The translations under genes and the position numbers were made by a program. The notes under the pieces are model-generated. The model saw only the letters and a list, made by a program, of their open reading frames with translations. It was not told the DNA's origin and did not search any database. From a virus, in the IMG/VR virus record IMGVR_UViG_3300035204_001594, positions 1 to 64,000 of that record: DNA of 64,000 bases; one strand, 5' to 3'. Below are positions 1 to 64,000 of the stretch, one piece after another. Within the stretch, counting starts at the first letter, position 1. Every line of letters starts with the position of its first letter.

Positions 1-174
1 TTGTGTGTATATGTACATACGTCTATACAAATACCTGCAGTTTGTGTATTTCTTTTTTGCATTTTCTTTAATTGTTTTTGATTATAGCCGTTTCCGGCCA
101 AATAAGCCAGTTTTTAGGCTTGGCTTGGAAGGCTAGAGCAGCAACAGGCCTCCGTATTGCGGCAACAGGTAGGG

Positions 175-531
175 TTAAGCCGCTTCCTCTGTAACCTCGG
201 TGGGTGCGTCTAGAGGTACAAAAATAAGGGATTCTGATACGGAAGGGGGCGCTGATTCAAGGTGAGGAATTATGTGGGTAGCTACTGCGTACAGGTGGCC
301 TCCTAATGCGTCAGTTTTCCGAGTTATTCTGTGGCACTCGTAGGCGTCTTTATGCGGGTCTGTCCATCTCTCGTCGCAGATAATCTCCCAACAGAACTGT
401 TCGAGAGACTGGGATCTGATAGAGATTTGGGCCCACTCCTCAGGTATAGGGTTGGGGGGCGTAAAGTCGTTGTCGAGGTTTCCAGAAGTTTGATGTTGCA
501 TAAAAGGCTTCCACGTACCTATTGGGTACAC
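175..531 (-). CDS. hypothetical protein
   Basis: 118-aa ORF, co-oriented with and just downstream of the RNR gene; no motif recognised. Confidence 0.6.
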   Translation of the reverse strand: MYPIGTWKPFMQHQTSGNLDNDFTPPNPIPEEWAQISIRSQSLEQFCWEIICDERWTDPHKDAYECHRITRKTDALGGHLYAVATHIIPHLESAPPSVSESLIFVPLDAPTEVTEEAA

Positions 532-593
532 TACTCATTCTACATGAGATAAGGTTTAGGCTAAAATGGCGTTTATTGAAGCGTAGGGAGGGC

Positions 594-2513
594 CTACCTA
601 ACAGGACACGCTCCACCTACACACTCAAGATCATTCAAAACCTCTCCTGTAACCACGCCGGCAATGGGTTTAAGCTTACTTATACGCTTTTCGTATTCTT
701 CCTTACTTATTTCCTCGTAAGGTGGCTGATCAAATCCATGGTTAGCGTGAAGTAAAAAACTTACAGTTTTTAAAGATTTTTCATAATTTTTGCGCATCCA
801 CTCTTTGATTTCATCTAATTCTTCGGGGTGGTAGTACACAGTAATTGAAATAGAATTGTCTGCCCACGTTTTTTGAAGCTTTTTAGCGAGCTCCAGCTGA
901 TCCACCGCTGATACGTCTCTAGCTAAAAGGGTATCTCCATTGGTCTCTACGGGAAACTCCACCACAACGCCTGTGTGGTCGTCTGTACCGTCGTCGAACC
1001 GTTTATACTCCACAGGGTAGTTAGCGTCACGAAGCGCCTGTACGAGGCTGTCATCGCTCGCTATGCGCATCCTACGTATGTGGTAGGGAGCGAATCCGGG
1101 GTGTATGCCCGGTGTGCTACCGCTGAGCAAGGATAGGGTCCCTGAAGGCTTAACGGTGGTTAGCCTAATACTTTCAGGGTAACCTTTCTTGTTAGACCAT
1201 TGTTTATCGAAAACCACGAGGTCCCGGTAACACTCATCTAACCATTCCACTTTGTCTAAAGATTGGCATATGCCGGTTACCCCTACGCCTATACGCATAT
1301 TCCGGTGTACTACCTCTTCAGTGCTGTCGTGAATAAAGGGTAGGTTACAAATCGCTTTCTGTGTTTTATAAAGCAGGCGGGCACATTGCTTAAACTCAGT
1401 CTTACTCTCTACATTGTTAAGGAATATCTCGCTTAGATTGCAAGCCTCGTGTGACTCTAAAACAATCTCAGCACAGGGATTGATTATCTCACAAGTATCT
1501 TTCTTGCGCTCCCCTACTCTTCCGTGTTTTTGGGCCAAAGGCAGGTTAAAGAACCCGTAAGGCTCTCCTTGCCCGTCATAACCTTTCCACACAGTATCGG
1601 AAATATGATCAAAAGAATCGGCATAGATCGTATTGTTAGAATTAGCGCGCCAGTTAGGCACGTTTCCTAAGTCCCAACGTTTTGCTCTAAGGAATAAGTA
1701 ATCATCAGGGTCGCCTACAGCTATCTCAGCGCTTCTCCTCACATTTCCTGCAACCACGACACCTCCGATGATGTTACAAATATCTAGCACATCGATAGAT
1801 CGAAGCTTCTTACCTTCGCGTTTAGCTATGATGTCCACAATTTTCTCTGTACCTTCGATTAAGATTGAGGGCCCCGAGGCAGTCCCTCCAAAACCCTTGA
1901 TCTTCTCACCATGTGATCGAACAAGAATAGTGGAGTAGGTAAAGGACTTGCCTGTGAAGAAGTAGGATTTTAATACCTTCTTCAACAGCTTGACCCAGCC
2001 TTCGCGTGAGTCAGGAACAATGAAATCGGCGTCATTTGTTTTTTCGTGGGTAATCACCACATCTGGCTTTACTTTAGGAAGGTCGTGAATATCTTCTTTA
2101 CGAACCGAAAACCCTACACCTCCGCCTAGCATTAGGTTTTCGAATACAAAGCAGAAATCGTCTATATCTCGAATACACACTCCGAAGCAGTTCAAGAGGC
2201 TATTGCCTCCAAAACGGTCTACAGTCGTCGTACCGAGCTGCCAAAGGCATCGACCGGCAAAGCAGCACTTTAGGTTAAAGACGAGGTCATAGAGCTGCTG
2301 CGCCTCTTTAACGGTGTAATCAGCCCCTATCTTCTGGGCGCCGTTGATACACCTGGCAATAGTCTCCCACCACTCTTCGTTGGTGCCATCCTCTTTGATT
2401 CTGCTATAGGTCCTCTTGTACACGACCTCGCCCATTCCGTTAAACCCCCAATTAGGTTGTTTACGTCGGTATGAATTTAAAAAGCTCTTGGGTAGTAGTT
2501 CGCTTACATACAT
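594..2513 (-). CDS. nrdJ: class II (adenosylcobalamin-dependent) ribonucleotide reductase
   Basis: Motifs GNVRRSAE, NPCAEI, TTVKPSGT and C-terminal CVGGACPVR redox tail; no NrdB partner nearby. Confidence 0.93.
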   Translation of the reverse strand: MYVSELLPKSFLNSYRRKQPNWGFNGMGEVVYKRTYSRIKEDGTNEEWWETIARCINGAQKIGADYTVKEAQQLYDLVFNLKCCFAGRCLWQLGTTTVDRFGGNSLLNCFGVCIRDIDDFCFVFENLMLGGGVGFSVRKEDIHDLPKVKPDVVITHEKTNDADFIVPDSREGWVKLLKKVLKSYFFTGKSFTYSTILVRSHGEKIKGFGGTASGPSILIEGTEKIVDIIAKREGKKLRSIDVLDICNIIGGVVVAGNVRRSAEIAVGDPDDYLFLRAKRWDLGNVPNWRANSNNTIYADSFDHISDTVWKGYDGQGEPYGFFNLPLAQKHGRVGERKKDTCEIINPCAEIVLESHEACNLSEIFLNNVESKTEFKQCARLLYKTQKAICNLPFIHDSTEEVVHRNMRIGVGVTGICQSLDKVEWLDECYRDLVVFDKQWSNKKGYPESIRLTTVKPSGTLSLLSGSTPGIHPGFAPYHIRRMRIASDDSLVQALRDANYPVEYKRFDDGTDDHTGVVVEFPVETNGDTLLARDVSAVDQLELAKKLQKTWADNSISITVYYHPEELDEIKEWMRKNYEKSLKTVSFLLHANHGFDQPPYEEISKEEYEKRISKLKPIAGVVTGEVLNDLECVGGACPVR

Positions 2514-2517
2514 CTTC

Positions 2518-2973
2518 TTATCTTACTCCTGTGGATCCGAATCCAGCTGTGCCTCGGGTAGTTGTAGTCAATTCATCTAAAGAACGTACAGATTGGGTAA
2601 ATACTTTAGGGGCAGGTAATATTAGCAACTGCGCTATCCTGTCTCCGGCTTTAATGTCAATAGGGCTGCCCTTCTCCGCATAACAACTCAGGATTATCTC
2701 ACCTCGGTAGTCGCTATCGATTACTCCAACCGTATTACTAAGGCGCAAACCCTTGCGACCCACTGATGACCTGGGCACAAGTATACCTACATGGCCTTTA
2801 GGTATTTCGACATGCAGGCCTGTATGTAGGTCTTGCCGCTGCTCAGGTTGAATAAGGTAATCCTCGGTAACTCTAATGTCTAATCCCGCCGACCCCTTAG
2901 TGGCCGCCTTAAGCGGGGGGTGGTCTTCAGCAGTGCTGTGGTATCGTAAGGTAGTGGTAGTAAGGGGGGTCAT
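2518..2973 (-). CDS. dut: trimeric dUTPase
   Basis: Motifs AGLDI, PRSS, GVIDSDYRGEI, RIAQL, RGTAGFGSTG. Confidence 0.96.
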   Translation of the reverse strand: MTPLTTTTLRYHSTAEDHPPLKAATKGSAGLDIRVTEDYLIQPEQRQDLHTGLHVEIPKGHVGILVPRSSVGRKGLRLSNTVGVIDSDYRGEIILSCYAEKGSPIDIKAGDRIAQLLILPAPKVFTQSVRSLDELTTTTRGTAGFGSTGVR

Positions 2974-3968
2974 GCGTTGGATTTTAACCTCTTTCTCATC
3001 GTATCGCAGGGTCCGAAGAACCCAAGTGTTTTCTGCTTACTGAAGGTAGTCTCAAGGTGTGCTGCAAATAAAGTAGCCACGGGACTTGTGTAGTTTAGCA
3101 TGAATGAAGTCGGCCACACAGCAGTGTTGAGCGTTTTTGCAAACAATTGTTCAACCTTAGCTGAATCGTACTTAACACTCTGTTTGTGGGTCTTGATCGT
3201 CATATCGTCGCCTGCTAGGGCACAGACGTAATTAGCGCCTGTGGTGAATTCTCTTATTCGGGTAAGCTTTCGTTTGGGTAAGGGTGGGCATATTGCCGCA
3301 CATTTAGCTGTCAGTGTAACTTCGTAGCCTTCAGATGTAAGCCCTAGGCTCCACACTCCCCCGTAGGCCCAAAGTAACGATTTAAACTGTTTAATTAATT
3401 TCTGTAAAACATCAAGCTTAAAGTCCCCGCTGCCTAAGCCGGTAAAGGCAAAGGTACGGGTTACTTGGAAGTGTAACAGGTCTAGGTCTACACCGGGGGC
3501 GAACTCTAAAGAATTTTGAAATTTATTCCAGATAGCTAAAGTACGCCTCATCCGACAAGCGGGGCACAAATAGTGCTTACATGTGTACTTGGATAAAAAG
3601 GGTAACACTTGTCCATTCGTGCTTATTGTTAAACCGATAGGAGGGCATCTCTTACACAAATCGTGAGTAGCTTTAGACACTCCTAAAGAAGGGCCTACGT
3701 ACTGTTCCACTACAGCACGCCATAACACGTACAAAGCTACCCTATCGATAAAAGCGGTCTTAGCAGGGGGCGCCCAATGGTCGTATTTCTGCAGGGCAGT
3801 TTTGAGTCGATGTTTGGTAGTTATATACTTACTCACTACCAATGGATTGGTTTTCGGTAAAGTCTTACAGAATGTGTTTAAACTACGCTGAAGAATAGGG
3901 GACAACCCTATGGTATTGGGCTGGTCATTTAAAAGTAAAGAAATTTTCTCTATATGTTTCTCAAACAT
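2970..3968 (-). CDS. hypothetical protein with Zn-binding CxxxxCPxC motif (Rep-like, apparently lacking HUH)
   Basis: TCKHYLCPACRMRR resembles the Cys motif of pC194-family rolling-circle Rep proteins; no HUH motif seen; 4-bp overlap with dut. Confidence 0.5.
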   Translation of the reverse strand: MFEKHIEKISLLLNDQPNTIGLSPILQRSLNTFCKTLPKTNPLVVSKYITTKHRLKTALQKYDHWAPPAKTAFIDRVALYVLWRAVVEQYVGPSLGVSKATHDLCKRCPPIGLTISTNGQVLPFLSKYTCKHYLCPACRMRRTLAIWNKFQNSLEFAPGVDLDLLHFQVTRTFAFTGLGSGDFKLDVLQKLIKQFKSLLWAYGGVWSLGLTSEGYEVTLTAKCAAICPPLPKRKLTRIREFTTGANYVCALAGDDMTIKTHKQSVKYDSAKVEQLFAKTLNTAVWPTSFMLNYTSPVATLFAAHLETTFSKQKTLGFFGPCDTMRKRLKSNA

Positions 3969-4184
3969 TAACTTATTAATTAGTTTAACCTTATATATAT
4001 GTATTATGTATTATCTTAAGAAACATATAGAGAACTTTATTTAACTTTACTTTAAACAAATCGTCGTTTTTAGGGTGTTAATGCGGTTGGGGACGAAAGG
4101 TGAAGTGGTAAGTAATGTATATCGTAAATCTTTGTTTAACTTTAAAGTTAAAGCTAAACCCGGCTCTATTGAAGAACCGGGCTT

Positions 4185-4213
4185 AGTATAGGGCGGCGAA
4201 AGGCCTAGGTCAA
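4185..4213 (-). promoter_or_regulatory. sigma70-type promoter for the Rep-like/dut/nrdJ unit
   Basis: TTGACC (4213-4208), 17-nt spacer, TATACT (4190-4185) on the minus strand. Confidence 0.7.
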
Positions 4214-4252
4214 CCCCAAATCAGTGACCTACATGTAATTTAACTATTTTAC

Positions 4253-5089
4253 CTACGGCTGAGGATTCCCCGAACATACACCTAACACAGAGTCTTGTGG
4301 TTGGTTTTCCCAGCCCTTGATAACGCTATTCAATTCCTCGAAATATTGGCGCACATCTGTAGCGCTGAAGTCCATCAGATCACCTTGAAAGACAGTAAAG
4401 CTAGCCAACACACCTACTACTACTAGGGAGCCGTTCCACCCCCTCTTAACTACAGGACCTCCGCTGTCTCCAAACCAGATTGAAGTAGTATTAGAGCGGA
4501 GTTTAAGCTCTGTGACTTCCGTAATTAGAGTCCCGTAGTAGAACATTACCGTAGGGTAGCTTTGTTTTTTATACCGCAGACTGCACCCTACGGTGAAGAT
4601 ATTAGCCATGTACCTTTCCAAGTGAGTAGATTTACTCGCTATAGGGATAGGGGTAACCTCTGCCACCTCGCACTCTAATTTTAACAAAGCGATGTCGTGA
4701 GACTTCGCAGGAGACAAAGCCCACTCGGGCTGAAGCCATAAGTCTTCAATAGGTATGTATATATCTTCCTTACTGAACTGTATGTATCCGCTATCTACAT
4801 GTATGGCAACATGGGCAGCAGTGAGCACAACACCCGGCGTTATAAGAATACCAGAACCTACGATATCTTTATCCACGTCTAATATATAGCAAGCCGCGTC
4901 GAATGCTCTTGCATCGGCGGGGTCGTCTGTGTAGTTGTATTCGAAGTTAAAGGAGTCGTATATACTCTGATGGTAGTCCGACTCAAATTGTCGTTGCAGG
5001 GCTGGAGGAGCCGATTTTGGTGAAAGTCCCTTTTGTTTTATAGGGGCGCATGCGACAAGTGTTAATATCAATAGGTTTAAAATTTTCAT
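4253..5089 (-). CDS. trypsin-like (S1) serine protease, predicted lipoprotein
   Basis: Catalytic triad motifs LTAAH, DIALL, GDSGGP; N-terminal MKILNLLILTLVAC is a signal peptide with an LVAC lipobox. Confidence 0.88.
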   Translation of the reverse strand: MKILNLLILTLVACAPIKQKGLSPKSAPPALQRQFESDYHQSIYDSFNFEYNYTDDPADARAFDAACYILDVDKDIVGSGILITPGVVLTAAHVAIHVDSGYIQFSKEDIYIPIEDLWLQPEWALSPAKSHDIALLKLECEVAEVTPIPIASKSTHLERYMANIFTVGCSLRYKKQSYPTVMFYYGTLITEVTELKLRSNTTSIWFGDSGGPVVKRGWNGSLVVVGVLASFTVFQGDLMDFSATDVRQYFEELNSVIKGWENQPQDSVLGVCSGNPQP

Positions 5090-5133
5090 AATAATATCTC
5101 ATATCTTTTAATAATAATATAGGGTAATAAGAG

Positions 5134-5796
5134 TTACGAAGCGCTGTCTAGATCTAGTCTGTAGTGTACTCCCTCCAATCCCGCTACGTTAGCGAACGAT
5201 AGTCCAATATTACTGGAAGTCTCTACCATAACCTTAGGGCTGAATGTGTACTGACTTTCCGTGCCCGGGGATATGCCAATAGCCGCTGTGGTTAAAACCA
5301 AACCATCCTTAGTGACGTTAACATCTCCGCTCCCGCTATCTACATTTAGGTAAATTTTATTCAGGTACATAACCTGACGAGTACCTCTTACTGCCAGGTA
5401 GGACTTAGCGACAGGGGTCTCTATACGCCCTTGTATAGACGTATGGGAAGCCCCGGGGAAGGCCATCCATAAACTACCCGTCCAGAATAGGTAGCAAGTA
5501 TCTCCGGGATTGAGAACAACTGTATTAGTTCCATCTAAGTTTAGTGTAACCGAATAAGCAGACCCATAACGACTAGTGACTTGTCTAAAGTAATGGCGAG
5601 AACTAACTCCTAAACCTGAGGTAGGGAGATTTAACGTAACTCCGCTCGAGGCTTGGGTAATGATTATTCCAAAATGGTCAAATAGCTCATATAGAGTATC
5701 TCCATTGGTATACCCTGGGGTGTCTTGGTAAAAAAAGGTGAATTTAGCTTGAGTAGCTAAATCTATTGCGGCATGTAAGTACTCATTCGTAGCCAT
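5134..5796 (-). CDS. probable virion-associated beta-rich protein
   Basis: 220 aa, starts 1 nt after the stop of the 1526-aa fibre-like gene; S/T/G-rich. Confidence 0.5.
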   Translation of the reverse strand: MATNEYLHAAIDLATQAKFTFFYQDTPGYTNGDTLYELFDHFGIIITQASSGVTLNLPTSGLGVSSRHYFRQVTSRYGSAYSVTLNLDGTNTVVLNPGDTCYLFWTGSLWMAFPGASHTSIQGRIETPVAKSYLAVRGTRQVMYLNKIYLNVDSGSGDVNVTKDGLVLTTAAIGISPGTESQYTFSPKVMVETSSNIGLSFANVAGLEGVHYRLDLDSAS

Positions 5797-5797
5797 A

Positions 5798-8700
5798 TCA
5801 GAATCCCATGTTTGTCATGTCAGCGTTTTCCATACCTGTAACCTCGATAACATCCCCGGCCTTCAATCTTACCCTAATTCGAACCTTTGTGCTACTAAGC
5901 CAGTAGGCATTTCCACCCTTTTCTAAGTCTATACCATTAACCCGAATCCTAAAGGATGGAGTCGTTTTAAAGAAAGTGGAGGTAGAACCTATCTCTACAT
6001 TAGTATTACCTGAGTAGCCAACCGTCGCTACAAATCCACCAGGGGCAGTCTTACCTGCGGTAACCTCAAGTGTAGGAGTATTATTAAGAGTTAATTCCAT
6101 ATCATGCCTATAGTCATGCCACTCAGAGTTGGAACTTAAGGTAGATACTGTATAGATACACTGAGTGGTATACCCGCCTCGACGCTCAAACGTTAAAGTA
6201 CCTGAGCCGTCGCTTGCGACCAAAACATCTTTACTTCCACCTAAAGTAGTAGGCAGAGTTAATGTGTAGGGGTTTATAGAGCCTGTGCCTGAGGAAGCTG
6301 TGGCAAGGGGGGCAGCAATTTCAATAAACTCATACTTAGTAGATACTTTCAACGAGGAGCTAGTACCAGATCCCCCGGTGTTACCTATTTTAAGCTCGTC
6401 GGCAGTGTAGACTAAGTCTGAGGTAAACTCAGGGAGGCTCGTCCCGGTATTATATAGCATCATCTGTCCGGACGCGGTTCCGGTCGACGCAGGGGCTATA
6501 ACGGAGCTTATCTGGGTATCTACGTACAGCTTTGTAGATGCATCGGTGTTATCTGTAGGGGCTCCCAGCCCTTTAATCTGCAGATTATCTACCAGTATCT
6601 CGCTACTCTTAACTTCCATTTTAGGGGTAGAACTACTACCTGCATGCATTCGTAAGCTTTGAACTGTATTAGATCCTCCAGACATACCAGAGATTACAAT
6701 TTGGGAAGTAGTTCCTGAGTAGGTTATATTAACATTCCCGGCTGCTCCAGGGTTATCATTTGCCAGGGTTACCACTGTAGACGTACTTCCGGACCAAGCA
6801 GCTTGGACGTCGAGATCTCCCTCTCCTCTAGCGTAGTTAATAGAATATTCTATTCTAGAGGCTATATCTTCATCATTATCAACATCCCCTATCTTAATAC
6901 GGTATTCGGTACTAGTATCTTTAGGGTCTCCGCTAGCTCCGTAAGCTGAAGTAAACTCAAAAGTAATAGAGTTAGATCCATCTCCTACATCTAATTCCTC
7001 ACCAATTAGGTTATCTCCGTCGGTGTTTTCGTATACGGTTATTTGGCCTGTGGCAGCAACAGCGGCCTCCTCTGCGTAGCCTAACCCGCTCGACTCTTTG
7101 CTTACGAAGGTAAACATGGGTCCGCCATCGGATCGAGCCTCGGTTACCATTCGCCCCGACGTGTCTGCAAAGCCTTGAATACTAGTTTTGTTTGTACCCT
7201 CGCACACAGTGTCTGTAAACTGAGCTATTCGATTATAGGAACCCAGTTGATATACAATAGATTCGTTAGCCGCTCCTTTACTGAAAGCCGATGGAGGCGC
7301 AACGTCACATAGGCTGTCCCAATCGGCAGAGTGGGTTATAGAGGTATTTCCTGCAGTACCTCCTGTATTTTGGGTAAACTCAACCTTACCGGCATTATCG
7401 TTAGCAGCTGCGTTTATAGTCCCATTGTGCCCGTCGGAAGAGTTTACTAACGTCGCTAAATTAGTTGCAGCGTCAGATGCAGAAGCTCCCCGGTTAAACT
7501 CTTGACTGGCAGCCACAGCCCCAGAAGCTTTAATGGTATAGGTTTTCGAAGTGCTTGAGGTGTCCACAAGAGTTAAGGTTTCGTCAGCAGAGCTACTGTA
7601 TTCGGTGTCCCCAAACGTAAAAGTAGCGTAAGCCTGACCGGTACTTCGATAGGACCCTGTGGATCCGGTTCCATAAATAATAGAGGGAGCTTGCTGGGTT
7701 CCGTCCGCTACTACAACAGTATTTGTAAACGTAGCGGAACTCGGCTGCACATACCTTGAGTCTCCGAGAGTGCCTAATGTTTTGAACGATAGGAATCCCG
7801 AACCGCTGGTCACCATAACACTATCGGTGGTGCCATCTGAGCTTGGCAGTGTAAAGTTTAACGCCTCACCCATTAAGGAAGCCGGGGTTAAGGTGGTGTC
7901 GTAGCTGTGGCTGGCATGTTTTAAAGTAAGAACGCCCGTTATTGAGGAATTTGTACCTATCTCAGCCCATTGATAGCCGCCGCTAGCGGGTATCTTAAAT
8001 CCGGAGGTTTCTACGTATTTACTTGTAGCTGCATCATATGCTACAACGGCGTTATCGGAAGACCCTTCGGCTACAATACCATCTATATAAGATTTTGTAG
8101 CAGGATGCGAAGAAGATGTAGGGGTTGGGATATTGTATATTGTTTGATTATTAAAATCCCATCCTGCGCCGGATATAGAGGCTCGTCTAGTACCCCCGGC
8201 GGTAAATGATAAAGTATCTGCTGCGCTGCGGTATATACCTGTATCGTCATCGCCTGTGAAGGTATAAGACGGCTTGGCTGCAGTAGTACCTTCGCCTACA
8301 CCTGTCTGAAAATTTAAAAACGGGGTCTGTGCGTCCGATATGTCGCCCCCTTGAATACCTTCGGCAGCAAACTCAAACAAAGGAGAGCCTCCGTTATACA
8401 CGAAAGCCACAGCTTTACCACTGCCGTCACCACTGTCTTTTGCATAGAACCCGCTGTCAGAGGCGTCTGTAAATTTTAGGTCGAGGCTGGTTGTTGACTT
8501 AGATAAGTTTCCTACAATAAGCTCCCCTGTGACAGTGCCCCCCGATGTGTCAAACTTACCGGAAAGAGTATCAGCTGTAGCAACTTCCTTTACAGCTGTT
8601 GAGGTGTAGAAATGCATTTTCGAGTTCGCAGGGTCGTAAAATACAGCCCCGGCTCTATCTGTATTTGCTGCAGGCCATGAGTTTGTACCTCTCAAGGAGG

Positions 8701-10378
8701 GTTTAACTAATACATATGTGCCCGCATCGAACTCAGTGGCATTGTTGCCTAGTTGAAGTATATCTCCGCTTGAAGTATTTGTACCTCTAAATAAATAGTC
8801 ATCATCAAACTTTACGAAAATATTGTGCGCTTTAGTACTACTATCTACATGAGCACCCATTCCTGTGGTAAGATGGGATGCGAATGAGTACCCAGGAACC
8901 TTGCTGGTGGAGCTTGAAGCCTCGGCCGCGATAGTCATCTGGGCGATATCTGTTAAAGTTTCGTAAGTATGTGTGTAACTAGTACCGGAAGAGCTTCTAG
9001 ATTTTTTATCAAATTGGCGCAACTCTGTAAATGACAATGTTCCGCTGCCGTCGGTAATAAGTGCTTGTGACGCTGAGGATGCATCTGAAGTGGGGTAGAC
9101 CAGGCCCCCTATAGTTGCATTACTCAGGGAAACCACACCGGATGCTGTAAGGGTTATAGAATTACTACTTAAAGATATAGAATCCGCTTTTTGAACGTCA
9201 AAGCTAGCTGAGGTTCCGGTATCCCCATCCATAGCAACCTTAAACTGATCTCCGTCCGTACCTCCGGAGAAAGAGGTAGCAGTAATGTTACCTCCGCTTT
9301 CAGCGGTACCCGTTACCATATCTCCATTACCTGCGGTACCCGCTGTGTTCATGGTTAGGGCAACGGTATCGTCTGGGTTAAGGGCTGCGGTGACATTTAG
9401 GTCACCAGACGTATCCGCTGCATTTATTGAAGCCGTTAGCTGAGTGGCAACAGCCGCTACAGTATGGGCAGAGCCTACCCCTATGTAAGTAGAGGATGTG
9501 GCATTTGAGGTGCTATAGGTGAGTGTGTGTACGTTGCTGTCTGCGTCTGTAATAATAACTGTTAAGCCATTTAAGGTAGTTCCTGCTGATACACCTCCTG
9601 ACATGCCAGCTACTGTAATATCGGCTGCGTCTGCGGTAGTAGTTATCGTAATGTTTCTATCCGACCCGTCGCTCTGGTTGGTCAAACTAACTACATTAGA
9701 GGATCCCCCTGACCAAACTGAAGTGATATCCAAATTATCTTGAGTATCAGCATAGTTTAGGGAGTATTGAATCGCTTCAGCTATATCCTGGTCTGTGTCG
9801 TCCCCGGACTCTATAAGAATGTAGTAGTCTGCATCCGAGTTTCTGGGGTTTCCGCTAGCCCCGTAGCTAGACTTAAACGTGAATACAACTGTATTATCCC
9901 CGTCCTCCACTGTTATAGTATCATCTAGAAGATTATCTCCCTCTACGTCTTCCAATACGGTTATAGTGCCTGTGGCAGCAGCAGATGACCCCAGTTGAGT
10001 TATCGTAGCTGTGGCCGCTGAGGCTGACCCTACCTTACCTGCAAAGGTTAAACCCCCGGCTCCTGTAGAACCTAAGGTGGCTGTGACGTCGGTATCGGTA
10101 GCTGCGGTTTTAGGGGAGCTTAACGCCAATACATCCTGTAACCTCACATATGTACGCTGATCAACAGCTTCGAGATCTGTGGTGGCCCCTGTAGGGTCTA
10201 CCACTAAAGCAAATCCGGCATCGCTGGTACTTAACCCTGTGGCTAGGGTCAAACCTTCCAGGTAGTCGTTATTCTGCTCCTGAATCGCAATAAAACGTAG
10301 CAGTGAGACGTAGAGAGAGTTGACAGTAGATGTGGTGGGCCTAACTCCAGGCTCATTTACAAGACTTTTAAGAGGCAT
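5798..10378 (-). CDS. large tail-fibre-like virion protein with repeated modules
   Basis: 1526 aa, S/T/G/A-rich; fibre-type motifs (PSYTFTGDDDTGIY, PTDNTDASTKLYVD, LPSSDG..VMVTSGSG.LSF); about 4 copies of the ~110-aa module shared with 43699-48294. Confidence 0.7.
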   Translation of the reverse strand: MPLKSLVNEPGVRPTTSTVNSLYVSLLRFIAIQEQNNDYLEGLTLATGLSTSDAGFALVVDPTGATTDLEAVDQRTYVRLQDVLALSSPKTAATDTDVTATLGSTGAGGLTFAGKVGSASAATATITQLGSSAAATGTITVLEDVEGDNLLDDTITVEDGDNTVVFTFKSSYGASGNPRNSDADYYILIESGDDTDQDIAEAIQYSLNYADTQDNLDITSVWSGGSSNVVSLTNQSDGSDRNITITTTADAADITVAGMSGGVSAGTTLNGLTVIITDADSNVHTLTYSTSNATSSTYIGVGSAHTVAAVATQLTASINAADTSGDLNVTAALNPDDTVALTMNTAGTAGNGDMVTGTAESGGNITATSFSGGTDGDQFKVAMDGDTGTSASFDVQKADSISLSSNSITLTASGVVSLSNATIGGLVYPTSDASSASQALITDGSGTLSFTELRQFDKKSRSSSGTSYTHTYETLTDIAQMTIAAEASSSTSKVPGYSFASHLTTGMGAHVDSSTKAHNIFVKFDDDYLFRGTNTSSGDILQLGNNATEFDAGTYVLVKPSLRGTNSWPAANTDRAGAVFYDPANSKMHFYTSTAVKEVATADTLSGKFDTSGGTVTGELIVGNLSKSTTSLDLKFTDASDSGFYAKDSGDGSGKAVAFVYNGGSPLFEFAAEGIQGGDISDAQTPFLNFQTGVGEGTTAAKPSYTFTGDDDTGIYRSAADTLSFTAGGTRRASISGAGWDFNNQTIYNIPTPTSSSHPATKSYIDGIVAEGSSDNAVVAYDAATSKYVETSGFKIPASGGYQWAEIGTNSSITGVLTLKHASHSYDTTLTPASLMGEALNFTLPSSDGTTDSVMVTSGSGFLSFKTLGTLGDSRYVQPSSATFTNTVVVADGTQQAPSIIYGTGSTGSYRSTGQAYATFTFGDTEYSSSADETLTLVDTSSTSKTYTIKASGAVAASQEFNRGASASDAATNLATLVNSSDGHNGTINAAANDNAGKVEFTQNTGGTAGNTSITHSADWDSLCDVAPPSAFSKGAANESIVYQLGSYNRIAQFTDTVCEGTNKTSIQGFADTSGRMVTEARSDGGPMFTFVSKESSGLGYAEEAAVAATGQITVYENTDGDNLIGEELDVGDGSNSITFEFTSAYGASGDPKDTSTEYRIKIGDVDNDEDIASRIEYSINYARGEGDLDVQAAWSGSTSTVVTLANDNPGAAGNVNITYSGTTSQIVISGMSGGSNTVQSLRMHAGSSSTPKMEVKSSEILVDNLQIKGLGAPTDNTDASTKLYVDTQISSVIAPASTGTASGQMMLYNTGTSLPEFTSDLVYTADELKIGNTGGSGTSSSLKVSTKYEFIEIAAPLATASSGTGSINPYTLTLPTTLGGSKDVLVASDGSGTLTFERRGGYTTQCIYTVSTLSSNSEWHDYRHDMELTLNNTPTLEVTAGKTAPGGFVATVGYSGNTNVEIGSTSTFFKTTPSFRIRVNGIDLEKGGNAYWLSSTKVRIRVRLKAGDVIEVTGMENADMTNMGF

Positions 10379-10405
10379 TTATTACTCCGTACGAGGTATA
10401 ACTAC

Positions 10406-10435
10406 ATTATACAATAGTTAAAAAAAGGGGCTGAA
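10406..10435 (-). promoter_or_regulatory. probable promoter for the 1526-aa gene
   Basis: Perfect TATAAT (10411-10406), weak -35 (TTCAGC, 18-nt spacer) overlapping the upstream terminator; GGAG RBS before the ATG at 10378. Confidence 0.45.
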
Positions 10436-10455
10436 TTCTATCAGCCCCCCTTTTT
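10420..10455 (-). terminator. intrinsic terminator ending the Ubl-E2-JAB-E1 operon (possibly bidirectional)
   Basis: Stem GGGGCTGA/TCAGCCCC (10427-10448) with a 6-nt loop, flanked by A7 and T5 tracts, about 10 nt after the E1 stop. Confidence 0.85.
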
Positions 10456-10464
10456 CGCTACCGG

Positions 10465-11214
10465 CTAACCGGCCACTAACTCTTCTGCTCTCTTCGGAAC
10501 AACTCTGTCTTCCATGGACAGCGTGCTCATATCGTTGAGATTCATAGAGATATACTCCTCTACAGGAATACCCCTCATCCAGTTGCTAATGTGTGAGATA
10601 AGCAGTCCCGCAGCCACAGAGCAGGGGTAGATCATAGATCTAGCCGAGCAAGGAGCCTGAAAGGCGTCCTCCTCCTCGAACAGAGACATAGGGTAATTTT
10701 CAAAACTATCCCATCCTTTATGAGCTCCATACACTTGAACAATGGGTCCCATCATACGAGCGTCTAGGAATAGGTCTAAGTTTTGATGGCCTTTAGAGGC
10801 TTCCCAAATTTCTTTACGTGTGGTTATAGAGTCCACGCAGCTGATAACTACTAACTTATTACTACCCGGGGCCAGGTTTTTACCTGCGTCCAGGGTTCTC
10901 TGAAGCATAGAGGGGTCGAATTTGCGGGCATACTCAACCACACTAATCTCACTGTTGGTTTCCCTAACCTCACGCCCTAAAGCTTCCACTTTCTGCATGC
11001 CCAGGTCTTGTTCTTTATACCCCTGAGCCGCGAGGTTGTGAGGTTCTACGTCATCTGGGTCCACCAATACAAGTGTACCAAATCCTGTAGCCGCAGCGAT
11101 CATAGCGGTAGGTCGCCCTAAAGCACCCACCCCTACTAACAATATATGAATTTTATTAAGTTCTTCAACAGGTAGAATAGACGTCTGACGATCGTATCTA
11201 TTAGATATACTCAT
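10465..11214 (-). CDS. E1-like (ThiF/MoeB family) ubiquitin-like activating enzyme
   Basis: RYDRQ, VGVGALG nucleotide-binding loop, DPDDVEPHNLAAQ, CVDS..R; candidate catalytic Cys in APCSAR; start moved to ATG 11214 (ATGA overlap with the JAB stop). Confidence 0.9.
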   Translation of the reverse strand: MSISNRYDRQTSILPVEELNKIHILLVGVGALGRPTAMIAAATGFGTLVLVDPDDVEPHNLAAQGYKEQDLGMQKVEALGREVRETNSEISVVEYARKFDPSMLQRTLDAGKNLAPGSNKLVVISCVDSITTRKEIWEASKGHQNLDLFLDARMMGPIVQVYGAHKGWDSFENYPMSLFEEEDAFQAPCSARSMIYPCSVAAGLLISHISNWMRGIPVEEYISMNLNDMSTLSMEDRVVPKRAEELVAG

Positions 11215-12413
11215 GCTGACACCCACGTGCATTCCGCGCGAATATCTGCCGCTGCCTCTGTTTGACCGTTATCCTCCAAATAAAGTATAAAGGCCTCTTC
11301 TTCAAGTTGACCGGTTTTCACATGGATATTTAACGCTTTTAAGATATCCGCAAGTACAAAGTGGGTATCTCCTACCCACGGCTCTACGGAAATCTCATTT
11401 TTAGCACATATACCTAAGAGAGCTGCTGAGCCAACTTCTCCAATTTCTGCAGCCACCTCTAAGTATATATCCTCTAGATCCTGAGGGCCACACCCGAACT
11501 TATCCGCACATTCTTTGTCGCTTATAAGAACAGATTTGTTGTTTTCTGAGCAGGTTATAAGGGTGTAAAAAGGATCCATATCAAACCCATCCTCATACCT
11601 ATCTTCAGACTCTACTCCGAAGGTCTTCGGTCCGCTTGGTGGAAAAGGATCGTCTCTTAGATCCAGATGACTTTGCTGAGCCTCAAAATAAGCTACATCG
11701 TCCCACGTAGAGTGGTTATACACCCCATAATCATCTCCCCCTGCATCACATGCATCTGAATCCTTACCAAAACTACTACTAGATTCCCTAGAGACGGGAG
11801 GTAAAACACTTTTAATCTTACCCTTGCCCTTATTAAACCACTTATTTGTGTAGACAACTTTAAGTGGCGCTACAAGTTCTAAACTTTTAGCCCATTCTCC
11901 TGATGTATCTTTTATACTACTTGTCCGCTGGACAATATCATCGATGGCTTCGGTCTCAAAGTCTATTTTAATACTCATCTCTGTCTCAACCCGTCCTAAT
12001 AAAGGATCGGTAGCTCGAAGGCGGGCATACATATCCCCAGATTGGGATAGTATAAACATAACTAACTTGGCCTTACCTCCAAACTGGTTATTACCTGTAA
12101 ACGTACTTTCATCAGTAGATGAAGGTTTGGCACCACATCCTTTTGGATGTGTGTGCCCCCATATTAGAGCAAACTGGTCTAGGTCGTACCCCTGTTTGTG
12201 CATATGTGCCATATATTCAGCTAAAGCATCGTCGTCAAATTTATTTAAGGTTAGGTTAGCCTCTTGGCCGATAACGTTGATGTCTTCGACATACAGAGGG
12301 TTGTCCTTGCGGCCTAGGCACCAGAAGCCGACCTCCGTATCGGCTAGCCTAGCTATATACGTCATTTTTATAAACGCATATGTAGAAAAGGTTAAAGTGG
12401 GTTTGGTTAACAT
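11211..12413 (-). CDS. JAB/JAMM (MPN+) metalloprotease with acidic C-terminal extension
   Basis: TEVGFW ... WGHTHP-x7-S-x2-D: JAMM Zn ligands intact. Confidence 0.85.
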   Translation of the reverse strand: MLTKPTLTFSTYAFIKMTYIARLADTEVGFWCLGRKDNPLYVEDINVIGQEANLTLNKFDDDALAEYMAHMHKQGYDLDQFALIWGHTHPKGCGAKPSSTDESTFTGNNQFGGKAKLVMFILSQSGDMYARLRATDPLLGRVETEMSIKIDFETEAIDDIVQRTSSIKDTSGEWAKSLELVAPLKVVYTNKWFNKGKGKIKSVLPPVSRESSSSFGKDSDACDAGGDDYGVYNHSTWDDVAYFEAQQSHLDLRDDPFPPSGPKTFGVESEDRYEDGFDMDPFYTLITCSENNKSVLISDKECADKFGCGPQDLEDIYLEVAAEIGEVGSAALLGICAKNEISVEPWVGDTHFVLADILKALNIHVKTGQLEEEAFILYLEDNGQTEAAADIRAECTWVSA

Positions 12414-14380
12414 GTGGTTTCCTCGTTTTCTTTCATGTTGTTAGTTAAGAGGGCTGGTGTTTGTTGTAAAATTTCTAAATTTAAAGCGGCGATAGCTTGA
12501 CTTGCTAAGTCCCGTTCTTCTAAGTGAAGTTTAAGGACATAGTGTTCAATGCCTGGGTCGTTACTCAAGGATAAGCGTACACAGTCTTTTCTACGACCCC
12601 ACACAGCGTAGTAATCAATAGGATAGGGTCGCATTCTATATATGCTCTTAGTAGAGGCGCTACATAGTTCGCGGTACACTACATCTGATAAGCGTACGTA
12701 AACCGATTCACCGTTTTCGTCCTCTTCAGCGATATCATCCTCGTGTATTAGTGCGATGTTTCCCGCAAAAAATGTTGGCGGATACTCGTTATTATGCGGA
12801 TGCTCGTCACTAGAGGGGGCAGAGTACGCCTCTAAGAGTGTAAGTGTGGCTCGAATAGGCATACTACCAGAACCGTAAACGATCTCGTCTTCTCGCGATC
12901 TAACATCCTCAAGTCTTTCAGGAATCCATAAGCGACGTATATCATCGTTCCCAATAAAATAGGTTGTTCCCCCTATAAGGCTATCTAAGTGTAGGGTAAC
13001 GGCATCATCAGTGCGGATAAAAGTATCTTCACCGTCGGCCCATGCAGCTTCACTCATTGGAATATAACGGTCTTCTAACTCTGAGTACTCGCAGCAGCTT
13101 TCGTGATACCAATCCCCGTCCGAAAGTACATCCTCCTCTGTATCCACTTCGTCTCCACAGTCGTAGCAGTAACAAGTATCTTCGTCGTCTCCGCCATGCT
13201 CACGTCGCCACATATCTCGAGTCATTGTAAAGCGCTTTAATGCGGCATAAGTATCACTGTCCTCATAGTTATTTAACACTCCTATAACTATATCTAAACC
13301 TCCCCCTAAGTTAAAGGTATTGGCTGCATCATTGTACACCTGGGAAGCGCGTCCGAAACATAGATTTCCTGACTCCCCCACATGAGGGTGTATATACCCG
13401 TTGGCTGCAGATTCGTCCTCTAGGTTTCCCAAGCGGTGTATGTTTATTGCAGTGTCACTGTATGTTCCTATACATTTAGTAAATTTGTTATAGTCCCAGG
13501 AAATCCATATATCTCTAAAGGTGTGTGTAGTCTCTACCTCACCTTCCGTACCCCTATAGTGATTTAGGGTTATAGGTCTTAAGGCGTACCAAAAGGTTCG
13601 AGTTTTCGGGGAGTATAAGCAGGCTCTACATAAAGGATTATAATAACCTTTTGTAGCGGCATACAGATCCCTAAACACACCGGTAGGTGCTTTAGCAATA
13701 GAGGCCTGTAATTGTTTGTAGATTTCCGAGGTCTCAGAGCTGTTTTCGTAGAAGTTATCTGCTTGAAACCGACCATTCTCCAGAAATTTATCCACAGAAT
13801 TACTGAGATTTGAAACAATATAATCCACATCTCTCCTAAATTGGCGACGGAAGACAGGGACGTAGAGCTCGTCTAGGCGTAGAGGGCAAGCTTTGCGGTT
13901 AGAGGTGTTTTGCCGAGTCCAGTAGTCGTCTACAAGTTTATGGGCAACGTCATCGGGTGATCGATCTCCTAGTATCAGGTCCCTTACGAGGTCAGAACTA
14001 GGTCTATTCGGGTACGCTGCAGCTATATACTGCCCAAGACTTTCTAGCATAACATATCGAGCTTTGCGGCCTATGTTTAGTAGTTCGTATATGTATTCCC
14101 TGTGGGCGTTAGCCCGCGACTCGCGTAGTCGTGAGGTTAGATTGGCTACCCCCTTCATGTGTAGGCGGCAAGCTAATCTATAAATAGATGTATCGGACAT
14201 ACCGCTTACCGACACCCAACTAGAAGGGCTATCGTCGTGAGAAGGCCTAATCTGATTGCTATACACTCCTCTAATCATGTCTTCACGAGCCGCTATGTCT
14301 TTCTCTACGCGTGCTTTTAATATATCTGGTGCTAATGGGTTTTGTAAAAGATTTGTTACGATTTTATTGTGTTTGTTCAT
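12407..14380 (-). CDS. multidomain protein with E2-like (UBC-fold) domain and Cys/His-rich C-terminal region
   Basis: GYIHPHVGESGNLCFG matches the E2 HP(N/H)[IV]xxxGx[IL]C active-site motif; followed by CYCYDC..WYHESCC; start placed at ATG 14380 with AAGGA RBS. Confidence 0.75.
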   Translation of the reverse strand: MNKHNKIVTNLLQNPLAPDILKARVEKDIAAREDMIRGVYSNQIRPSHDDSPSSWVSVSGMSDTSIYRLACRLHMKGVANLTSRLRESRANAHREYIYELLNIGRKARYVMLESLGQYIAAAYPNRPSSDLVRDLILGDRSPDDVAHKLVDDYWTRQNTSNRKACPLRLDELYVPVFRRQFRRDVDYIVSNLSNSVDKFLENGRFQADNFYENSSETSEIYKQLQASIAKAPTGVFRDLYAATKGYYNPLCRACLYSPKTRTFWYALRPITLNHYRGTEGEVETTHTFRDIWISWDYNKFTKCIGTYSDTAINIHRLGNLEDESAANGYIHPHVGESGNLCFGRASQVYNDAANTFNLGGGLDIVIGVLNNYEDSDTYAALKRFTMTRDMWRREHGGDDEDTCYCYDCGDEVDTEEDVLSDGDWYHESCCEYSELEDRYIPMSEAAWADGEDTFIRTDDAVTLHLDSLIGGTTYFIGNDDIRRLWIPERLEDVRSREDEIVYGSGSMPIRATLTLLEAYSAPSSDEHPHNNEYPPTFFAGNIALIHEDDIAEEDENGESVYVRLSDVVYRELCSASTKSIYRMRPYPIDYYAVWGRRKDCVRLSLSNDPGIEHYVLKLHLEERDLASQAIAALNLEILQQTPALLTNNMKENEETTC

Positions 14381-14393
14381 AGCTTCCTTAGTC

Positions 14394-14423
14394 AAAGCGG
14401 GGGGTAGTCAGACCCCCCGCTTT
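14394..14423 (-). promoter_or_regulatory. intercistronic GC-rich hairpin between the Ubl and E2 genes
   Basis: Perfect 12-bp stem AAAGCGGGGGGT/ACCCCCCGCTTT with a 6-nt loop and only a 3-U tail, ending just before the E2 RBS. Confidence 0.7.
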
Positions 14424-14441
14424 ACGTGTATCTAGGTTATA

Positions 14442-14750
14442 TTAGCAACCACCTTGGATTTTAGTAGGGGTTACTTGTACACTATCACCTGGGTTTAAAG
14501 TTTGCCCAGCTTCAGCATTCATGCCATTAATTTTAACTATAAAGTTTTTAGGCGCTGCGTTGATTTTAAGATTATCTTTAAAGAACGAGTCAATAGTAGT
14601 TCCTGAAGGAATCACGTAGTCTTGACTAGTGTGGTTATATACGTCTAAGCAAGAGACGTTTATAGTAGAAGATGTGTTGGTATCTGTGCCGCCAAATGTA
14701 GTGTTGCAGGTTTGTGTTTCGGTTGCGCCGAATGTTGATTCAGGGTTCAT
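14442..14750 (-). CDS. ubiquitin-like beta-grasp (ThiS/MoaD-type) protein with capped di-Gly C-terminus
   Basis: VKINGMNAEAGQTLNPGDSVQVTPTKIQGG-C-stop: typical ING....L..GD.V and GG signature. Confidence 0.88.
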   Translation of the reverse strand: MNPESTFGATETQTCNTTFGGTDTNTSSTINVSCLDVYNHTSQDYVIPSGTTIDSFFKDNLKINAAPKNFIVKINGMNAEAGQTLNPGDSVQVTPTKIQGGC

Positions 14751-14754
14751 AGTG

Positions 14755-15582
14755 TTAGCTTCCTTCGAGTAGCTTACGTTGTTTTATCAAATGGTTATCC
14801 AAGTACTTACCTTTGCGCTTGAATATCTTGCCGGTATAGGGACATATCCAGCCTTCACCATATGTGAAAGCTTTCCATTCCATAATGGGAACATACAGAT
14901 CCGGAGTCTCTGTAGCCGCTTTAATAATATTAGTAAACATGTATTTGCTAAGTGTCTGGTAAGTTTTATCTGTGATAGGACATACCCATAACCCGTCAGC
15001 ATTTCGACGAGGGGAAGGCTGAGTAAGATTTTCCGTAGTTTCAGTACCGATTGGGCGCGCCTCACCTTCAACCTCTGTTACAAGGTCTTCGGGTAAGCCA
15101 ATAATACTATCAACCCATTGGGGAAAATCTTCGCTAGCACAATCCAGTACATGAATCTCTCTATCCGGGTAACTTTTATTTATAAATTTCTTGGCAGCGG
15201 TTTTAGCCCACTTCCGAGCAGCGGTTAGTGTTCTCGACGAGTGATCCGGAGCCTTACGCTCCTTAGGCTTTTCGAACAAGAAAATACAAAACGGTTTAGA
15301 TGCTGTAGGAGGCTTAAACTTATGCTGAAACCCGCCAGCGGTTACCTTAGAGCTTATCTCTTGTTGGTAAACCCGCTCCTCCTTTTCTTGCCTTTTTTCT
15401 GCTCTTTTAATGTACGAGAACGGCCTAACTACCCACGCATCTTTAGGCCATAAGGCCTTAGCGCATTTAGTGGCTGCTCTTTCTGTATCAAAAAGGCTCG
15501 GTTTACCCGAGCCTTCTTCTACATAGGAATCTAAATTTTTTAACCAAATTACGTATTTAGACGATTTCGACATCCAATTCAT
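14755..15582 (-). CDS. hypothetical protein with two WxCPxTxK repeats
   Basis: GLWVCPITDKTY..SKY and GWICPYTGKIF..GKY; ends 4 nt before the Ubl start. Confidence 0.6.
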   Translation of the reverse strand: MNWMSKSSKYVIWLKNLDSYVEEGSGKPSLFDTERAATKCAKALWPKDAWVVRPFSYIKRAEKRQEKEERVYQQEISSKVTAGGFQHKFKPPTASKPFCIFLFEKPKERKAPDHSSRTLTAARKWAKTAAKKFINKSYPDREIHVLDCASEDFPQWVDSIIGLPEDLVTEVEGEARPIGTETTENLTQPSPRRNADGLWVCPITDKTYQTLSKYMFTNIIKAATETPDLYVPIMEWKAFTYGEGWICPYTGKIFKRKGKYLDNHLIKQRKLLEGS

Positions 15583-15772
15583 TTAAGGGGACTACGGTAA
15601 TCTGCCCTATGTTCGTAACTAAGTTACGTTTATAGAGTATATCGAAGGCCTCTTGTTTTTTCTGTTGTGCCTCCTCCTGGGAGGAAAACATAAACTCTGG
15701 GTCTTTAAGAAACCCTCCTAAAGTCCCTCCGTCTTTAGTAGTGTATGCTAGTACCCAAAGTATGCTGTTCAT
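15557..15772 (-). CDS. hypothetical protein
   Basis: 71 aa, fits the tightly packed operon. Confidence 0.55.
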   Translation of the reverse strand: MNSILWVLAYTTKDGGTLGGFLKDPEFMFSSQEEAQQKKQEAFDILYKRNLVTNIGQITVVPLNELDVEIV

Positions 15773-15775
15773 AAA

Positions 15776-16243
15776 TTACGCTCCCCGAGCTTGCACCAAC
15801 CCTTGTAGTAACTTTCTCGCCCTCTCTTGTAGGTTACGGAGTTGAAGCTCCGCGCCCTCAGGAGAAGAGGGTATCTCATGATCTTTAGAAGCGATTTCTC
15901 CTACCAGCTTAATGAGATCGAAAGTACTGGCGGTCGCAGTGGTTGTCTCGGTTGACAGTTCAATGTTTTCTTCCTCTATTTTATTTTGATCGAAGACAAT
16001 GTCCAAAACGGTGAGGCCTAGTATATTAGGGTTATCCAGCCACCCACTCAACTCGTCATAAACGCAGTTAGCTACGCAGTTAACAGTAGGGAGCTTACCA
16101 AATACGTCCTCGCCTTGTAAGGTGTTACCGTGTTCTTTAATAATATACCGATTAAAAGCAGCTATATCGTCTATAACTAGTTTTAAATTAATAAGTGTTC
16201 CGTTGGATAGGTTAATTCGGGGTTGAGTAGTTTGAGAGGTCAT
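15776..16243 (-). CDS. hypothetical protein
   Basis: 155 aa, 4-bp overlap with the upstream gene. Confidence 0.6.
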   Translation of the reverse strand: MTSQTTQPRINLSNGTLINLKLVIDDIAAFNRYIIKEHGNTLQGEDVFGKLPTVNCVANCVYDELSGWLDNPNILGLTVLDIVFDQNKIEEENIELSTETTTATASTFDLIKLVGEIASKDHEIPSSPEGAELQLRNLQERARKLLQGLVQARGA

Positions 16244-16749
16244 AGTATAGTTAAAAATCCTGATAAAGTATCTACAACCACTCCCCCTTGACCAGACTTA
16301 GAGGCTCTTACGAGTCGGAAGTGCCCCGTAGGGTTCTCTGTAGCCACGCCTGTATGTATGACCATATCTTGACCTAAGGTAGAGTTATAGAAAAGAATTG
16401 CGGGTATGTGATCGGGGAAGGCTGCAAACAGCTCCCCGCCTTTAGAGACAAATGTTTGCCACACCTCACACTTAGTAGGGCGTAGAAATAAATCATTCAT
16501 ACCCCATGTGTTCATTCTGTGGCTCCGAACCGTAAACGGCTCAAATAATGACTGCATCTCTAAAAGCGGAGTTTCCGAACGTTTAATCCGAGTTTCCCAG
16601 AGAGAAAGGCTTTCTGCGTTATCCTTAAACAGGTTTCGTAAGATCTTCTTACAAACCTTATTTTCATAAGCAGCTTGCCTATTCTCCTGGGATCGGTCTT
16701 TAAACTCCTTTAAATTTTCAAAGGGATTAGGACTTTTTCGAGGTTTCAT
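16240..16749 (-). CDS. hypothetical protein (weak resemblance to phage resolvase N-termini)
   Basis: Directly downstream of the RecA-like gene; AAYENKVCK loosely resembles Hjc-type N-termini but no PD-(D/E)xK motif seen; start shortened to MKPRK. Confidence 0.45.
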   Translation of the reverse strand: MKPRKSPNPFENLKEFKDRSQENRQAAYENKVCKKILRNLFKDNAESLSLWETRIKRSETPLLEMQSLFEPFTVRSHRMNTWGMNDLFLRPTKCEVWQTFVSKGGELFAAFPDHIPAILFYNSTLGQDMVIHTGVATENPTGHFRLVRASKSGQGGVVVDTLSGFLTIL

Positions 16750-17974
16750 CGTCACCGTCGCTGTCTGAAACTTTGTCGGCAGCGCCTGACTTGTGGTCCA
16801 CCTTCGCTGCCGTAGATATTTCATATGCAGCTCGTTCTTCCGGGGTAATGTCTAACCTATCCCACAACCTACTCCTATTTACACCTAACCTGTCGGAAAG
16901 GAGTTCTCGAAGCTCTACGTTGTTTCGAATAGCGGCCCCTAGTTCTGAGTCCGTTACTTTTACAATATCCAAGGCACGGCAGCTATACTTATTAGCGCTT
17001 ACCGTAACTAAACAGTCGTCTTTAATAAGCCTTTTCAATCCATGGGTGCCGTCATCCGCTAAAAGCATCGCTGTTGCTGCATCCCAGTCAAACCAGCATT
17101 TGTCAATCTGACCCGTTTCCGAGTCTTTAGTCCAACGGTATGGAATAGTAATTTGTCTCTGAGAGGCGCCTAAAGAGTTTTTAGCAGCCTTTACTTTAAG
17201 TATACGTTGGGTGTACCCTAAAGTCTTTTTAAAGTCAGGGGTACCTTTAACCACAGAAAACCACATGTCTAACACAGCATGGTAATCTTGTCCTGTGCCC
17301 CCCGGCTTACGCTTAGCTCCCTGTATAGGAGACATTATGTCGTCGCTAAGGTGGTTAACGTATAAAAACAAATAAGGTTTCATAAAGAGCTTCTCATTAA
17401 TGTACTTAAAGAACTCGTTATGAGACTTGGCTTTAACCATCCCTACAGTACTTCTTGCATTAACGGCCCCTTCTTTTCTAATTTTCTCCATGCCTTCGGA
17501 AGCGGTAACACCCCCCAAGGAGTCCACAATAAAAACAATGGGGACGTCCTTCATATTAGGGTCGTTAGAGGCGAATTCTATAGCGTCTAATACCTGAGAC
17601 TGCCATTCTTCTGTGCTAAAGGCAACATAGTCTAATGTACGGTCTAAATGATTTTCGCCGACAATGGCACGATACAAAGACGGACTCTTTTTATTTTCCG
17701 TATCTATATACACACACACGCCGCCATAATCCATCCAAGTTTTTGCTAATGTCATGGCATAGGCTGATTTACAGGACTCCTTAACCCCCGCTAAGCCGAT
17801 GACTCGGCCGCAGGGGTAGAAGTTCTGGTCTGCTATCCATCTATATGCGAGGTGATCACAAGGAAAACCCCACATTCTTTGTTCTGCCTCGGTACCCAAA
17901 CAAACTTTTCCGTCGCTATTTTTAACAGCGTTGTCTAGCATGGCTTGAATACCTGGATGGGGACTAGATTTCAT
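16727..17974 (-). CDS. RecA/UvsX-like recombinase
   Basis: Variant Walker A GVKESCKS, YIDTE, Walker B FIVDSLG, YVNH, KPGG, KNSLG. Confidence 0.85.
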   Translation of the reverse strand: MKSSPHPGIQAMLDNAVKNSDGKVCLGTEAEQRMWGFPCDHLAYRWIADQNFYPCGRVIGLAGVKESCKSAYAMTLAKTWMDYGGVCVYIDTENKKSPSLYRAIVGENHLDRTLDYVAFSTEEWQSQVLDAIEFASNDPNMKDVPIVFIVDSLGGVTASEGMEKIRKEGAVNARSTVGMVKAKSHNEFFKYINEKLFMKPYLFLYVNHLSDDIMSPIQGAKRKPGGTGQDYHAVLDMWFSVVKGTPDFKKTLGYTQRILKVKAAKNSLGASQRQITIPYRWTKDSETGQIDKCWFDWDAATAMLLADDGTHGLKRLIKDDCLVTVSANKYSCRALDIVKVTDSELGAAIRNNVELRELLSDRLGVNRSRLWDRLDITPEERAAYEISTAAKVDHKSGAADKVSDSDGDDETSKKS

Positions 17975-17982
17975 AAATAAGT

Positions 17983-19383
17983 TTAACCTTTATTTTGCTG
18001 GTCTTGAAGATTCTGTAAACGGCTCATCATTTCCTGCATCTGAGTATCGAGGTTTCCCTCGTTTCCATCAGCCGGACTAGGAGTCGCAGGAGTAGGAGTC
18101 GTAGGAGTCGGTGTGGCAGAAGGAGCTGGGATTGCACCTGCTGGAGGCATCCCTGCCGCAGGGGGAGCTGCAGGAGCCGGAGGGGTTGTAGGAGCTGTAG
18201 GCTCTACCGGAGTAACTGATGTGGGAGTAGGGGCAGCCGCTGTTGTTACAGGGGGCACACTGGGTACAGCTACCTGCGTAGGAGTGTCCTCCATAATACC
18301 TGCTCCGATTAGCGCCCACTCCGCGCCTACAAACAATTCCTTCATCCATTCAACCTGCTGACTCCACGTGCTCTTGTATAAGTAGTCGCCTATAGGCTTC
18401 ACACTATCAAACAGCTCTTGAGGCATTTGGTAGTTAGCGTATACATCGGTTAAGTTATCTACCTGACTAGAGTAGGCGGTAATGCCCGCTGCTCCAGATG
18501 GCTTAGATGTAAACTCTACTAATTTTAGGTTCTTAGCGTAATCGTGATGTACAAATGTGTCTGCTTCCCATTTCCGACGAGCATCTACATCGTTTATAAC
18601 ATCTCCGTAATTTTCACGAACATCTGTAGGGTTAGTTGTTCCTTCCCCAGATTTCATTAAAAATTTATCATAGAAACCTACTTTAGTATCCATGTGAGGA
18701 GCTGAGTTGATGGCGGTTACCTGGTTGACCAAAAATACTCTATGCTGAGGCCACTGAGCTTCGCCGGTCTCGGCATTAACAAGATAGTTGGTACCAGCGT
18801 TTTCCATAACAAACCCTTGAATAAGTAAGCATCTAGTGCCTCGGCGCATAGGAGCATCTATAGGGCTTCCGTACGGGAGAATACTCTCAGCGTCTGCATG
18901 AATCACAGGGCTGGTCGTTTCCACCTTATTGGCTCTTTTGTTAAATTTAGGGGAACCTGAGGCTTTCCATAGGTATTCCTGCAGTTTATACATAGGAGAC
19001 TGATAACCACGCCCCCAAGACTGCTCCGCTATAACTTTCTCTTCGCCAGTTTCCTCATCTACAACTGTATTGATTGCTAAAATGGACATACGCTGTGAGC
19101 TATCCCCTAGCCCTATGTTTTGGTAGATGTACACCCAATCTAAAGCATAGTCGCCTAGTACGGGGAGCATACCTGTATTACGTGCCTTGTCATCTACGAA
19201 CATACCATACGTAAGGGTGTTATCTGACGTAGGTATATAGGGGATTATGAATTTAGAAGGACCTTTGTTTCCTCCTAAGTACGCGAGGGCCGGAGCATCG
19301 GGACTTAAAATTTTATTAAATTTATATTCTGTTGTAGCATTATTCGCTTGATTAGCGATATCTAGTGCTGGGTTTTTAGACAT
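17983..19383 (-). CDS. putative ssDNA-binding/recombination accessory protein with Pro/Thr/Ala linker
   Basis: Lies between the DNA polymerase and recombinase genes; low-complexity linker and short helical tail; start moved to ATG 19383 (AGGA RBS). Function inferred from position only. Confidence 0.4.
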   Translation of the reverse strand: MSKNPALDIANQANNATTEYKFNKILSPDAPALAYLGGNKGPSKFIIPYIPTSDNTLTYGMFVDDKARNTGMLPVLGDYALDWVYIYQNIGLGDSSQRMSILAINTVVDEETGEEKVIAEQSWGRGYQSPMYKLQEYLWKASGSPKFNKRANKVETTSPVIHADAESILPYGSPIDAPMRRGTRCLLIQGFVMENAGTNYLVNAETGEAQWPQHRVFLVNQVTAINSAPHMDTKVGFYDKFLMKSGEGTTNPTDVRENYGDVINDVDARRKWEADTFVHHDYAKNLKLVEFTSKPSGAAGITAYSSQVDNLTDVYANYQMPQELFDSVKPIGDYLYKSTWSQQVEWMKELFVGAEWALIGAGIMEDTPTQVAVPSVPPVTTAAAPTPTSVTPVEPTAPTTPPAPAAPPAAGMPPAGAIPAPSATPTPTTPTPATPSPADGNEGNLDTQMQEMMSRLQNLQDQQNKG

Positions 19384-19403
19384 GTTGTCGTAATTCCTGG
19401 GGG

Positions 19404-22277
19404 TTACTCTTTTATGTGTATTCCGTGTTGTTCTAATTCTTTCTCCGTTAAAGGGCTTCCCCATCGAAGAGAAATTTCTGGGTCAATCTGTAGGGTTAGG
19501 TCGTATCCGGGGATGGTACATCTATCGCACATACACACCTGTAATGCCTGTACGGTTTCCTGTACCTCCTCGATAGGACAAGTTGTTAAAATTTGGTCAT
19601 GAACACTCATTAAAATTTTGTAGTTTAACGTAGGTTTATCTACGCGTCTATAGTCATATAGGTTAACTAGGGCTTTAGACATAAGATCGCCCACAGTACC
19701 TTGAATAGGCATGTTCATAGCTTGACGTTCTTGATGGGCTATAACCTCGTGGTCATTCGTCTTCTCGAAACGTCTCCTACGACCTAAAGCGTTGGTGACA
19801 AATCCTTGAGTTACTACTAATGCTTTCTGATCCCCTAACCATTGAGTTAGTTGAGGATACGTAGCTTTAAATTTCTGAATAGCTTCCTGGGATTCCTCTA
19901 CCGTAATATTGACGCCCTGTCTGTAAACTTCTTCCTTAATAGCGGCTGCTCCTCGACCATACGCAATACCAAATGTAATAGTTTTGGCTATAGTCCTTTT
20001 AGGAGATTCGTCTAGGTGCTTAATCCATGCCTTAGTGCCTTCAGTCCAGTTGTTAGGCATAGGTTCGAGTTGGAACATATCTAAAGCAGTTTCTGAGTGG
20101 AAATCTACACCAGGGGCAGAAAGACGTTCTTGCATATTAGTGTCCCCGCTTAGCCAAGCCATAACATATAACTCAGCTCCTACCCAATCGGCATCTACAA
20201 AGCACCACCCCGGCTCAGGCACAAAACAAGAACGAATAGGCGGTACTTCTTCTTCAAATACATTAGATAGTACGGCCTCGGCGCTTTTAGGGATCTGGGC
20301 CATATTAGGATTAGAGTGGCCGTACCTGCCGGTCTCTACAGTCTGCCTAATACGACAGTGTACTCGTCCGTCTGGCCACACCTTGCTTAATATACCTTTA
20401 GTCATATCTACAGACTCCCCCTCATCTGCGTTAATATACTCTCCCGTAAATGTTTTCACAGCTTGACTGACTGCGCTGTAATACAAAACATTTTTAAGGA
20501 ACGGGTCATCGGGATTTTCTATAAGCAGAGTCTGAATACTTGCTTTATCTGTAGAGGGCCTACTTTCGGCAAGCAGCCCTTTCGATAAAACATCTACCCA
20601 TTTCTTGCCGTCCCCTGTTCGTTTAACAGGAGTGTAGACCTTTAGGCGGGCGTCGTCAGGACTTTTAATAGTCACTACCCCCTGAGCATTAGGCTTCCCT
20701 ACACTAAACAAAGCCTCTACCTTTTGATCCGATGAGTCGGGATTGAATTCAGGCCAGTTAAGCTCGTCTCGTAACGCTTGCTTAAGCTTATTTTTACCTT
20801 CTGTATATAATTTGGCTAATACGATCATACGTTCGTGATCTACCCCTATCCCCTCTAACTCCATTTCTAGAATGGGAAGAGTTGCGGGCATGGATATATT
20901 CTCAAACAATGATAGCAGATCTTCATGACCCTCGCTGCGCATTTCTGCGTACTGTTGTACAAATATTCTGAAAGTTGTATCTGCGTCTGCTGCAGCATAG
21001 GGAAGCAGTATCTCGGAAGGTACGTGTTGGAATCCATTCTCCTCAACATCTGCCTTATTTTCCTTAATCCATTGTTTAACGTCCTTATCGTACCTTCCCA
21101 AAGAGGTGTACCTAAGGGTGTAGACTTCTAAAGCCTGCTTCCAGTTTTCGTTTAGTAGGTGTCCCGCTAAGCCGGTGTCCCAGCCTTTCGTAACATTTAC
21201 GCCCAGCTCTACGCCGTACTTATATAACCACGGGAGGTCTGCTCGTATAAAATGTCCTATTAACCGAGCCCTTTCATGCTCAAACAGCTTCCGTAAAATT
21301 GTCCAAGCTCTTTCAAGGTTTTGCTGCAGCTCGGAAGCATTACCGTCCTCGTCGGTAAATATAGGCACAATAACCTTTCCGGGAGACCAGGCAATTTGAA
21401 TGGTCCTTAAGCATCCATCTAAGATTGTTTGCCCTGCCCACTCGCAATCGACCGCCAACCACCCGTGGTACTCGTCAATAATGGTATTCACCCAGGACTG
21501 CAGTGATTTTAAGTCGAGTATATAGTGGTACTCTGGGGTAATGGTAGATGTTTTAAGGTCCGGTGTTTCCGCCTTGGCCATAGCTCGTTTAAGTGTACTC
21601 AGATCTAATCTTAATTGGTCCCTGTTTTCAGGCTTATGTATTAGGGAGCTCGGGTTTAGGCACGCTATGAATGTAATGCCTTCATATTCATCGCTGTCTA
21701 CTGTAAAACTCATTCCTTGATAGTCCGAAAGCTTAGCCTTAACTCCGCATATTGCTTTAAGAGCTTTGGCCCCTAGAAGGACTACGATCTCAGGGTTTAC
21801 TAAAGATATTTCGGTAGATATAAGTTCTTTAGACCAGTTTATCCAAGTTTTTGGGAGAGCGGCTTTTTTAATAAACATTCCGTGTTTAACCGCAGTGGTG
21901 TAATAAAAGTCTGTGCAATCTACCCCCTGATCTGAACAAGCTTCTGTGAACTCTTTAGTGTAATCTCCTAGCCAAAGTACCCCTAAGTCTTCTTCAATGG
22001 GGTTAACGCAATCTCCGATAACCATAACTTTATGAGGACGGAGGGGTCCTCCTTTCTTATTAGACATCTGTCGAATCTGGGTTGCATCAGTTCGTTCAAC
22101 AAATTTCATGGTGCGTCCCGGCAATGTTTTAACAATGTGAGTAGATCCCCCTTCTTCTACTGTAACTACCGTAGGCTCACATAGGAGTTTAGCGGTAGCG
22201 TCAGCTGTATTAAGAGATTGTTGAACTTGTAGTCGGGATACCAGGTAATTATCGGTAAGCGGCTCTATAGTTGTCAT
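19404..22277 (-). CDS. polA: family A DNA polymerase with N-terminal UDG-like domain and 3'-5' exonuclease
   Basis: UDG-like VMVIGD..NPEIVVLLGAKA..LNPS; Exo motifs AVDCE, GHFIRAD, YAAADAD; Pol motifs ETGR..SNPNMAQIP, DADWVGAEL, KTITFGIAYG, NMPIQGT, VHDQ. Confidence 0.93.
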   Translation of the reverse strand: MTTIEPLTDNYLVSRLQVQQSLNTADATAKLLCEPTVVTVEEGGSTHIVKTLPGRTMKFVERTDATQIRQMSNKKGGPLRPHKVMVIGDCVNPIEEDLGVLWLGDYTKEFTEACSDQGVDCTDFYYTTAVKHGMFIKKAALPKTWINWSKELISTEISLVNPEIVVLLGAKALKAICGVKAKLSDYQGMSFTVDSDEYEGITFIACLNPSSLIHKPENRDQLRLDLSTLKRAMAKAETPDLKTSTITPEYHYILDLKSLQSWVNTIIDEYHGWLAVDCEWAGQTILDGCLRTIQIAWSPGKVIVPIFTDEDGNASELQQNLERAWTILRKLFEHERARLIGHFIRADLPWLYKYGVELGVNVTKGWDTGLAGHLLNENWKQALEVYTLRYTSLGRYDKDVKQWIKENKADVEENGFQHVPSEILLPYAAADADTTFRIFVQQYAEMRSEGHEDLLSLFENISMPATLPILEMELEGIGVDHERMIVLAKLYTEGKNKLKQALRDELNWPEFNPDSSDQKVEALFSVGKPNAQGVVTIKSPDDARLKVYTPVKRTGDGKKWVDVLSKGLLAESRPSTDKASIQTLLIENPDDPFLKNVLYYSAVSQAVKTFTGEYINADEGESVDMTKGILSKVWPDGRVHCRIRQTVETGRYGHSNPNMAQIPKSAEAVLSNVFEEEVPPIRSCFVPEPGWCFVDADWVGAELYVMAWLSGDTNMQERLSAPGVDFHSETALDMFQLEPMPNNWTEGTKAWIKHLDESPKRTIAKTITFGIAYGRGAAAIKEEVYRQGVNITVEESQEAIQKFKATYPQLTQWLGDQKALVVTQGFVTNALGRRRRFEKTNDHEVIAHQERQAMNMPIQGTVGDLMSKALVNLYDYRRVDKPTLNYKILMSVHDQILTTCPIEEVQETVQALQVCMCDRCTIPGYDLTLQIDPEISLRWGSPLTEKELEQHGIHIKE

Positions 22278-23419
22278 ATGGTTATTCCAAGGGTGTTTTC
22301 TATTAACTCTATGGTTTTACTGAAGCCTAAATCGGCTGCATCACTTTTTGGAGGAAGATCTACTATGTAGCATCCTCCTTTAACTAACTTATTTAATGTG
22401 TACTGTGTCTGTGTGGGATCATCCTCGCTCTCTCGGAGAAGTATAACCCTACCCTTACTAAAATGCTGAGCCAGTATGTCTATCTGAATGGGGCTTAATC
22501 GCATGCCGAAGGTGCACACACCGCAAGGCCCTGAGGCCATTGCAGACAAGGGACCTTCGTTAACAAAGCAAAGTTTACCGTCTGTTAAAGCAGAGGCTCT
22601 TCCTACATTAAACACCGTACTCTTAGCCATCATGCCTGGGGCCGTTAGGTATTTAGGTAGCAGTTCACATCCTTTAACAGAATCTTTAGGAACCTTATCC
22701 CATTTACTTATATCATCCGTATACCTAAAGCCCCCTATCCACCGGGCCTGCCAACCTTGCCAAGACCCGTCTTTACCTAAATTAGGTAATATCAACCTAT
22801 CTTCAGGTGTAACGTACCACACCTGACCAGAAGAATCCTTAACTGCAGTTTTCCAGTTACTGTAAGTGCAATAACTTGCCCCATAAATCTTTGATATAAA
22901 CTGGGGGTCAAGTCCCCTATAAGCGGTGTATAAAACAGCTGGGTGCTCTGGTTCCAATTCCGCTAAGTAACGTATGTGTTCAGGTTTGCCAGGCAGCTTC
23001 ATGATTCTCGCAGGACGAGCCGCTGATTTATTTATATCAGACGGCTTAACCGGCTTTAAATCACCTAATAGTTTAGAGGCCTGTAAATGTTGATCTAAAT
23101 CCTTCCAGTCGCAGTCTTCATTAAAACACTTTACAAGCTGCTTTAGTACTAAGCCCGGCGCTAATTCTACATTCCACATATGACTAATATGCATCCTAAA
23201 CCGGGTGTCCCCACACTTAGGGCAGCATACTGTATAGGTTTCCCCCCAGTCTCCGTACACCACATCGTATGGGTTAGAGGCTATCTGGATACTGGCGGCT
23301 CCGTGAAATATATTCTTTCGTGCTCGGATCCCCGACGCTATAGACTGTTTGGATATCTGAACCTCGTTGAAAACCTGTATAAGTTGTGAGTATAAGGCTT
23401 CGTTTAAGGGTTCTGCCAT
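22274..23419 (-). CDS. DNA primase (Zn ribbon + TOPRIM-like)
   Basis: CPKCGD..CFNEDC Zn ribbon, GWQAR, PKYLT, VNEG, DAAD; adjacent to the helicase. Confidence 0.8.
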   Translation of the reverse strand: MAEPLNEALYSQLIQVFNEVQISKQSIASGIRARKNIFHGAASIQIASNPYDVVYGDWGETYTVCCPKCGDTRFRMHISHMWNVELAPGLVLKQLVKCFNEDCDWKDLDQHLQASKLLGDLKPVKPSDINKSAARPARIMKLPGKPEHIRYLAELEPEHPAVLYTAYRGLDPQFISKIYGASYCTYSNWKTAVKDSSGQVWYVTPEDRLILPNLGKDGSWQGWQARWIGGFRYTDDISKWDKVPKDSVKGCELLPKYLTAPGMMAKSTVFNVGRASALTDGKLCFVNEGPLSAMASGPCGVCTFGMRLSPIQIDILAQHFSKGRVILLRESEDDPTQTQYTLNKLVKGGCYIVDLPPKSDAADLGFSKTIELIENTLGITI

Positions 23420-23421
23420 AG

Positions 23422-24867
23422 TTAGTCCATATTCAATCGAGCGAACATATCAGAAAACTGAGATGTGTCTAAATCATTGCCTAAACCTGTTACGCCATCA
23501 CAAGGCATCACTCCAGAACAATCATGGGTTAGCGCAAATCCGTCAGCCATAACAAACCGGGATTTAGGGCCTTCCATTTTAATAAGATGCTTTCCAGTGG
23601 GGTCCCCGTTTCTTAACTTAGGAACTCCGCATATAGCTACATTGTGCTCTTTTTCGCGATTACTGACGGTAATAACCGTATCCATGTAGTGGTGAAGGGA
23701 TCGACACTCAAACGCATCTGTAGGTTCCGGAACTTTTAGGGACCTAGAGGTTACGGCTTGAGTCCCCAGCTGGTGATATAACCAAATGTTTACACCAAGC
23801 TCTCCCCCAACCTTACGTAAATCGTCAGATAGCTTAATCATAACTTGAGACTTATTGTTGTCTTTACTTCCTGAGGATGACATGTAATTATTTACCATGG
23901 GGCCAAACCAGTCTACACCTACGTAACGAGGATTTTTACCTTCTCGTCTAACATCCTCTACTATAGACGCTATATCGCCAGGCCCCCCTATCCCGCCGTG
24001 CTGCTCCGCGTAGTCTAGCATATCAATCACGTGTAGCTTTCCTTGTAGCTTCTCCCTAGCCTGTCTATACCTCTGTACAGTAGAGGAGCCCAGTTCATCT
24101 AAATTCTTACCCATAAATGTAGATATAGGTAAGCCGGTTGCAAAGGCGTAGATACGGTTATATACCGCTGGAAAAACATTTTGCTCATAAGATAGCATAA
24201 TCGCATCTTCGCCATTCAGAGCGGCAGATGCAGCCATCTGAACATTAAGAAGTGTTTTACCCCCACCAGAGGGCGCTAATACTAAGGTTGTTTCGCCTGG
24301 TATGGATCCGCCTTGGGTAATCCTGTCTACAAAGTCCACACCCCAAGCTTGTCGTTTAGGACCCCCCACCAGAGGGTCTTCAGTTTCAAACGGGTCGTAG
24401 ATTTTAACTTTGGAAACAGAGGCGCCTTTGTAGGCGGTTTTTATATCCGCTAATCCTACCGACAAATCCGAGGCTACGGATAAATTTTGTATAGCCGGTC
24501 TTATTCGACGTTCATACAGAAATTCTTCTAATATTTTTAGTATAGAGTGTGTTTCATCCTCTGAATCGGGATTCACGTTATCGCTATACCCAAACTTAGC
24601 TACATGCTGAATGGTTTCAAACTCTGCAGGTGTAACATACCCCTCATTTTTAAGCTCCAACAACTGGGTCTCGAAAAAGGGCTGCTTAATAGTGGTTCTA
24701 TTTTGCTCATACCACTGGGTGGATATTAAAAGGATAATTTTTATATGATTTTCAGAAGGTAACAGTAGGTCATAAGATACCTTACCTATAGCCTGATTTA
24801 ATACCCTAGGGTAGCGTAGTAGGCCTACTGTAAGCCAGAATAATTTTTCATTACTTATACCTGTCAA
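23422..24867 (-). CDS. DnaB-like replicative helicase
   Basis: Walker A APSGGGKT, LSYE, VGVDW, YHQL, KLRNG. Confidence 0.85.
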   Translation of the reverse strand: MTGISNEKLFWLTVGLLRYPRVLNQAIGKVSYDLLLPSENHIKIILLISTQWYEQNRTTIKQPFFETQLLELKNEGYVTPAEFETIQHVAKFGYSDNVNPDSEDETHSILKILEEFLYERRIRPAIQNLSVASDLSVGLADIKTAYKGASVSKVKIYDPFETEDPLVGGPKRQAWGVDFVDRITQGGSIPGETTLVLAPSGGGKTLLNVQMAASAALNGEDAIMLSYEQNVFPAVYNRIYAFATGLPISTFMGKNLDELGSSTVQRYRQAREKLQGKLHVIDMLDYAEQHGGIGGPGDIASIVEDVRREGKNPRYVGVDWFGPMVNNYMSSSGSKDNNKSQVMIKLSDDLRKVGGELGVNIWLYHQLGTQAVTSRSLKVPEPTDAFECRSLHHYMDTVITVSNREKEHNVAICGVPKLRNGDPTGKHLIKMEGPKSRFVMADGFALTHDCSGVMPCDGVTGLGNDLDTSQFSDMFARLNMD

Positions 24868-24869
24868 TG

Positions 24870-25415
24870 TTAGTTTACCCAGTCTTTCAGTAGAGTTTGC
24901 ATTTCGTGAAAATAATACGGCATTGTATCTGTAATCTTGGAAGCTAATTCTCGCCTATCCTCTGCCACAGGTACCTCTAATTTGTCAGCCATCTCTACCG
25001 CAAACACCGGATGAAACTCATAGCGAGGGTCAAACAGTACATCCTTTGGCAGCGCGGGAGTGATCCCGTCCGCGGGGTTGAGTAAGCTTTTAAACCTATT
25101 TAACATTAGCTTCACGTGAAGAGCTACATCTTTTCTGATAGTAACAGGGGACCCCATTTGTACAAATGTGGTTAAGCTGCTTAGTAGTGTGTTTAAAAAG
25201 GGAAGTCCTGGAATAGCCTCTTTAAAACACCAGTCAAGGTAGTCGTCGGCATTAATATTCTCTTCATTAATCTTACTCGACACAAGAAACCATACATCTC
25301 TACCTCTATTATCAGCAGGTCGAGCCTTCCTAGTTATCGCTAACGCTACATCATCCCCTCTAAAGTAGGCTACCCTGTCGCAGTATTTTTGTTTAAACTC
25401 TGCGCTTGTGACCAT
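24870..25415 (-). CDS. hypothetical protein in the replication block
   Basis: 181 aa, tightly packed next to the helicase gene. Confidence 0.6.
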   Translation of the reverse strand: MVTSAEFKQKYCDRVAYFRGDDVALAITRKARPADNRGRDVWFLVSSKINEENINADDYLDWCFKEAIPGLPFLNTLLSSLTTFVQMGSPVTIRKDVALHVKLMLNRFKSLLNPADGITPALPKDVLFDPRYEFHPVFAVEMADKLEVPVAEDRRELASKITDTMPYYFHEMQTLLKDWVN

Positions 25416-25753
25416 TACAAGATATTATCGTCATCTGATGTAAAGTCAAGATGTATCCTGAGTAAAGACGGATTTTCTAACAAACAATCCCTAGCTCCTT
25501 CTCCCGAACACTCAACTTCTGATACATCAACCTCAAAAGACGTCTGGCTCATACCAAGTGCAGTTAGTGCGTAATCCGCGGAGTACTCACCAAACACATC
25601 TTCAAGGAGGGAATTCTGGGCATCCCCACGCTTGGTTGGGTATAATTTAATTTCCTTATACGTAAATTTATCCGCACTATCGTGGGCAACCGTATCAAAT
25701 AAGGGTTGTAATTGTTTATTTAAGTCATCGAAATTCGTGTTATAGTTCGACAT
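25415..25753 (-). CDS. hypothetical acidic protein
   Basis: 112 aa, overlapping neighbours. Confidence 0.55.
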   Translation of the reverse strand: MSNYNTNFDDLNKQLQPLFDTVAHDSADKFTYKEIKLYPTKRGDAQNSLLEDVFGEYSADYALTALGMSQTSFEVDVSEVECSGEGARDCLLENPSLLRIHLDFTSDDDNIL

Positions 25754-27170
25754 GTTTTATAGTCCACCCCTTTGATTCATAGTTGCTAAGACGAGAACGA
25801 GCACGGCGAGCTGTCCACACATCAAATGTGTCAGTAAAATCCACTAACAATCCTCTGCTTTTACCTTCTGCCAATCTACACACACGGCCTGGCATTTGAA
25901 CATCTTTAATAGTAGATGCACCTCCGTCAGCCCGTATAATCACAGCAAGCTCAGGAAAATCGACACCCGTACTCCATATACTGGTAGCTATAACTCGTTT
26001 AACCTTACCCGCAGAGAAGTCGGTCTGTAGGGTCTCCACCTCTTTTTTAGTAATAGGGTCACCGTGGAGTAGCCCGTCGTTATGAAACTTTATAGCAGAG
26101 TCTTTAGACATAGGTCCGTGAGCTACCTGAAAATCGGGTAATTTCTGAAGTAAGCTTAAAGCATGTTCAACCTTGTCCACTAAAATTAGCATCTGAGGAT
26201 CCTTTTCCTCAAGCTGAGGAGGTAAGAACTCATAAACTGTTTTAGCTATTAAGGTGTTACGAGCATCATTCTTCCAGTATCCGTGACGCTGACGGCCTAT
26301 ATCGTACGACATGTTTTGAAAGTAAGAACCTGTTTCTACTCCCTCAGCCCCTATAGCAAATACTTCTATAGGAACAACCAGTCCTAGGTCCACGCCGTCC
26401 TGATAATCAACCTTAATTATCTTAGGGCCAAAAAACCCTTCTACAGCTAAGGCCGAATTATCTAATCTGTCGTCCGGGGTAGCTGAATAGGATATAAACT
26501 TACACCCCTTAAATTTTGGGTAAAACTGTAAAAATGAAGGTATTACTAGCTGGTGAACCTCGTCGAACTGGGCCACTTCTATTTTATCTAATTCAATATG
26601 CCCCATAGAACCTACGGTACATACTAAAGGATTGCCTTTTTTATGTATACCTGAGTTCCAGCATCCAGCGGAAGGGAATACGCTCGATAGGCGGTCGTAA
26701 AGCATGTTACACACACTTTTACTTTTCGTGAACACCCCATGTACCTGATTAGGGTACATCTTTACAACCTTCTCTACCATAACGCCCTTACCAAACCCGG
26801 TAAGGGCGTCTACCACCCCACAGCTACTAGAAGCCGTAGCCTCCAGTACCTTTAACTGCCCAGGGCGCAATTCCCCAAGATTCGACATGTCCGCCGGAGG
26901 AAGGGACATTTCAGCTACAATCTTTGTAGTGTGGGGTACCTTTAAATCATCTAAAATACCCTTCACTCTCTGCTCAAATCCTCGGGGAAATAGTAAATAG
27001 CCGGAGTCGTCTGTGTATAACTCTACCCGTTCCTGCTCGTATCGAACAGCCTTACCTGGTTCTCTTACCTGAACGGTTTTCATATAAACTAATTCATTTT
27101 TAACTTTATCGGAGTAAGTACCCGGCGACAGGCGAATATACCTATCTATTATCTCTATAGTTGCAATCAC
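25740..27170 (-). CDS. superfamily 2 DExH helicase (UvsW-like)
   Basis: LRPGQ, LTGFGKG, FDEVH, SATP, TGVDFP, QMPGRVCR. Confidence 0.9.
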   Translation of the reverse strand: MIATIEIIDRYIRLSPGTYSDKVKNELVYMKTVQVREPGKAVRYEQERVELYTDDSGYLLFPRGFEQRVKGILDDLKVPHTTKIVAEMSLPPADMSNLGELRPGQLKVLEATASSSCGVVDALTGFGKGVMVEKVVKMYPNQVHGVFTKSKSVCNMLYDRLSSVFPSAGCWNSGIHKKGNPLVCTVGSMGHIELDKIEVAQFDEVHQLVIPSFLQFYPKFKGCKFISYSATPDDRLDNSALAVEGFFGPKIIKVDYQDGVDLGLVVPIEVFAIGAEGVETGSYFQNMSYDIGRQRHGYWKNDARNTLIAKTVYEFLPPQLEEKDPQMLILVDKVEHALSLLQKLPDFQVAHGPMSKDSAIKFHNDGLLHGDPITKKEVETLQTDFSAGKVKRVIATSIWSTGVDFPELAVIIRADGGASTIKDVQMPGRVCRLAEGKSRGLLVDFTDTFDVWTARRARSRLSNYESKGWTIKHVEL

Positions 27171-29338
27171 ATATAACCCTTTAAGTTTATTTGAACCTCA
27201 CCGTAAGACGCTAGGGTCTCACTGTGGGTAATTACAATGAACTGACGGTCAGTTCTTTTACTGATGGATACCAGTTTACTGAAAGTTTCAGCCACGTCTT
27301 TGGCGTTTTCTTCCTGCATAGATCCGGTAGGCTCATCTAAAGCCAACACACCTAGACTACTGGCGAATACATCGTTTACAGATAGTAAGTACGCTATGCT
27401 GACCTGCTGCTTCTGGCCACCAGACAACCTACTAGCTCTGTGCTCTAGCCCATCTGATTTCTTCACCATAAATTGTAGATCGCTATCAACCCAAGCGCTG
27501 AAACTGGCGTCCACCATGGTTAAGTACTCGTCTAACTTAGCGTTAATTTCATTTAAATACTGAGCGGAGACCAATTTAGGGAGATTATTTTTATGTAGAA
27601 TCTCTATAGCCTTCTCTAGCAACGAACGATACTGCTTAATAGGTTCTGCGGACGCTGCTCTATCTTGTAATATATCTAGCTTTTCCTGTGCTCTATTTAA
27701 CTCCTCGGTTTTAGCTGAAACGGCACCAAGTAGAGACGCGTGCTTTGTCTGTAAATCAACGATATGCGCTTGTTTGGACTCAAGCACCTTTAGTCGTGTG
27801 GCATCAGGCTCACCTGTTCCCCCCAATAGGTCAAGCGTACTGGTACCGTTAGTAATCCCAGAGTCGTAGGTTTGTAACCGGCTGTTAGCACTGCTTATGT
27901 TGCTCTCTAAGGTAGTCTTTGCCCTAACTAAGTCTTCGTGGCGGGTAATATCTTCATTGCACTTATCCGTCTCGTTCTGATCCACAGGACGGGCTTCTGC
28001 CAGCTGGGATACACGATCCTTGCATCTAGAGATATGTTCCTGTATTCGATTTACAGCTGAATTATGCCGTTCCTGCTCTAACTCGTAATCAGAAAACTCC
28101 TTTTGCTTTAAACTTACGGCGGTAAGAAGCTCTGTAATTTGGGTATAGACGAGGGTCAGTTCCGCCTCTTTCTCTTTAAGCTGAGGCAGGTCTACTTTAT
28201 CAGTACGCTGACCGCACTCAGGACAGCAGCCTAGGTCGGCCAGCTTTATCTTCTTTTGAAGCTCTCTTAAAGACAGTTGAACATCCCCAGCTTTACCCCG
28301 CAATTCCTCTACCTGAGAGTCTGCGGGTTTGCTGCCCTCCGGAGCGACTGGCTCTATCAAGGAGCTTTTTCCTCGCTCATACTCCTCCAGTTCAGCCTTA
28401 GCTTCTGTTAGATCTTTCCAGGCCTGAATTCTATACTCAAGTGTCGCCAAAGACTCTTTTGCGGATGCGGCAGCTTGTTCGCTACTAGCCCATTTTGTTA
28501 AAATATCCTTTTCGTCCAGACGCATCTGCTCTAAACGAGCTTCCATAGTAACTTTCTGGTCCTTAAAAGACTCTATCTCTGCTGCGACTCGCTGGTACTT
28601 AACCAAATTAGCCTCAGCCTCTTTTAATATAGCCACTTCGTTGTTTAGTGCTGAAATATCCGTACTCTCTACCTCCGCTTGAATTGTTTCCGCCTCATTT
28701 TCGCAAGTAGATCGCTCACTAAGTATTAGGTCTAGGTCCTTTTGAAGCAAATCGACTTCAGTACCTACATCGGGGACGGTATAGCTGGATAAGCTCTCCC
28801 GTAGTTTAGATCGAGATATTTCCATCTCATTAACCCTAGTGAGTACGTGGATAGTTTCCTGGAACTTCGCAGGGGTGGCGCTAGCCGGGTAGGTAATTTG
28901 ATCTTGATCTATAATAAGATGAGAATCAATTACCTTAGGCGATACAGGCAGCATCTTAAGCAAAAGCTCATTGGCCTCTCTGGCCGTATAGGCTTCTTCT
29001 ATGATTTCACCTTCCTGAGTGGTAACCGCTATTCTAGGTATATCTAACTTCTTAAAGATTGCGTTATCCGCTAGGGGTTTGGTGATTTCTAGGATACGGC
29101 TGCCTAAGCTCCAACTAACGGTAAAGTAAGAGGGTTCTGCGCTGGGAGTACCCCAGGATACCCATGAGGAGCCGCTACCAGGAATATTGTTTGTTAAAGA
29201 AGACTTAATCATAGTGAGAAGTGTAGACTTCCCGCAGCCTATAGGCCCCGTAATTGTAGTTAATGTGTCTCCGAATAAAAACTCGAAGGAACCTTTCAAT
29301 AGGCCTACGTTGGAGCCCTTAACTGATAATAGTTTCAT
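27167..29338 (-). CDS. Rad50/SbcC-like SMC ATPase (gp46-like)
   Basis: GPIGCGKS, long coiled coil with central CPECG Zn hook, LSGGQ, LDEPT, ITH. Confidence 0.92.
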   Translation of the reverse strand: MKLLSVKGSNVGLLKGSFEFLFGDTLTTITGPIGCGKSTLLTMIKSSLTNNIPGSGSSWVSWGTPSAEPSYFTVSWSLGSRILEITKPLADNAIFKKLDIPRIAVTTQEGEIIEEAYTAREANELLLKMLPVSPKVIDSHLIIDQDQITYPASATPAKFQETIHVLTRVNEMEISRSKLRESLSSYTVPDVGTEVDLLQKDLDLILSERSTCENEAETIQAEVESTDISALNNEVAILKEAEANLVKYQRVAAEIESFKDQKVTMEARLEQMRLDEKDILTKWASSEQAAASAKESLATLEYRIQAWKDLTEAKAELEEYERGKSSLIEPVAPEGSKPADSQVEELRGKAGDVQLSLRELQKKIKLADLGCCPECGQRTDKVDLPQLKEKEAELTLVYTQITELLTAVSLKQKEFSDYELEQERHNSAVNRIQEHISRCKDRVSQLAEARPVDQNETDKCNEDITRHEDLVRAKTTLESNISSANSRLQTYDSGITNGTSTLDLLGGTGEPDATRLKVLESKQAHIVDLQTKHASLLGAVSAKTEELNRAQEKLDILQDRAASAEPIKQYRSLLEKAIEILHKNNLPKLVSAQYLNEINAKLDEYLTMVDASFSAWVDSDLQFMVKKSDGLEHRASRLSGGQKQQVSIAYLLSVNDVFASSLGVLALDEPTGSMQEENAKDVAETFSKLVSISKRTDRQFIVITHSETLASYGEVQINLKGYM

Positions 29339-29349
29339 GTACGTATATC

Positions 29350-29850
29350 CTAGCCCTTTTTCTGACGACCTCGACTGCGAATCTCTACCCCAGCTCGCCT
29401 CACAGTACTAGCCATACACGGTACGCTAACTCCGTATATTTCAGCCAAATCCTTCAGGGTTATCCCCTGGGAGTACTTCTCGGCAATCTCCTCCTCTAAA
29501 CCGTACAGCTTAGGGGTGCGGCCTCTGATAGGCCGGGTGGTTTCCTTTACAGTAATTTTTTGAGTACTGGTATTACTATCATCCAGCTCAATCTCAATCT
29601 CAGTAACATGCCCTTGATTAGGCGTACCTTTCGGTTTGCCGTCAACTTCTTCTTTTGCCATATCGTTACTCTGCTGCACTGCGGTTTTCTGATCTATAGG
29701 TTCGACCGCCCGAGGTATACCGTTTATTAAGGGGTTAGGGTCGGTAGACTTCTGCTTACGTTTGTACGTAGGCAGGTCGTCGTCCTCATCCGAATCCTTA
29801 TTAACTTGAAGATGTAGGGGTTTAACATATTCGAACTCACCAACTTCCAT
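29350..29850 (-). CDS. protein with C-terminal helix-turn-helix
   Basis: YSQGITLKDLAEIYGVSVPCMASTVRRAGVEIRSRG. Confidence 0.7.
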   Translation of the reverse strand: MEVGEFEYVKPLHLQVNKDSDEDDDLPTYKRKQKSTDPNPLINGIPRAVEPIDQKTAVQQSNDMAKEEVDGKPKGTPNQGHVTEIEIELDDSNTSTQKITVKETTRPIRGRTPKLYGLEEEIAEKYSQGITLKDLAEIYGVSVPCMASTVRRAGVEIRSRGRQKKG

Positions 29851-30947
29851 TATCCGACTCCTAGCTTTTTACGTAATTGTTCTGAGGCATGCTCTGCCCC
29901 AGACTCCAACACTTCGTTTAAAAAGGACCTTAAATCTTTATCCTCATCGCTAACAACATTTTTAACTATCTCTTTTGTGTCTACAATCCCTGACTCTAGA
30001 GATAACCTTTCCACTTCCATAACTGTTCGTGAAGGTTTTAGTCTAACAAAAAGATGGGCGTTTTGCTTAAGAATTTCCAGCTCTTTATCAAAATTATCCT
30101 CTGCGTATATATCTACATGTACTCGAGGCTTCTGTATGCCTGCGTACCCGGGGGTATCCGCTTTCAGCACCTCGGATAGCAGGGATGCCATATCCTTACC
30201 GTTATATATATTTGCCTTAAAAAAGGGCCTAGTCTGTAGAGGAACGTTGGTAACGGTTAAATCTGAGTCTATCCGAAAGAAGACTTTATCTGCGGGTTCA
30301 TTAGACCTGTGCATCCACATAGATCCTGGGTAATGGAAGTGAGTGGAATGCTCGGCTCCTACGAAGTGCATAGTTTGGTGAATGTCTCCCATAAGGCACA
30401 ACTTACACTTACCGTCGAACCAATTTAGGTCATAATCTCCTAAGTCTACCGCGGCCTCGGATAGGCCTAGTTCGGCCACAGCTTGGTCGGCGAATCCGTG
30501 AAGAATAAGTATATCTGAGTACCGCTCATTACCGTTCGTACTCATCCATTCTTCCCACTCCCTTCTCGGCCGCCAGTTGTACCCTGTGACATCGAAGTCA
30601 CCGAATAGAAAGGATTCCCCTTCTAGGTTGGTGGCCACACCGGCTTCTCCTCCCTCTAGCTCTAATCTACGGAATCCTCGTTCGTGGTTTCCGTCTATGT
30701 AGTACACAGGCGCTTGACATTTTCTTAAAATTTGTCTTAATTTGATTACATGATCGTCTCCTATACGAGGGGAGTCCACTTGGTCTCCCCCTAGTATAAG
30801 AGCTTCACAAGGCACATCAGGAGAGTTACAGTAATCCACAACCTGCTCCAGGGCGACTAGATCGTCCCCCTTAAGCTCCTGGTTGTGTTTGTACACTGAT
30901 TCTCTAGCCTGTAGGTCTGCGCAAAACACGAGACAGCTATTCGTCAT
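29850..30947 (-). CDS. Mre11/SbcD-like metallophosphoesterase nuclease (gp47-like)
   Basis: ADLQ, GGDQVD, DGNHE, ILHG, GDIH, YPGS; one gene away from the Rad50-like gene. Confidence 0.88.
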   Translation of the reverse strand: MTNSCLVFCADLQARESVYKHNQELKGDDLVALEQVVDYCNSPDVPCEALILGGDQVDSPRIGDDHVIKLRQILRKCQAPVYYIDGNHERGFRRLELEGGEAGVATNLEGESFLFGDFDVTGYNWRPRREWEEWMSTNGNERYSDILILHGFADQAVAELGLSEAAVDLGDYDLNWFDGKCKLCLMGDIHQTMHFVGAEHSTHFHYPGSMWMHRSNEPADKVFFRIDSDLTVTNVPLQTRPFFKANIYNGKDMASLLSEVLKADTPGYAGIQKPRVHVDIYAEDNFDKELEILKQNAHLFVRLKPSRTVMEVERLSLESGIVDTKEIVKNVVSDEDKDLRSFLNEVLESGAEHASEQLRKKLGVG

Positions 30948-31255
30948 TCAAACGGTCCTATGAATTTTCGGGAGTATAAAACGAGGCTTACACAACAAGA
31001 TACACACCAAGTTATAAGCCATCGGTCAGGACCCCACACTAGAATAAGCGCAGGTACACTCACTGTAAGTAGTGATGTGTGGTAAGTTAAACAAATAGGG
31101 CAGGCAATGAGTCTTTTTATAAAGGTATCGCTCATCTCTGCCCATGCGATTAAGTTTTCAAAAATAGAGGTGTGGTGTATGGTCCACACCATAAAATACG
31201 AAACGAGCCCGTATAAAAGCCCGTTTAAAAATAAACTGATTATTTCCATGTTCAC
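30944..31255 (-). CDS. small membrane protein with CPxC motif (DUF1360-like)
   Basis: Three hydrophobic stretches and LIACPICLTYH. Confidence 0.6.
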   Translation of the reverse strand: MNMEIISLFLNGLLYGLVSYFMVWTIHHTSIFENLIAWAEMSDTFIKRLIACPICLTYHTSLLTVSVPALILVWGPDRWLITWCVSCCVSLVLYSRKFIGPFE

Positions 31256-31268
31256 TCTTTATTACTGA

Positions 31269-31415
31269 TTAGGATTGATTTAGTACCCTGCTGGCGGCGA
31301 ACCCGCAAGCTAGGACACAAACTAAGCCTAACCAAAACGATATGTAAAATACAAATACGGTGGTCCCCACTAAAAAGGCTAAATCTGAAAATGTAGATTG
31401 ATCGTCACTGATCAC
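31269..31415 (-). CDS. 48-aa membrane peptide not in the ORF track
   Basis: GAGGAG RBS, GTG start, translation MISDDQSTFSDLAFLVGTTVFVFYISFWLGLVCVLACGFAASRVLNQS. Confidence 0.6.
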   Translation of the reverse strand: MISDDQSTFSDLAFLVGTTVFVFYISFWLGLVCVLACGFAASRVLNQS

Positions 31416-31472
31416 GGTTCTCCTCATCTCGAACATATACCCAACACGAATAACGGTAAATTTTATGTCTAG

Positions 31473-31506
31473 GGGAGTTTTATAGGGGTTCTACGGGAGT
31501 TTTATA
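31473..31506. repeat. 12-bp direct repeat GGGAGTTTTATA x2, 22-bp period
   Basis: Exact copies at 31473-31484 and 31495-31506, near the head of the replication block. Confidence 0.7.
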
Positions 31507-31747
31507 ATAGTGGTTTTTGTTTTTTAGGATGAGCTTGGTCTGAGTCGCTATGGGCGGGCTCTCTTGGGTCTATAGGATCCGGTGTAATGGTAGTGCTTTC
31601 TTTCGTTTGGTACAGGGTGTCTAGATCCCCAACGCTCTTAACAGGCATATTACCTGTGGGTTCTGTTGAGGCGTCCGCACCCATCATATTCCTGCGTCTG
31701 AGGAATGCGTCCGGGCTTGTTGATTTTACTGAGTCGGGGGTTGTCAT
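31502..31747 (-). CDS. hypothetical protein
   Basis: 81 aa, 4-bp overlap with the upstream ORF. Confidence 0.5.
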   Translation of the reverse strand: MTTPDSVKSTSPDAFLRRRNMMGADASTEPTGNMPVKSVGDLDTLYQTKESTTITPDPIDPREPAHSDSDQAHPKKQKPLL

Positions 31748-31965
31748 TGTGAGGAGTCATCCGATTCTGCTATGGGAGCCGATGTCTCGAGCTCCCGGGT
31801 TATAGAGGCTATCGCTACCGTAAAGCAGTCTTTACAGCACCGCATAATAGCCTCCATTATAGCACAGAGGTGTTTCCCCACGTATAATATAACTACTATT
31901 AACTGTAAAAGTAGTCTATATAAAGTTGCTAAGTATTGAGTTTTGGTGGATAATTCTGTATCCAT
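31744..31965 (-). CDS. hypothetical protein with one hydrophobic segment
   Basis: 73 aa, divergent from the terminase gene. Confidence 0.5.
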   Translation of the reverse strand: MDTELSTKTQYLATLYRLLLQLIVVILYVGKHLCAIMEAIMRCCKDCFTVAIASITRELETSAPIAESDDSSQ

Positions 31966-31991
31966 ATAGGTTATAGTTCTCCTAGGTATTT

Positions 31992-34982
31992 ATGGCAGAT
32001 TCAAAAAAAGAAAAATTTAAAGAAGAAGGTAAGTCGGTTTCATCCTTTATCGATCAATTACCCGACTGGGCAAAAGATACGGTTCAGTCCTGTCAGCACT
32101 ACAGAGACATAGATAAGATCGACGATAAAGTATTTTCCCTACCTACAGATCAGGTAAAGGCGCTAAACGATGCTATTCCGGAGGGTCTGTACGAATCTTT
32201 CGTTAAACAGATGGTGTCCCAGAAAAAGTGGGACGAGTCCCCTATAAAGTTAACGTCAATGTTGAGGCTAAACGGCAAGCCCTTCACGCTGTCTAAGCAT
32301 AGGTTTTTTGAACCCATGTTTTACTCAGATCTACCCCCCAGGATGCTTTTGGTCTGCGCTCGGCAGGTGGGTAAGGCGCTGGCGTTAAGTACGCCTATCC
32401 CTACACCTACAGGTACTGCCTGTATAGAAAGCCTTCGAGTAGGGGACTTTGTACTAGGCCCGGATGGGGAGCCCACAGAAGTTATAGCGACATCCGATGT
32501 AATACCTGACGCAACAGCCTACAAAGTGTGTTTTAATGACGGTACTTCAGTATCCGCTTGCGAGGATCACCAATGGACCGTATATCAATCTGTTAAAAGG
32601 CGCGGAGGCAACGAGAAAGACTACCTAGAGTGGAGAGAGCAGACCTTAACTACCAAACAGTTATCTGATAGGGGTTTACGTAAACCCGGAGGTGAGTATA
32701 GATTTTCACTACCTCAAGTACACCCTGTTCAACTTCCCGAAGCGGACCTGCCCATAGAGCCTTACGCTTTTGGGGTTTGGTTGGGCGACGGTCACTCAGC
32801 AGGGGGAAGAGTATCCTCCAGTGTTGAAGACTCAGCTATATCTGACAGAATTAAAGAATCTTATAAGGTATCTGGCCCAAATTTGATACCCTCCTCCTCA
32901 AAAGCTACATGGTTCTCAATACACGGCATAAGAAAGCACTTGGTAGCTCTAAGTGTATTTAATAATAAACACATACCCCTCGCATACTTACGCTCCAGCC
33001 TTATCCAGAGGCAGGCGCTTCTACAAGGAATTATGGATACCGATGGAACTGTTTCTAAAAAGGGGCTGTGTAGTGTGGGCTTCTCCAATAAACGTCTCGC
33101 AGATGATACGGCCCAATTACTAAACAGTTTGGGCTTTATTGTAAAGAGGCGGACTAAGCAACCTAACTACCCTGGATCCAAACTTCACTACCTGATGAGC
33201 TTTACAGCTAGAGCAGACTTCCCTGTATTTCATCTACCTCGAAAATTTGCTAGACAGAAAACAAAAGAAGAGGCTAGAGGTAAACCTCGCCAAACCCTAC
33301 ATAAGAAAATTACATCCATCGAGCCTGTAGATTCGCAGCCTATGTGCTGTATAGAGGTATCTAATGAAGATAACCTATATCTGTGTGGAGAAGGGTGGAT
33401 TCCTACGCATAACAGCACCCACATGGCAGCACAGGGTGTACTACAGGCAGCTGCACTAGATCGATTTAAGGTTCTGTTCTTGGCTCCGCAGTTCGAGCAA
33501 ATTAGAAGGTTTTCTCATCAATATATAAAGCAGTTTGTTCAAGAATCGTTTTTAAAGGACATGATCACAGACCGAACCACTATGGATTCTGTGCTTCAAA
33601 AGACTTTTAAAAACAAGTCAGAGCTATTCTTTTCCTTTGCTTTACTTAGCGTAGAGAGGGTTAGGGGTTTGGCAGTAGACGCTATACGGCTGGATGAGAT
33701 TCAGGACCTTCAACCAGACTTTCTCGATATTATTCGTGAATGTATGTCAGCTTCGTCTAGGCGGTCTGAGATGTACACAGGTACTAGTAAAACTGTAGAT
33801 AACCTAATAGAGCAACTAAGGCTCCAGTCTTCTCAAGCAGAATGGTTTATGAAGTGCGAGGCCTGCAATCACTGGAACATCCCTACCGTAGAGGGCTCAG
33901 GCCCAGGCTTAGGAGTAGGGGCCATGTTAGGACCAGAAGGTCTTTGCTGTGCCAAATGTAAACGATTAATTAACCCTGAAAAGGGAGTGTGGATACACAA
34001 GTTCCCGGAGCGTGTGGGTTTCTTCCCCAGTTACCATATTCCTCAAGTTGTAGCCCCTATACATTACGCCAATCAGAAAAACTGGAAATCTCTACTCTAT
34101 AAAAAGGAAGAGATGGCTCCCGCCAGATTTATTAATGAAATTTTAGGGGAAGCGTGTGACGAGGGGCAGCGCTTAGTTAGTAAAACGGAACTAGAAACGG
34201 CGTCCTGCCTTAACGTAAACACCTTGGAAGAGGCTTTGAAGGTCAGGGGCAGATATACCGACGTCATACTGGGGGTAGACTGGGGCGGTAAGGGAGAACG
34301 TATGCAATCCTTTACAGCAGTGGCTGCCATGGGTCTGAGACCCGACAGTAATCGACTCGAGGTATTCTTTGCAAAGGTATACCCTGCACTTATGGATCCC
34401 GTAGAAGAGACTAAAAGTGTGGTGGGTTTATTCTCTGCCTTAAAGGGTAGTGGTATCGCACACGATGTGGCCGTAGCGGGCGAGATTCGCCGTAGTCTTA
34501 TGCGTGAAATAGGCCTTAATGAGCAGAACCTATTTAACTGTAGGTACTCGCCGGGAATGATTTCAAAGCACTTTATAGAATTTAAACCCGCTAGCGACGT
34601 TAATCCCGTTAGTTACTACAATATCGATAGAAATAGGTTACTAGCTGCCGTGTGTCTATCTATAAAAGGCAAACAATTGCTTTTTCCCGACTATGAATCC
34701 ATGGGTAATGAAGCGGGTAAGAACATCATGGACCATTTTTTAGCCATCTACGAAGAGACAACCGAAACTGCTCACGGCAGGGAGCAGAAATTCATTAAAC
34801 GTAACCCCGGTATGCCTGACGACTTCTTACATGCCTGCGGTTTCGCATGCGCTACTATGTGGTCTCGTTACGAGCATACCATGCCTCGTCTAGATGAGGT
34901 GTTTATGGACCCTATGACGTCAGAGGAGATCGATTTAATAGAGCCTCCGCGTTTTGATAGCAATGATTTTTGGGCGGATTAG
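31992..34982 (+). CDS. terL: terminase large subunit (GpA-like) interrupted by an intein
   Basis: Spliced Walker A ARQVGK|ST, Walker B RLDEIQD, YTGT, Zn ribbon CEAC..CAKC, nuclease GVDWG and PDDFLHA. Confidence 0.9.
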   Translation: MADSKKEKFKEEGKSVSSFIDQLPDWAKDTVQSCQHYRDIDKIDDKVFSLPTDQVKALNDAIPEGLYESFVKQMVSQKKWDESPIKLTSMLRLNGKPFTLSKHRFFEPMFYSDLPPRMLLVCARQVGKALALSTPIPTPTGTACIESLRVGDFVLGPDGEPTEVIATSDVIPDATAYKVCFNDGTSVSACEDHQWTVYQSVKRRGGNEKDYLEWREQTLTTKQLSDRGLRKPGGEYRFSLPQVHPVQLPEADLPIEPYAFGVWLGDGHSAGGRVSSSVEDSAISDRIKESYKVSGPNLIPSSSKATWFSIHGIRKHLVALSVFNNKHIPLAYLRSSLIQRQALLQGIMDTDGTVSKKGLCSVGFSNKRLADDTAQLLNSLGFIVKRRTKQPNYPGSKLHYLMSFTARADFPVFHLPRKFARQKTKEEARGKPRQTLHKKITSIEPVDSQPMCCIEVSNEDNLYLCGEGWIPTHNSTHMAAQGVLQAAALDRFKVLFLAPQFEQIRRFSHQYIKQFVQESFLKDMITDRTTMDSVLQKTFKNKSELFFSFALLSVERVRGLAVDAIRLDEIQDLQPDFLDIIRECMSASSRRSEMYTGTSKTVDNLIEQLRLQSSQAEWFMKCEACNHWNIPTVEGSGPGLGVGAMLGPEGLCCAKCKRLINPEKGVWIHKFPERVGFFPSYHIPQVVAPIHYANQKNWKSLLYKKEEMAPARFINEILGEACDEGQRLVSKTELETASCLNVNTLEEALKVRGRYTDVILGVDWGGKGERMQSFTAVAAMGLRPDSNRLEVFFAKVYPALMDPVEETKSVVGLFSALKGSGIAHDVAVAGEIRRSLMREIGLNEQNLFNCRYSPGMISKHFIEFKPASDVNPVSYYNIDRNRLLAAVCLSIKGKQLLFPDYESMGNEAGKNIMDHFLAIYEETTETAHGREQKFIKRNPGMPDDFLHACGFACATMWSRYEHTMPRLDEVFMDPMTSEEIDLIEPPRFDSNDFWAD
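32376..33413 (+). mobile_element. class 3 intein with LAGLIDADG homing endonuclease (346 aa)
   Basis: Starts ALALSTPIP (Ala1), ends PTHN followed by Ser+1; WCT signature CEDHQW / PMCCIEV / THN; LAGLIDADG-type motifs FGVWLGDG and LQGIMDTDG. Confidence 0.92.
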
Positions 34983-35028
34983 ATCCTAAATAGCTAAACT
35001 TTTAGGGGGGCGGCACCTACTAACTTAA

Positions 35029-35062
35029 CTTATGGTCAGGAAGGGCCGAGCCTGACCATAAG
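35029..35062. terminator. perfect 12-bp inverted repeat between convergent genes
   Basis: CTTATGGTCAGG, 10-nt loop, CCTGACCATAAG; no clear U tract. Confidence 0.55.
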
Positions 35063-35139
35063 AGGGGGGTGTTAAGATAAATATAGAGAAAAATAGGTAT
35101 AAAAAGACGGCCTGCAGTACTAAAGCTTACCATCATTTA

Positions 35140-35168
35140 ATTATAACACACCAGAAACCCTATTTTAA
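35140..35168 (-). promoter_or_regulatory. extended -10 promoter facing the terminase 3' end
   Basis: TG-T-TATAAT (35148-35140) with TTAAAA 17 nt upstream of the hexamer. Confidence 0.45.
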
Positions 35169-37880
35169 CGACTCTTTTGCGTAAGTTTGATTCCGAATAC
35201 CCTGAGTGTGCCTGAGGCGTCTAACGGCGTGTACTAGCCTCTGCCATACCTTAAAAGACCCCTTATATTTCACCTCTGCAGAGTCTTCTACTGCCTCAAA
35301 CCCAAAGGTTTTAAGCTGATTTCGAATGTCCCACCTCCTAGCGTACAGGCGTGCTCTACGAGCAGTTTTATGTATTAGGTTTATGTTAATAATCACCTCA
35401 TCTCGGTCTTCACAAACCTTAACTTCTGCTCTTGTACCCAAAATACCCTGCTCAGACATCTCATCTAACATATTTATAAAGCAGGCTAACTCGGATCGAG
35501 AGTTAATATAGCCTCTATGGGAAGTTATCCTCCTAGCTCTCTCTATAGTCTGGTCCCCTACCTCTACATTACGGGCAATTTCCGCACACCCTTCAAAAGA
35601 ATCCTCTAAGCTCTGTGGTTGAGTGATTAACATATACTGTAATATCGAGGGGATAGCGACCTCGGTTCCCGCCAGTATAGTGTCGCCCCCTAAAGGCTTC
35701 TCTTCGGCACGAATAAATACCCAATCGGGATCTGGCCCCATAGAACCGGCGTACAGCGGATCTGCCAGTAAAAGCGTGTTAGGGCTTTCTGTTTTATCAA
35801 TCCAGTTTCTTAGGCCTGTCTTCTGGCACCTTAAACCATCTACCGCTAAAGGTAGATCGTGCTCCCCAGACTCAAAAGCCCTTTTATTGGCTGTAAATGT
35901 ATTTAGGTTGCTTTTTAGCAAATCCATATCGTACCTGAATATATTGAACAGGTGTTCGGCTAGTGAGCCTTTATCCCCTACTAAAACTACTCCGGTAGAC
36001 GGCTTGCCTTGTACCTTAGAAAAGATGGCATACATCAGAGATGCTACGGCAGCCCAATAACCTACGCATTCATAGTGAGGGGTTAGCCAACTCTTTAACA
36101 TAGAGGGGTTAAACTCTAACTCACTTCTAGGCCCTTTCTCTAACTGGCAGCCTACTTTGTTTCCTGGTAGATCAGGTGCAGGGTATACGTACTGACCCCC
36201 TGCCTCTATACTGGATGAGCTAATTAGAGTTTGAGGTAGGTAGAACTTACCTGTAAGGCTATCAAACCCTACAGTGTCTCTCACTTTTACCACCTCTGGA
36301 GGCCTAAATAACTCAGCCGCTTTAATTAGGTTTTGCCTTCCCCAGTCTGATATGTAGGGTAGTACCTCTACTCCAGCATGGGCGCATATTAACTCCACGT
36401 AATCTCTCGGATTCTTTTGCAGCTCCCTGGCACTTACTACGAACTGAATCTTAAGGTTTTTGTACAAAATATGCCCCGCGTAGCTACTGGCGCTTAAGTC
36501 GTAGTTTCTGTACACGGTCTCTATTACGAGGATTACTTCCGATACCACTTCATCCATATCCTCCCGTCGATGCCTTCGGTTTCGAGCCCACCACTTCCCT
36601 TGCTTTTCGTATATTAAGTTTCCCTTAATCTGTATGGTTTCCTGGAAATCTATATCCTCAAACAGATTAGTTAAACGCCTTTTTTGGTAACTTAAGCACT
36701 TAGACAGCAACAGATACTTTGTCTGTACAGTAGGGCTTAGCCTCTCTAAATACTCGGGGGCCTTTGTTTTTTTACTGAAAATAGTATCGATACAGTATTT
36801 TAAGGTAGACCTTCTTCCTCGGGTGGACTCTAGGGACCTAACTACCTTAGGGCCTATGGTGTCCTCCCACGCAGCCATCCGTTTTTTATCAGTAACCCAT
36901 ATAGGCGGACAATCTATTGGAATTATTTGACTGTTTCCTGCCACCAGATACCTACGCAACTCTTCTGGTGGGGGATCGTCGTGCCAATATACTAGTGTTC
37001 CGTATAGAGAGCCCCAGTCCACAATTTGGCTAGAGTGAGGGGATACTATGGTAGGAAACTTTACCCCCTCTATGCCACCCTTCAGCATAGTTCGTAGGAT
37101 TTGAATAGGGCTGTCGACTGCAAAAGTCGCCTTAGCCTTAACAAAACTATTTGTTAAGTTAAAGAATCCTCCAAAATAGTCCGGCAGGGTTGAGATGTAG
37201 TGAATATGATCGTTACTCCCCAACAGGGCGAAGCCGGTTATAAACCCCGGCACCCAGTAATAAGGCATAACAAGCATTCTGATAAAGGGCTGCCTTCGTA
37301 TCCCTAAGGGCTCCTCCCCTAGTATTTCGGTTAATTGACCCCTATGGACCATTCCAACAGAATTAGCCATGTGCTTATTAAACGTATTTTGGTCTCTCCA
37401 CAGGCCTAGGTCATATAGGCGGCGGGCGTGATAATTCTGCCCGTAGTTAGAGGCGTTACGTTTGGCGGCCTTCCATAACTTTTCCACCCCTTGATAATAC
37501 CCCCTATAAAAATCGTAGTATAGCTCCCAATCCTCATCAAACGACCCCCCGCTCCTAAACTCCTCCTCTAAGGCATCCCTCAGCTTAGCAAACGACTTGA
37601 TTCTGTATACCTGCTCGTATACTCGTATAGGATCTCCCGTAAGGCCGCAGCTTTCGCAGTTTAACCATCCGCCAAACGGCATAATTCCATGAATCCAGCA
37701 AGTTTCCCTACACTTAGGGCACGCCACCGCTGTAGGCGGGTTCTTCTTGTTGCAGGTTATCCCTAATACGTTTAAAATATGTATGTAACTATACTTCTGA
37801 AAAAATTTCTGAGAAGGAATTCCACTTATGGTGCTTACTACGGACATTACTGATGACATTTCCAAAACTATGTACGCCAA
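35160..37880 (-). CDS. large hypothetical protein with N-terminal primase-type Zn ribbon (start uncertain)
   Basis: ACPKC..LNCESCGLTGD; possible degenerate P-loop VVLVGDKGS; 5' end overlaps the divergent gene. Confidence 0.55.
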   Translation of the reverse strand: MAYIVLEMSSVMSVVSTISGIPSQKFFQKYSYIHILNVLGITCNKKNPPTAVACPKCRETCWIHGIMPFGGWLNCESCGLTGDPIRVYEQVYRIKSFAKLRDALEEEFRSGGSFDEDWELYYDFYRGYYQGVEKLWKAAKRNASNYGQNYHARRLYDLGLWRDQNTFNKHMANSVGMVHRGQLTEILGEEPLGIRRQPFIRMLVMPYYWVPGFITGFALLGSNDHIHYISTLPDYFGGFFNLTNSFVKAKATFAVDSPIQILRTMLKGGIEGVKFPTIVSPHSSQIVDWGSLYGTLVYWHDDPPPEELRRYLVAGNSQIIPIDCPPIWVTDKKRMAAWEDTIGPKVVRSLESTRGRRSTLKYCIDTIFSKKTKAPEYLERLSPTVQTKYLLLSKCLSYQKRRLTNLFEDIDFQETIQIKGNLIYEKQGKWWARNRRHRREDMDEVVSEVILVIETVYRNYDLSASSYAGHILYKNLKIQFVVSARELQKNPRDYVELICAHAGVEVLPYISDWGRQNLIKAAELFRPPEVVKVRDTVGFDSLTGKFYLPQTLISSSSIEAGGQYVYPAPDLPGNKVGCQLEKGPRSELEFNPSMLKSWLTPHYECVGYWAAVASLMYAIFSKVQGKPSTGVVLVGDKGSLAEHLFNIFRYDMDLLKSNLNTFTANKRAFESGEHDLPLAVDGLRCQKTGLRNWIDKTESPNTLLLADPLYAGSMGPDPDWVFIRAEEKPLGGDTILAGTEVAIPSILQYMLITQPQSLEDSFEGCAEIARNVEVGDQTIERARRITSHRGYINSRSELACFINMLDEMSEQGILGTRAEVKVCEDRDEVIININLIHKTARRARLYARRWDIRNQLKTFGFEAVEDSAEVKYKGSFKVWQRLVHAVRRLRHTQGIRNQTYAKESLK

Positions 37881-38922
37881 TCTTATCGATAAGGTTGACG
37901 TACCAGACTACGTAAAATCAGCTGAAGTTGAGACGGAAAAGAGTGTTAAGCACTTAGATCCCAGGGCTTTCGCCGATACTATCCAATGTAAGCTACCCCT
38001 TAATACTAAGGCGAGCTGTTGGACTTCTGCTTTATATTTGTACGGCCATCCGGACAATAATGCAAGTTCTAGGCCCAGTCGAATTGAAACAAATCTGTTT
38101 AAGCATGCAGAAATATGGGGGATAGAAGAAGATATTAACCTTATTAAGCAAGCATTTGCTCCTGTAGATACCCCTGTCGAGTATGCCCTATCTTTCGACC
38201 ATAGAGGTACTCGGATAGATAGATGCCCTTGCCATACCCCTGAATTAGCCAAAAAATCATGTGACTGGTTACAAGACCACCGAAACCATTTTCCAATTAA
38301 TGCACAGATTAAAGCTGCGCATATTTTAATAAATAAAGCGGGTGGTTATGATTCAGTCCCTGATGCTAGCCGTGATTATTTAGGCGCTCTTTCCGAAGCG
38401 GATACATTCGCTACAGCGCCTAATATAACCATAGCTGGAGCTATAAAAGAGAGGCTGGTTTCCGTTAAAAAATCTCAGTGGGGGGACCTAGGCAACGAGT
38501 TACTAAAAGTAGCTAACGATCTTACTGAAAACCCTTATAGCCTGGTTAAGGGCGCTAAAACTATACAAGACGCCTTAGAGGCTTTTGATGTTCAGTTTAA
38601 TTTGCAGCAGAAATGGGGAGAATCTTTAACTCACCCTGTCGATGCGTGTTTTACCGTTACTAGACAAAAAGCAGCGAAAGCTACAGCAGGGCTTGTTAAG
38701 CTTATGAACGGTAACTACTTTGATCTAAATAAGGCTGCCTTATCAGACCTTGAAACAGGTTTAAAGCAAGCTGGTGATGATTTCTTAGCTTACGCCAAGC
38801 CTGATGGTCTAAATTTAGATATAGATAAAGTTAAAGAAATACTACCTACTATTCCCGCCCCTGATGCAAATCGGTTTCAAAGGGCATTTCCTACAACTAC
38901 CTTTAATGAGGACATACTGTGA
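37828..38922 (+). CDS. hypothetical protein (probable virion/head-related)
   Basis: 364 aa, first of a three-gene plus-strand unit. Confidence 0.6.
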   Translation: MVLTTDITDDISKTMYANLIDKVDVPDYVKSAEVETEKSVKHLDPRAFADTIQCKLPLNTKASCWTSALYLYGHPDNNASSRPSRIETNLFKHAEIWGIEEDINLIKQAFAPVDTPVEYALSFDHRGTRIDRCPCHTPELAKKSCDWLQDHRNHFPINAQIKAAHILINKAGGYDSVPDASRDYLGALSEADTFATAPNITIAGAIKERLVSVKKSQWGDLGNELLKVANDLTENPYSLVKGAKTIQDALEAFDVQFNLQQKWGESLTHPVDACFTVTRQKAAKATAGLVKLMNGNYFDLNKAALSDLETGLKQAGDDFLAYAKPDGLNLDIDKVKEILPTIPAPDANRFQRAFPTTTFNEDIL

Positions 38923-39359
38923 AAGACAACCTAAAAACATTTTATGCTGTGAAAACAGCTACCATCAATGAATTACTCTATTCAAATACCAAAGAAGCTG
39001 CTATTAAACGAGCTACGCTTAGCGAAGAGGAGTTAGCGGCTCTAGTCCTTCTTGCTAAACAGCAAGAAGAGGCTGGCAAAAAGAAGAAAGGCCCTGGTTA
39101 CGGAAAACGCTTCCGCAGAGGCGCCTTAGCGGGCGGTCTATACGGCGGTTTGCTGGGAGCACCCTATGGCGGCCTAGTAGGAGGTGTACTAGGGCATGAC
39201 ATGCCCGGGGGCCTTAATGCCACAGGCGGAGCACTTTTAGGCGCAGGTATTGGTGGCTTAGGCGGCGCAGGTCTTGGCGCACTGGGCGGAGGCCTCGGCA
39301 ATATGCTTAAAGCTTACCTACAGGGTGACTTATACGACGCTATTTACGACTCAAAGTAA
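38919..39359 (+). CDS. glycine-zipper protein
   Basis: Many GxxxG repeats (GALAGGLYGGLLG...GAGIGGLGGAGLGALGGGLG). Confidence 0.7.
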   Translation: MKDNLKTFYAVKTATINELLYSNTKEAAIKRATLSEEELAALVLLAKQQEEAGKKKKGPGYGKRFRRGALAGGLYGGLLGAPYGGLVGGVLGHDMPGGLNATGGALLGAGIGGLGGAGLGALGGGLGNMLKAYLQGDLYDAIYDSK

Positions 39360-39362
39360 TCT

Positions 39363-40082
39363 ATGCCCGTAAAAACCTTAGCAGCCTCCCAGGTTTATAA
39401 ATCACTTATCGCTAGCCCTGACACCAGCGGCACGGCTTTACTTGCTCTATGCCTAGACGAGTTTGGCCAAGAGGGCCTCAATGGGGACCCTCTTGGCTTA
39501 GCTGAGGATATTAAAAGTGCTTTTGGGGTATCAGATATCCCCCAGGTTAACTTTGATAAGATTCAGTCCTTATGGACATCCCTTACTACCGATTTAGTAC
39601 ATACAGACCCCAGCACCTTCATACAGGCCTGTAACGCCCTGAATGGCTCTCCTATCAGTTTCGACATCTTTGACCCCGCAGACCCCTACGAGTGCGCCTG
39701 GGCCATTACAGAGCTCTCATTGCTTGATTCAGAGACTCCGGACAGGTTGAGTCCAAATGTAAAGCGTTATATAGGAGAGGCCTGTAAGGAATTTGGCCTT
39801 GTTAAAGTACCTTCTGTACTCAGCGACGTGGCTGATTTCGGGGAAGATGACTACTTTGAGTTAGCCGCTATTCAAACCGAAAACCTCGATGACTCTCAGG
39901 TGTTCCTGGCTAACCAGGCTGCCTTTAAAGAAGAAATTGAGAATTACGTGGAGGATAGTATGAGGTCCCTTATCCACGAGTTAAATATCCTGCCCCTTCA
40001 GAACAGAGAGGCAGGATGGGCAGATTTCTATAAGGTTATGGAAAAGAAACTTCCCTCACTCCAGATGTATTCTGGCTCCTAA
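39363..40082 (+). CDS. hypothetical acidic protein
   Basis: 239 aa, 3 nt after the previous stop. Confidence 0.65.
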   Translation: MPVKTLAASQVYKSLIASPDTSGTALLALCLDEFGQEGLNGDPLGLAEDIKSAFGVSDIPQVNFDKIQSLWTSLTTDLVHTDPSTFIQACNALNGSPISFDIFDPADPYECAWAITELSLLDSETPDRLSPNVKRYIGEACKEFGLVKVPSVLSDVADFGEDDYFELAAIQTENLDDSQVFLANQAAFKEEIENYVEDSMRSLIHELNILPLQNREAGWADFYKVMEKKLPSLQMYSGS

Positions 40083-40325
40083 CCTATACAGTATTTTAGC
40101 TAGATCTTGCGCAGATTCGCTAACTGACTCTTCGCTCAAATCCCATACTAAACCGTGAAGACACTCGTGAATAACAACTTCGAGCAGCTCTTCGGTTTCA
40201 TCCTCTACCTTATTACTTATTCTAATCTTTTTAGCTTTTGTACTCGGATTATCTATATCGCCCCTGGCGCTCATATTAATAGATCTTACCAGTTCCCAAT
40301 ATTTTCCCCTTAGGCGAATATTCAT
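40056..40325 (-). CDS. small zincin-like (HExxH) protein
   Basis: VVIHECLHG followed by E (LSEESV). Confidence 0.7.
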   Translation of the reverse strand: MNIRLRGKYWELVRSINMSARGDIDNPSTKAKKIRISNKVEDETEELLEVVIHECLHGLVWDLSEESVSESAQDLAKILYRLGARIHLE

Positions 40326-40328
40326 ACT

Positions 40329-40652
40329 CTATATCCAAAATGTTAGGGCCATCAGCTTACGTATTCCAGCGCCTTCATCGGACCCTAAATACGCGCCTTG
40401 CGATAAGTCGTACACCCTAACGGCAGGTATAACAATAAATCTATTATTAACAATAGAAAAGTGGGAGGGTAGACCGTCCTCGCCCTGAATCAGCTTAATA
40501 ATTATAAGTATGGTGGCGAAATCATACCCAGAAGCCTTTAAGGCCTCTGCGATAGACATAATCGCCTCAGCCTTTTTGTGATCTGGGCCAACAAAGCCCT
40601 GGTCCCACAACAGGGACTGTTCAGCAGGGCTTAAACCCTGAAGGGCGGTCAT
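40329..40652 (-). CDS. hypothetical protein
   Basis: 107 aa in a packed operon. Confidence 0.55.
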   Translation of the reverse strand: MTALQGLSPAEQSLLWDQGFVGPDHKKAEAIMSIAEALKASGYDFATILIIIKLIQGEDGLPSHFSIVNNRFIVIPAVRVYDLSQGAYLGSDEGAGIRKLMALTFWI

Positions 40653-40653
40653 T

Positions 40654-40923
40654 TTATAGACCTGCCCTTAAGTACCAGTATCCGGTACTTACAGAAGAGT
40701 CGTTACCTACGGGAGGGGTGTAAGCAGGCTCAAACTTATTTAAACCCATGTGAGATGCCCCTATAGTGTGACGGTATTCGTATACGGCTCTTTTAGTGGC
40801 AGGATCTGTTAGCTGGGCCTGTGTATGTGCCTGAACCTCAATCTTACATACGTCTCCTGAGAATTCATATCCAATAATTTTAGCTTTAGGGGCGCTTAGA
40901 GGTGTGGGGGTGTCTTCCATCAT
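40654..40923 (-). CDS. hypothetical protein
   Basis: 89 aa in a packed operon. Confidence 0.55.
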   Translation of the reverse strand: MMEDTPTPLSAPKAKIIGYEFSGDVCKIEVQAHTQAQLTDPATKRAVYEYRHTIGASHMGLNKFEPAYTPPVGNDSSVSTGYWYLRAGL

Positions 40924-40948
40924 GATTAGTTACCTTATTTTTGTATGG

Positions 40949-41239
40949 CTATACCTGATAGCCTTGACCGAAGTTTAGGATTGTTGCGTTGACGTAATTC
41001 TTTAAAATTGTTAATTTGTCTACATCTAAAGCTTTGAGCTGAGACAGAACATCCGTGTATATAACTTGACGTTTAGGTCCTTTTTTACAGCTACAGCCTC
41101 TCGCGTCATTTACTGCTTGCAATCTGCTGCGAGCTCCATTTAAAATAACACCTACCGGATGATTTAGGTTGTCTGCCAGAGGCGACGTAATTAGTTCTCG
41201 TACCTTTGGCTTATTCATAAGTACGGTTTTACCGGACAT
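40949..41239 (-). CDS. hypothetical protein with CxC motif
   Basis: RGCSCKK; resembles the C-terminal half of 41229-41759. Confidence 0.6.
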   Translation of the reverse strand: MSGKTVLMNKPKVRELITSPLADNLNHPVGVILNGARSRLQAVNDARGCSCKKGPKRQVIYTDVLSQLKALDVDKLTILKNYVNATILNFGQGYQV

Positions 41240-41759
41240 GTACTCGGCCGTTTCGAATACCGACCTGTAATGTTGTGGTACGAAGAGCTTCTTTAATGGT
41301 CTGGATTTCCGTATCCAATACTACAGTATCATCTCCAAAATCTTCAATAAGCTGCTTAGCAAACCGAGCTCTATACGGATTTAGGGCACATCCCGTACAT
41401 TTTTTACCTTCCGCCCCCAACTGTTTAGATATTTCAGCTAACTCATCTTGATAGCCTTTAATAGCGCCGCACATACCTCCCCACTTCTCCTCTACCAAAA
41501 ACTTACGTACCATAGCTGTGCTCAGTACCTTTAGATCTTTAACGGACGTATTGCCCTCTTCTGCATCGATAATAGCAGCTCTGGCAGTTCGTGCGTGGGT
41601 TCTGTCTTGTTTCCACTCCTTTAACCTAGTTGCCCGCTCTTCTGCGGTCAAGCCCGCTAGTTTATTTAAAAAACGCGCTCCTCTGCGGGTATAGGTTGTC
41701 TGATCTGCTTGCTCATTTTGCTCATTATTTGTATCGGATTTAGAGGGGTTATCGCTCAT
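41229..41759 (-). CDS. hypothetical protein with CxxC motif
   Basis: KKCTGCAL; GGAG RBS. Confidence 0.6.
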   Translation of the reverse strand: MSDNPSKSDTNNEQNEQADQTTYTRRGARFLNKLAGLTAEERATRLKEWKQDRTHARTARAAIIDAEEGNTSVKDLKVLSTAMVRKFLVEEKWGGMCGAIKGYQDELAEISKQLGAEGKKCTGCALNPYRARFAKQLIEDFGDDTVVLDTEIQTIKEALRTTTLQVGIRNGRVHVR

Positions 41760-41776
41760 ATAGGCTCTCCTTTAGC

Positions 41777-42193
41777 TTAGTAGTCTTGCTCAAATACAAC
41801 AGTAGATGAGTTATCGGGGTTTTGGAAGCTTCCCACTTCTTTAGCTAACTTTGTTGTGTCTAGTTTTAGCATAGTTATAGCTTCTTCGCGTGTAAGTGAG
41901 CTGCCAAACACCAGCGTCCACTCATCTGTAAGGTAAAAATGTTCTTTAGAATTTGGTTCCCCTACCCCTAACGTAGATATATCCACATACCTACATATAC
42001 CCCAAAACTCATCTCGACTAGCTCCACCTGGGGTAGTAGCCTCGACAGGAGAGCTGCGCCTTATTACCAGCAGCTCATTTTGAATAAGGGGGTCTGTGGC
42101 AAGAATACTAATGTTAAGTCTATACTGGGTATTGTTACTTACCTGAGAATCAGATTTTGTTAATGTTAGCTGTATTTTCTCGTTAGAGGACAT
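41777..42193 (-). CDS. hypothetical protein (probable virion)
   Basis: 138 aa; first ORF downstream of the group I RNA. Confidence 0.6.
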   Translation of the reverse strand: MSSNEKIQLTLTKSDSQVSNNTQYRLNISILATDPLIQNELLVIRRSSPVEATTPGGASRDEFWGICRYVDISTLGVGEPNSKEHFYLTDEWTLVFGSSLTREEAITMLKLDTTKLAKEVGSFQNPDNSSTVVFEQDY

Positions 42194-42219
42194 ATTTTTG
42201 TTCCGTCCCTTTATCGGGT

Positions 42220-42539
42220 TAAAACGGTGTCAAGCACAAACCTTGGGCTTAGCATCACTAGTCTTTTACAACATCGTTTGGATTACTTACGGCTTCATGT
42301 TACCGACAGTTTTGTTATCGCAAACTTCTTTAAAGCTTGCATCTACACGTCTCCGTATAGCTCGGACTATATCATCGCCTTGCGGCGCTGGGCGCTCATG
42401 GATCAAATTATTGTTGGGACTCATCGATCTAGTCTCTGCACCTTCTGTAAAACCTTTGCCCTTTACAGCTTGGCTCAGGATTGTCCTCGGCTACGCCCGT
42501 TAGGAGTTTCCCTGAATTCACCCAGTTTATACCGTTCTA
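42220..42539 (-). ncRNA. group I ribozyme (subgroup IA-like), stand-alone or permuted; core 42525-42307
   Basis: P3 CTGGGTG(42525-19)/CGCCCAG(42394-88); P4 TTCAGG/CCTGAG; P5 TCCT/AGGA; P6a CTGTAAA/TTTACAG; P7 GAGACTA(42436-30)/TAGTCC(42369-64); P7.1 GATCGA/TTGATC; P8 CGCC-GCAA-GGCG; P9 CTATACG-GAGA-CGTGTAG; P9.1 GCAAGCT/AGTTTGC; P9.0 AG/CT then terminal G at 42307. Confidence 0.92.
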
Positions 42540-42544
42540 CTACA

Positions 42545-42573
42545 ATTATAGGGTAGGGGGGTCTGAGGGGCAA
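42545..42573 (-). promoter_or_regulatory. sigma70-type promoter directly upstream of the group I core
   Basis: TTGCCC (42573-42568), 17-nt spacer, TATAAT (42550-42545); predicted start about 42538. Confidence 0.75.
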
Positions 42574-42583
42574 GTAGGTATAT

Positions 42584-43699
42584 TTAAAATATGGAGATAC
42601 TTTCTCCACCTTCTGCTCTCCACTTATTCAACCCAATATCATCAGCAGTTGAACCGAACCACTGATATTGTGTCGGTATCCCTGCACCTATGATTGTGGA
42701 TGTTCCGTCTGGTGTGAAATCGAAATTAGCGGCATCTGTGTAACTTGGGTCTGTTGCAGAGATGTAGTCGTACATCGAAAGGTGGTCTGTACCAGCCATT
42801 GGTACATATATCTCTCCACCGTTTCCATAGAATGCATTATTATAGTGTCGTGTTTCGCAACTGCTCCCGACTCTTAATCCTTTGTTTGTATTGTTTGTGT
42901 GTAAATTGTTGACCCATACACTCTGACCAGAACCTGAAATATATACACCATCATCATTTGAGTCAAATACACAGTTACAAACAACCGCACCATTATTGCC
43001 CACATATAAACCATCGTCACCATTGTTGTAAAACGCACACTCTGCAATTCTTGCGGCTGTACCACATCGCAATCCGTCCCCTGTGTTATTATCAAACAAA
43101 CATTTGTAATACATCGCAAATTGTGTGGATTGGGTTTCACAACCAGAGTCACCATTATTGTCAAAACGACAATTTACAAAGTTCCAATAGTTTGCTGTGT
43201 TATTTGTATACACTCCGTGGGATGTTGCTTGTGTAAATTGGCAATTCATCCAATGAATATTGTTACTACTTGCAACAGTTGCCTCTAAACAATGCTGTGC
43301 TGTATCATTTGCATCAAATTTAAGGTGGGAAAATGCACTACCATCGGCAGTTGCTACTGATATTTCTACCATTGGTGTTGTACCATTTAGTCCTGTACCT
43401 AAAATATTGACAATAGTTCCATCCACAACACCAGAATCATTCGCACCGTTGATTACAACTTCTCTGCTATTCCAAGTAATTGTGAGTTTTGCTGTGAGAT
43501 TGTAGTATGTCGCATCATCAGATGTTTTCATAATGCGGAGTTCGTCACCATCATTTAATATACTTGCACCCGCAATTTCATCAAATCCTTTTTGGATTGT
43601 TTGCCACGCCGCACCAGTGGATGTCCCGGCATTTGCATCGTCCCCGTTTTCGCCGTCCACATAGTAGATATTTACACTTGCACCATCGTATGAGGCCAT
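42584..43699 (-). CDS. right-handed parallel beta-helix protein (pectin-lyase-like, tailspike/depolymerase candidate)
   Basis: N-terminal YYVD...GDD.N.GTS...AWQTIQK motif; periodic (N/K)C.F.NN..DG coils. Confidence 0.8.
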   Translation of the reverse strand: MASYDGASVNIYYVDGENGDDANAGTSTGAAWQTIQKGFDEIAGASILNDGDELRIMKTSDDATYYNLTAKLTITWNSREVVINGANDSGVVDGTIVNILGTGLNGTTPMVEISVATADGSAFSHLKFDANDTAQHCLEATVASSNNIHWMNCQFTQATSHGVYTNNTANYWNFVNCRFDNNGDSGCETQSTQFAMYYKCLFDNNTGDGLRCGTAARIAECAFYNNGDDGLYVGNNGAVVCNCVFDSNDDGVYISGSGQSVWVNNLHTNNTNKGLRVGSSCETRHYNNAFYGNGGEIYVPMAGTDHLSMYDYISATDPSYTDAANFDFTPDGTSTIIGAGIPTQYQWFGSTADDIGLNKWRAEGGESISIF

Positions 43700-46600
43700 T
43701 AGACTGTCCTCCTAATTCTAACCGAAAGAGTAGCATTAGTTACCGTAGGAGTAGATCCAGTTTGTACTCGAAACTCCAATATATCTCCTGCGCTAAATTG
43801 GTACGTATTCCACTCACTGGGCGTAATTGTTCCGCTAGTTGCTTTATTTGCTGAAGATAAGGCAGGGGAGTAAGTATGGTGATAGTGGGCAGATGCTGTT
43901 GTAGGAAAGTTGGCATAGGTACACCAAAATATCTCAAAGTCAACATTGCCTGTATCTGTTGAAGTTAATGTCCACTCCACTATTTCGCAATCGTAAGGTA
44001 AAACTCTGTGCCCTTTGATACCTGTAGTTAGATTTGATGTTCCATTATCAATTCTAATACCTATAACCTCTGTTGAGGTGCTGTCTAGCTGTGTGCCGTC
44101 TGGAAACTGTAAATAATTACCTGTGCCAGATATTTCAGCCACACCGGCTACCTCTAGGTCCGAGTCAGGGGTCTCAGTCCTAATTCCTAGTCGCTCATTT
44201 ATATGATCGAAACACACATATGGAGAGGAAGACGGGGAGTCGCCTTCTGTGAAATCAGCGACTTCTATAAGAGCCCCGCTTTCTGCCGTTCCCGTAATCT
44301 TATCTCCATTACCGGAAGTTCCGGCATCGTCCATTACAAGTAGTAGGGATCCGTCTAAGTAATCTTCCGAGCTCATATCTATGTCTCCATTAGCCTGGGC
44401 TAAATTGATAGATACACCCACCTGTTTAGCTATATCCACAGCTGTCTCGAGCCCCTGCACCCCTATAGTAGTGTTTGTACTGGTACTCGTACTGTCACTG
44501 TACGTTAAAGTATGGGTATTAGAAGACGCATCCTCCAATATGATAGTAGTTCCGTCCAAAGCCGTTCCTACATCATACCCTCCCGTGAAAGCAGAAGGCA
44601 TTCCAGGGGAGCTCTCTACGTTACTAGCATCGTCAAAATCGGGAGAGCTGCTGATGGTAATAGATGTATTACCAGAGGTTCCCGTTGTCGCCTGCTCTAA
44701 CTCAACTAATCCCGGGGTGCTATTCACGCTAATATCTAAACGCTTTGTAGCTGAAGAGCCTCCACTAAAGTCACTAACATTTGTTGACGTGAGAGAATCG
44801 AAGGTATTAAAGGTAAAGTTAGAATCCATAGGACTATCTAGAAGAGCATCCCAGTTAACGCTCTTCAGTATAGACGTACCACCTCCTGCACCTTCCCCTG
44901 TATGGGTTATGATTACCTTAGCTCCTAGGGCTACAGCCAGCAACGTTCCGTTGTGCCCATCTGAAGAGTTAATAATAGCGGCGAGGTTAGTTGCAGCATC
45001 CGAAGCCGATGAGCCTCTATTAAATTCCTGACTGGCGGCCACAGCTCCAGAAGCTTTAATGGTATAGGTTTTCGAAGTGCCTGTAAAATCCATCAGTGTT
45101 AGAGTCTCGTCGGCGTAGTCGTCGTATTCCGCTGTACCAAACTGCAACCCTGTGGACGCCTCCCCTTCCCCGCCTGTTAGCGCTGTAAGGGCTGAGCCTC
45201 CTTCAACAACATTGTCCCATTGTAGATTACCTATGGTCGTATTTCCTTTAACACCCCCTACAGACTGCTGTATGTGTACACTTCCTGCAGTAGTATTTGT
45301 TGTAATTTCAAGTTTTCTCTCCCCTCCTGTAAACGAGGCGGGAGGATTAACAGAACAAAGTGTATTCCAGTCCCAGCTACCAGCAGATACCTTTATATCA
45401 GTGTTGCCCCCTGTACCTGTATCTCCTTGCGTCATAGTAGCTTGAGCGGAAGACACTGACACATCTATAGTTGTAGGCGCGCCTCCGCTAAAGGCGGATG
45501 GAGGAGCCTCTAAACACAGTGCATCCCAATTAGAGGAGTGGTTTATGGTAGTATTACCAGGGGTTCCTACAGCGTCCGCAACTAAAAGCACCTCTTGGCC
45601 GCTATAGCTTGCGGTAATTCCTCCGGCATTATCGTTAACTAGCTCTGCGAAATTTCTAGCGGTAGCTGACGCGGTTGTGCCTGCGTTAAACTCTTTATTG
45701 TTTGCATCTGCCGTACCGTCGTTCTTGATTTTATATGTTACGCTACTTGAACCTAGTAGTGTAATGGTCTCGTCCGGGTATTGTTTATGGGTACTACCAT
45801 TAAAGGTAAATTCGGCTCTTGCCGATGTACCAAAACCTGCGTCACTCTCTACTATAGTTTTAAAATTAGTTGCTGTGTCGTCCGCAGTTGCTCCGGTGTT
45901 AAACTCCCTGTAGGATGCGTTAGCGCTACCGTCGTTTTTTATTGTAAATACTTTCGATAACCCGTATGCATCTATTATCTCAATATTAGCGCTATTAACA
46001 TCCGCAAAAGTAGATCCAAAGGTAAAGGTGGCTGTAGCTTTTACCCCATGTCCATTATCCCCCTCAACTATTTCTTTAAACTGATCTGCTGTGGAAGACG
46101 CGTCATTCTCAGCATTAAACTCTCTATTGTTTGCATTTGCTGTACTGTCGTTTTTAATCTTATACGTGTAGCTGGTCCCATCATGACTCTCCAGAGTTAT
46201 GGTAGCGTTATTCTGGCTATTGTATTCAGTATCCCCAAATATAAATGAGCCTGTGGCCGGAGTCAGGGTATATGAGTTTTCTGTACTTACCGAGGTGTTG
46301 CCCTCGGTTCCAGGGGTTGCCTGGGTTAGGGTTACCTGTCCGTCTGTGCCACTAGAAGTAGCTGTAAGTAAATTTCCGTGCCCTCTTTGCACAGCCGCTA
46401 TAAAATTTGAGGCCGCCTCTATATCAGAATCCCCTAAATTAAATTCGTAAACACCTCCACCCGTATAGGTAGTGAGAGGATCGGGGTGGGTACTATCTGT
46501 AAAATCATATCCTGTAGTTATATCTGAGTTACCGGACTCCCCTCCGCCGGGCTGGGTTATTGTAACTTTGCCTGCAGCAACCTCAACGTTTAAGAATCCG

Positions 46601-48294
46601 TCGTGCCCGTTACTGTGATCTAGGGCTTCTTTAAGGTTACTGGCAGAATTGGAGGCCCCGGATCCTGAAAGGAAAATAGTATGCCCCCCGTGTATAAAGG
46701 AAGTTGGCATGGTTCCAGATACACTACTTGTGAAGTTGGAACCCGTGGTTATAGCGGTATTTCCTGAAACCCCAGATCCTTTCTGAGCTAGGGTTAATTC
46801 ATTCGTGGATACAGATACCTCAATCTCGCCATCGTGTCCATTAACGTGCTCTACAGCAGTTTCAATATTGCTTGCAAATTGAGACGCAGAAAGTCCTGTG
46901 TTTATAGCAGTAGCGCCCCCTGTGAATGCCGAGGGAGGTGCGGTAGAGGTAGAGGTATTAAATAATTCTCCTATCTTTATATACGTATTACCCGCTGTGC
47001 CTCCTGAGGCTTGAGTAAGTGTAATTTGAGCTCCGGTCCGCGCGACAGATATACGACCGTTATGGCCGTTAGCGGATTCTATAGCTGTTTCTAGATTAGT
47101 AGCTGAGTCTGTTGCGTTACTGCCCGCTAAGAATATTATATGCTCTGGATTACTGCTCGCAATACTTCCTGTAGTGCCTGCGGCTCTGGCTACATATGTA
47201 CGAACTACTCCGTCAGTACTCTGTAAAAGTATAGTGCTATCGAGCTTTGCAGCTGCGTCAAAGGTAAAGGCATCGGCTGTAGCCGCGATAAGGGCCCCGC
47301 TCGATAGAAATGCATCAACAATATAGTCCACCGATGTTCCATCGTCACTAATTAAATTCAGTGTACCTCCATCTGTACCCGTGCCACTTAGTGTAATTGT
47401 AGGAGAAGCTGCAGTAGATATATCTCCGTTACTGCCTGATGATTTAGCTATGTAGGTAATAGCTCCCAGCTGTAAAGTACTATTAGACTTAGCCGAGGTT
47501 GTAAATGTAAAAGTTGTTGAGGCACTGTGGTTCCGAGGGTCTATATCCGCTGTTCCGTCGTTTTTTGCTCTATATACCTTAGTTATCTGATTGGTACCAT
47601 CATGAGATGTAAGGGTAAGTGACGTATCGTTTTTACTATTATAATTAATGCTGTGAAACGTGAATGTGGTGGAGGCGGCTTCGGCTGAAGTGTTGTGCCC
47701 ATTATTAGAGTCTATGGCTTGTTTTAGATTATTAGCCGCCCATATAGCTTTTTCGTCTGCCGTACTTCCCGACCCAATATTAAACTGAACGTTGTTACTC
47801 CCGTCTAGATCTCCGTTAGTAACGGTACCATCTGTCTTCCCTATGTAGGTTTTAGATGTGGTATCAGAGGATACTAACGTGATGGTAGCGTCTGCCACCG
47901 CTGTGTTTATAAACTGGAATGTAGCTGTACCAGGTACGGATTCGGCACGTTGAAACAACGTGGTAGCCGCCGCTGTATTAGATCCTTTGATCATCTGTAC
48001 GTATCCGGAGAACTTTTTACCGACCGGTATAGTAGAACTCACCGTTGAGGAAACGTAACTACGAGAGTCTCCCAACTCCCTCCACGTGGTATACTCGACG
48101 GCATTATAGTACTTTAAAACATGGTCAGTTTCGTCGTACCAAAGATCTCCAACCTTACTTATATCATCTGTTGGAGCCTGCGTCCCATAATGAATGCGGA
48201 CATACGGAGCCGCAGCGGTTTTATCCGGGCTAATCGTCGTATACTGAGGAGCGTTTAATAGCTGTTGTAGGTGTCTGGTCCAATTTTTGGACAT
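43699..48294 (-). CDS. giant probable virion protein built from about 10 nested copies of a ~110-aa module
   Basis: Recurring ATFTF..TITL...DG..TY / EFN.G..A...A.N...I.S.NGH / VTLTQ...G..GNT.I...SAFSGG; N-terminal AP.....GDLWYD and C-terminal RLGI.T.TP...LEVAG fibre-type motifs. Confidence 0.75.
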   Translation of the reverse strand: MSKNWTRHLQQLLNAPQYTTISPDKTAAAPYVRIHYGTQAPTDDISKVGDLWYDETDHVLKYYNAVEYTTWRELGDSRSYVSSTVSSTIPVGKKFSGYVQMIKGSNTAAATTLFQRAESVPGTATFQFINTAVADATITLVSSDTTSKTYIGKTDGTVTNGDLDGSNNVQFNIGSGSTADEKAIWAANNLKQAIDSNNGHNTSAEAASTTFTFHSINYNSKNDTSLTLTSHDGTNQITKVYRAKNDGTADIDPRNHSASTTFTFTTSAKSNSTLQLGAITYIAKSSGSNGDISTAASPTITLSGTGTDGGTLNLISDDGTSVDYIVDAFLSSGALIAATADAFTFDAAAKLDSTILLQSTDGVVRTYVARAAGTTGSIASSNPEHIIFLAGSNATDSATNLETAIESANGHNGRISVARTGAQITLTQASGGTAGNTYIKIGELFNTSTSTAPPSAFTGGATAINTGLSASQFASNIETAVEHVNGHDGEIEVSVSTNELTLAQKGSGVSGNTAITTGSNFTSSVSGTMPTSFIHGGHTIFLSGSGASNSASNLKEALDHSNGHDGFLNVEVAAGKVTITQPGGGESGNSDITTGYDFTDSTHPDPLTTYTGGGVYEFNLGDSDIEAASNFIAAVQRGHGNLLTATSSGTDGQVTLTQATPGTEGNTSVSTENSYTLTPATGSFIFGDTEYNSQNNATITLESHDGTSYTYKIKNDSTANANNREFNAENDASSTADQFKEIVEGDNGHGVKATATFTFGSTFADVNSANIEIIDAYGLSKVFTIKNDGSANASYREFNTGATADDTATNFKTIVESDAGFGTSARAEFTFNGSTHKQYPDETITLLGSSSVTYKIKNDGTADANNKEFNAGTTASATARNFAELVNDNAGGITASYSGQEVLLVADAVGTPGNTTINHSSNWDALCLEAPPSAFSGGAPTTIDVSVSSAQATMTQGDTGTGGNTDIKVSAGSWDWNTLCSVNPPASFTGGERKLEITTNTTAGSVHIQQSVGGVKGNTTIGNLQWDNVVEGGSALTALTGGEGEASTGLQFGTAEYDDYADETLTLMDFTGTSKTYTIKASGAVAASQEFNRGSSASDAATNLAAIINSSDGHNGTLLAVALGAKVIITHTGEGAGGGTSILKSVNWDALLDSPMDSNFTFNTFDSLTSTNVSDFSGGSSATKRLDISVNSTPGLVELEQATTGTSGNTSITISSSPDFDDASNVESSPGMPSAFTGGYDVGTALDGTTIILEDASSNTHTLTYSDSTSTSTNTTIGVQGLETAVDIAKQVGVSINLAQANGDIDMSSEDYLDGSLLLVMDDAGTSGNGDKITGTAESGALIEVADFTEGDSPSSSPYVCFDHINERLGIRTETPDSDLEVAGVAEISGTGNYLQFPDGTQLDSTSTEVIGIRIDNGTSNLTTGIKGHRVLPYDCEIVEWTLTSTDTGNVDFEIFWCTYANFPTTASAHYHHTYSPALSSANKATSGTITPSEWNTYQFSAGDILEFRVQTGSTPTVTNATLSVRIRRTV

Positions 48295-48328
48295 ATACTA
48301 TCTCCGAGAAAATGGGCGGTACCTGTAT

Positions 48329-48357
48329 ATTTTACCTTAAATACCTAATACGTGTAA
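48329..48357 (-). promoter_or_regulatory. possible sigma70-type promoter
   Basis: TTACAC, 17-nt spacer, TAAAAT upstream of the 1531-aa gene, which has a GGAG RBS. Confidence 0.4.
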
Positions 48358-48366
48358 GGTATACGA

Positions 48367-51300
48367 TCACCTTTGTATTGGGGAGCTGTTTGCGCGTCTT
48401 TGACGTTCACCTATACTTTTTAAATAATCGAATACACTAGAGAACCCTCCTGCGGAAGCTGTGTCTCTTATGTTTCCGGATGCAAAATAATACTCAGCGT
48501 TACAGTTTTCCAGTATTTGTTGTATATCATCAGCGTGTAGGCAGTCTCCGAGTTCCGGAAAAGCAACCACTGCTACAAATATAGACGGTACATCCTCCCA
48601 CCCCCCGTCGTAACCTCCTTGACATGGGTCGTGCCAAGGAACAGCGGGTAGGCATTCCTCGTCCATAGGAGGGTAGTAAAACATAGTTTCCCCTCCGGAG
48701 GGGTTAGAGCCATGGGTATCTATAAAGTCACCTATAGTGAAGTCTGGGGCATCTGCAGGCCGCCCGCAGATATCGTGGCAGGCTGGGGAGGGAGGTATAG
48801 GTTCTCCGTTTTTTAGACACTTGGGGTATAGCTCTGAGCTCATCGCCTCTGATATATCACACTCCTCCCCCGTCTCTATATTATAATCCCACGCTTTTGG
48901 CATAGTGGAGGGTCCGCCAGAGGACTCCAGACCCAGCAAGATTCCTAATAAGGCGCTAATGCGGTCTGCTCGTTGGTTTATATAGGTTAAGTACACAGGT
49001 AGCTCCACCGCAGTCGAGTAATCGATGATGGTAGCCCTATTCTTCTCGTTTGCGTTAGGCACGACACCGGACGATTTATAGCCCCTTATTCGAGACATAA
49101 AATTATAATTTATAATTGCGTCGTAATAAGCGGTGGCTACCGCCATAGCCTGGTATTGGGTTAAGTTTAGGGCGGCTAGCGCGCCCCCTCCAAAATTACT
49201 TAAAACTAAATTGGCCTCATCTAAGAGTGTTTGTATGTGGTAACTCACACTCTCAACAATACAGGTTTTACTAAAGGGATTAAACGTTAACGCCGACTTT
49301 TGGCTGAAATCTGGGGTAGCTCCGTCTACAGGCATGGAAGAGGATTCTGGTGAATAATCTCCCCAATACCCTTGAAGGTTACATTCGTACTCCCCGCTAC
49401 CCCAAGCAGTACTTAAAAATACTTTAGCATTTTGGCTTAACTTTGCTAGCTCATCGCCAGCGATAGTAATACAGCACCCCCCTACAGGCGTTTCGCACTC
49501 CTCACATATCTCATCTGCGAACCCTGTATTTCCTGCGTTATCACCGTCCCCTGATCCGAACAACAAATCACCTTGTATGTTGGATGTGTTAAACCCGCAG
49601 CATTCGATTCCATGCAGTCTGTATGCTTCTTTGTTTAATATCTGCAAGTATCCCGAGTCGCTATACCAGTATGGGTCAAAAACACACGAATAGGTATAAG
49701 ACCATAGACAAGATGTAGATGCACCGCCTGTATCTTCGTCCGGACTCGTACAGTTACACCCGAACTCCTCTCCTATAACTCCTGAGTGGGTACAGCATCC
49801 GTAGTCTTCCTGCCCTCCTTCACACGCTGGACCCGCTGGACCGTCTTCCCAGGACTTTACACAGTCTACAGACTCTGTACGCCCAAAGGATGCCGCTACA
49901 GCTCCGTAGTGTTCGGAATCACACATATTGCAGGTAAAAGTACCTTCGTACAGATTGTTAGATCCATAACATCTACATTCGTCAGCACACTGCCTTTGTT
50001 CGCAGGTGTTATATCCATTTTCTCCGCATTTAAGGTAGTACGGGCCTACTTGGTTATCGCACATTTGAGCACCCTCTTCTATAGAGTATTCTCTAGCGTG
50101 TGCTTCACACTCATCATACCTACACCAACTATCGTCGCACCCTGGTATCTGCCCTCCGCCGTGGCCCGATACTATATTACACCTAATACCATCTTTGAAG
50201 CAATCTAACTTTCTTTGATTATTGCACTCCTCTGTCTGACAATCTGGTGTATCGTCGCCGCCGCCCGAGGCTTCTCTAGCACACTCGCAGTCGAAAAGTT
50301 GTTTACAGGTGCAGTGTGTGTGGATACCCGCATCCTCAGGGTATAGCATAAACCCGCAGGGGCTACATTGTCCCCCTATATCGCAGTCCTCCGGATCACA
50401 CGGAACTAAATACCGAGTCTCATGCTCTCCCGAGGCTCCGACAATTGCAGAAGGATCTCTGGTAAAGGCAGTTGTGTCATAGGAATAAGCTTCTGAGTAG
50501 GTAATAGATTTGTCCGCAGCAGCTAATCCCCCAAATTTATGGTCTACGCCTCTGGCTAAACGAAGGGCTTCATATCTTCCCTCCCTATAGTCTGTAGGGC
50601 AACACCCTACACAACAACAATTAGAGTTATCCCAGCAAGAGCAACAGCAGCAGCACCAGCCGGCGCCTTGAGCTTGGGCGCAGGTATAATCTACTCTTAT
50701 GGAACCATTGCCGGAGCTGCCCATCCCAGAGGCCGCATCCATACACTCGCAGATATTCATGTCCTCAAGGCATACAGAACAGCCGCAGTAGTCTGCGGAG
50801 GGATCATCAAAAGGAACACAGCAGGCTCCCCTTGCAGCCACCGCACTATCACAAGGAGAGCTGCTACAACTCTCGCAACTGTGCCAAGATACTCCAAAGC
50901 CGTGCCAATCTAAATCGTGGCACTCTGCGGATGTGAGGCCATCCTGGCACATTACTTCGCAAGTCTCTGTGCTTGTATGACAACATCGGCCTACGGAAGG
51001 GAATGTATATCCGCAGCTACACTCTCCTTGAACTACGTTACAAGTCCAGTTCGCTATAAATTCTCCGGAGCAGTCAGCAGGACTATCTACGTCTATACAC
51101 TCATAAGGGGATAGGCAGCAGGATCCTGGTTGACTCTCCTCAGGACACGATGTTTCGTACGCATAGGTTGAGCAGTCGGGGTAGGCCGCCTCGCACTCAC
51201 ACTCAGACTCCTGCCCCATCCATATTCCGTTGGCCTGATCACAGTGACATCTTTCTATATTCTCAAAACACTCCCAGGGGTCTCCCGGCTCGTTCTGCCC

Positions 51301-51645
51301 ACAGCAAGCCCCATACGCCTCGGGAGGGCCATCACCAGGCCACGGATCCTGCCCGCAGGGTATACAGCAGGCGTCGCTAAAATATATACTTAAATAATCA
51401 CAAGTCCATATATCACAAGTAGGGCATTGGCCATCTTGGGAGCTCGTAAAGCAGCACGCCTTAGGCTCATACTTATACCACATAATATCTATAGTACCGG
51501 CTAGGCCTTGCTCTCCGAATAAATCTCGATATTCTTCGGTATTAAGGTCCCCGGCCTCAGAGAAGGGGTAGACCGGAAATGTTTTTTGATACCAACCCTC
51601 CCACCGAAGTAGGGATGCCTGTTTGCGGTAGCCTGCGGTGGTCAT
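48367..51645 (-). CDS. extremely Cys-rich protein with G[ASRG]CC repeats
   Basis: GACC, GSCC, GRCC, GACC, YGCC, GGCC units and a CCCCC run in 1092 aa. Confidence 0.75.
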   Translation of the reverse strand: MTTAGYRKQASLLRWEGWYQKTFPVYPFSEAGDLNTEEYRDLFGEQGLAGTIDIMWYKYEPKACCFTSSQDGQCPTCDIWTCDYLSIYFSDACCIPCGQDPWPGDGPPEAYGACCGQNEPGDPWECFENIERCHCDQANGIWMGQESECECEAAYPDCSTYAYETSCPEESQPGSCCLSPYECIDVDSPADCSGEFIANWTCNVVQGECSCGYTFPSVGRCCHTSTETCEVMCQDGLTSAECHDLDWHGFGVSWHSCESCSSSPCDSAVAARGACCVPFDDPSADYCGCSVCLEDMNICECMDAASGMGSSGNGSIRVDYTCAQAQGAGWCCCCCSCWDNSNCCCVGCCPTDYREGRYEALRLARGVDHKFGGLAAADKSITYSEAYSYDTTAFTRDPSAIVGASGEHETRYLVPCDPEDCDIGGQCSPCGFMLYPEDAGIHTHCTCKQLFDCECAREASGGGDDTPDCQTEECNNQRKLDCFKDGIRCNIVSGHGGGQIPGCDDSWCRYDECEAHAREYSIEEGAQMCDNQVGPYYLKCGENGYNTCEQRQCADECRCYGSNNLYEGTFTCNMCDSEHYGAVAASFGRTESVDCVKSWEDGPAGPACEGGQEDYGCCTHSGVIGEEFGCNCTSPDEDTGGASTSCLWSYTYSCVFDPYWYSDSGYLQILNKEAYRLHGIECCGFNTSNIQGDLLFGSGDGDNAGNTGFADEICEECETPVGGCCITIAGDELAKLSQNAKVFLSTAWGSGEYECNLQGYWGDYSPESSSMPVDGATPDFSQKSALTFNPFSKTCIVESVSYHIQTLLDEANLVLSNFGGGALAALNLTQYQAMAVATAYYDAIINYNFMSRIRGYKSSGVVPNANEKNRATIIDYSTAVELPVYLTYINQRADRISALLGILLGLESSGGPSTMPKAWDYNIETGEECDISEAMSSELYPKCLKNGEPIPPSPACHDICGRPADAPDFTIGDFIDTHGSNPSGGETMFYYPPMDEECLPAVPWHDPCQGGYDGGWEDVPSIFVAVVAFPELGDCLHADDIQQILENCNAEYYFASGNIRDTASAGGFSSVFDYLKSIGERQRRANSSPIQR

Positions 51646-51648
51646 GGT

Positions 51649-52662
51649 TTACGTTAACGCCTTTGTAGATTGAATAACGGGTAGTACCCACTGGGAGGAA
51701 CTTTCTAGTAATTCTTTAAAATAGGGGTATGTTTCTAAGTGATCTTCTATAACCGGTTTTATTACGTCCGGTCGGCTTTTTGCATCCATAAGGTGGAGTA
51801 TTCCGGCATCGGTAAATCCTTTATGAAGATGGGTCATATTCGCATCTACATAGCCGCTTCCAGGGATAACCTGGTATGGAGAGTAGTTATTATCCAAAAG
51901 CATAGAGGCTAATAAAGCTCGTTCAATAACTTTATTAATTATACCCATATCCAAGCGAAGATATGTCAATTCCTTGAAGTATTTTTGATTCTCCTCATGC
52001 TCCACAAACTTACGGGCTAAGCTACAAAAACGTTTAATAAAGTCTAAATCTCTGCCCCCAAAAATCCCTAAATGGGCAACTATCTTTAAATGAGCCTGAT
52101 TCTTTAAAGGCTCAGGGATGTATGGAGCCCGTGTAAGCATAGTGTATGCGTAGGAGTAGTCTCCCCACCCGGGAGTATACCCACAGCCGGCGTCCCAGCG
52201 AGATTCCGGGGTTTCGAGGTAATCGCCTTCGAGGTTCTGTATAACCACACCTGACTGTATAGCCTGAGGCGGTAAAGGTTTAAACATCACCAAATCCATA
52301 TCTATATGTAGGAAGGGCTCTTGCATATACTCGTATGCAAGAATTTTAGGGTAATGGTAAAAATCGGTAAACTCGAAATCGTCAAGCTGATCCAACATAG
52401 TAGACACATGACCGTACTTAAAGCCAAGTCTTTCTACAAAAAGCTCTTTACCAAAAGAGTCCGTCACCAGGACCAGATTCTCTTCTCCGTATAGCTTAAG
52501 GGCTTGGGTATAGCTCCAGTGTGTATACGCAATGAGGGATTCTAAATCAGGCCATCCCGATTTGGTGACTTCTGCTGGAGCCGCAAATATACTGGATTCT
52601 TCGCTAAAATGCTCAAGCCTAGTTTTGAGGGTTTTGGTCCAAAATGAGTGTACTATCTTCAT
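51649..52662 (-). CDS. putative GT-A glycosyltransferase-like protein (DUF6734-like)
   Basis: MKIVHSFW start, LVTD, PKILAY, PFLHIDMD (DxD motif), LGIFGG. Confidence 0.65.
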   Translation of the reverse strand: MKIVHSFWTKTLKTRLEHFSEESSIFAAPAEVTKSGWPDLESLIAYTHWSYTQALKLYGEENLVLVTDSFGKELFVERLGFKYGHVSTMLDQLDDFEFTDFYHYPKILAYEYMQEPFLHIDMDLVMFKPLPPQAIQSGVVIQNLEGDYLETPESRWDAGCGYTPGWGDYSYAYTMLTRAPYIPEPLKNQAHLKIVAHLGIFGGRDLDFIKRFCSLARKFVEHEENQKYFKELTYLRLDMGIINKVIERALLASMLLDNNYSPYQVIPGSGYVDANMTHLHKGFTDAGILHLMDAKSRPDVIKPVIEDHLETYPYFKELLESSSQWVLPVIQSTKALT

Positions 52663-52690
52663 ATGCTAGTATCATACCTTCATCCGGTAG

Positions 52691-53866
52691 TTATGTACAG
52701 GTTAGGTCGTGGGCATTTTCCGTAGTAAACCAGGTTGCTAGTGCGTTAGGACTTCCTACTGTCCCGTTCCCTAAACAAGTCCCTACATATAGACCCAAAG
52801 TTCCTGTCCTGTCAGAGGGGGGCGCCCCTCTAGAGGCCATTACCCCGTATCCAGAACCGTTAAAGGCGGCATTAGTCATACCCATAACTGTGACAGCGGT
52901 TCCGGGGCATACCCGCTGAGGTTTAAAACTAGCGGGATATGAAGGGTTTACGGCTGAGCCCGCCACTCCGGGTTGATATCTACCATCAGTACACATACCC
53001 CACCCTCCGCCTCCCATATTATCCTCTGCCGCATTAAAGCAGTAAACATCCTGTACACGTCCAGAAAGCTCGTACCCTCCTACCCCAGGGGCTAAGTATA
53101 CGTCTAAAGTATACCAAGTTCCTATGTCGTCCTCGTCCCCGTCTGTAATAACCCCTATCCCTAAAGCTTGCGGAGACTCGAAACGGGTTCTGGCGCGATC
53201 GCAGCAGCACTGGTGAGACCCCCCTGAATTAGGGTCACACATACTACACGGAGTGTCTCCTGCTACCCATCTAACCCCTACTCCCTCCGCACATCCCACG
53301 CTACCATACTGAGCGCAGCATTCGGAGCCTGTAAAATCCCTACCTATACACTGACCTATAGTTCCGTCGTACACCGAGCAGCCCGTGGATGCCCAACCGC
53401 CGTACTCTGTACAGCAGCATCCTAGCGAAGGGGATGTATTTATGGTTCCGCCGCCACCGGGTACGATAATACCCATCACATCAGTAACGATTGGCTTAAT
53501 ATTTAGTTTGATGTCTAAAATTGGAAAACATTTCCCAGGAGAGGGATTGTCTACAAAGGTAGCTGTAATACCAGCAGGATCATCATCATCGGAAAGCGTT
53601 TGGGCTCTTGCCCGTAAAGGATAACATCCAGTGGTAACCGGTGGGGGTGTGGGCCACGGGTGGTCTATTACAGGGTTGTTAATAATAGGTGGTTTATTAA
53701 AACAATCAAAATCGTAAAGGTTTTCGTGTATAGTGTCTGGGTGTAAGAAACTGTTCGGGTTGTACGCACGATCAAAGTCATAGCACCTACCGCCCTGAGT
53801 TGTTAGGGTGTTGATAGGCGAATCGTTATCTGCCGCAGTGTTAATAAAAGGATTAGAGGTAGCCAT
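52691..53866 (-). CDS. Cys-rich hypothetical virion protein
   Basis: 391 aa with one GCCC-type unit inserted mid-protein. Confidence 0.55.
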   Translation of the reverse strand: MATSNPFINTAADNDSPINTLTTQGGRCYDFDRAYNPNSFLHPDTIHENLYDFDCFNKPPIINNPVIDHPWPTPPPVTTGCYPLRARAQTLSDDDDPAGITATFVDNPSPGKCFPILDIKLNIKPIVTDVMGIIVPGGGGTINTSPSLGCCCTEYGGWASTGCSVYDGTIGQCIGRDFTGSECCAQYGSVGCAEGVGVRWVAGDTPCSMCDPNSGGSHQCCCDRARTRFESPQALGIGVITDGDEDDIGTWYTLDVYLAPGVGGYELSGRVQDVYCFNAAEDNMGGGGWGMCTDGRYQPGVAGSAVNPSYPASFKPQRVCPGTAVTVMGMTNAAFNGSGYGVMASRGAPPSDRTGTLGLYVGTCLGNGTVGSPNALATWFTTENAHDLTCT

Positions 53867-53878
53867 TTGGGTGTACTA

Positions 53879-55018
53879 TTAGGGGGAACACGGTAGTGGA
53901 CACGGCAGGTCCCCGTTTTCGCCCCAATTTCCTATTCTAAATATTAATGAGTGAGTCCAAAAATTCTCTGTACTGATTAAGTTCTCTGCAGGAAAGCTTA
54001 ACCCCTCTGTGTAGTCGGGCGTGGGATCCTCTGCCGTAAAGGTAGGGTCTCCTTGAAATATTTGTAGAGGGGCTACGCCTGAAAACTGAATAGCTCCATT
54101 AGAAGACCTAACTCCATTTATAGAGTAAATAAAATCGCTGCAGGCCTCCTCACCTTCACTAGGGTCAGATTCATTGCAGGGATTGCCTTGACCGGCCCCT
54201 AAAGCAGGGATGATAGTAACTGTATCGGTTTGAGGATCTACGTCTATTCGACAATTAAAGCCCTCTTCTAGAGATACCTCTCCTTGAAATACTTCAGCAT
54301 TAAAGTCTTCATCTAATACTACGGACACATCTCTAGTCTCTACGGTAGCGCCTGTTGCGCTTATGGGGTCTAGATTTGCAATATGTAACTTTCGTACCAA
54401 CTGATTCCCTAGGAAAGTAACAACCCCGTCCTCTAAAATAGGGGCATCCTCTTTAAAAGCTAAGAGAGCGTTTCCGTGCTCATCGAGCCCATCACTGTAC
54501 ATCCACGTCTCTTGTATAGTGGGGGTAGGGGGATTCCTCAATACCTCAGTATCTAGTACTATGTATCCCGTAACATGAATATCCGATCCTGTGTATATAT
54601 CCGGATCCTGTTTATCAAAATCGGGAGAAGAATCGCTAACCCATAGGTAGGTATATTTACTATCTTCACTCCCCGTGCTGCCTGTTGTTAGCTGTACGGG
54701 GGGCACATTATACTGTTTTCGAGGGGTGTGCTCTCCACGTAAGGGATTATCATTGGCGTCCCTTAGACCAAATCCTACAGATACTTCTAAGGTTAGGGAG
54801 TACGAGTCGTCACCGTCTAGCTGATAGGAGAGACCGGCTATACTGACCAACGGTGGAGTTTCTAACTTATCTCTAACTCGATCGCAGAAAATATCAAACT
54901 GTGCGTCTACTATAGTGTCTGATAGAAACTTTAAAGGAACAGTTACACCTCCGCTGTCATCAAAGCGTCTGAAGGGGTAATTACGGAAGCTATTAGCGTT
55001 TCTGAATTCGACGGTCAT
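53879..55018 (-). CDS. virion protein, RNYPF paralogue family
   Basis: N-terminal NANSFRNYPF; EEGFN; GAGQG; IYSINGV. Confidence 0.6.
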   Translation of the reverse strand: MTVEFRNANSFRNYPFRRFDDSGGVTVPLKFLSDTIVDAQFDIFCDRVRDKLETPPLVSIAGLSYQLDGDDSYSLTLEVSVGFGLRDANDNPLRGEHTPRKQYNVPPVQLTTGSTGSEDSKYTYLWVSDSSPDFDKQDPDIYTGSDIHVTGYIVLDTEVLRNPPTPTIQETWMYSDGLDEHGNALLAFKEDAPILEDGVVTFLGNQLVRKLHIANLDPISATGATVETRDVSVVLDEDFNAEVFQGEVSLEEGFNCRIDVDPQTDTVTIIPALGAGQGNPCNESDPSEGEEACSDFIYSINGVRSSNGAIQFSGVAPLQIFQGDPTFTAEDPTPDYTEGLSFPAENLISTENFWTHSLIFRIGNWGENGDLPCPLPCSP

Positions 55019-55863
55019 TGTAGTCTCTTAGCCATTCCGGCAATCTCGAAGTAAAGTTGGCCCCCTTTTGAATATATACGTAAAGAAGGTTTGTCTCCAC
55101 TATACATATCCTCAGCGTCTCCCGTGTTATAATTAGAGGGCATAATAGTGAAATTGCCTTGATCGTCTGCCTCAACTACGGGACCCACCTCTACAGTTCC
55201 ATTATTTGATAGCACACACGGCACTATCGCTTTAAGTTCATCTTGTGTGTAAGCTGTCTGCTCTGGTTCGCAGTCGTGTCGGGCATAGTTAGGGTCCCCA
55301 ACGATATCTACCCTAATAGTGTTGTCTTCCGGATCCGGGCGCGATAAGGTAACCCCTTCTCCTCCTACTAGATAAGCCTCGCCCACTAAAGCGTCTCCTC
55401 CCTCCGCTGCCACAATCGACGATACAGAAGGGTAGGGAATAGGGTGTACGACCCCGGCTGTGAAAATAGCTCCTCCCGCATTTATTCTAGTCTCTCCGTT
55501 AGGTAGTGCCCCGAGAGCCACGTTATACGAGGGATCTACAATCATACTTCCTGAGTACCTGCCCCCAGACAGGGTATAGAACTTGATATGGGTGGCAGAA
55601 GATTTTATATCAAATCGTGCCGAAGCCACCTCTCCTTTATCTGAACTAAGCACCAGAGACACTAGGTTTTCCTCTTTTATCACCTTAGATAGGCGGTGGT
55701 AAGAATCTGAGCTGCTGGTAGAGGATCCGGGAATAATAATAGCGTCCAATACCCACTCCTTAGGAACACTAACAGAGCCTATACGCATACTGGAAGCGTC
55801 CGTAAAAGGGTAGTTCCGTCTTCTATTAAGGTCTGCCCACTGAAACTCGTTTATACTGGCCAT
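55015..55863 (-). CDS. virion protein, RNYPF paralogue family
   Basis: N-terminal LNRRRNYPF; ADDQGNFTI. Confidence 0.6.
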   Translation of the reverse strand: MASINEFQWADLNRRRNYPFTDASSMRIGSVSVPKEWVLDAIIIPGSSTSSSDSYHRLSKVIKEENLVSLVLSSDKGEVASARFDIKSSATHIKFYTLSGGRYSGSMIVDPSYNVALGALPNGETRINAGGAIFTAGVVHPIPYPSVSSIVAAEGGDALVGEAYLVGGEGVTLSRPDPEDNTIRVDIVGDPNYARHDCEPEQTAYTQDELKAIVPCVLSNNGTVEVGPVVEADDQGNFTIMPSNYNTGDAEDMYSGDKPSLRIYSKGGQLYFEIAGMAKRLQ

Positions 55864-55865
55864 GA

Positions 55866-58142
55866 TTAGCAGCCTCCTAAAGATTCAAGATCAGAGTAAA
55901 TAGTACCGGTATATGTATCGCCTTCGTAAGTAAAACTCACTGTACCTGAATCTAGTCGAGGTGCGGGTTTAGGATTTTCTGAGGAGTTGTCCTCAGCAAC
56001 AGAAGTTATTTCGAAGTGGTCTGACACTAATTCAGCCTTAATACCTCGTGTAGAGTCCGTGTAATACAAGGTAAACGGGTACATGTTAGTACCTATATTT
56101 AAGGGATCTGCGTAGGGGGTTACCTCTAATCTGTAATTAGCGGGACCTGTATATACCCCATACTCTTTCTCACAATAATACCCTGCGGGATCTGCTATAG
56201 TAGAGCTTCCTCCTCCGGCATATACAAGGTCTACAACTGGGGTGTGGAGCGCAGATGCTACACTTCCGAATACAGATTTATTGGCGACCGTTAGGTCAAT
56301 TACATAGTTTGTCTCGTCTACGTATACTATATCGCCGCTGCGGCATGCATCGGTCCTCATCCCACCCTTTATACCTAATTTAACATTATTCTCTATAACT
56401 CTCAGAGCTCCTGTCTGGGCGCTGACGTAAATAACCAAATTTGACTCTAAGTCTGCGGGGCTCTGAGCATATATATACTCTCCTTTTAAACTACCCGCAA
56501 AGGTTAAAAATGTACGGGAGACCCCATCAAGATCTCGGTTATACTCATGGGCAACCATTGTATCTGTACCCAAACAGATATGTACATGCTTAGAGGATCT
56601 GTCAATTTCTTCATATAGCGACCTAACTGTTTGGGCGGTACCTACCCCATCTGTGCAATCTTCTTCACAATCATCATCGTAGTCGGACCCCTCATTACAG
56701 CAACTCTCGGTTCCTATATTACCACTGTCATCTACCTCGGGGAAGGGGGAAGGACATACCTTACTTATAGAAATATCCTCCGACGCTACCAATATACCTA
56801 CATCTTGATCTGTGGTTGCCGATATATCTATCCCTACATATGTATCTATACTGTCTGCTATTTTGTCTGCTATGGCTTGAGCAGAGGTTAATCCGCTTAG
56901 ACCTATCGTGGTGCCGGTATCTGTAGAAGAGGTGTCATAAGTAAATGTGGTCTCTACGTCTCCGCTGTCGGTTATAGTAAATGATGTACCATTTAGATTA
57001 GCTGAGTCTACGGTTGACTTTACCACAAAACTAGCTGTAGCGTATAGTTTCAAGGCCCCTCCTACAAAGCTACTATCGTACTCTATATCCGTTACAGATT
57101 CGTAGGTATTGGTAATAGCTGTATTTCCGACTAAGCCCGTGGTATTCTGGGTTAAATTAATAACACTATTGCCCACTGTGTCTGCAAGATGACCCCATGC
57201 GAATACGTATGGATTAAGCTCTTCGGGAAATATTAAGAATAGTGCGTTATCGTACACGCTTTCGGTAGGGGGGACCGGCTTAACTCCATTAATGGATAGT
57301 ATGGGCTCACCTCTATAACAGGATGCGGCGTCAGGTCTGCCCCCGCAAGGACCTATGTATTTTTCTAAGTTAGCTTTAAGCAAATCTCCAGAGAATCCTA
57401 CAGATAAAGTATCTCTACTTATCGTCTCCTCTACTCCGTCACCTTTTACCAGTAAGTTAGTTCCACTGTTCTGGGTAATGGCGATTCCGTTTTCTCCGTC
57501 TATAGTTACCGCCCCCTGTACAGCACTCTGCTCCCCTGCCTTTTTTATGGTTTTAACCCGTGAAAAATTAAGGAAGTGTATGCTTCGTCTCGATACTGAA
57601 GACTGAGAAACACTACTAAATGTCCAGGTACCTCCGATGTGTTGTCTAAGTTCTTTGCCAAACACTACCCAACCCCCTACCCCGTCTGTAAGAGGCTCTA
57701 CCCGTATCGGTAGCCCTTTTACCGCATCCTTTAAAGATGCGGTTACTACAGCTAAGGGAATTATTGGGGAGGACGTACCAGTCCCGGCAAAAGTGGGAGA
57801 TGTATTACTTAGAAAGTCTTCGTCTTGGTCTGAGTTAAAGTAAGGGCTATTGTTTGGGTCCTCGTATTCATTGTTGCCGTAAGTCTCTTGGGCAAGAGCC
57901 GTGGGTTTAAACTGGACCTCATCTGTAACCACAAGGGTCAGATTAATTAACTCGTCGCTAACAACCACAGAAGCTACAAAAACAGACTGACCTAAAGAAG
58001 GGTCTAGGGTAAGGCGGGCATCTGCCAAAATAGAATTAGGTAGTGTGGTGCCCTGGTCTGATAAACCGGTTGCAGACTCGTCTAAAGGAAAGCTTCGCTC
58101 TTCTGCCAAGTCTAAAAATTCTCTATTAATTAATTCTGGCAT
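55866..58142 (-). CDS. virion protein, RNYPF paralogue family, with inserted repeat-module halves
   Basis: N-terminal AEERSFPL; ILSINGVKP; inserted NLTQNTTGLVGNTAI..FVGG and ATASF..FTITDS segments. Confidence 0.6.
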   Translation of the reverse strand: MPELINREFLDLAEERSFPLDESATGLSDQGTTLPNSILADARLTLDPSLGQSVFVASVVVSDELINLTLVVTDEVQFKPTALAQETYGNNEYEDPNNSPYFNSDQDEDFLSNTSPTFAGTGTSSPIIPLAVVTASLKDAVKGLPIRVEPLTDGVGGWVVFGKELRQHIGGTWTFSSVSQSSVSRRSIHFLNFSRVKTIKKAGEQSAVQGAVTIDGENGIAITQNSGTNLLVKGDGVEETISRDTLSVGFSGDLLKANLEKYIGPCGGRPDAASCYRGEPILSINGVKPVPPTESVYDNALFLIFPEELNPYVFAWGHLADTVGNSVINLTQNTTGLVGNTAITNTYESVTDIEYDSSFVGGALKLYATASFVVKSTVDSANLNGTSFTITDSGDVETTFTYDTSSTDTGTTIGLSGLTSAQAIADKIADSIDTYVGIDISATTDQDVGILVASEDISISKVCPSPFPEVDDSGNIGTESCCNEGSDYDDDCEEDCTDGVGTAQTVRSLYEEIDRSSKHVHICLGTDTMVAHEYNRDLDGVSRTFLTFAGSLKGEYIYAQSPADLESNLVIYVSAQTGALRVIENNVKLGIKGGMRTDACRSGDIVYVDETNYVIDLTVANKSVFGSVASALHTPVVDLVYAGGGSSTIADPAGYYCEKEYGVYTGPANYRLEVTPYADPLNIGTNMYPFTLYYTDSTRGIKAELVSDHFEITSVAEDNSSENPKPAPRLDSGTVSFTYEGDTYTGTIYSDLESLGGC

Positions 58143-60724
58143 TAGCCTCCTCCCGGTTCTCTACAAGTTGCCCCTGCGGATTCGTCACAGTGGTAGAATA
58201 CTGTTGGTGGTTGTTTAGTTGCATTTATAGACGTTCCAAAGTCTTCAATGGGGTCCAATGCGTGCGTCTCGCCGGCACAAGTGTAAGTAGGGTTACCTGT
58301 GGAGTTTAGCGTAAATTGTATAGAAGAGGCGTAAGCTGGATACGCGCAATCCTCGCAGTTTGCAGGACTACCCTCATCCGGATTGCAGTCATCGCAGGTA
58401 CAGTAAATCTCTATCGAGTCCGCTACATCCTCTCCCCACATATCGTCCGGCAGACCTCCCGTAGGGAGTCCTAAAGAAGTTAGCTCCACAGAATCCGTGT
58501 CCGATTCGGCAGCAAAGGTAAAGGTGTGGCTCATAGAGCTTCCCGCCTGGCCGTGAGGAGCCTCGTAGCTTATAGTATTGCCGCAGACATCTAAGCCGTC
58601 GTTACCAGGCACCCAGTCTTCCCAATCATATTCATGTGCAATAGTGGTGGCTATAGATGTTGCGGCCTCGAACGGGTCTGTGAATTTAATGTACAGAGAT
58701 CCGTCCTGAACCCACATAACAGATATGATAGGGGGAGTACATGGGGTATCCAAAAACAGAGTGCTCAAACACTCATAGAAATTACTGTCTGAATTATTAG
58801 CTATAAGGCCGTCTGCGTTACGCATATTAGATACCTTGGCTGTTAGTGTTTTGGTAGACTCTCCGGCTTCGCACGCGTCAGTCTCTGCAAGGGTTTGTAA
58901 GTATCCAACAACCCCTATAAGCATGTACCTGCCTCGATCTATCTGGCGTCCGCCCCTTAAGTCGAGAAAACCCCCACTTAAGGTGATTTTACTGCTGCCT
59001 GGGTCGTCGTCTATAGTCACCCCTAATGACTCTAGCGGCTGTGCGGGGTTGAAATCATCGTCGTCTATGTTATCTTCGTCTAGGTTAGCGTAAGAGGTAT
59101 TTTCTACATAAACCACCTTGGCGTCGAAATCAAACTCAACCTCGAGGCTTCCTGTAAGAGGGCTTTCTCCGTGATTCTGTATTAATACCTGAGCGCTAAC
59201 TAGGTAGCCGTAATGGCCCCATCCTGCGGCAGATACAACTGCGGGGTGATCCTTAAAGCATTCATATATGTCGTTATATTGGTTTAGTACACACTGATAA
59301 CTTATCGCAGTGGCATTAGCTTTATGGAGCAAGCCGGCGTTACTCCAGGGGGAGGATAAGGGGGTATTATTAATTTCCCATAAAGGTGCAGCAACTTTCT
59401 CTAAAGCTCTGTGAACGTTTTCATACTGATTACAAGGGCAGCACTGTGAGCAGAACCCGGATATCATTAAATCCGGGTTTACTAATGTGTTAATCCCGTT
59501 GAATACCCCTGGGTTACCTGAAAACATTCTATAACTGTGAATAGGGGTTCCTGTGTCATCCTGATTTGATTCTATTGCTCCGGAATCCGTATCGGGACCT
59601 ACCATAATACATTTATCCCCGCCTATATAAACGTTACCTACATCATCAGGCCCTACGTTATTCAAATGTCTTACAACCGCATCAGGTTGTTGTGTATCAT
59701 CGTCTTCGCAATCGGGTCCTAAACCTGCTCCTGCTCCTGCAAAAGCATTGAAAGTCAGTACCGGAGAATTAGTTTCAATGTCTACGTTAAACCCTTCGGA
59801 TAAAAGAACATCGTCCCTATAGTCTGAGGTTAAATATGTATATATTTCCGTATCGGTATCCGAGATAGCCCACGGGCAGTTCACATCTCCGGATATTCCG
59901 GATAGGTATGGCGGAGTGTACTCCGACCCCAGTCCCTGAACCCCCGCTGGATCGTTTTTACAAAAGATAATATTTTGGTAATGATCTCCGGGATCGGAGA
60001 ACATGCTTGCTAGCTCTCCCGATATAGCGGTATCTGTTATGGAATCAAAAGAAGGTATCGCCTCTTCTGGCATAGCTTCGTATATGTCTATGGCCAGCAA
60101 GGATTGGAGATTGTCCGCCTGAGGAGAAAGGGTATTGGGCGCTAGTCTAGTTTCGCTTAGTTGATTGGTAGAAGTGTAGTACTCGGCGAGTCTGTCGGTG
60201 AAGCTGCTGTAATACCCTGTAGAGCTAAAAAATTCGTAAAAAGTAGGGTAATGGATTATGTAGGTCAAGAAGTAGCTATCTTTTTGTGCGAATCCATGAA
60301 CATACTCGCCTCTAAGGATCTCTTCCCTACGCCACCCTGTAGATCTGCTCAAAGCGGGTGAACCTGAGTTTTTATTTGTTATATCATTTGTGTCTAAAAG
60401 CTCGCTACCCTGAGTGTCGGATAATACAAATCTCACCAAACCCTTACCGGTTTCGGAATAACCTTGAACAGCGCTTTCTGTAAGGGTAGAAGGAGATGGA
60501 AGTGCTGTAGTTCCAAGTGCAGACCCAAAGCCTTTTATACAGGCACTTAAAATACTTGTGCCGTCTGTAACCCCTCTTCCTTGAAAAGAAAGTCCACAAA
60601 TCGCCCTAAACTCAGAATCCCCATCTGGAGTTTCTGTAAAGTTAGGTATACCTAATGCCGGGTAACTGGTTTTAGAGTTCCCTGCGAGGTACGAGTAATC
60701 AAGGGCAATGTTGTCTAAAGTCAT
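58142..60724 (-). CDS. virion protein, RNYPF paralogue family
   Basis: NSKTSYPA; SEGFN; GAGAG; LNNVGPDDVGN; CSQCCPC. Confidence 0.6.
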   Translation of the reverse strand: MTLDNIALDYSYLAGNSKTSYPALGIPNFTETPDGDSEFRAICGLSFQGRGVTDGTSILSACIKGFGSALGTTALPSPSTLTESAVQGYSETGKGLVRFVLSDTQGSELLDTNDITNKNSGSPALSRSTGWRREEILRGEYVHGFAQKDSYFLTYIIHYPTFYEFFSSTGYYSSFTDRLAEYYTSTNQLSETRLAPNTLSPQADNLQSLLAIDIYEAMPEEAIPSFDSITDTAISGELASMFSDPGDHYQNIIFCKNDPAGVQGLGSEYTPPYLSGISGDVNCPWAISDTDTEIYTYLTSDYRDDVLLSEGFNVDIETNSPVLTFNAFAGAGAGLGPDCEDDDTQQPDAVVRHLNNVGPDDVGNVYIGGDKCIMVGPDTDSGAIESNQDDTGTPIHSYRMFSGNPGVFNGINTLVNPDLMISGFCSQCCPCNQYENVHRALEKVAAPLWEINNTPLSSPWSNAGLLHKANATAISYQCVLNQYNDIYECFKDHPAVVSAAGWGHYGYLVSAQVLIQNHGESPLTGSLEVEFDFDAKVVYVENTSYANLDEDNIDDDDFNPAQPLESLGVTIDDDPGSSKITLSGGFLDLRGGRQIDRGRYMLIGVVGYLQTLAETDACEAGESTKTLTAKVSNMRNADGLIANNSDSNFYECLSTLFLDTPCTPPIISVMWVQDGSLYIKFTDPFEAATSIATTIAHEYDWEDWVPGNDGLDVCGNTISYEAPHGQAGSSMSHTFTFAAESDTDSVELTSLGLPTGGLPDDMWGEDVADSIEIYCTCDDCNPDEGSPANCEDCAYPAYASSIQFTLNSTGNPTYTCAGETHALDPIEDFGTSINATKQPPTVFYHCDESAGATCREPGGG

Positions 60725-60737
60725 AAACGTTCCCTAG

Positions 60738-61706
60738 TTATAAATTACACGCATTATTGGTTACTACAGACCCAAAGGCACTTGATCTAATACTTTCTAC
60801 GGCTCCAGCTAAAGCGGTAATATAACTGTCTAGCCTATCAAATCCGTTTTGAAGATCTCGTAAATCACTTACCACTATGTCTAGCTGGTCGCACCCACAA
60901 CAAGGCTCAGAACAGGTTTCAGATAACAGTATAGAGTTCGAGCCGGCGTTATTTTGAATATCTACGCAGGTGCCAGGCACCAAATCTAAGTTACCGGAAG
61001 AATCCGGGCTTAGCTGATTAATGGTTCTAATACAAGGACCTAAATCTATCTCGCCTTCGCATGTACAATCAGAGGAGAGTCCTAATCCGTCTAGCGCAGA
61101 AAAAGTAAAGGAATTCTCTAACGGGGATGTTTGTATTCCAAAATTAGTTCTAGGCCGCATGATAACGTGGCCGGTCAAGGCTACACCAGCGGATAATACA
61201 TCTTTTCCTACCCGTAGGGATGATACCCCAGCTGTATTCATAGAGATAACCGTGGTTTCAATATATGCGTCTGTGCTGAAGTCCACCCGCCCCGGAGGGT
61301 TCTCCTGCAGTTGCTCGAGATTACCTATTGTGATGGACCCAATAACGTTAGAAAAATCGTAATCGCTATTGGTAGCCACCCCTGTGAGGGTGTAGGAAGA
61401 GGGGTTGGTGTGGGTGTCTGCGGCAATAGCTTCTGATATGGCTGCAGTTGCCTTTTCACTGCTTACATCCGGGCTATAGTAGCCTATCTCTACGATTAGC
61501 CCGTGGGTGTAGGAAGATATAGATTTTAGGTAAAAATTAAAAGGTTTGATGGTGGGATCGTAGGGTACACTTAAACGCATATCCACAATGAGATCATCAG
61601 GAAGATTAAATCCGTCTCCCAAAGGGGAGAGTGTAGCTTCTTGGCTTATGGGGTAGTTTCTGGTGGCGTTAGTGTTAAGCCACCCTAGCCCTACAATACT
61701 GGACAT
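60738..61706 (-). CDS. virion protein, RNYPF paralogue family
   Basis: WLNTNATRNYPI; TINQLSPDSSGN; CSEPCCGC followed by a coiled coil. Confidence 0.6.
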   Translation of the reverse strand: MSSIVGLGWLNTNATRNYPISQEATLSPLGDGFNLPDDLIVDMRLSVPYDPTIKPFNFYLKSISSYTHGLIVEIGYYSPDVSSEKATAAISEAIAADTHTNPSSYTLTGVATNSDYDFSNVIGSITIGNLEQLQENPPGRVDFSTDAYIETTVISMNTAGVSSLRVGKDVLSAGVALTGHVIMRPRTNFGIQTSPLENSFTFSALDGLGLSSDCTCEGEIDLGPCIRTINQLSPDSSGNLDLVPGTCVDIQNNAGSNSILLSETCSEPCCGCDQLDIVVSDLRDLQNGFDRLDSYITALAGAVESIRSSAFGSVVTNNACNL

Positions 61707-61721
61707 TGGAGCACCCTATCG

Positions 61722-62081
61722 TTATTCGAGGTATAGTTGACGAAAATCATTCTTAGTAAGCTTTTGGGCCGTATTAGCATTATATAGCCTCATAAGATCC
61801 TTGTAAAGTATATCATCTTCGTCCTCTAAGGAATCGAGATAGGAATCAGGGTGTTCTAACTTAATGGAGCTATCGGGGGACGTAAGTAAGGCGCCTATAA
61901 GGGCACCTGGAATGGCGGATAGTAACCCAAATCGGGTGGATCCGCCTAATGTATTTTGATTGAGAGTTCCGTGGGATACGTTATACGCAGCAGGTATACC
62001 AAATCCTACGCCTCCTCCTATAAGGGCGCCTTTAAGCGCGCCTTTAGACATTCGTCGCATTATATCGGAAAACTCACCCAT
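61722..62081 (-). CDS. glycine-zipper protein
   Basis: KGALKGALIGGGVG...PGALIGA; similar architecture to 38919-39359. Confidence 0.6.
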   Translation of the reverse strand: MGEFSDIMRRMSKGALKGALIGGGVGFGIPAAYNVSHGTLNQNTLGGSTRFGLLSAIPGALIGALLTSPDSSIKLEHPDSYLDSLEDEDDILYKDLMRLYNANTAQKLTKNDFRQLYLE

Positions 62082-62084
62082 ATG

Positions 62085-63998
62085 TTAAGCCTTCGATATC
62101 TGGTATCTTACGTCTAGAATACCCACTTTGGGGTCTGATAAACTGCTACTAGATCTTGTGAGCTTAAATACAAATAGGTCCCCAGGTGTCACAGTTACGG
62201 CCCCGTTCATCACACTAAACACTTTATAGTTGTATTGTGTACTGAAAGTACCTAGCGATACAGAGTGGTTGGTGTAAGTTAGGCCTGTTATTGTACCTGT
62301 TGCCCCTGCATAAGAACCTGCGTTTAGTGTGGTGTCTACCACCTTGTAGTCCGATGACAAGCTCCCTAAGTTATTAGAGCCTGCGCTAGGGGATATAATT
62401 TGAGCGAGTATATCTACGCTATACGTCTCCCCATTAGATGTGGGGAGGAAGGTTGGTATAAATACTTTACCTGTAACGGAGCTGGTACGCCCCGCAGGGA
62501 ATACTTTATAGAAGACGTCCTCGTGGCGCTCTAATAGAATATCGTCGGCGAAGAACATATCCGGTTCGCTTTCACGAACCCCTCCGAAGTCGGCGGCGGA
62601 TATAGTTACTATACCTTGACCTCCAACTACTGTAGAGCTAACGTCGATAAGGGGCCCTGATTGAATAGCTTCGACTACGTGCCCCTTTTTAACAGCAAAG
62701 GCGTCGAAATCCTTTACCACATAGCTTCCGTCTACAGGACTGTCGTCCGATACGGTAAACTCCGCGTCTATAACTAGTCGACCAGATGCGGCTGTTTCGC
62801 CGTTCTCATCGGTTACCTTAATCATAGACCCTTCTTTTGGGGTTAGGCTTTGAACAACTGCCTCGTCAGTTTTGGATGCGAGTATGGTGTAATAAAGAAG
62901 AGCTTCTTTAGGGAGTATCTCTCCGTTGTAATTTGTGGTCCATTCGGTTCCTTCTGGCCCATTAACCTCAGGAAAGCGGTATCCAAAAGGGGTACCGTCT
63001 TCGGTAAGATCAAACCAGAAAATACCTTCAGTATCTATGGTTAGCTGGGATGTGTGAGGGGCTGCTCCGTCAATATAAAGAACTGAGGATTGTACGGGAT
63101 AAGGGGGCCACACTGCACTGAGGGTGGCATCTCCATCTACGTTATAGAAAAACTTGGCTCCCTCGCCGGGGCCTCCGCTAGCACAAGTGGTGCCATCGCA
63201 CTGCATCCACCCTGCAATATCAGTGTTGTGGTAGTCGGAGTTAATCCGATACTCAATCGTATTGGTCGTAGAGTTAGTGATTCTGTATAAAGGAGAGTCT
63301 CCTGCAGACTCTAAACTGCTGAGACCGCTGTTCTGAAATATAGAAATACCTGTAACGGTTGCCGGGTCGTCGTCTTTAGCGACCGCTTCCCCGCCCCTAT
63401 CCCAAACGGCAAGAAACGCCTCAAAAGAATCATCGGGATTGGAGCCTCCTTGACTAATACACTCTGCATCCTCTAGGATCATTCGTGTGTAAGCGTCATT
63501 ACCTTTAAAGGAATGAATCATTCCCCCGGCTGTGCCGTTTCCTGCGTAAATAGCCGTACCCACTTTAGTGAGTGTGGTATCTAACGTGTAAGGACAGTTG
63601 GCTGGCGTTCCATTATTGGTATATTCATATAAATAAACATCTAATTCGGTGGTATCGGCTACCCAGTTTGCGTCCCCGTCGCTGTTAGTTCCGTTAGCGT
63701 TATACCCTATGGGTAGATTCGTAGCGGGTTCGTTAACCAGCCTGAAAGAGTAGTGACGATGCGCTAGCATAAGGTCGTGTAAGACTGGTCGAACAGTAAC
63801 CAAGTAGTGGCCTGTGTTATTATCATCCGGCGTAACAAAGCAAATAGGGACCCCTAGGGCCGGTTTATTTTTGGTAACTTTTCCAGCGGTTAGGGAATCC
63901 ATAGACAGGTACATCTGACCTACCTTAGATGCGCTTGTTAGGTTAGCGTAGTCTAATAGTAAGTTATCTAATAAACCTGAGGTGTAATTACTGGTACT
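62085..63998 (-). CDS. large probable virion protein, 5'-truncated by the window edge
   Basis: The frame stays open upstream of ATG 63914 to the window end (STSNYTSGLLDNLLLDYANLTSASKVGQ-M). Confidence 0.65.
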   Translation of the reverse strand, partial: STSNYTSGLLDNLLLDYANLTSASKVGQMYLSMDSLTAGKVTKNKPALGVPICFVTPDDNNTGHYLVTVRPVLHDLMLAHRHYSFRLVNEPATNLPIGYNANGTNSDGDANWVADTTELDVYLYEYTNNGTPANCPYTLDTTLTKVGTAIYAGNGTAGGMIHSFKGNDAYTRMILEDAECISQGGSNPDDSFEAFLAVWDRGGEAVAKDDDPATVTGISIFQNSGLSSLESAGDSPLYRITNSTTNTIEYRINSDYHNTDIAGWMQCDGTTCASGGPGEGAKFFYNVDGDATLSAVWPPYPVQSSVLYIDGAAPHTSQLTIDTEGIFWFDLTEDGTPFGYRFPEVNGPEGTEWTTNYNGEILPKEALLYYTILASKTDEAVVQSLTPKEGSMIKVTDENGETAASGRLVIDAEFTVSDDSPVDGSYVVKDFDAFAVKKGHVVEAIQSGPLIDVSSTVVGGQGIVTISAADFGGVRESEPDMFFADDILLERHEDVFYKVFPAGRTSSVTGKVFIPTFLPTSNGETYSVDILAQIISPSAGSNNLGSLSSDYKVVDTTLNAGSYAGATGTITGLTYTNHSVSLGTFSTQYNYKVFSVMNGAVTVTPGDLFVFKLTRSSSSLSDPKVGILDVRYQISKA

Positions 63999-64000
63999 AA

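Follow-up and report, generated by a model that had tools for sequence, protein, structure and literature searches.

Background

Lariat-capping (GIR1) ribozymes are derived from group I ribozymes; they lie in front of an mRNA and set its 5' end, and one helix joins their own 5' and 3' ends. Other self-processing RNAs carry their parts in a rearranged order. An engineered Tetrahymena STS construct, built in the order guide, ribozyme, insert, target, circularises itself, and the P1 helix alone is sufficient for this (PMC10457212). The ND5-717 group I intron of Corallimorpharia coral mitochondria is removed by back-splicing (PMC6545197). In natural circularly permuted group II ribozymes the splice sites are reversed and the circles made are small, at 15-86 nt (Roth et al. 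2021, PMC8637638).

Here we describe a group I element in a marine phage. The window (the whole stretch of DNA that was analysed, 64,000 nt) comes from a 77-kb virus record in IMG/VR. The element is fairly likely to be a free-standing group I ribozyme with a ribozyme-first layout, circularly permuted in the P1 loop, that serves a phage operon as its self-processing leader. The initial annotation of the window had already proposed a permuted group I ribozyme with no host gene, with its own promoter and with its splice sites in swapped order. This proposal is upheld by four homologous loci, which place the permutation and the predicted 5' splice site at other positions than first suggested. The features of the element are given in Table 1.

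Table 1. Features of the ribozyme locus, in the order of transcription (window coordinates)
Feature	Position	Strand	Basis or detail
Upstream gene, 371 aa, beta-helix tailspike-like	42584..43699	minus	Pfam Beta_helix, 1.2e-17
Sigma-70-type promoter	42545..42573	minus	-35 box 42573-42568, 17-nt spacer, -10 box 42550-42545
Internal guide sequence (3' strand of P1, transcript 5' end)	42531..42539	minus	Register and pairing; wobble G = G42537
Catalytic core: J1/3, P3, P4, P5, P6, P7, P7.1 insert, P8, P9	42343..42530	minus	RF00028, 71 bits
P9.1 hairpin	42320..42340	minus	Fold prediction and covariation
P9.0 3' strand (42309-42308) and omega-G (42307), predicted 3' splice site	42307..42309	minus	Conservation and covariation
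Spacer (formal exon)	42222..42306	minus	85 nt; last 7 nt belong to the P1 target strand
P1 target strand	42220..42228	minus	Predicted 5' splice site between U42222 and U42221
28-nt leader with ribosome-binding region, ahead of the 138-aa gene	42194..42221	minus	Direct reading
Downstream gene, 138 aa	41777..42193	minus	ORF list

Genomic context

The gene upstream of the element encodes a protein with a right-handed beta-helix domain and a weak match to a tail-fibre PHROG. It is uninterrupted and closes at a natural stop codon. Two very large virion-type proteins are encoded further upstream, of 1531 aa (43699-48294) and 1092 aa (48367-51645). A relative of the tailspike-like gene in viral contig L002 has the same C-terminal residues and the same stop position and carries no group I element. 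Interruption of the tailspike gene by the ribozyme was considered and rejected, since L002 has the same stop codon without a ribozyme.

Among viral sequences, the tailspike gene has its closest relative in L002 (259-1000). This contig has neither the ribozyme nor the 138-aa gene; the tailspike gene is followed there by a different gene, of 214 aa. Because both are missing and another gene takes their place, promoter, ribozyme and operon appear to behave as one exchangeable module.

The downstream 138-aa gene heads a run of small genes on the same strand that reaches to about 40056. Its protein has 21 homologues, all of them metagenomic. Pfam and PHROG gave no match for it, and a Foldseek search of its AlphaFold model (pLDDT 75.8) against PDB and BFVD returned nothing at E <= 0.001. 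The last member of the run, an 89-aa ORF (40056-40325), has a sub-threshold match to an SprT-like metalloprotease (22 bits against a cut-off of 25.6).

Homologous loci

Metagenome contigs were scanned with a pattern of the catalytic core, and four loci (L006-L009) were found. L006, L007 and L009 are complete; L008 ends after P7. The four complete loci referred to below are the window and these three. The three complete relatives share one order: the end of a tailspike-like gene, a promoter-like site, the ribozyme, a variable spacer, a conserved short strand, a ribosome-binding region and a homologue of the 138-aa gene. In L008 the tailspike-like end, the promoter-like site and the ribozyme are seen as far as the truncation. 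The homologues score 77-82 bits with the Rfam group I intron model RF00028, and the range across four loci is 71-82 bits.

L006 and L009 are 98-100% identical through the tailspike end, the promoter and the whole ribozyme, and about 60% identical from the spacer and P1 target onwards. On this comparison, the boundary at the 3' end of the ribozyme (L006:1440-1500 against L009) is a mosaic recombination boundary. The cores of L006 and L009 are identical and were counted as one lineage, which gives three independent lineages. Because there are only three, P1 and P9.0 are each supported by one compensatory event.

Other collections yielded less. Among viral contigs, the 138-aa protein, its alignment and one of two core patterns were used as queries and gave nothing. 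The second core pattern found only L005 in these contigs, an ordinary intron in a class II ribonucleotide reductase gene (nrdJ), where it splits a conserved motif into GYNP and C. The scan of viral contigs with the upstream gene found only L002, which lacks the ribozyme. Both scans of genome contigs gave nothing.

Of the words sampled from the stretch, 96% are present in two seawater DNA runs; RNA runs contain small shares only. Contigs from four sequencing runs contained only related cores; there were no joints, and 42150-42340 was not covered. One seawater contig (run X3) has a core about 97% identical to 42362-42541, but its P9 and 3' tail are different. In contig X14 the register of the wobble G described below is retained, and no upstream target is seen within 22 nt. 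The X3 and X14 contigs are possibly further members.

Catalytic core

The initial annotation had described a P3-P9 core with a terminal G at 42307 and had proposed a search of the native sequence with the Rfam group I model. RF00028 scores 71 bits (gathering score 50) on the minus strand, at 42614-42343, and it is the sole Rfam family reported in the window. Within the match, the P3-P9 core includes the P3/P7 pseudoknot, and its junctions are conserved.

In all, 70 pairs (P1, P3-P9, P7.1, P9.0 and P9.1) were placed on the alignment of homologous loci. Standard pairs are formed in 99% of the cells for these pairs, against 33-42% when the partners are slid by 1-3 columns. Two-sided changes occur at 12 pairs, in P6, P8, P9, P9.1, P9.0 and P1; none of 500 shuffles reaches 12. 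The P9.1 hairpin alone shows two compensatory and three one-sided changes among loci. Identity among loci is 89-100% in the core and 64-70% in the flanking coding sequences. Since pairing is kept, 12 pairs covary and the core is more conserved than the flanking coding sequence, the group I element is, on this evidence, not a decaying remnant.

The 'P1' aligned by Rfam (42609-42591) is a hairpin inside the last codons of the tailspike gene and has no U.G pair. The Rfam intron model assigns P1 wrongly in ribozyme-first elements, so annotated 'introns' outside any host gene probably include more of them.

Promoter

The promoter is called from its consensus match and its conservation. At 10 of 12 positions the -35 and -10 boxes agree with the sigma-70-type consensus. 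Their pattern occurs once in the window. When five loci are aligned, neither box varies, whereas the 17-nt spacer that separates them differs in sequence, a pattern characteristic of a genuine sigma-70-type promoter. Transcription is predicted to start at about 42538, within the first bases of the long-range helix that form the 5' strand of the ribozyme. The near-consensus promoter and the start position both agree with the initial annotation.

P1 guide and target

The 5' end of the predicted transcript (42539-42531) can form a 9-bp helix with a strand far downstream (42228-42220). The initial annotation had recognised this helix and had read it as a P2 that was opened at its loop. The helix itself stands: it belongs to the minimum-free-energy fold, its downstream strand is a unique complement of the guide, and it shows a compensatory change. 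Its assignment to P2 does not.

Four lines of evidence identify the helix as P1. The first is the register of the guide strand, in which the wobble G is followed by 6 nt, a 5-nt junction and P3, so that it lies 11 nt ahead of P3. P2 is absent from the nrdJ intron L005; there the guide strand adjoins the 5-nt junction and P3, in a register identical to that of G42537. (Rfam gave no match on the 5' third of L005.) The second is the geometry of the helix. Its one wobble, G42537.U42222, is invariant in four loci, and U42222, opposite the guide strand, has six Watson-Crick pairs on its 5' side, as is canonical for a 5' splice site. The third is a compensatory change from G-C to A-U within the helix in L007; mixed combinations of guide and target from different loci are predicted to be weaker.

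The fourth is the uniqueness of the downstream complement. In each of four loci the sole perfect complement of the guide sits 251-309 nt downstream, and an upstream complement was found in none of them (searched within 4 kb). The target is also the sole site within 4 kb with six Watson-Crick pairs and a terminal U.G pair in the four loci. In the window the target 9-mer is single-copy; when up to two mismatches are allowed over 14 nt, the 77-kb record contains one further site, with two mismatches. Register, pairing and conservation thus mark the long-range helix as P1, in which an internal guide sequence forms a U.G wobble at the predicted 5' splice site. The element belongs to a subfamily without P2, and the RNA is, on the same comparison, opened in the P1 loop.

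Two further pairings were seen in this region. The target strand can also pair with a nearby guide-like stretch containing ACGG in the window (42203-42227), in L009 (about 3861-3876) and in L007 (about 436-452). In the window this alternative partner and the ribosome-binding region overlap. The alternative pairing may act as a competing structure and so couple translation to the folding of the ribozyme, and is a hint of a switch. The fold of the window also extends the long-range helix into the promoter and ribosome-binding regions; this extension was rejected, as homologues do not conserve it.

Predicted 3' splice site, spacer and leader

G42307 is kept as YUG in all four complete loci, as expected of a terminal omega-G. 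The two bases ahead of it pair with J7/9 to form P9.0, with A-U and G-C pairs in the window and two A-U pairs elsewhere; P9.0 thus covaries once. The terminal G of the initial annotation is confirmed in this way. Its observation that the reading frames are closed after this G also holds: all three stop within 20 nt, and ARAGORN found no tRNA.

The spacer between omega-G and the predicted 5' splice site varies from 85 nt in the window to 61, 30 and 28 nt in relatives, and its sequence is poorly conserved. The leader between the predicted cut and the start codon is 28 nt in the window and 19-37 nt in relatives. A P10 pairing was not found, in agreement with the initial annotation. An alternative model with omega-G at 42296 and a 5' cut after U42251, which would give a 45-nt circle, was rejected, because L006 and L009 lack the segment.

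Proposed processing

Catalysis, both reaction steps and the purpose of the element are predicted from the arrangement described above. Transcription from the dedicated promoter would give an RNA that begins with the internal guide, followed by J1/3 and the P3-P9.1 core. The guide would bind the target, which contains the splice-site U42222 and is situated 3' of the core, 28 nt ahead of the start codon. In the first step, a free guanosine nucleotide (GTP) held in P7 would attack after U42222; the downstream mRNA would be freed with an added G and the 28-nt leader. In the second step, the 3'-OH of U42222, kept in P1, would attack the bond after omega-G 42307. The products would be an 85-nt circle (42306-42222) and a linear ribozyme of about 232 nt; the corresponding circles in relatives would be 61, 30 and 28 nt.

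As the cut falls 28 nt ahead of the start codon of the downstream operon, release of the operon mRNA is the likely purpose of the cut. The benefit may lie in giving the mRNA a defined 5' end, in shielding it from upstream transcripts or in control by GTP. In the proposed mechanism, the 85-base spacer is probably closed into an RNA ring. This circle may be only a by-product, or the second step may be absent, since the spacer ranges from 28 to 85 nt and is poorly conserved in sequence. Together with the unseen P10, the poorly conserved spacer may leave the second step doubtful in vivo.

Strictly speaking, the element is not an intron: the order of its splice sites is reversed, and no host gene surrounds it. 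An intron has its 5' site upstream and its 3' site downstream of the core, and ligates the exons of a host gene; neither was found here. What was found is a ribozyme-first, permuted layout, with a 5' guide, a target 3' of omega-G, both in one predicted transcript, and a promoter that abuts the guide.

Alternative explanations

The same architecture could perform one reaction only, either a G-dependent cut at U42222 or hydrolysis at omega-G, so that no circle is formed in vivo. This would fit the wide variation in spacer length and sequence and the unseen P10, and what is conserved in the region is where the cut falls with respect to the start codon. However, omega-G and P9.0, which are not needed by the first step, are conserved and covary. 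In addition, engineered constructs in the order guide-ribozyme-insert-target circularise with P1 alone (PMC10457212). A single reaction is unlikely.

Self-processing in cis also has to be weighed against a decayed, inactive intron remnant and against a trans-acting ribozyme with another RNA as its substrate. Together these have a low probability. Decay is contradicted by the high identity of the core relative to the neighbouring genes and by the compensatory changes in P6, P8, P9 and P9.1. Action in trans, in which the guide would cleave or trans-splice another RNA, was raised in the initial annotation, and the guide could in principle bind other RNAs. However, the target in cis has been conserved, and the window contains its 9-mer just once; the single two-mismatch site noted above lies elsewhere in the record. 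Since the cis target is conserved, cleavage of another RNA is not needed.

The detailed model of the initial annotation differs from the self-processing leader preferred here in where the RNA is opened. It placed the permutation in the P2 loop, took P1 to be the pairing of 42235-42231 with 42289-42285, and put the 5' splice site after U42285, giving a circular exon of about 22 nt (42306-42285). The pairing is present in the window sequence. However, the segment is missing from L006 and L009, where just 21-23 nt separate omega-G from the long-range helix, and it cannot be aligned in L007. Canonical L005 has the guide strand, not P2, at the register in question, and the long-range helix bears the conserved wobble that is expected of P1. 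Covariation among homologues, which the initial annotation had named as a check on both helices, gave one compensatory change in the long-range helix; the candidate P1 is not conserved. This version is very improbable. In its place, the opened loop is that of P1, the 5'-terminal strand is the internal guide sequence, and the 5' splice site is predicted after U42222.

An ordinary cis-spliced intron in a non-coding read-through transcript, with its 5' splice site upstream of the core, is just as hard to sustain: read-through from the tailspike gene is possible and Rfam aligns a P1-like hairpin there (42609-42591), but that hairpin lacks a U.G pair and overlaps conserved C-terminal codons, no locus has a guide complement upstream, and the conserved promoter abuts the guide.

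Significance

On balance, we lean towards the broader view that phage group I ribozymes have been turned from introns into promoter-proximal, GTP-dependent self-processing leaders, which would release an mRNA with a defined, short 5' end and a small circular RNA. They would form a new class of expression device in several phage lineages. Textbooks present group I ribozymes as introns. A conserved, naturally occurring member that is no intron, and that instead releases a message and probably forms an RNA circle, would, if true, extend the biology of the class as the permuted forms did for group II. It would also point to an unrecognised layer of phage gene regulation, through definition of the 5' end, insulation from upstream transcription or coupling of late gene expression to GTP. 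For applications, such elements would be the natural counterpart of engineered circRNA systems, and would offer a precedent from nature, and new compact scaffolds, for producing circular RNA.

Comparison with known systems

A natural phage or bacterial group I ribozyme with the ribozyme-first layout was not found in full-text searches of the literature. In these searches, the layout was found only for engineered RNAs (PIE, STS) and one coral mitochondrial intron (PMC6545197).

Canonical phage introns, such as the nrdJ intron L005 and the DNA polymerase intron of Ralstonia phage BOESR1, have a P3-P8 core nearly identical to that of the phage element, and L005 shares its guide-J1/3-P3 register. 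In contrast to the phage element, the 5' splice site of these introns lies upstream of the guide, inside conserved coding sequence, and their exons are ligated.

GIR1 differs from the phage element in its remodelled core and its branching chemistry. A GIR1-type core was searched for with its own Rfam model and was not found; the window scan reports RF00028 alone. The permuted group II ribozymes resemble the phage element in being natural, permuted and of a self-splicing type, with reversed splice sites. However, they belong to another ribozyme class, use branching chemistry and are bacterial or plasmid-borne. The group II domain order D5-D6-D1-D4 is not present here, and Rfam reports no group II family in the window.

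Coral ND5-717 is a natural group I intron with a permuted intron-exon precursor and a circular RNA that contains the exon (PMC6545197); the likeness to the phage element is in the permuted layout. ND5-717 is a true intron of a protein gene, permuted in P8; it is a giant intron in a circular genome and its product is a functional mRNA. In contrast, the phage element has no host gene, and the element that is opened is P1.

The engineered STS constructs have the same order of parts as the phage element: guide and ribozyme come first, followed by the insert and a 3' target. In STS, two transesterifications circularise the insert, and the same pair of reactions is predicted for the phage element. 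STS constructs are man-made and based on an IC1 intron, whereas the phage element is natural, has a td/Twort-like core with a P7.1 insert and is driven by a promoter. Unlike in STS, the predicted cut in the phage element lies just ahead of the ribosome-binding site of an operon.
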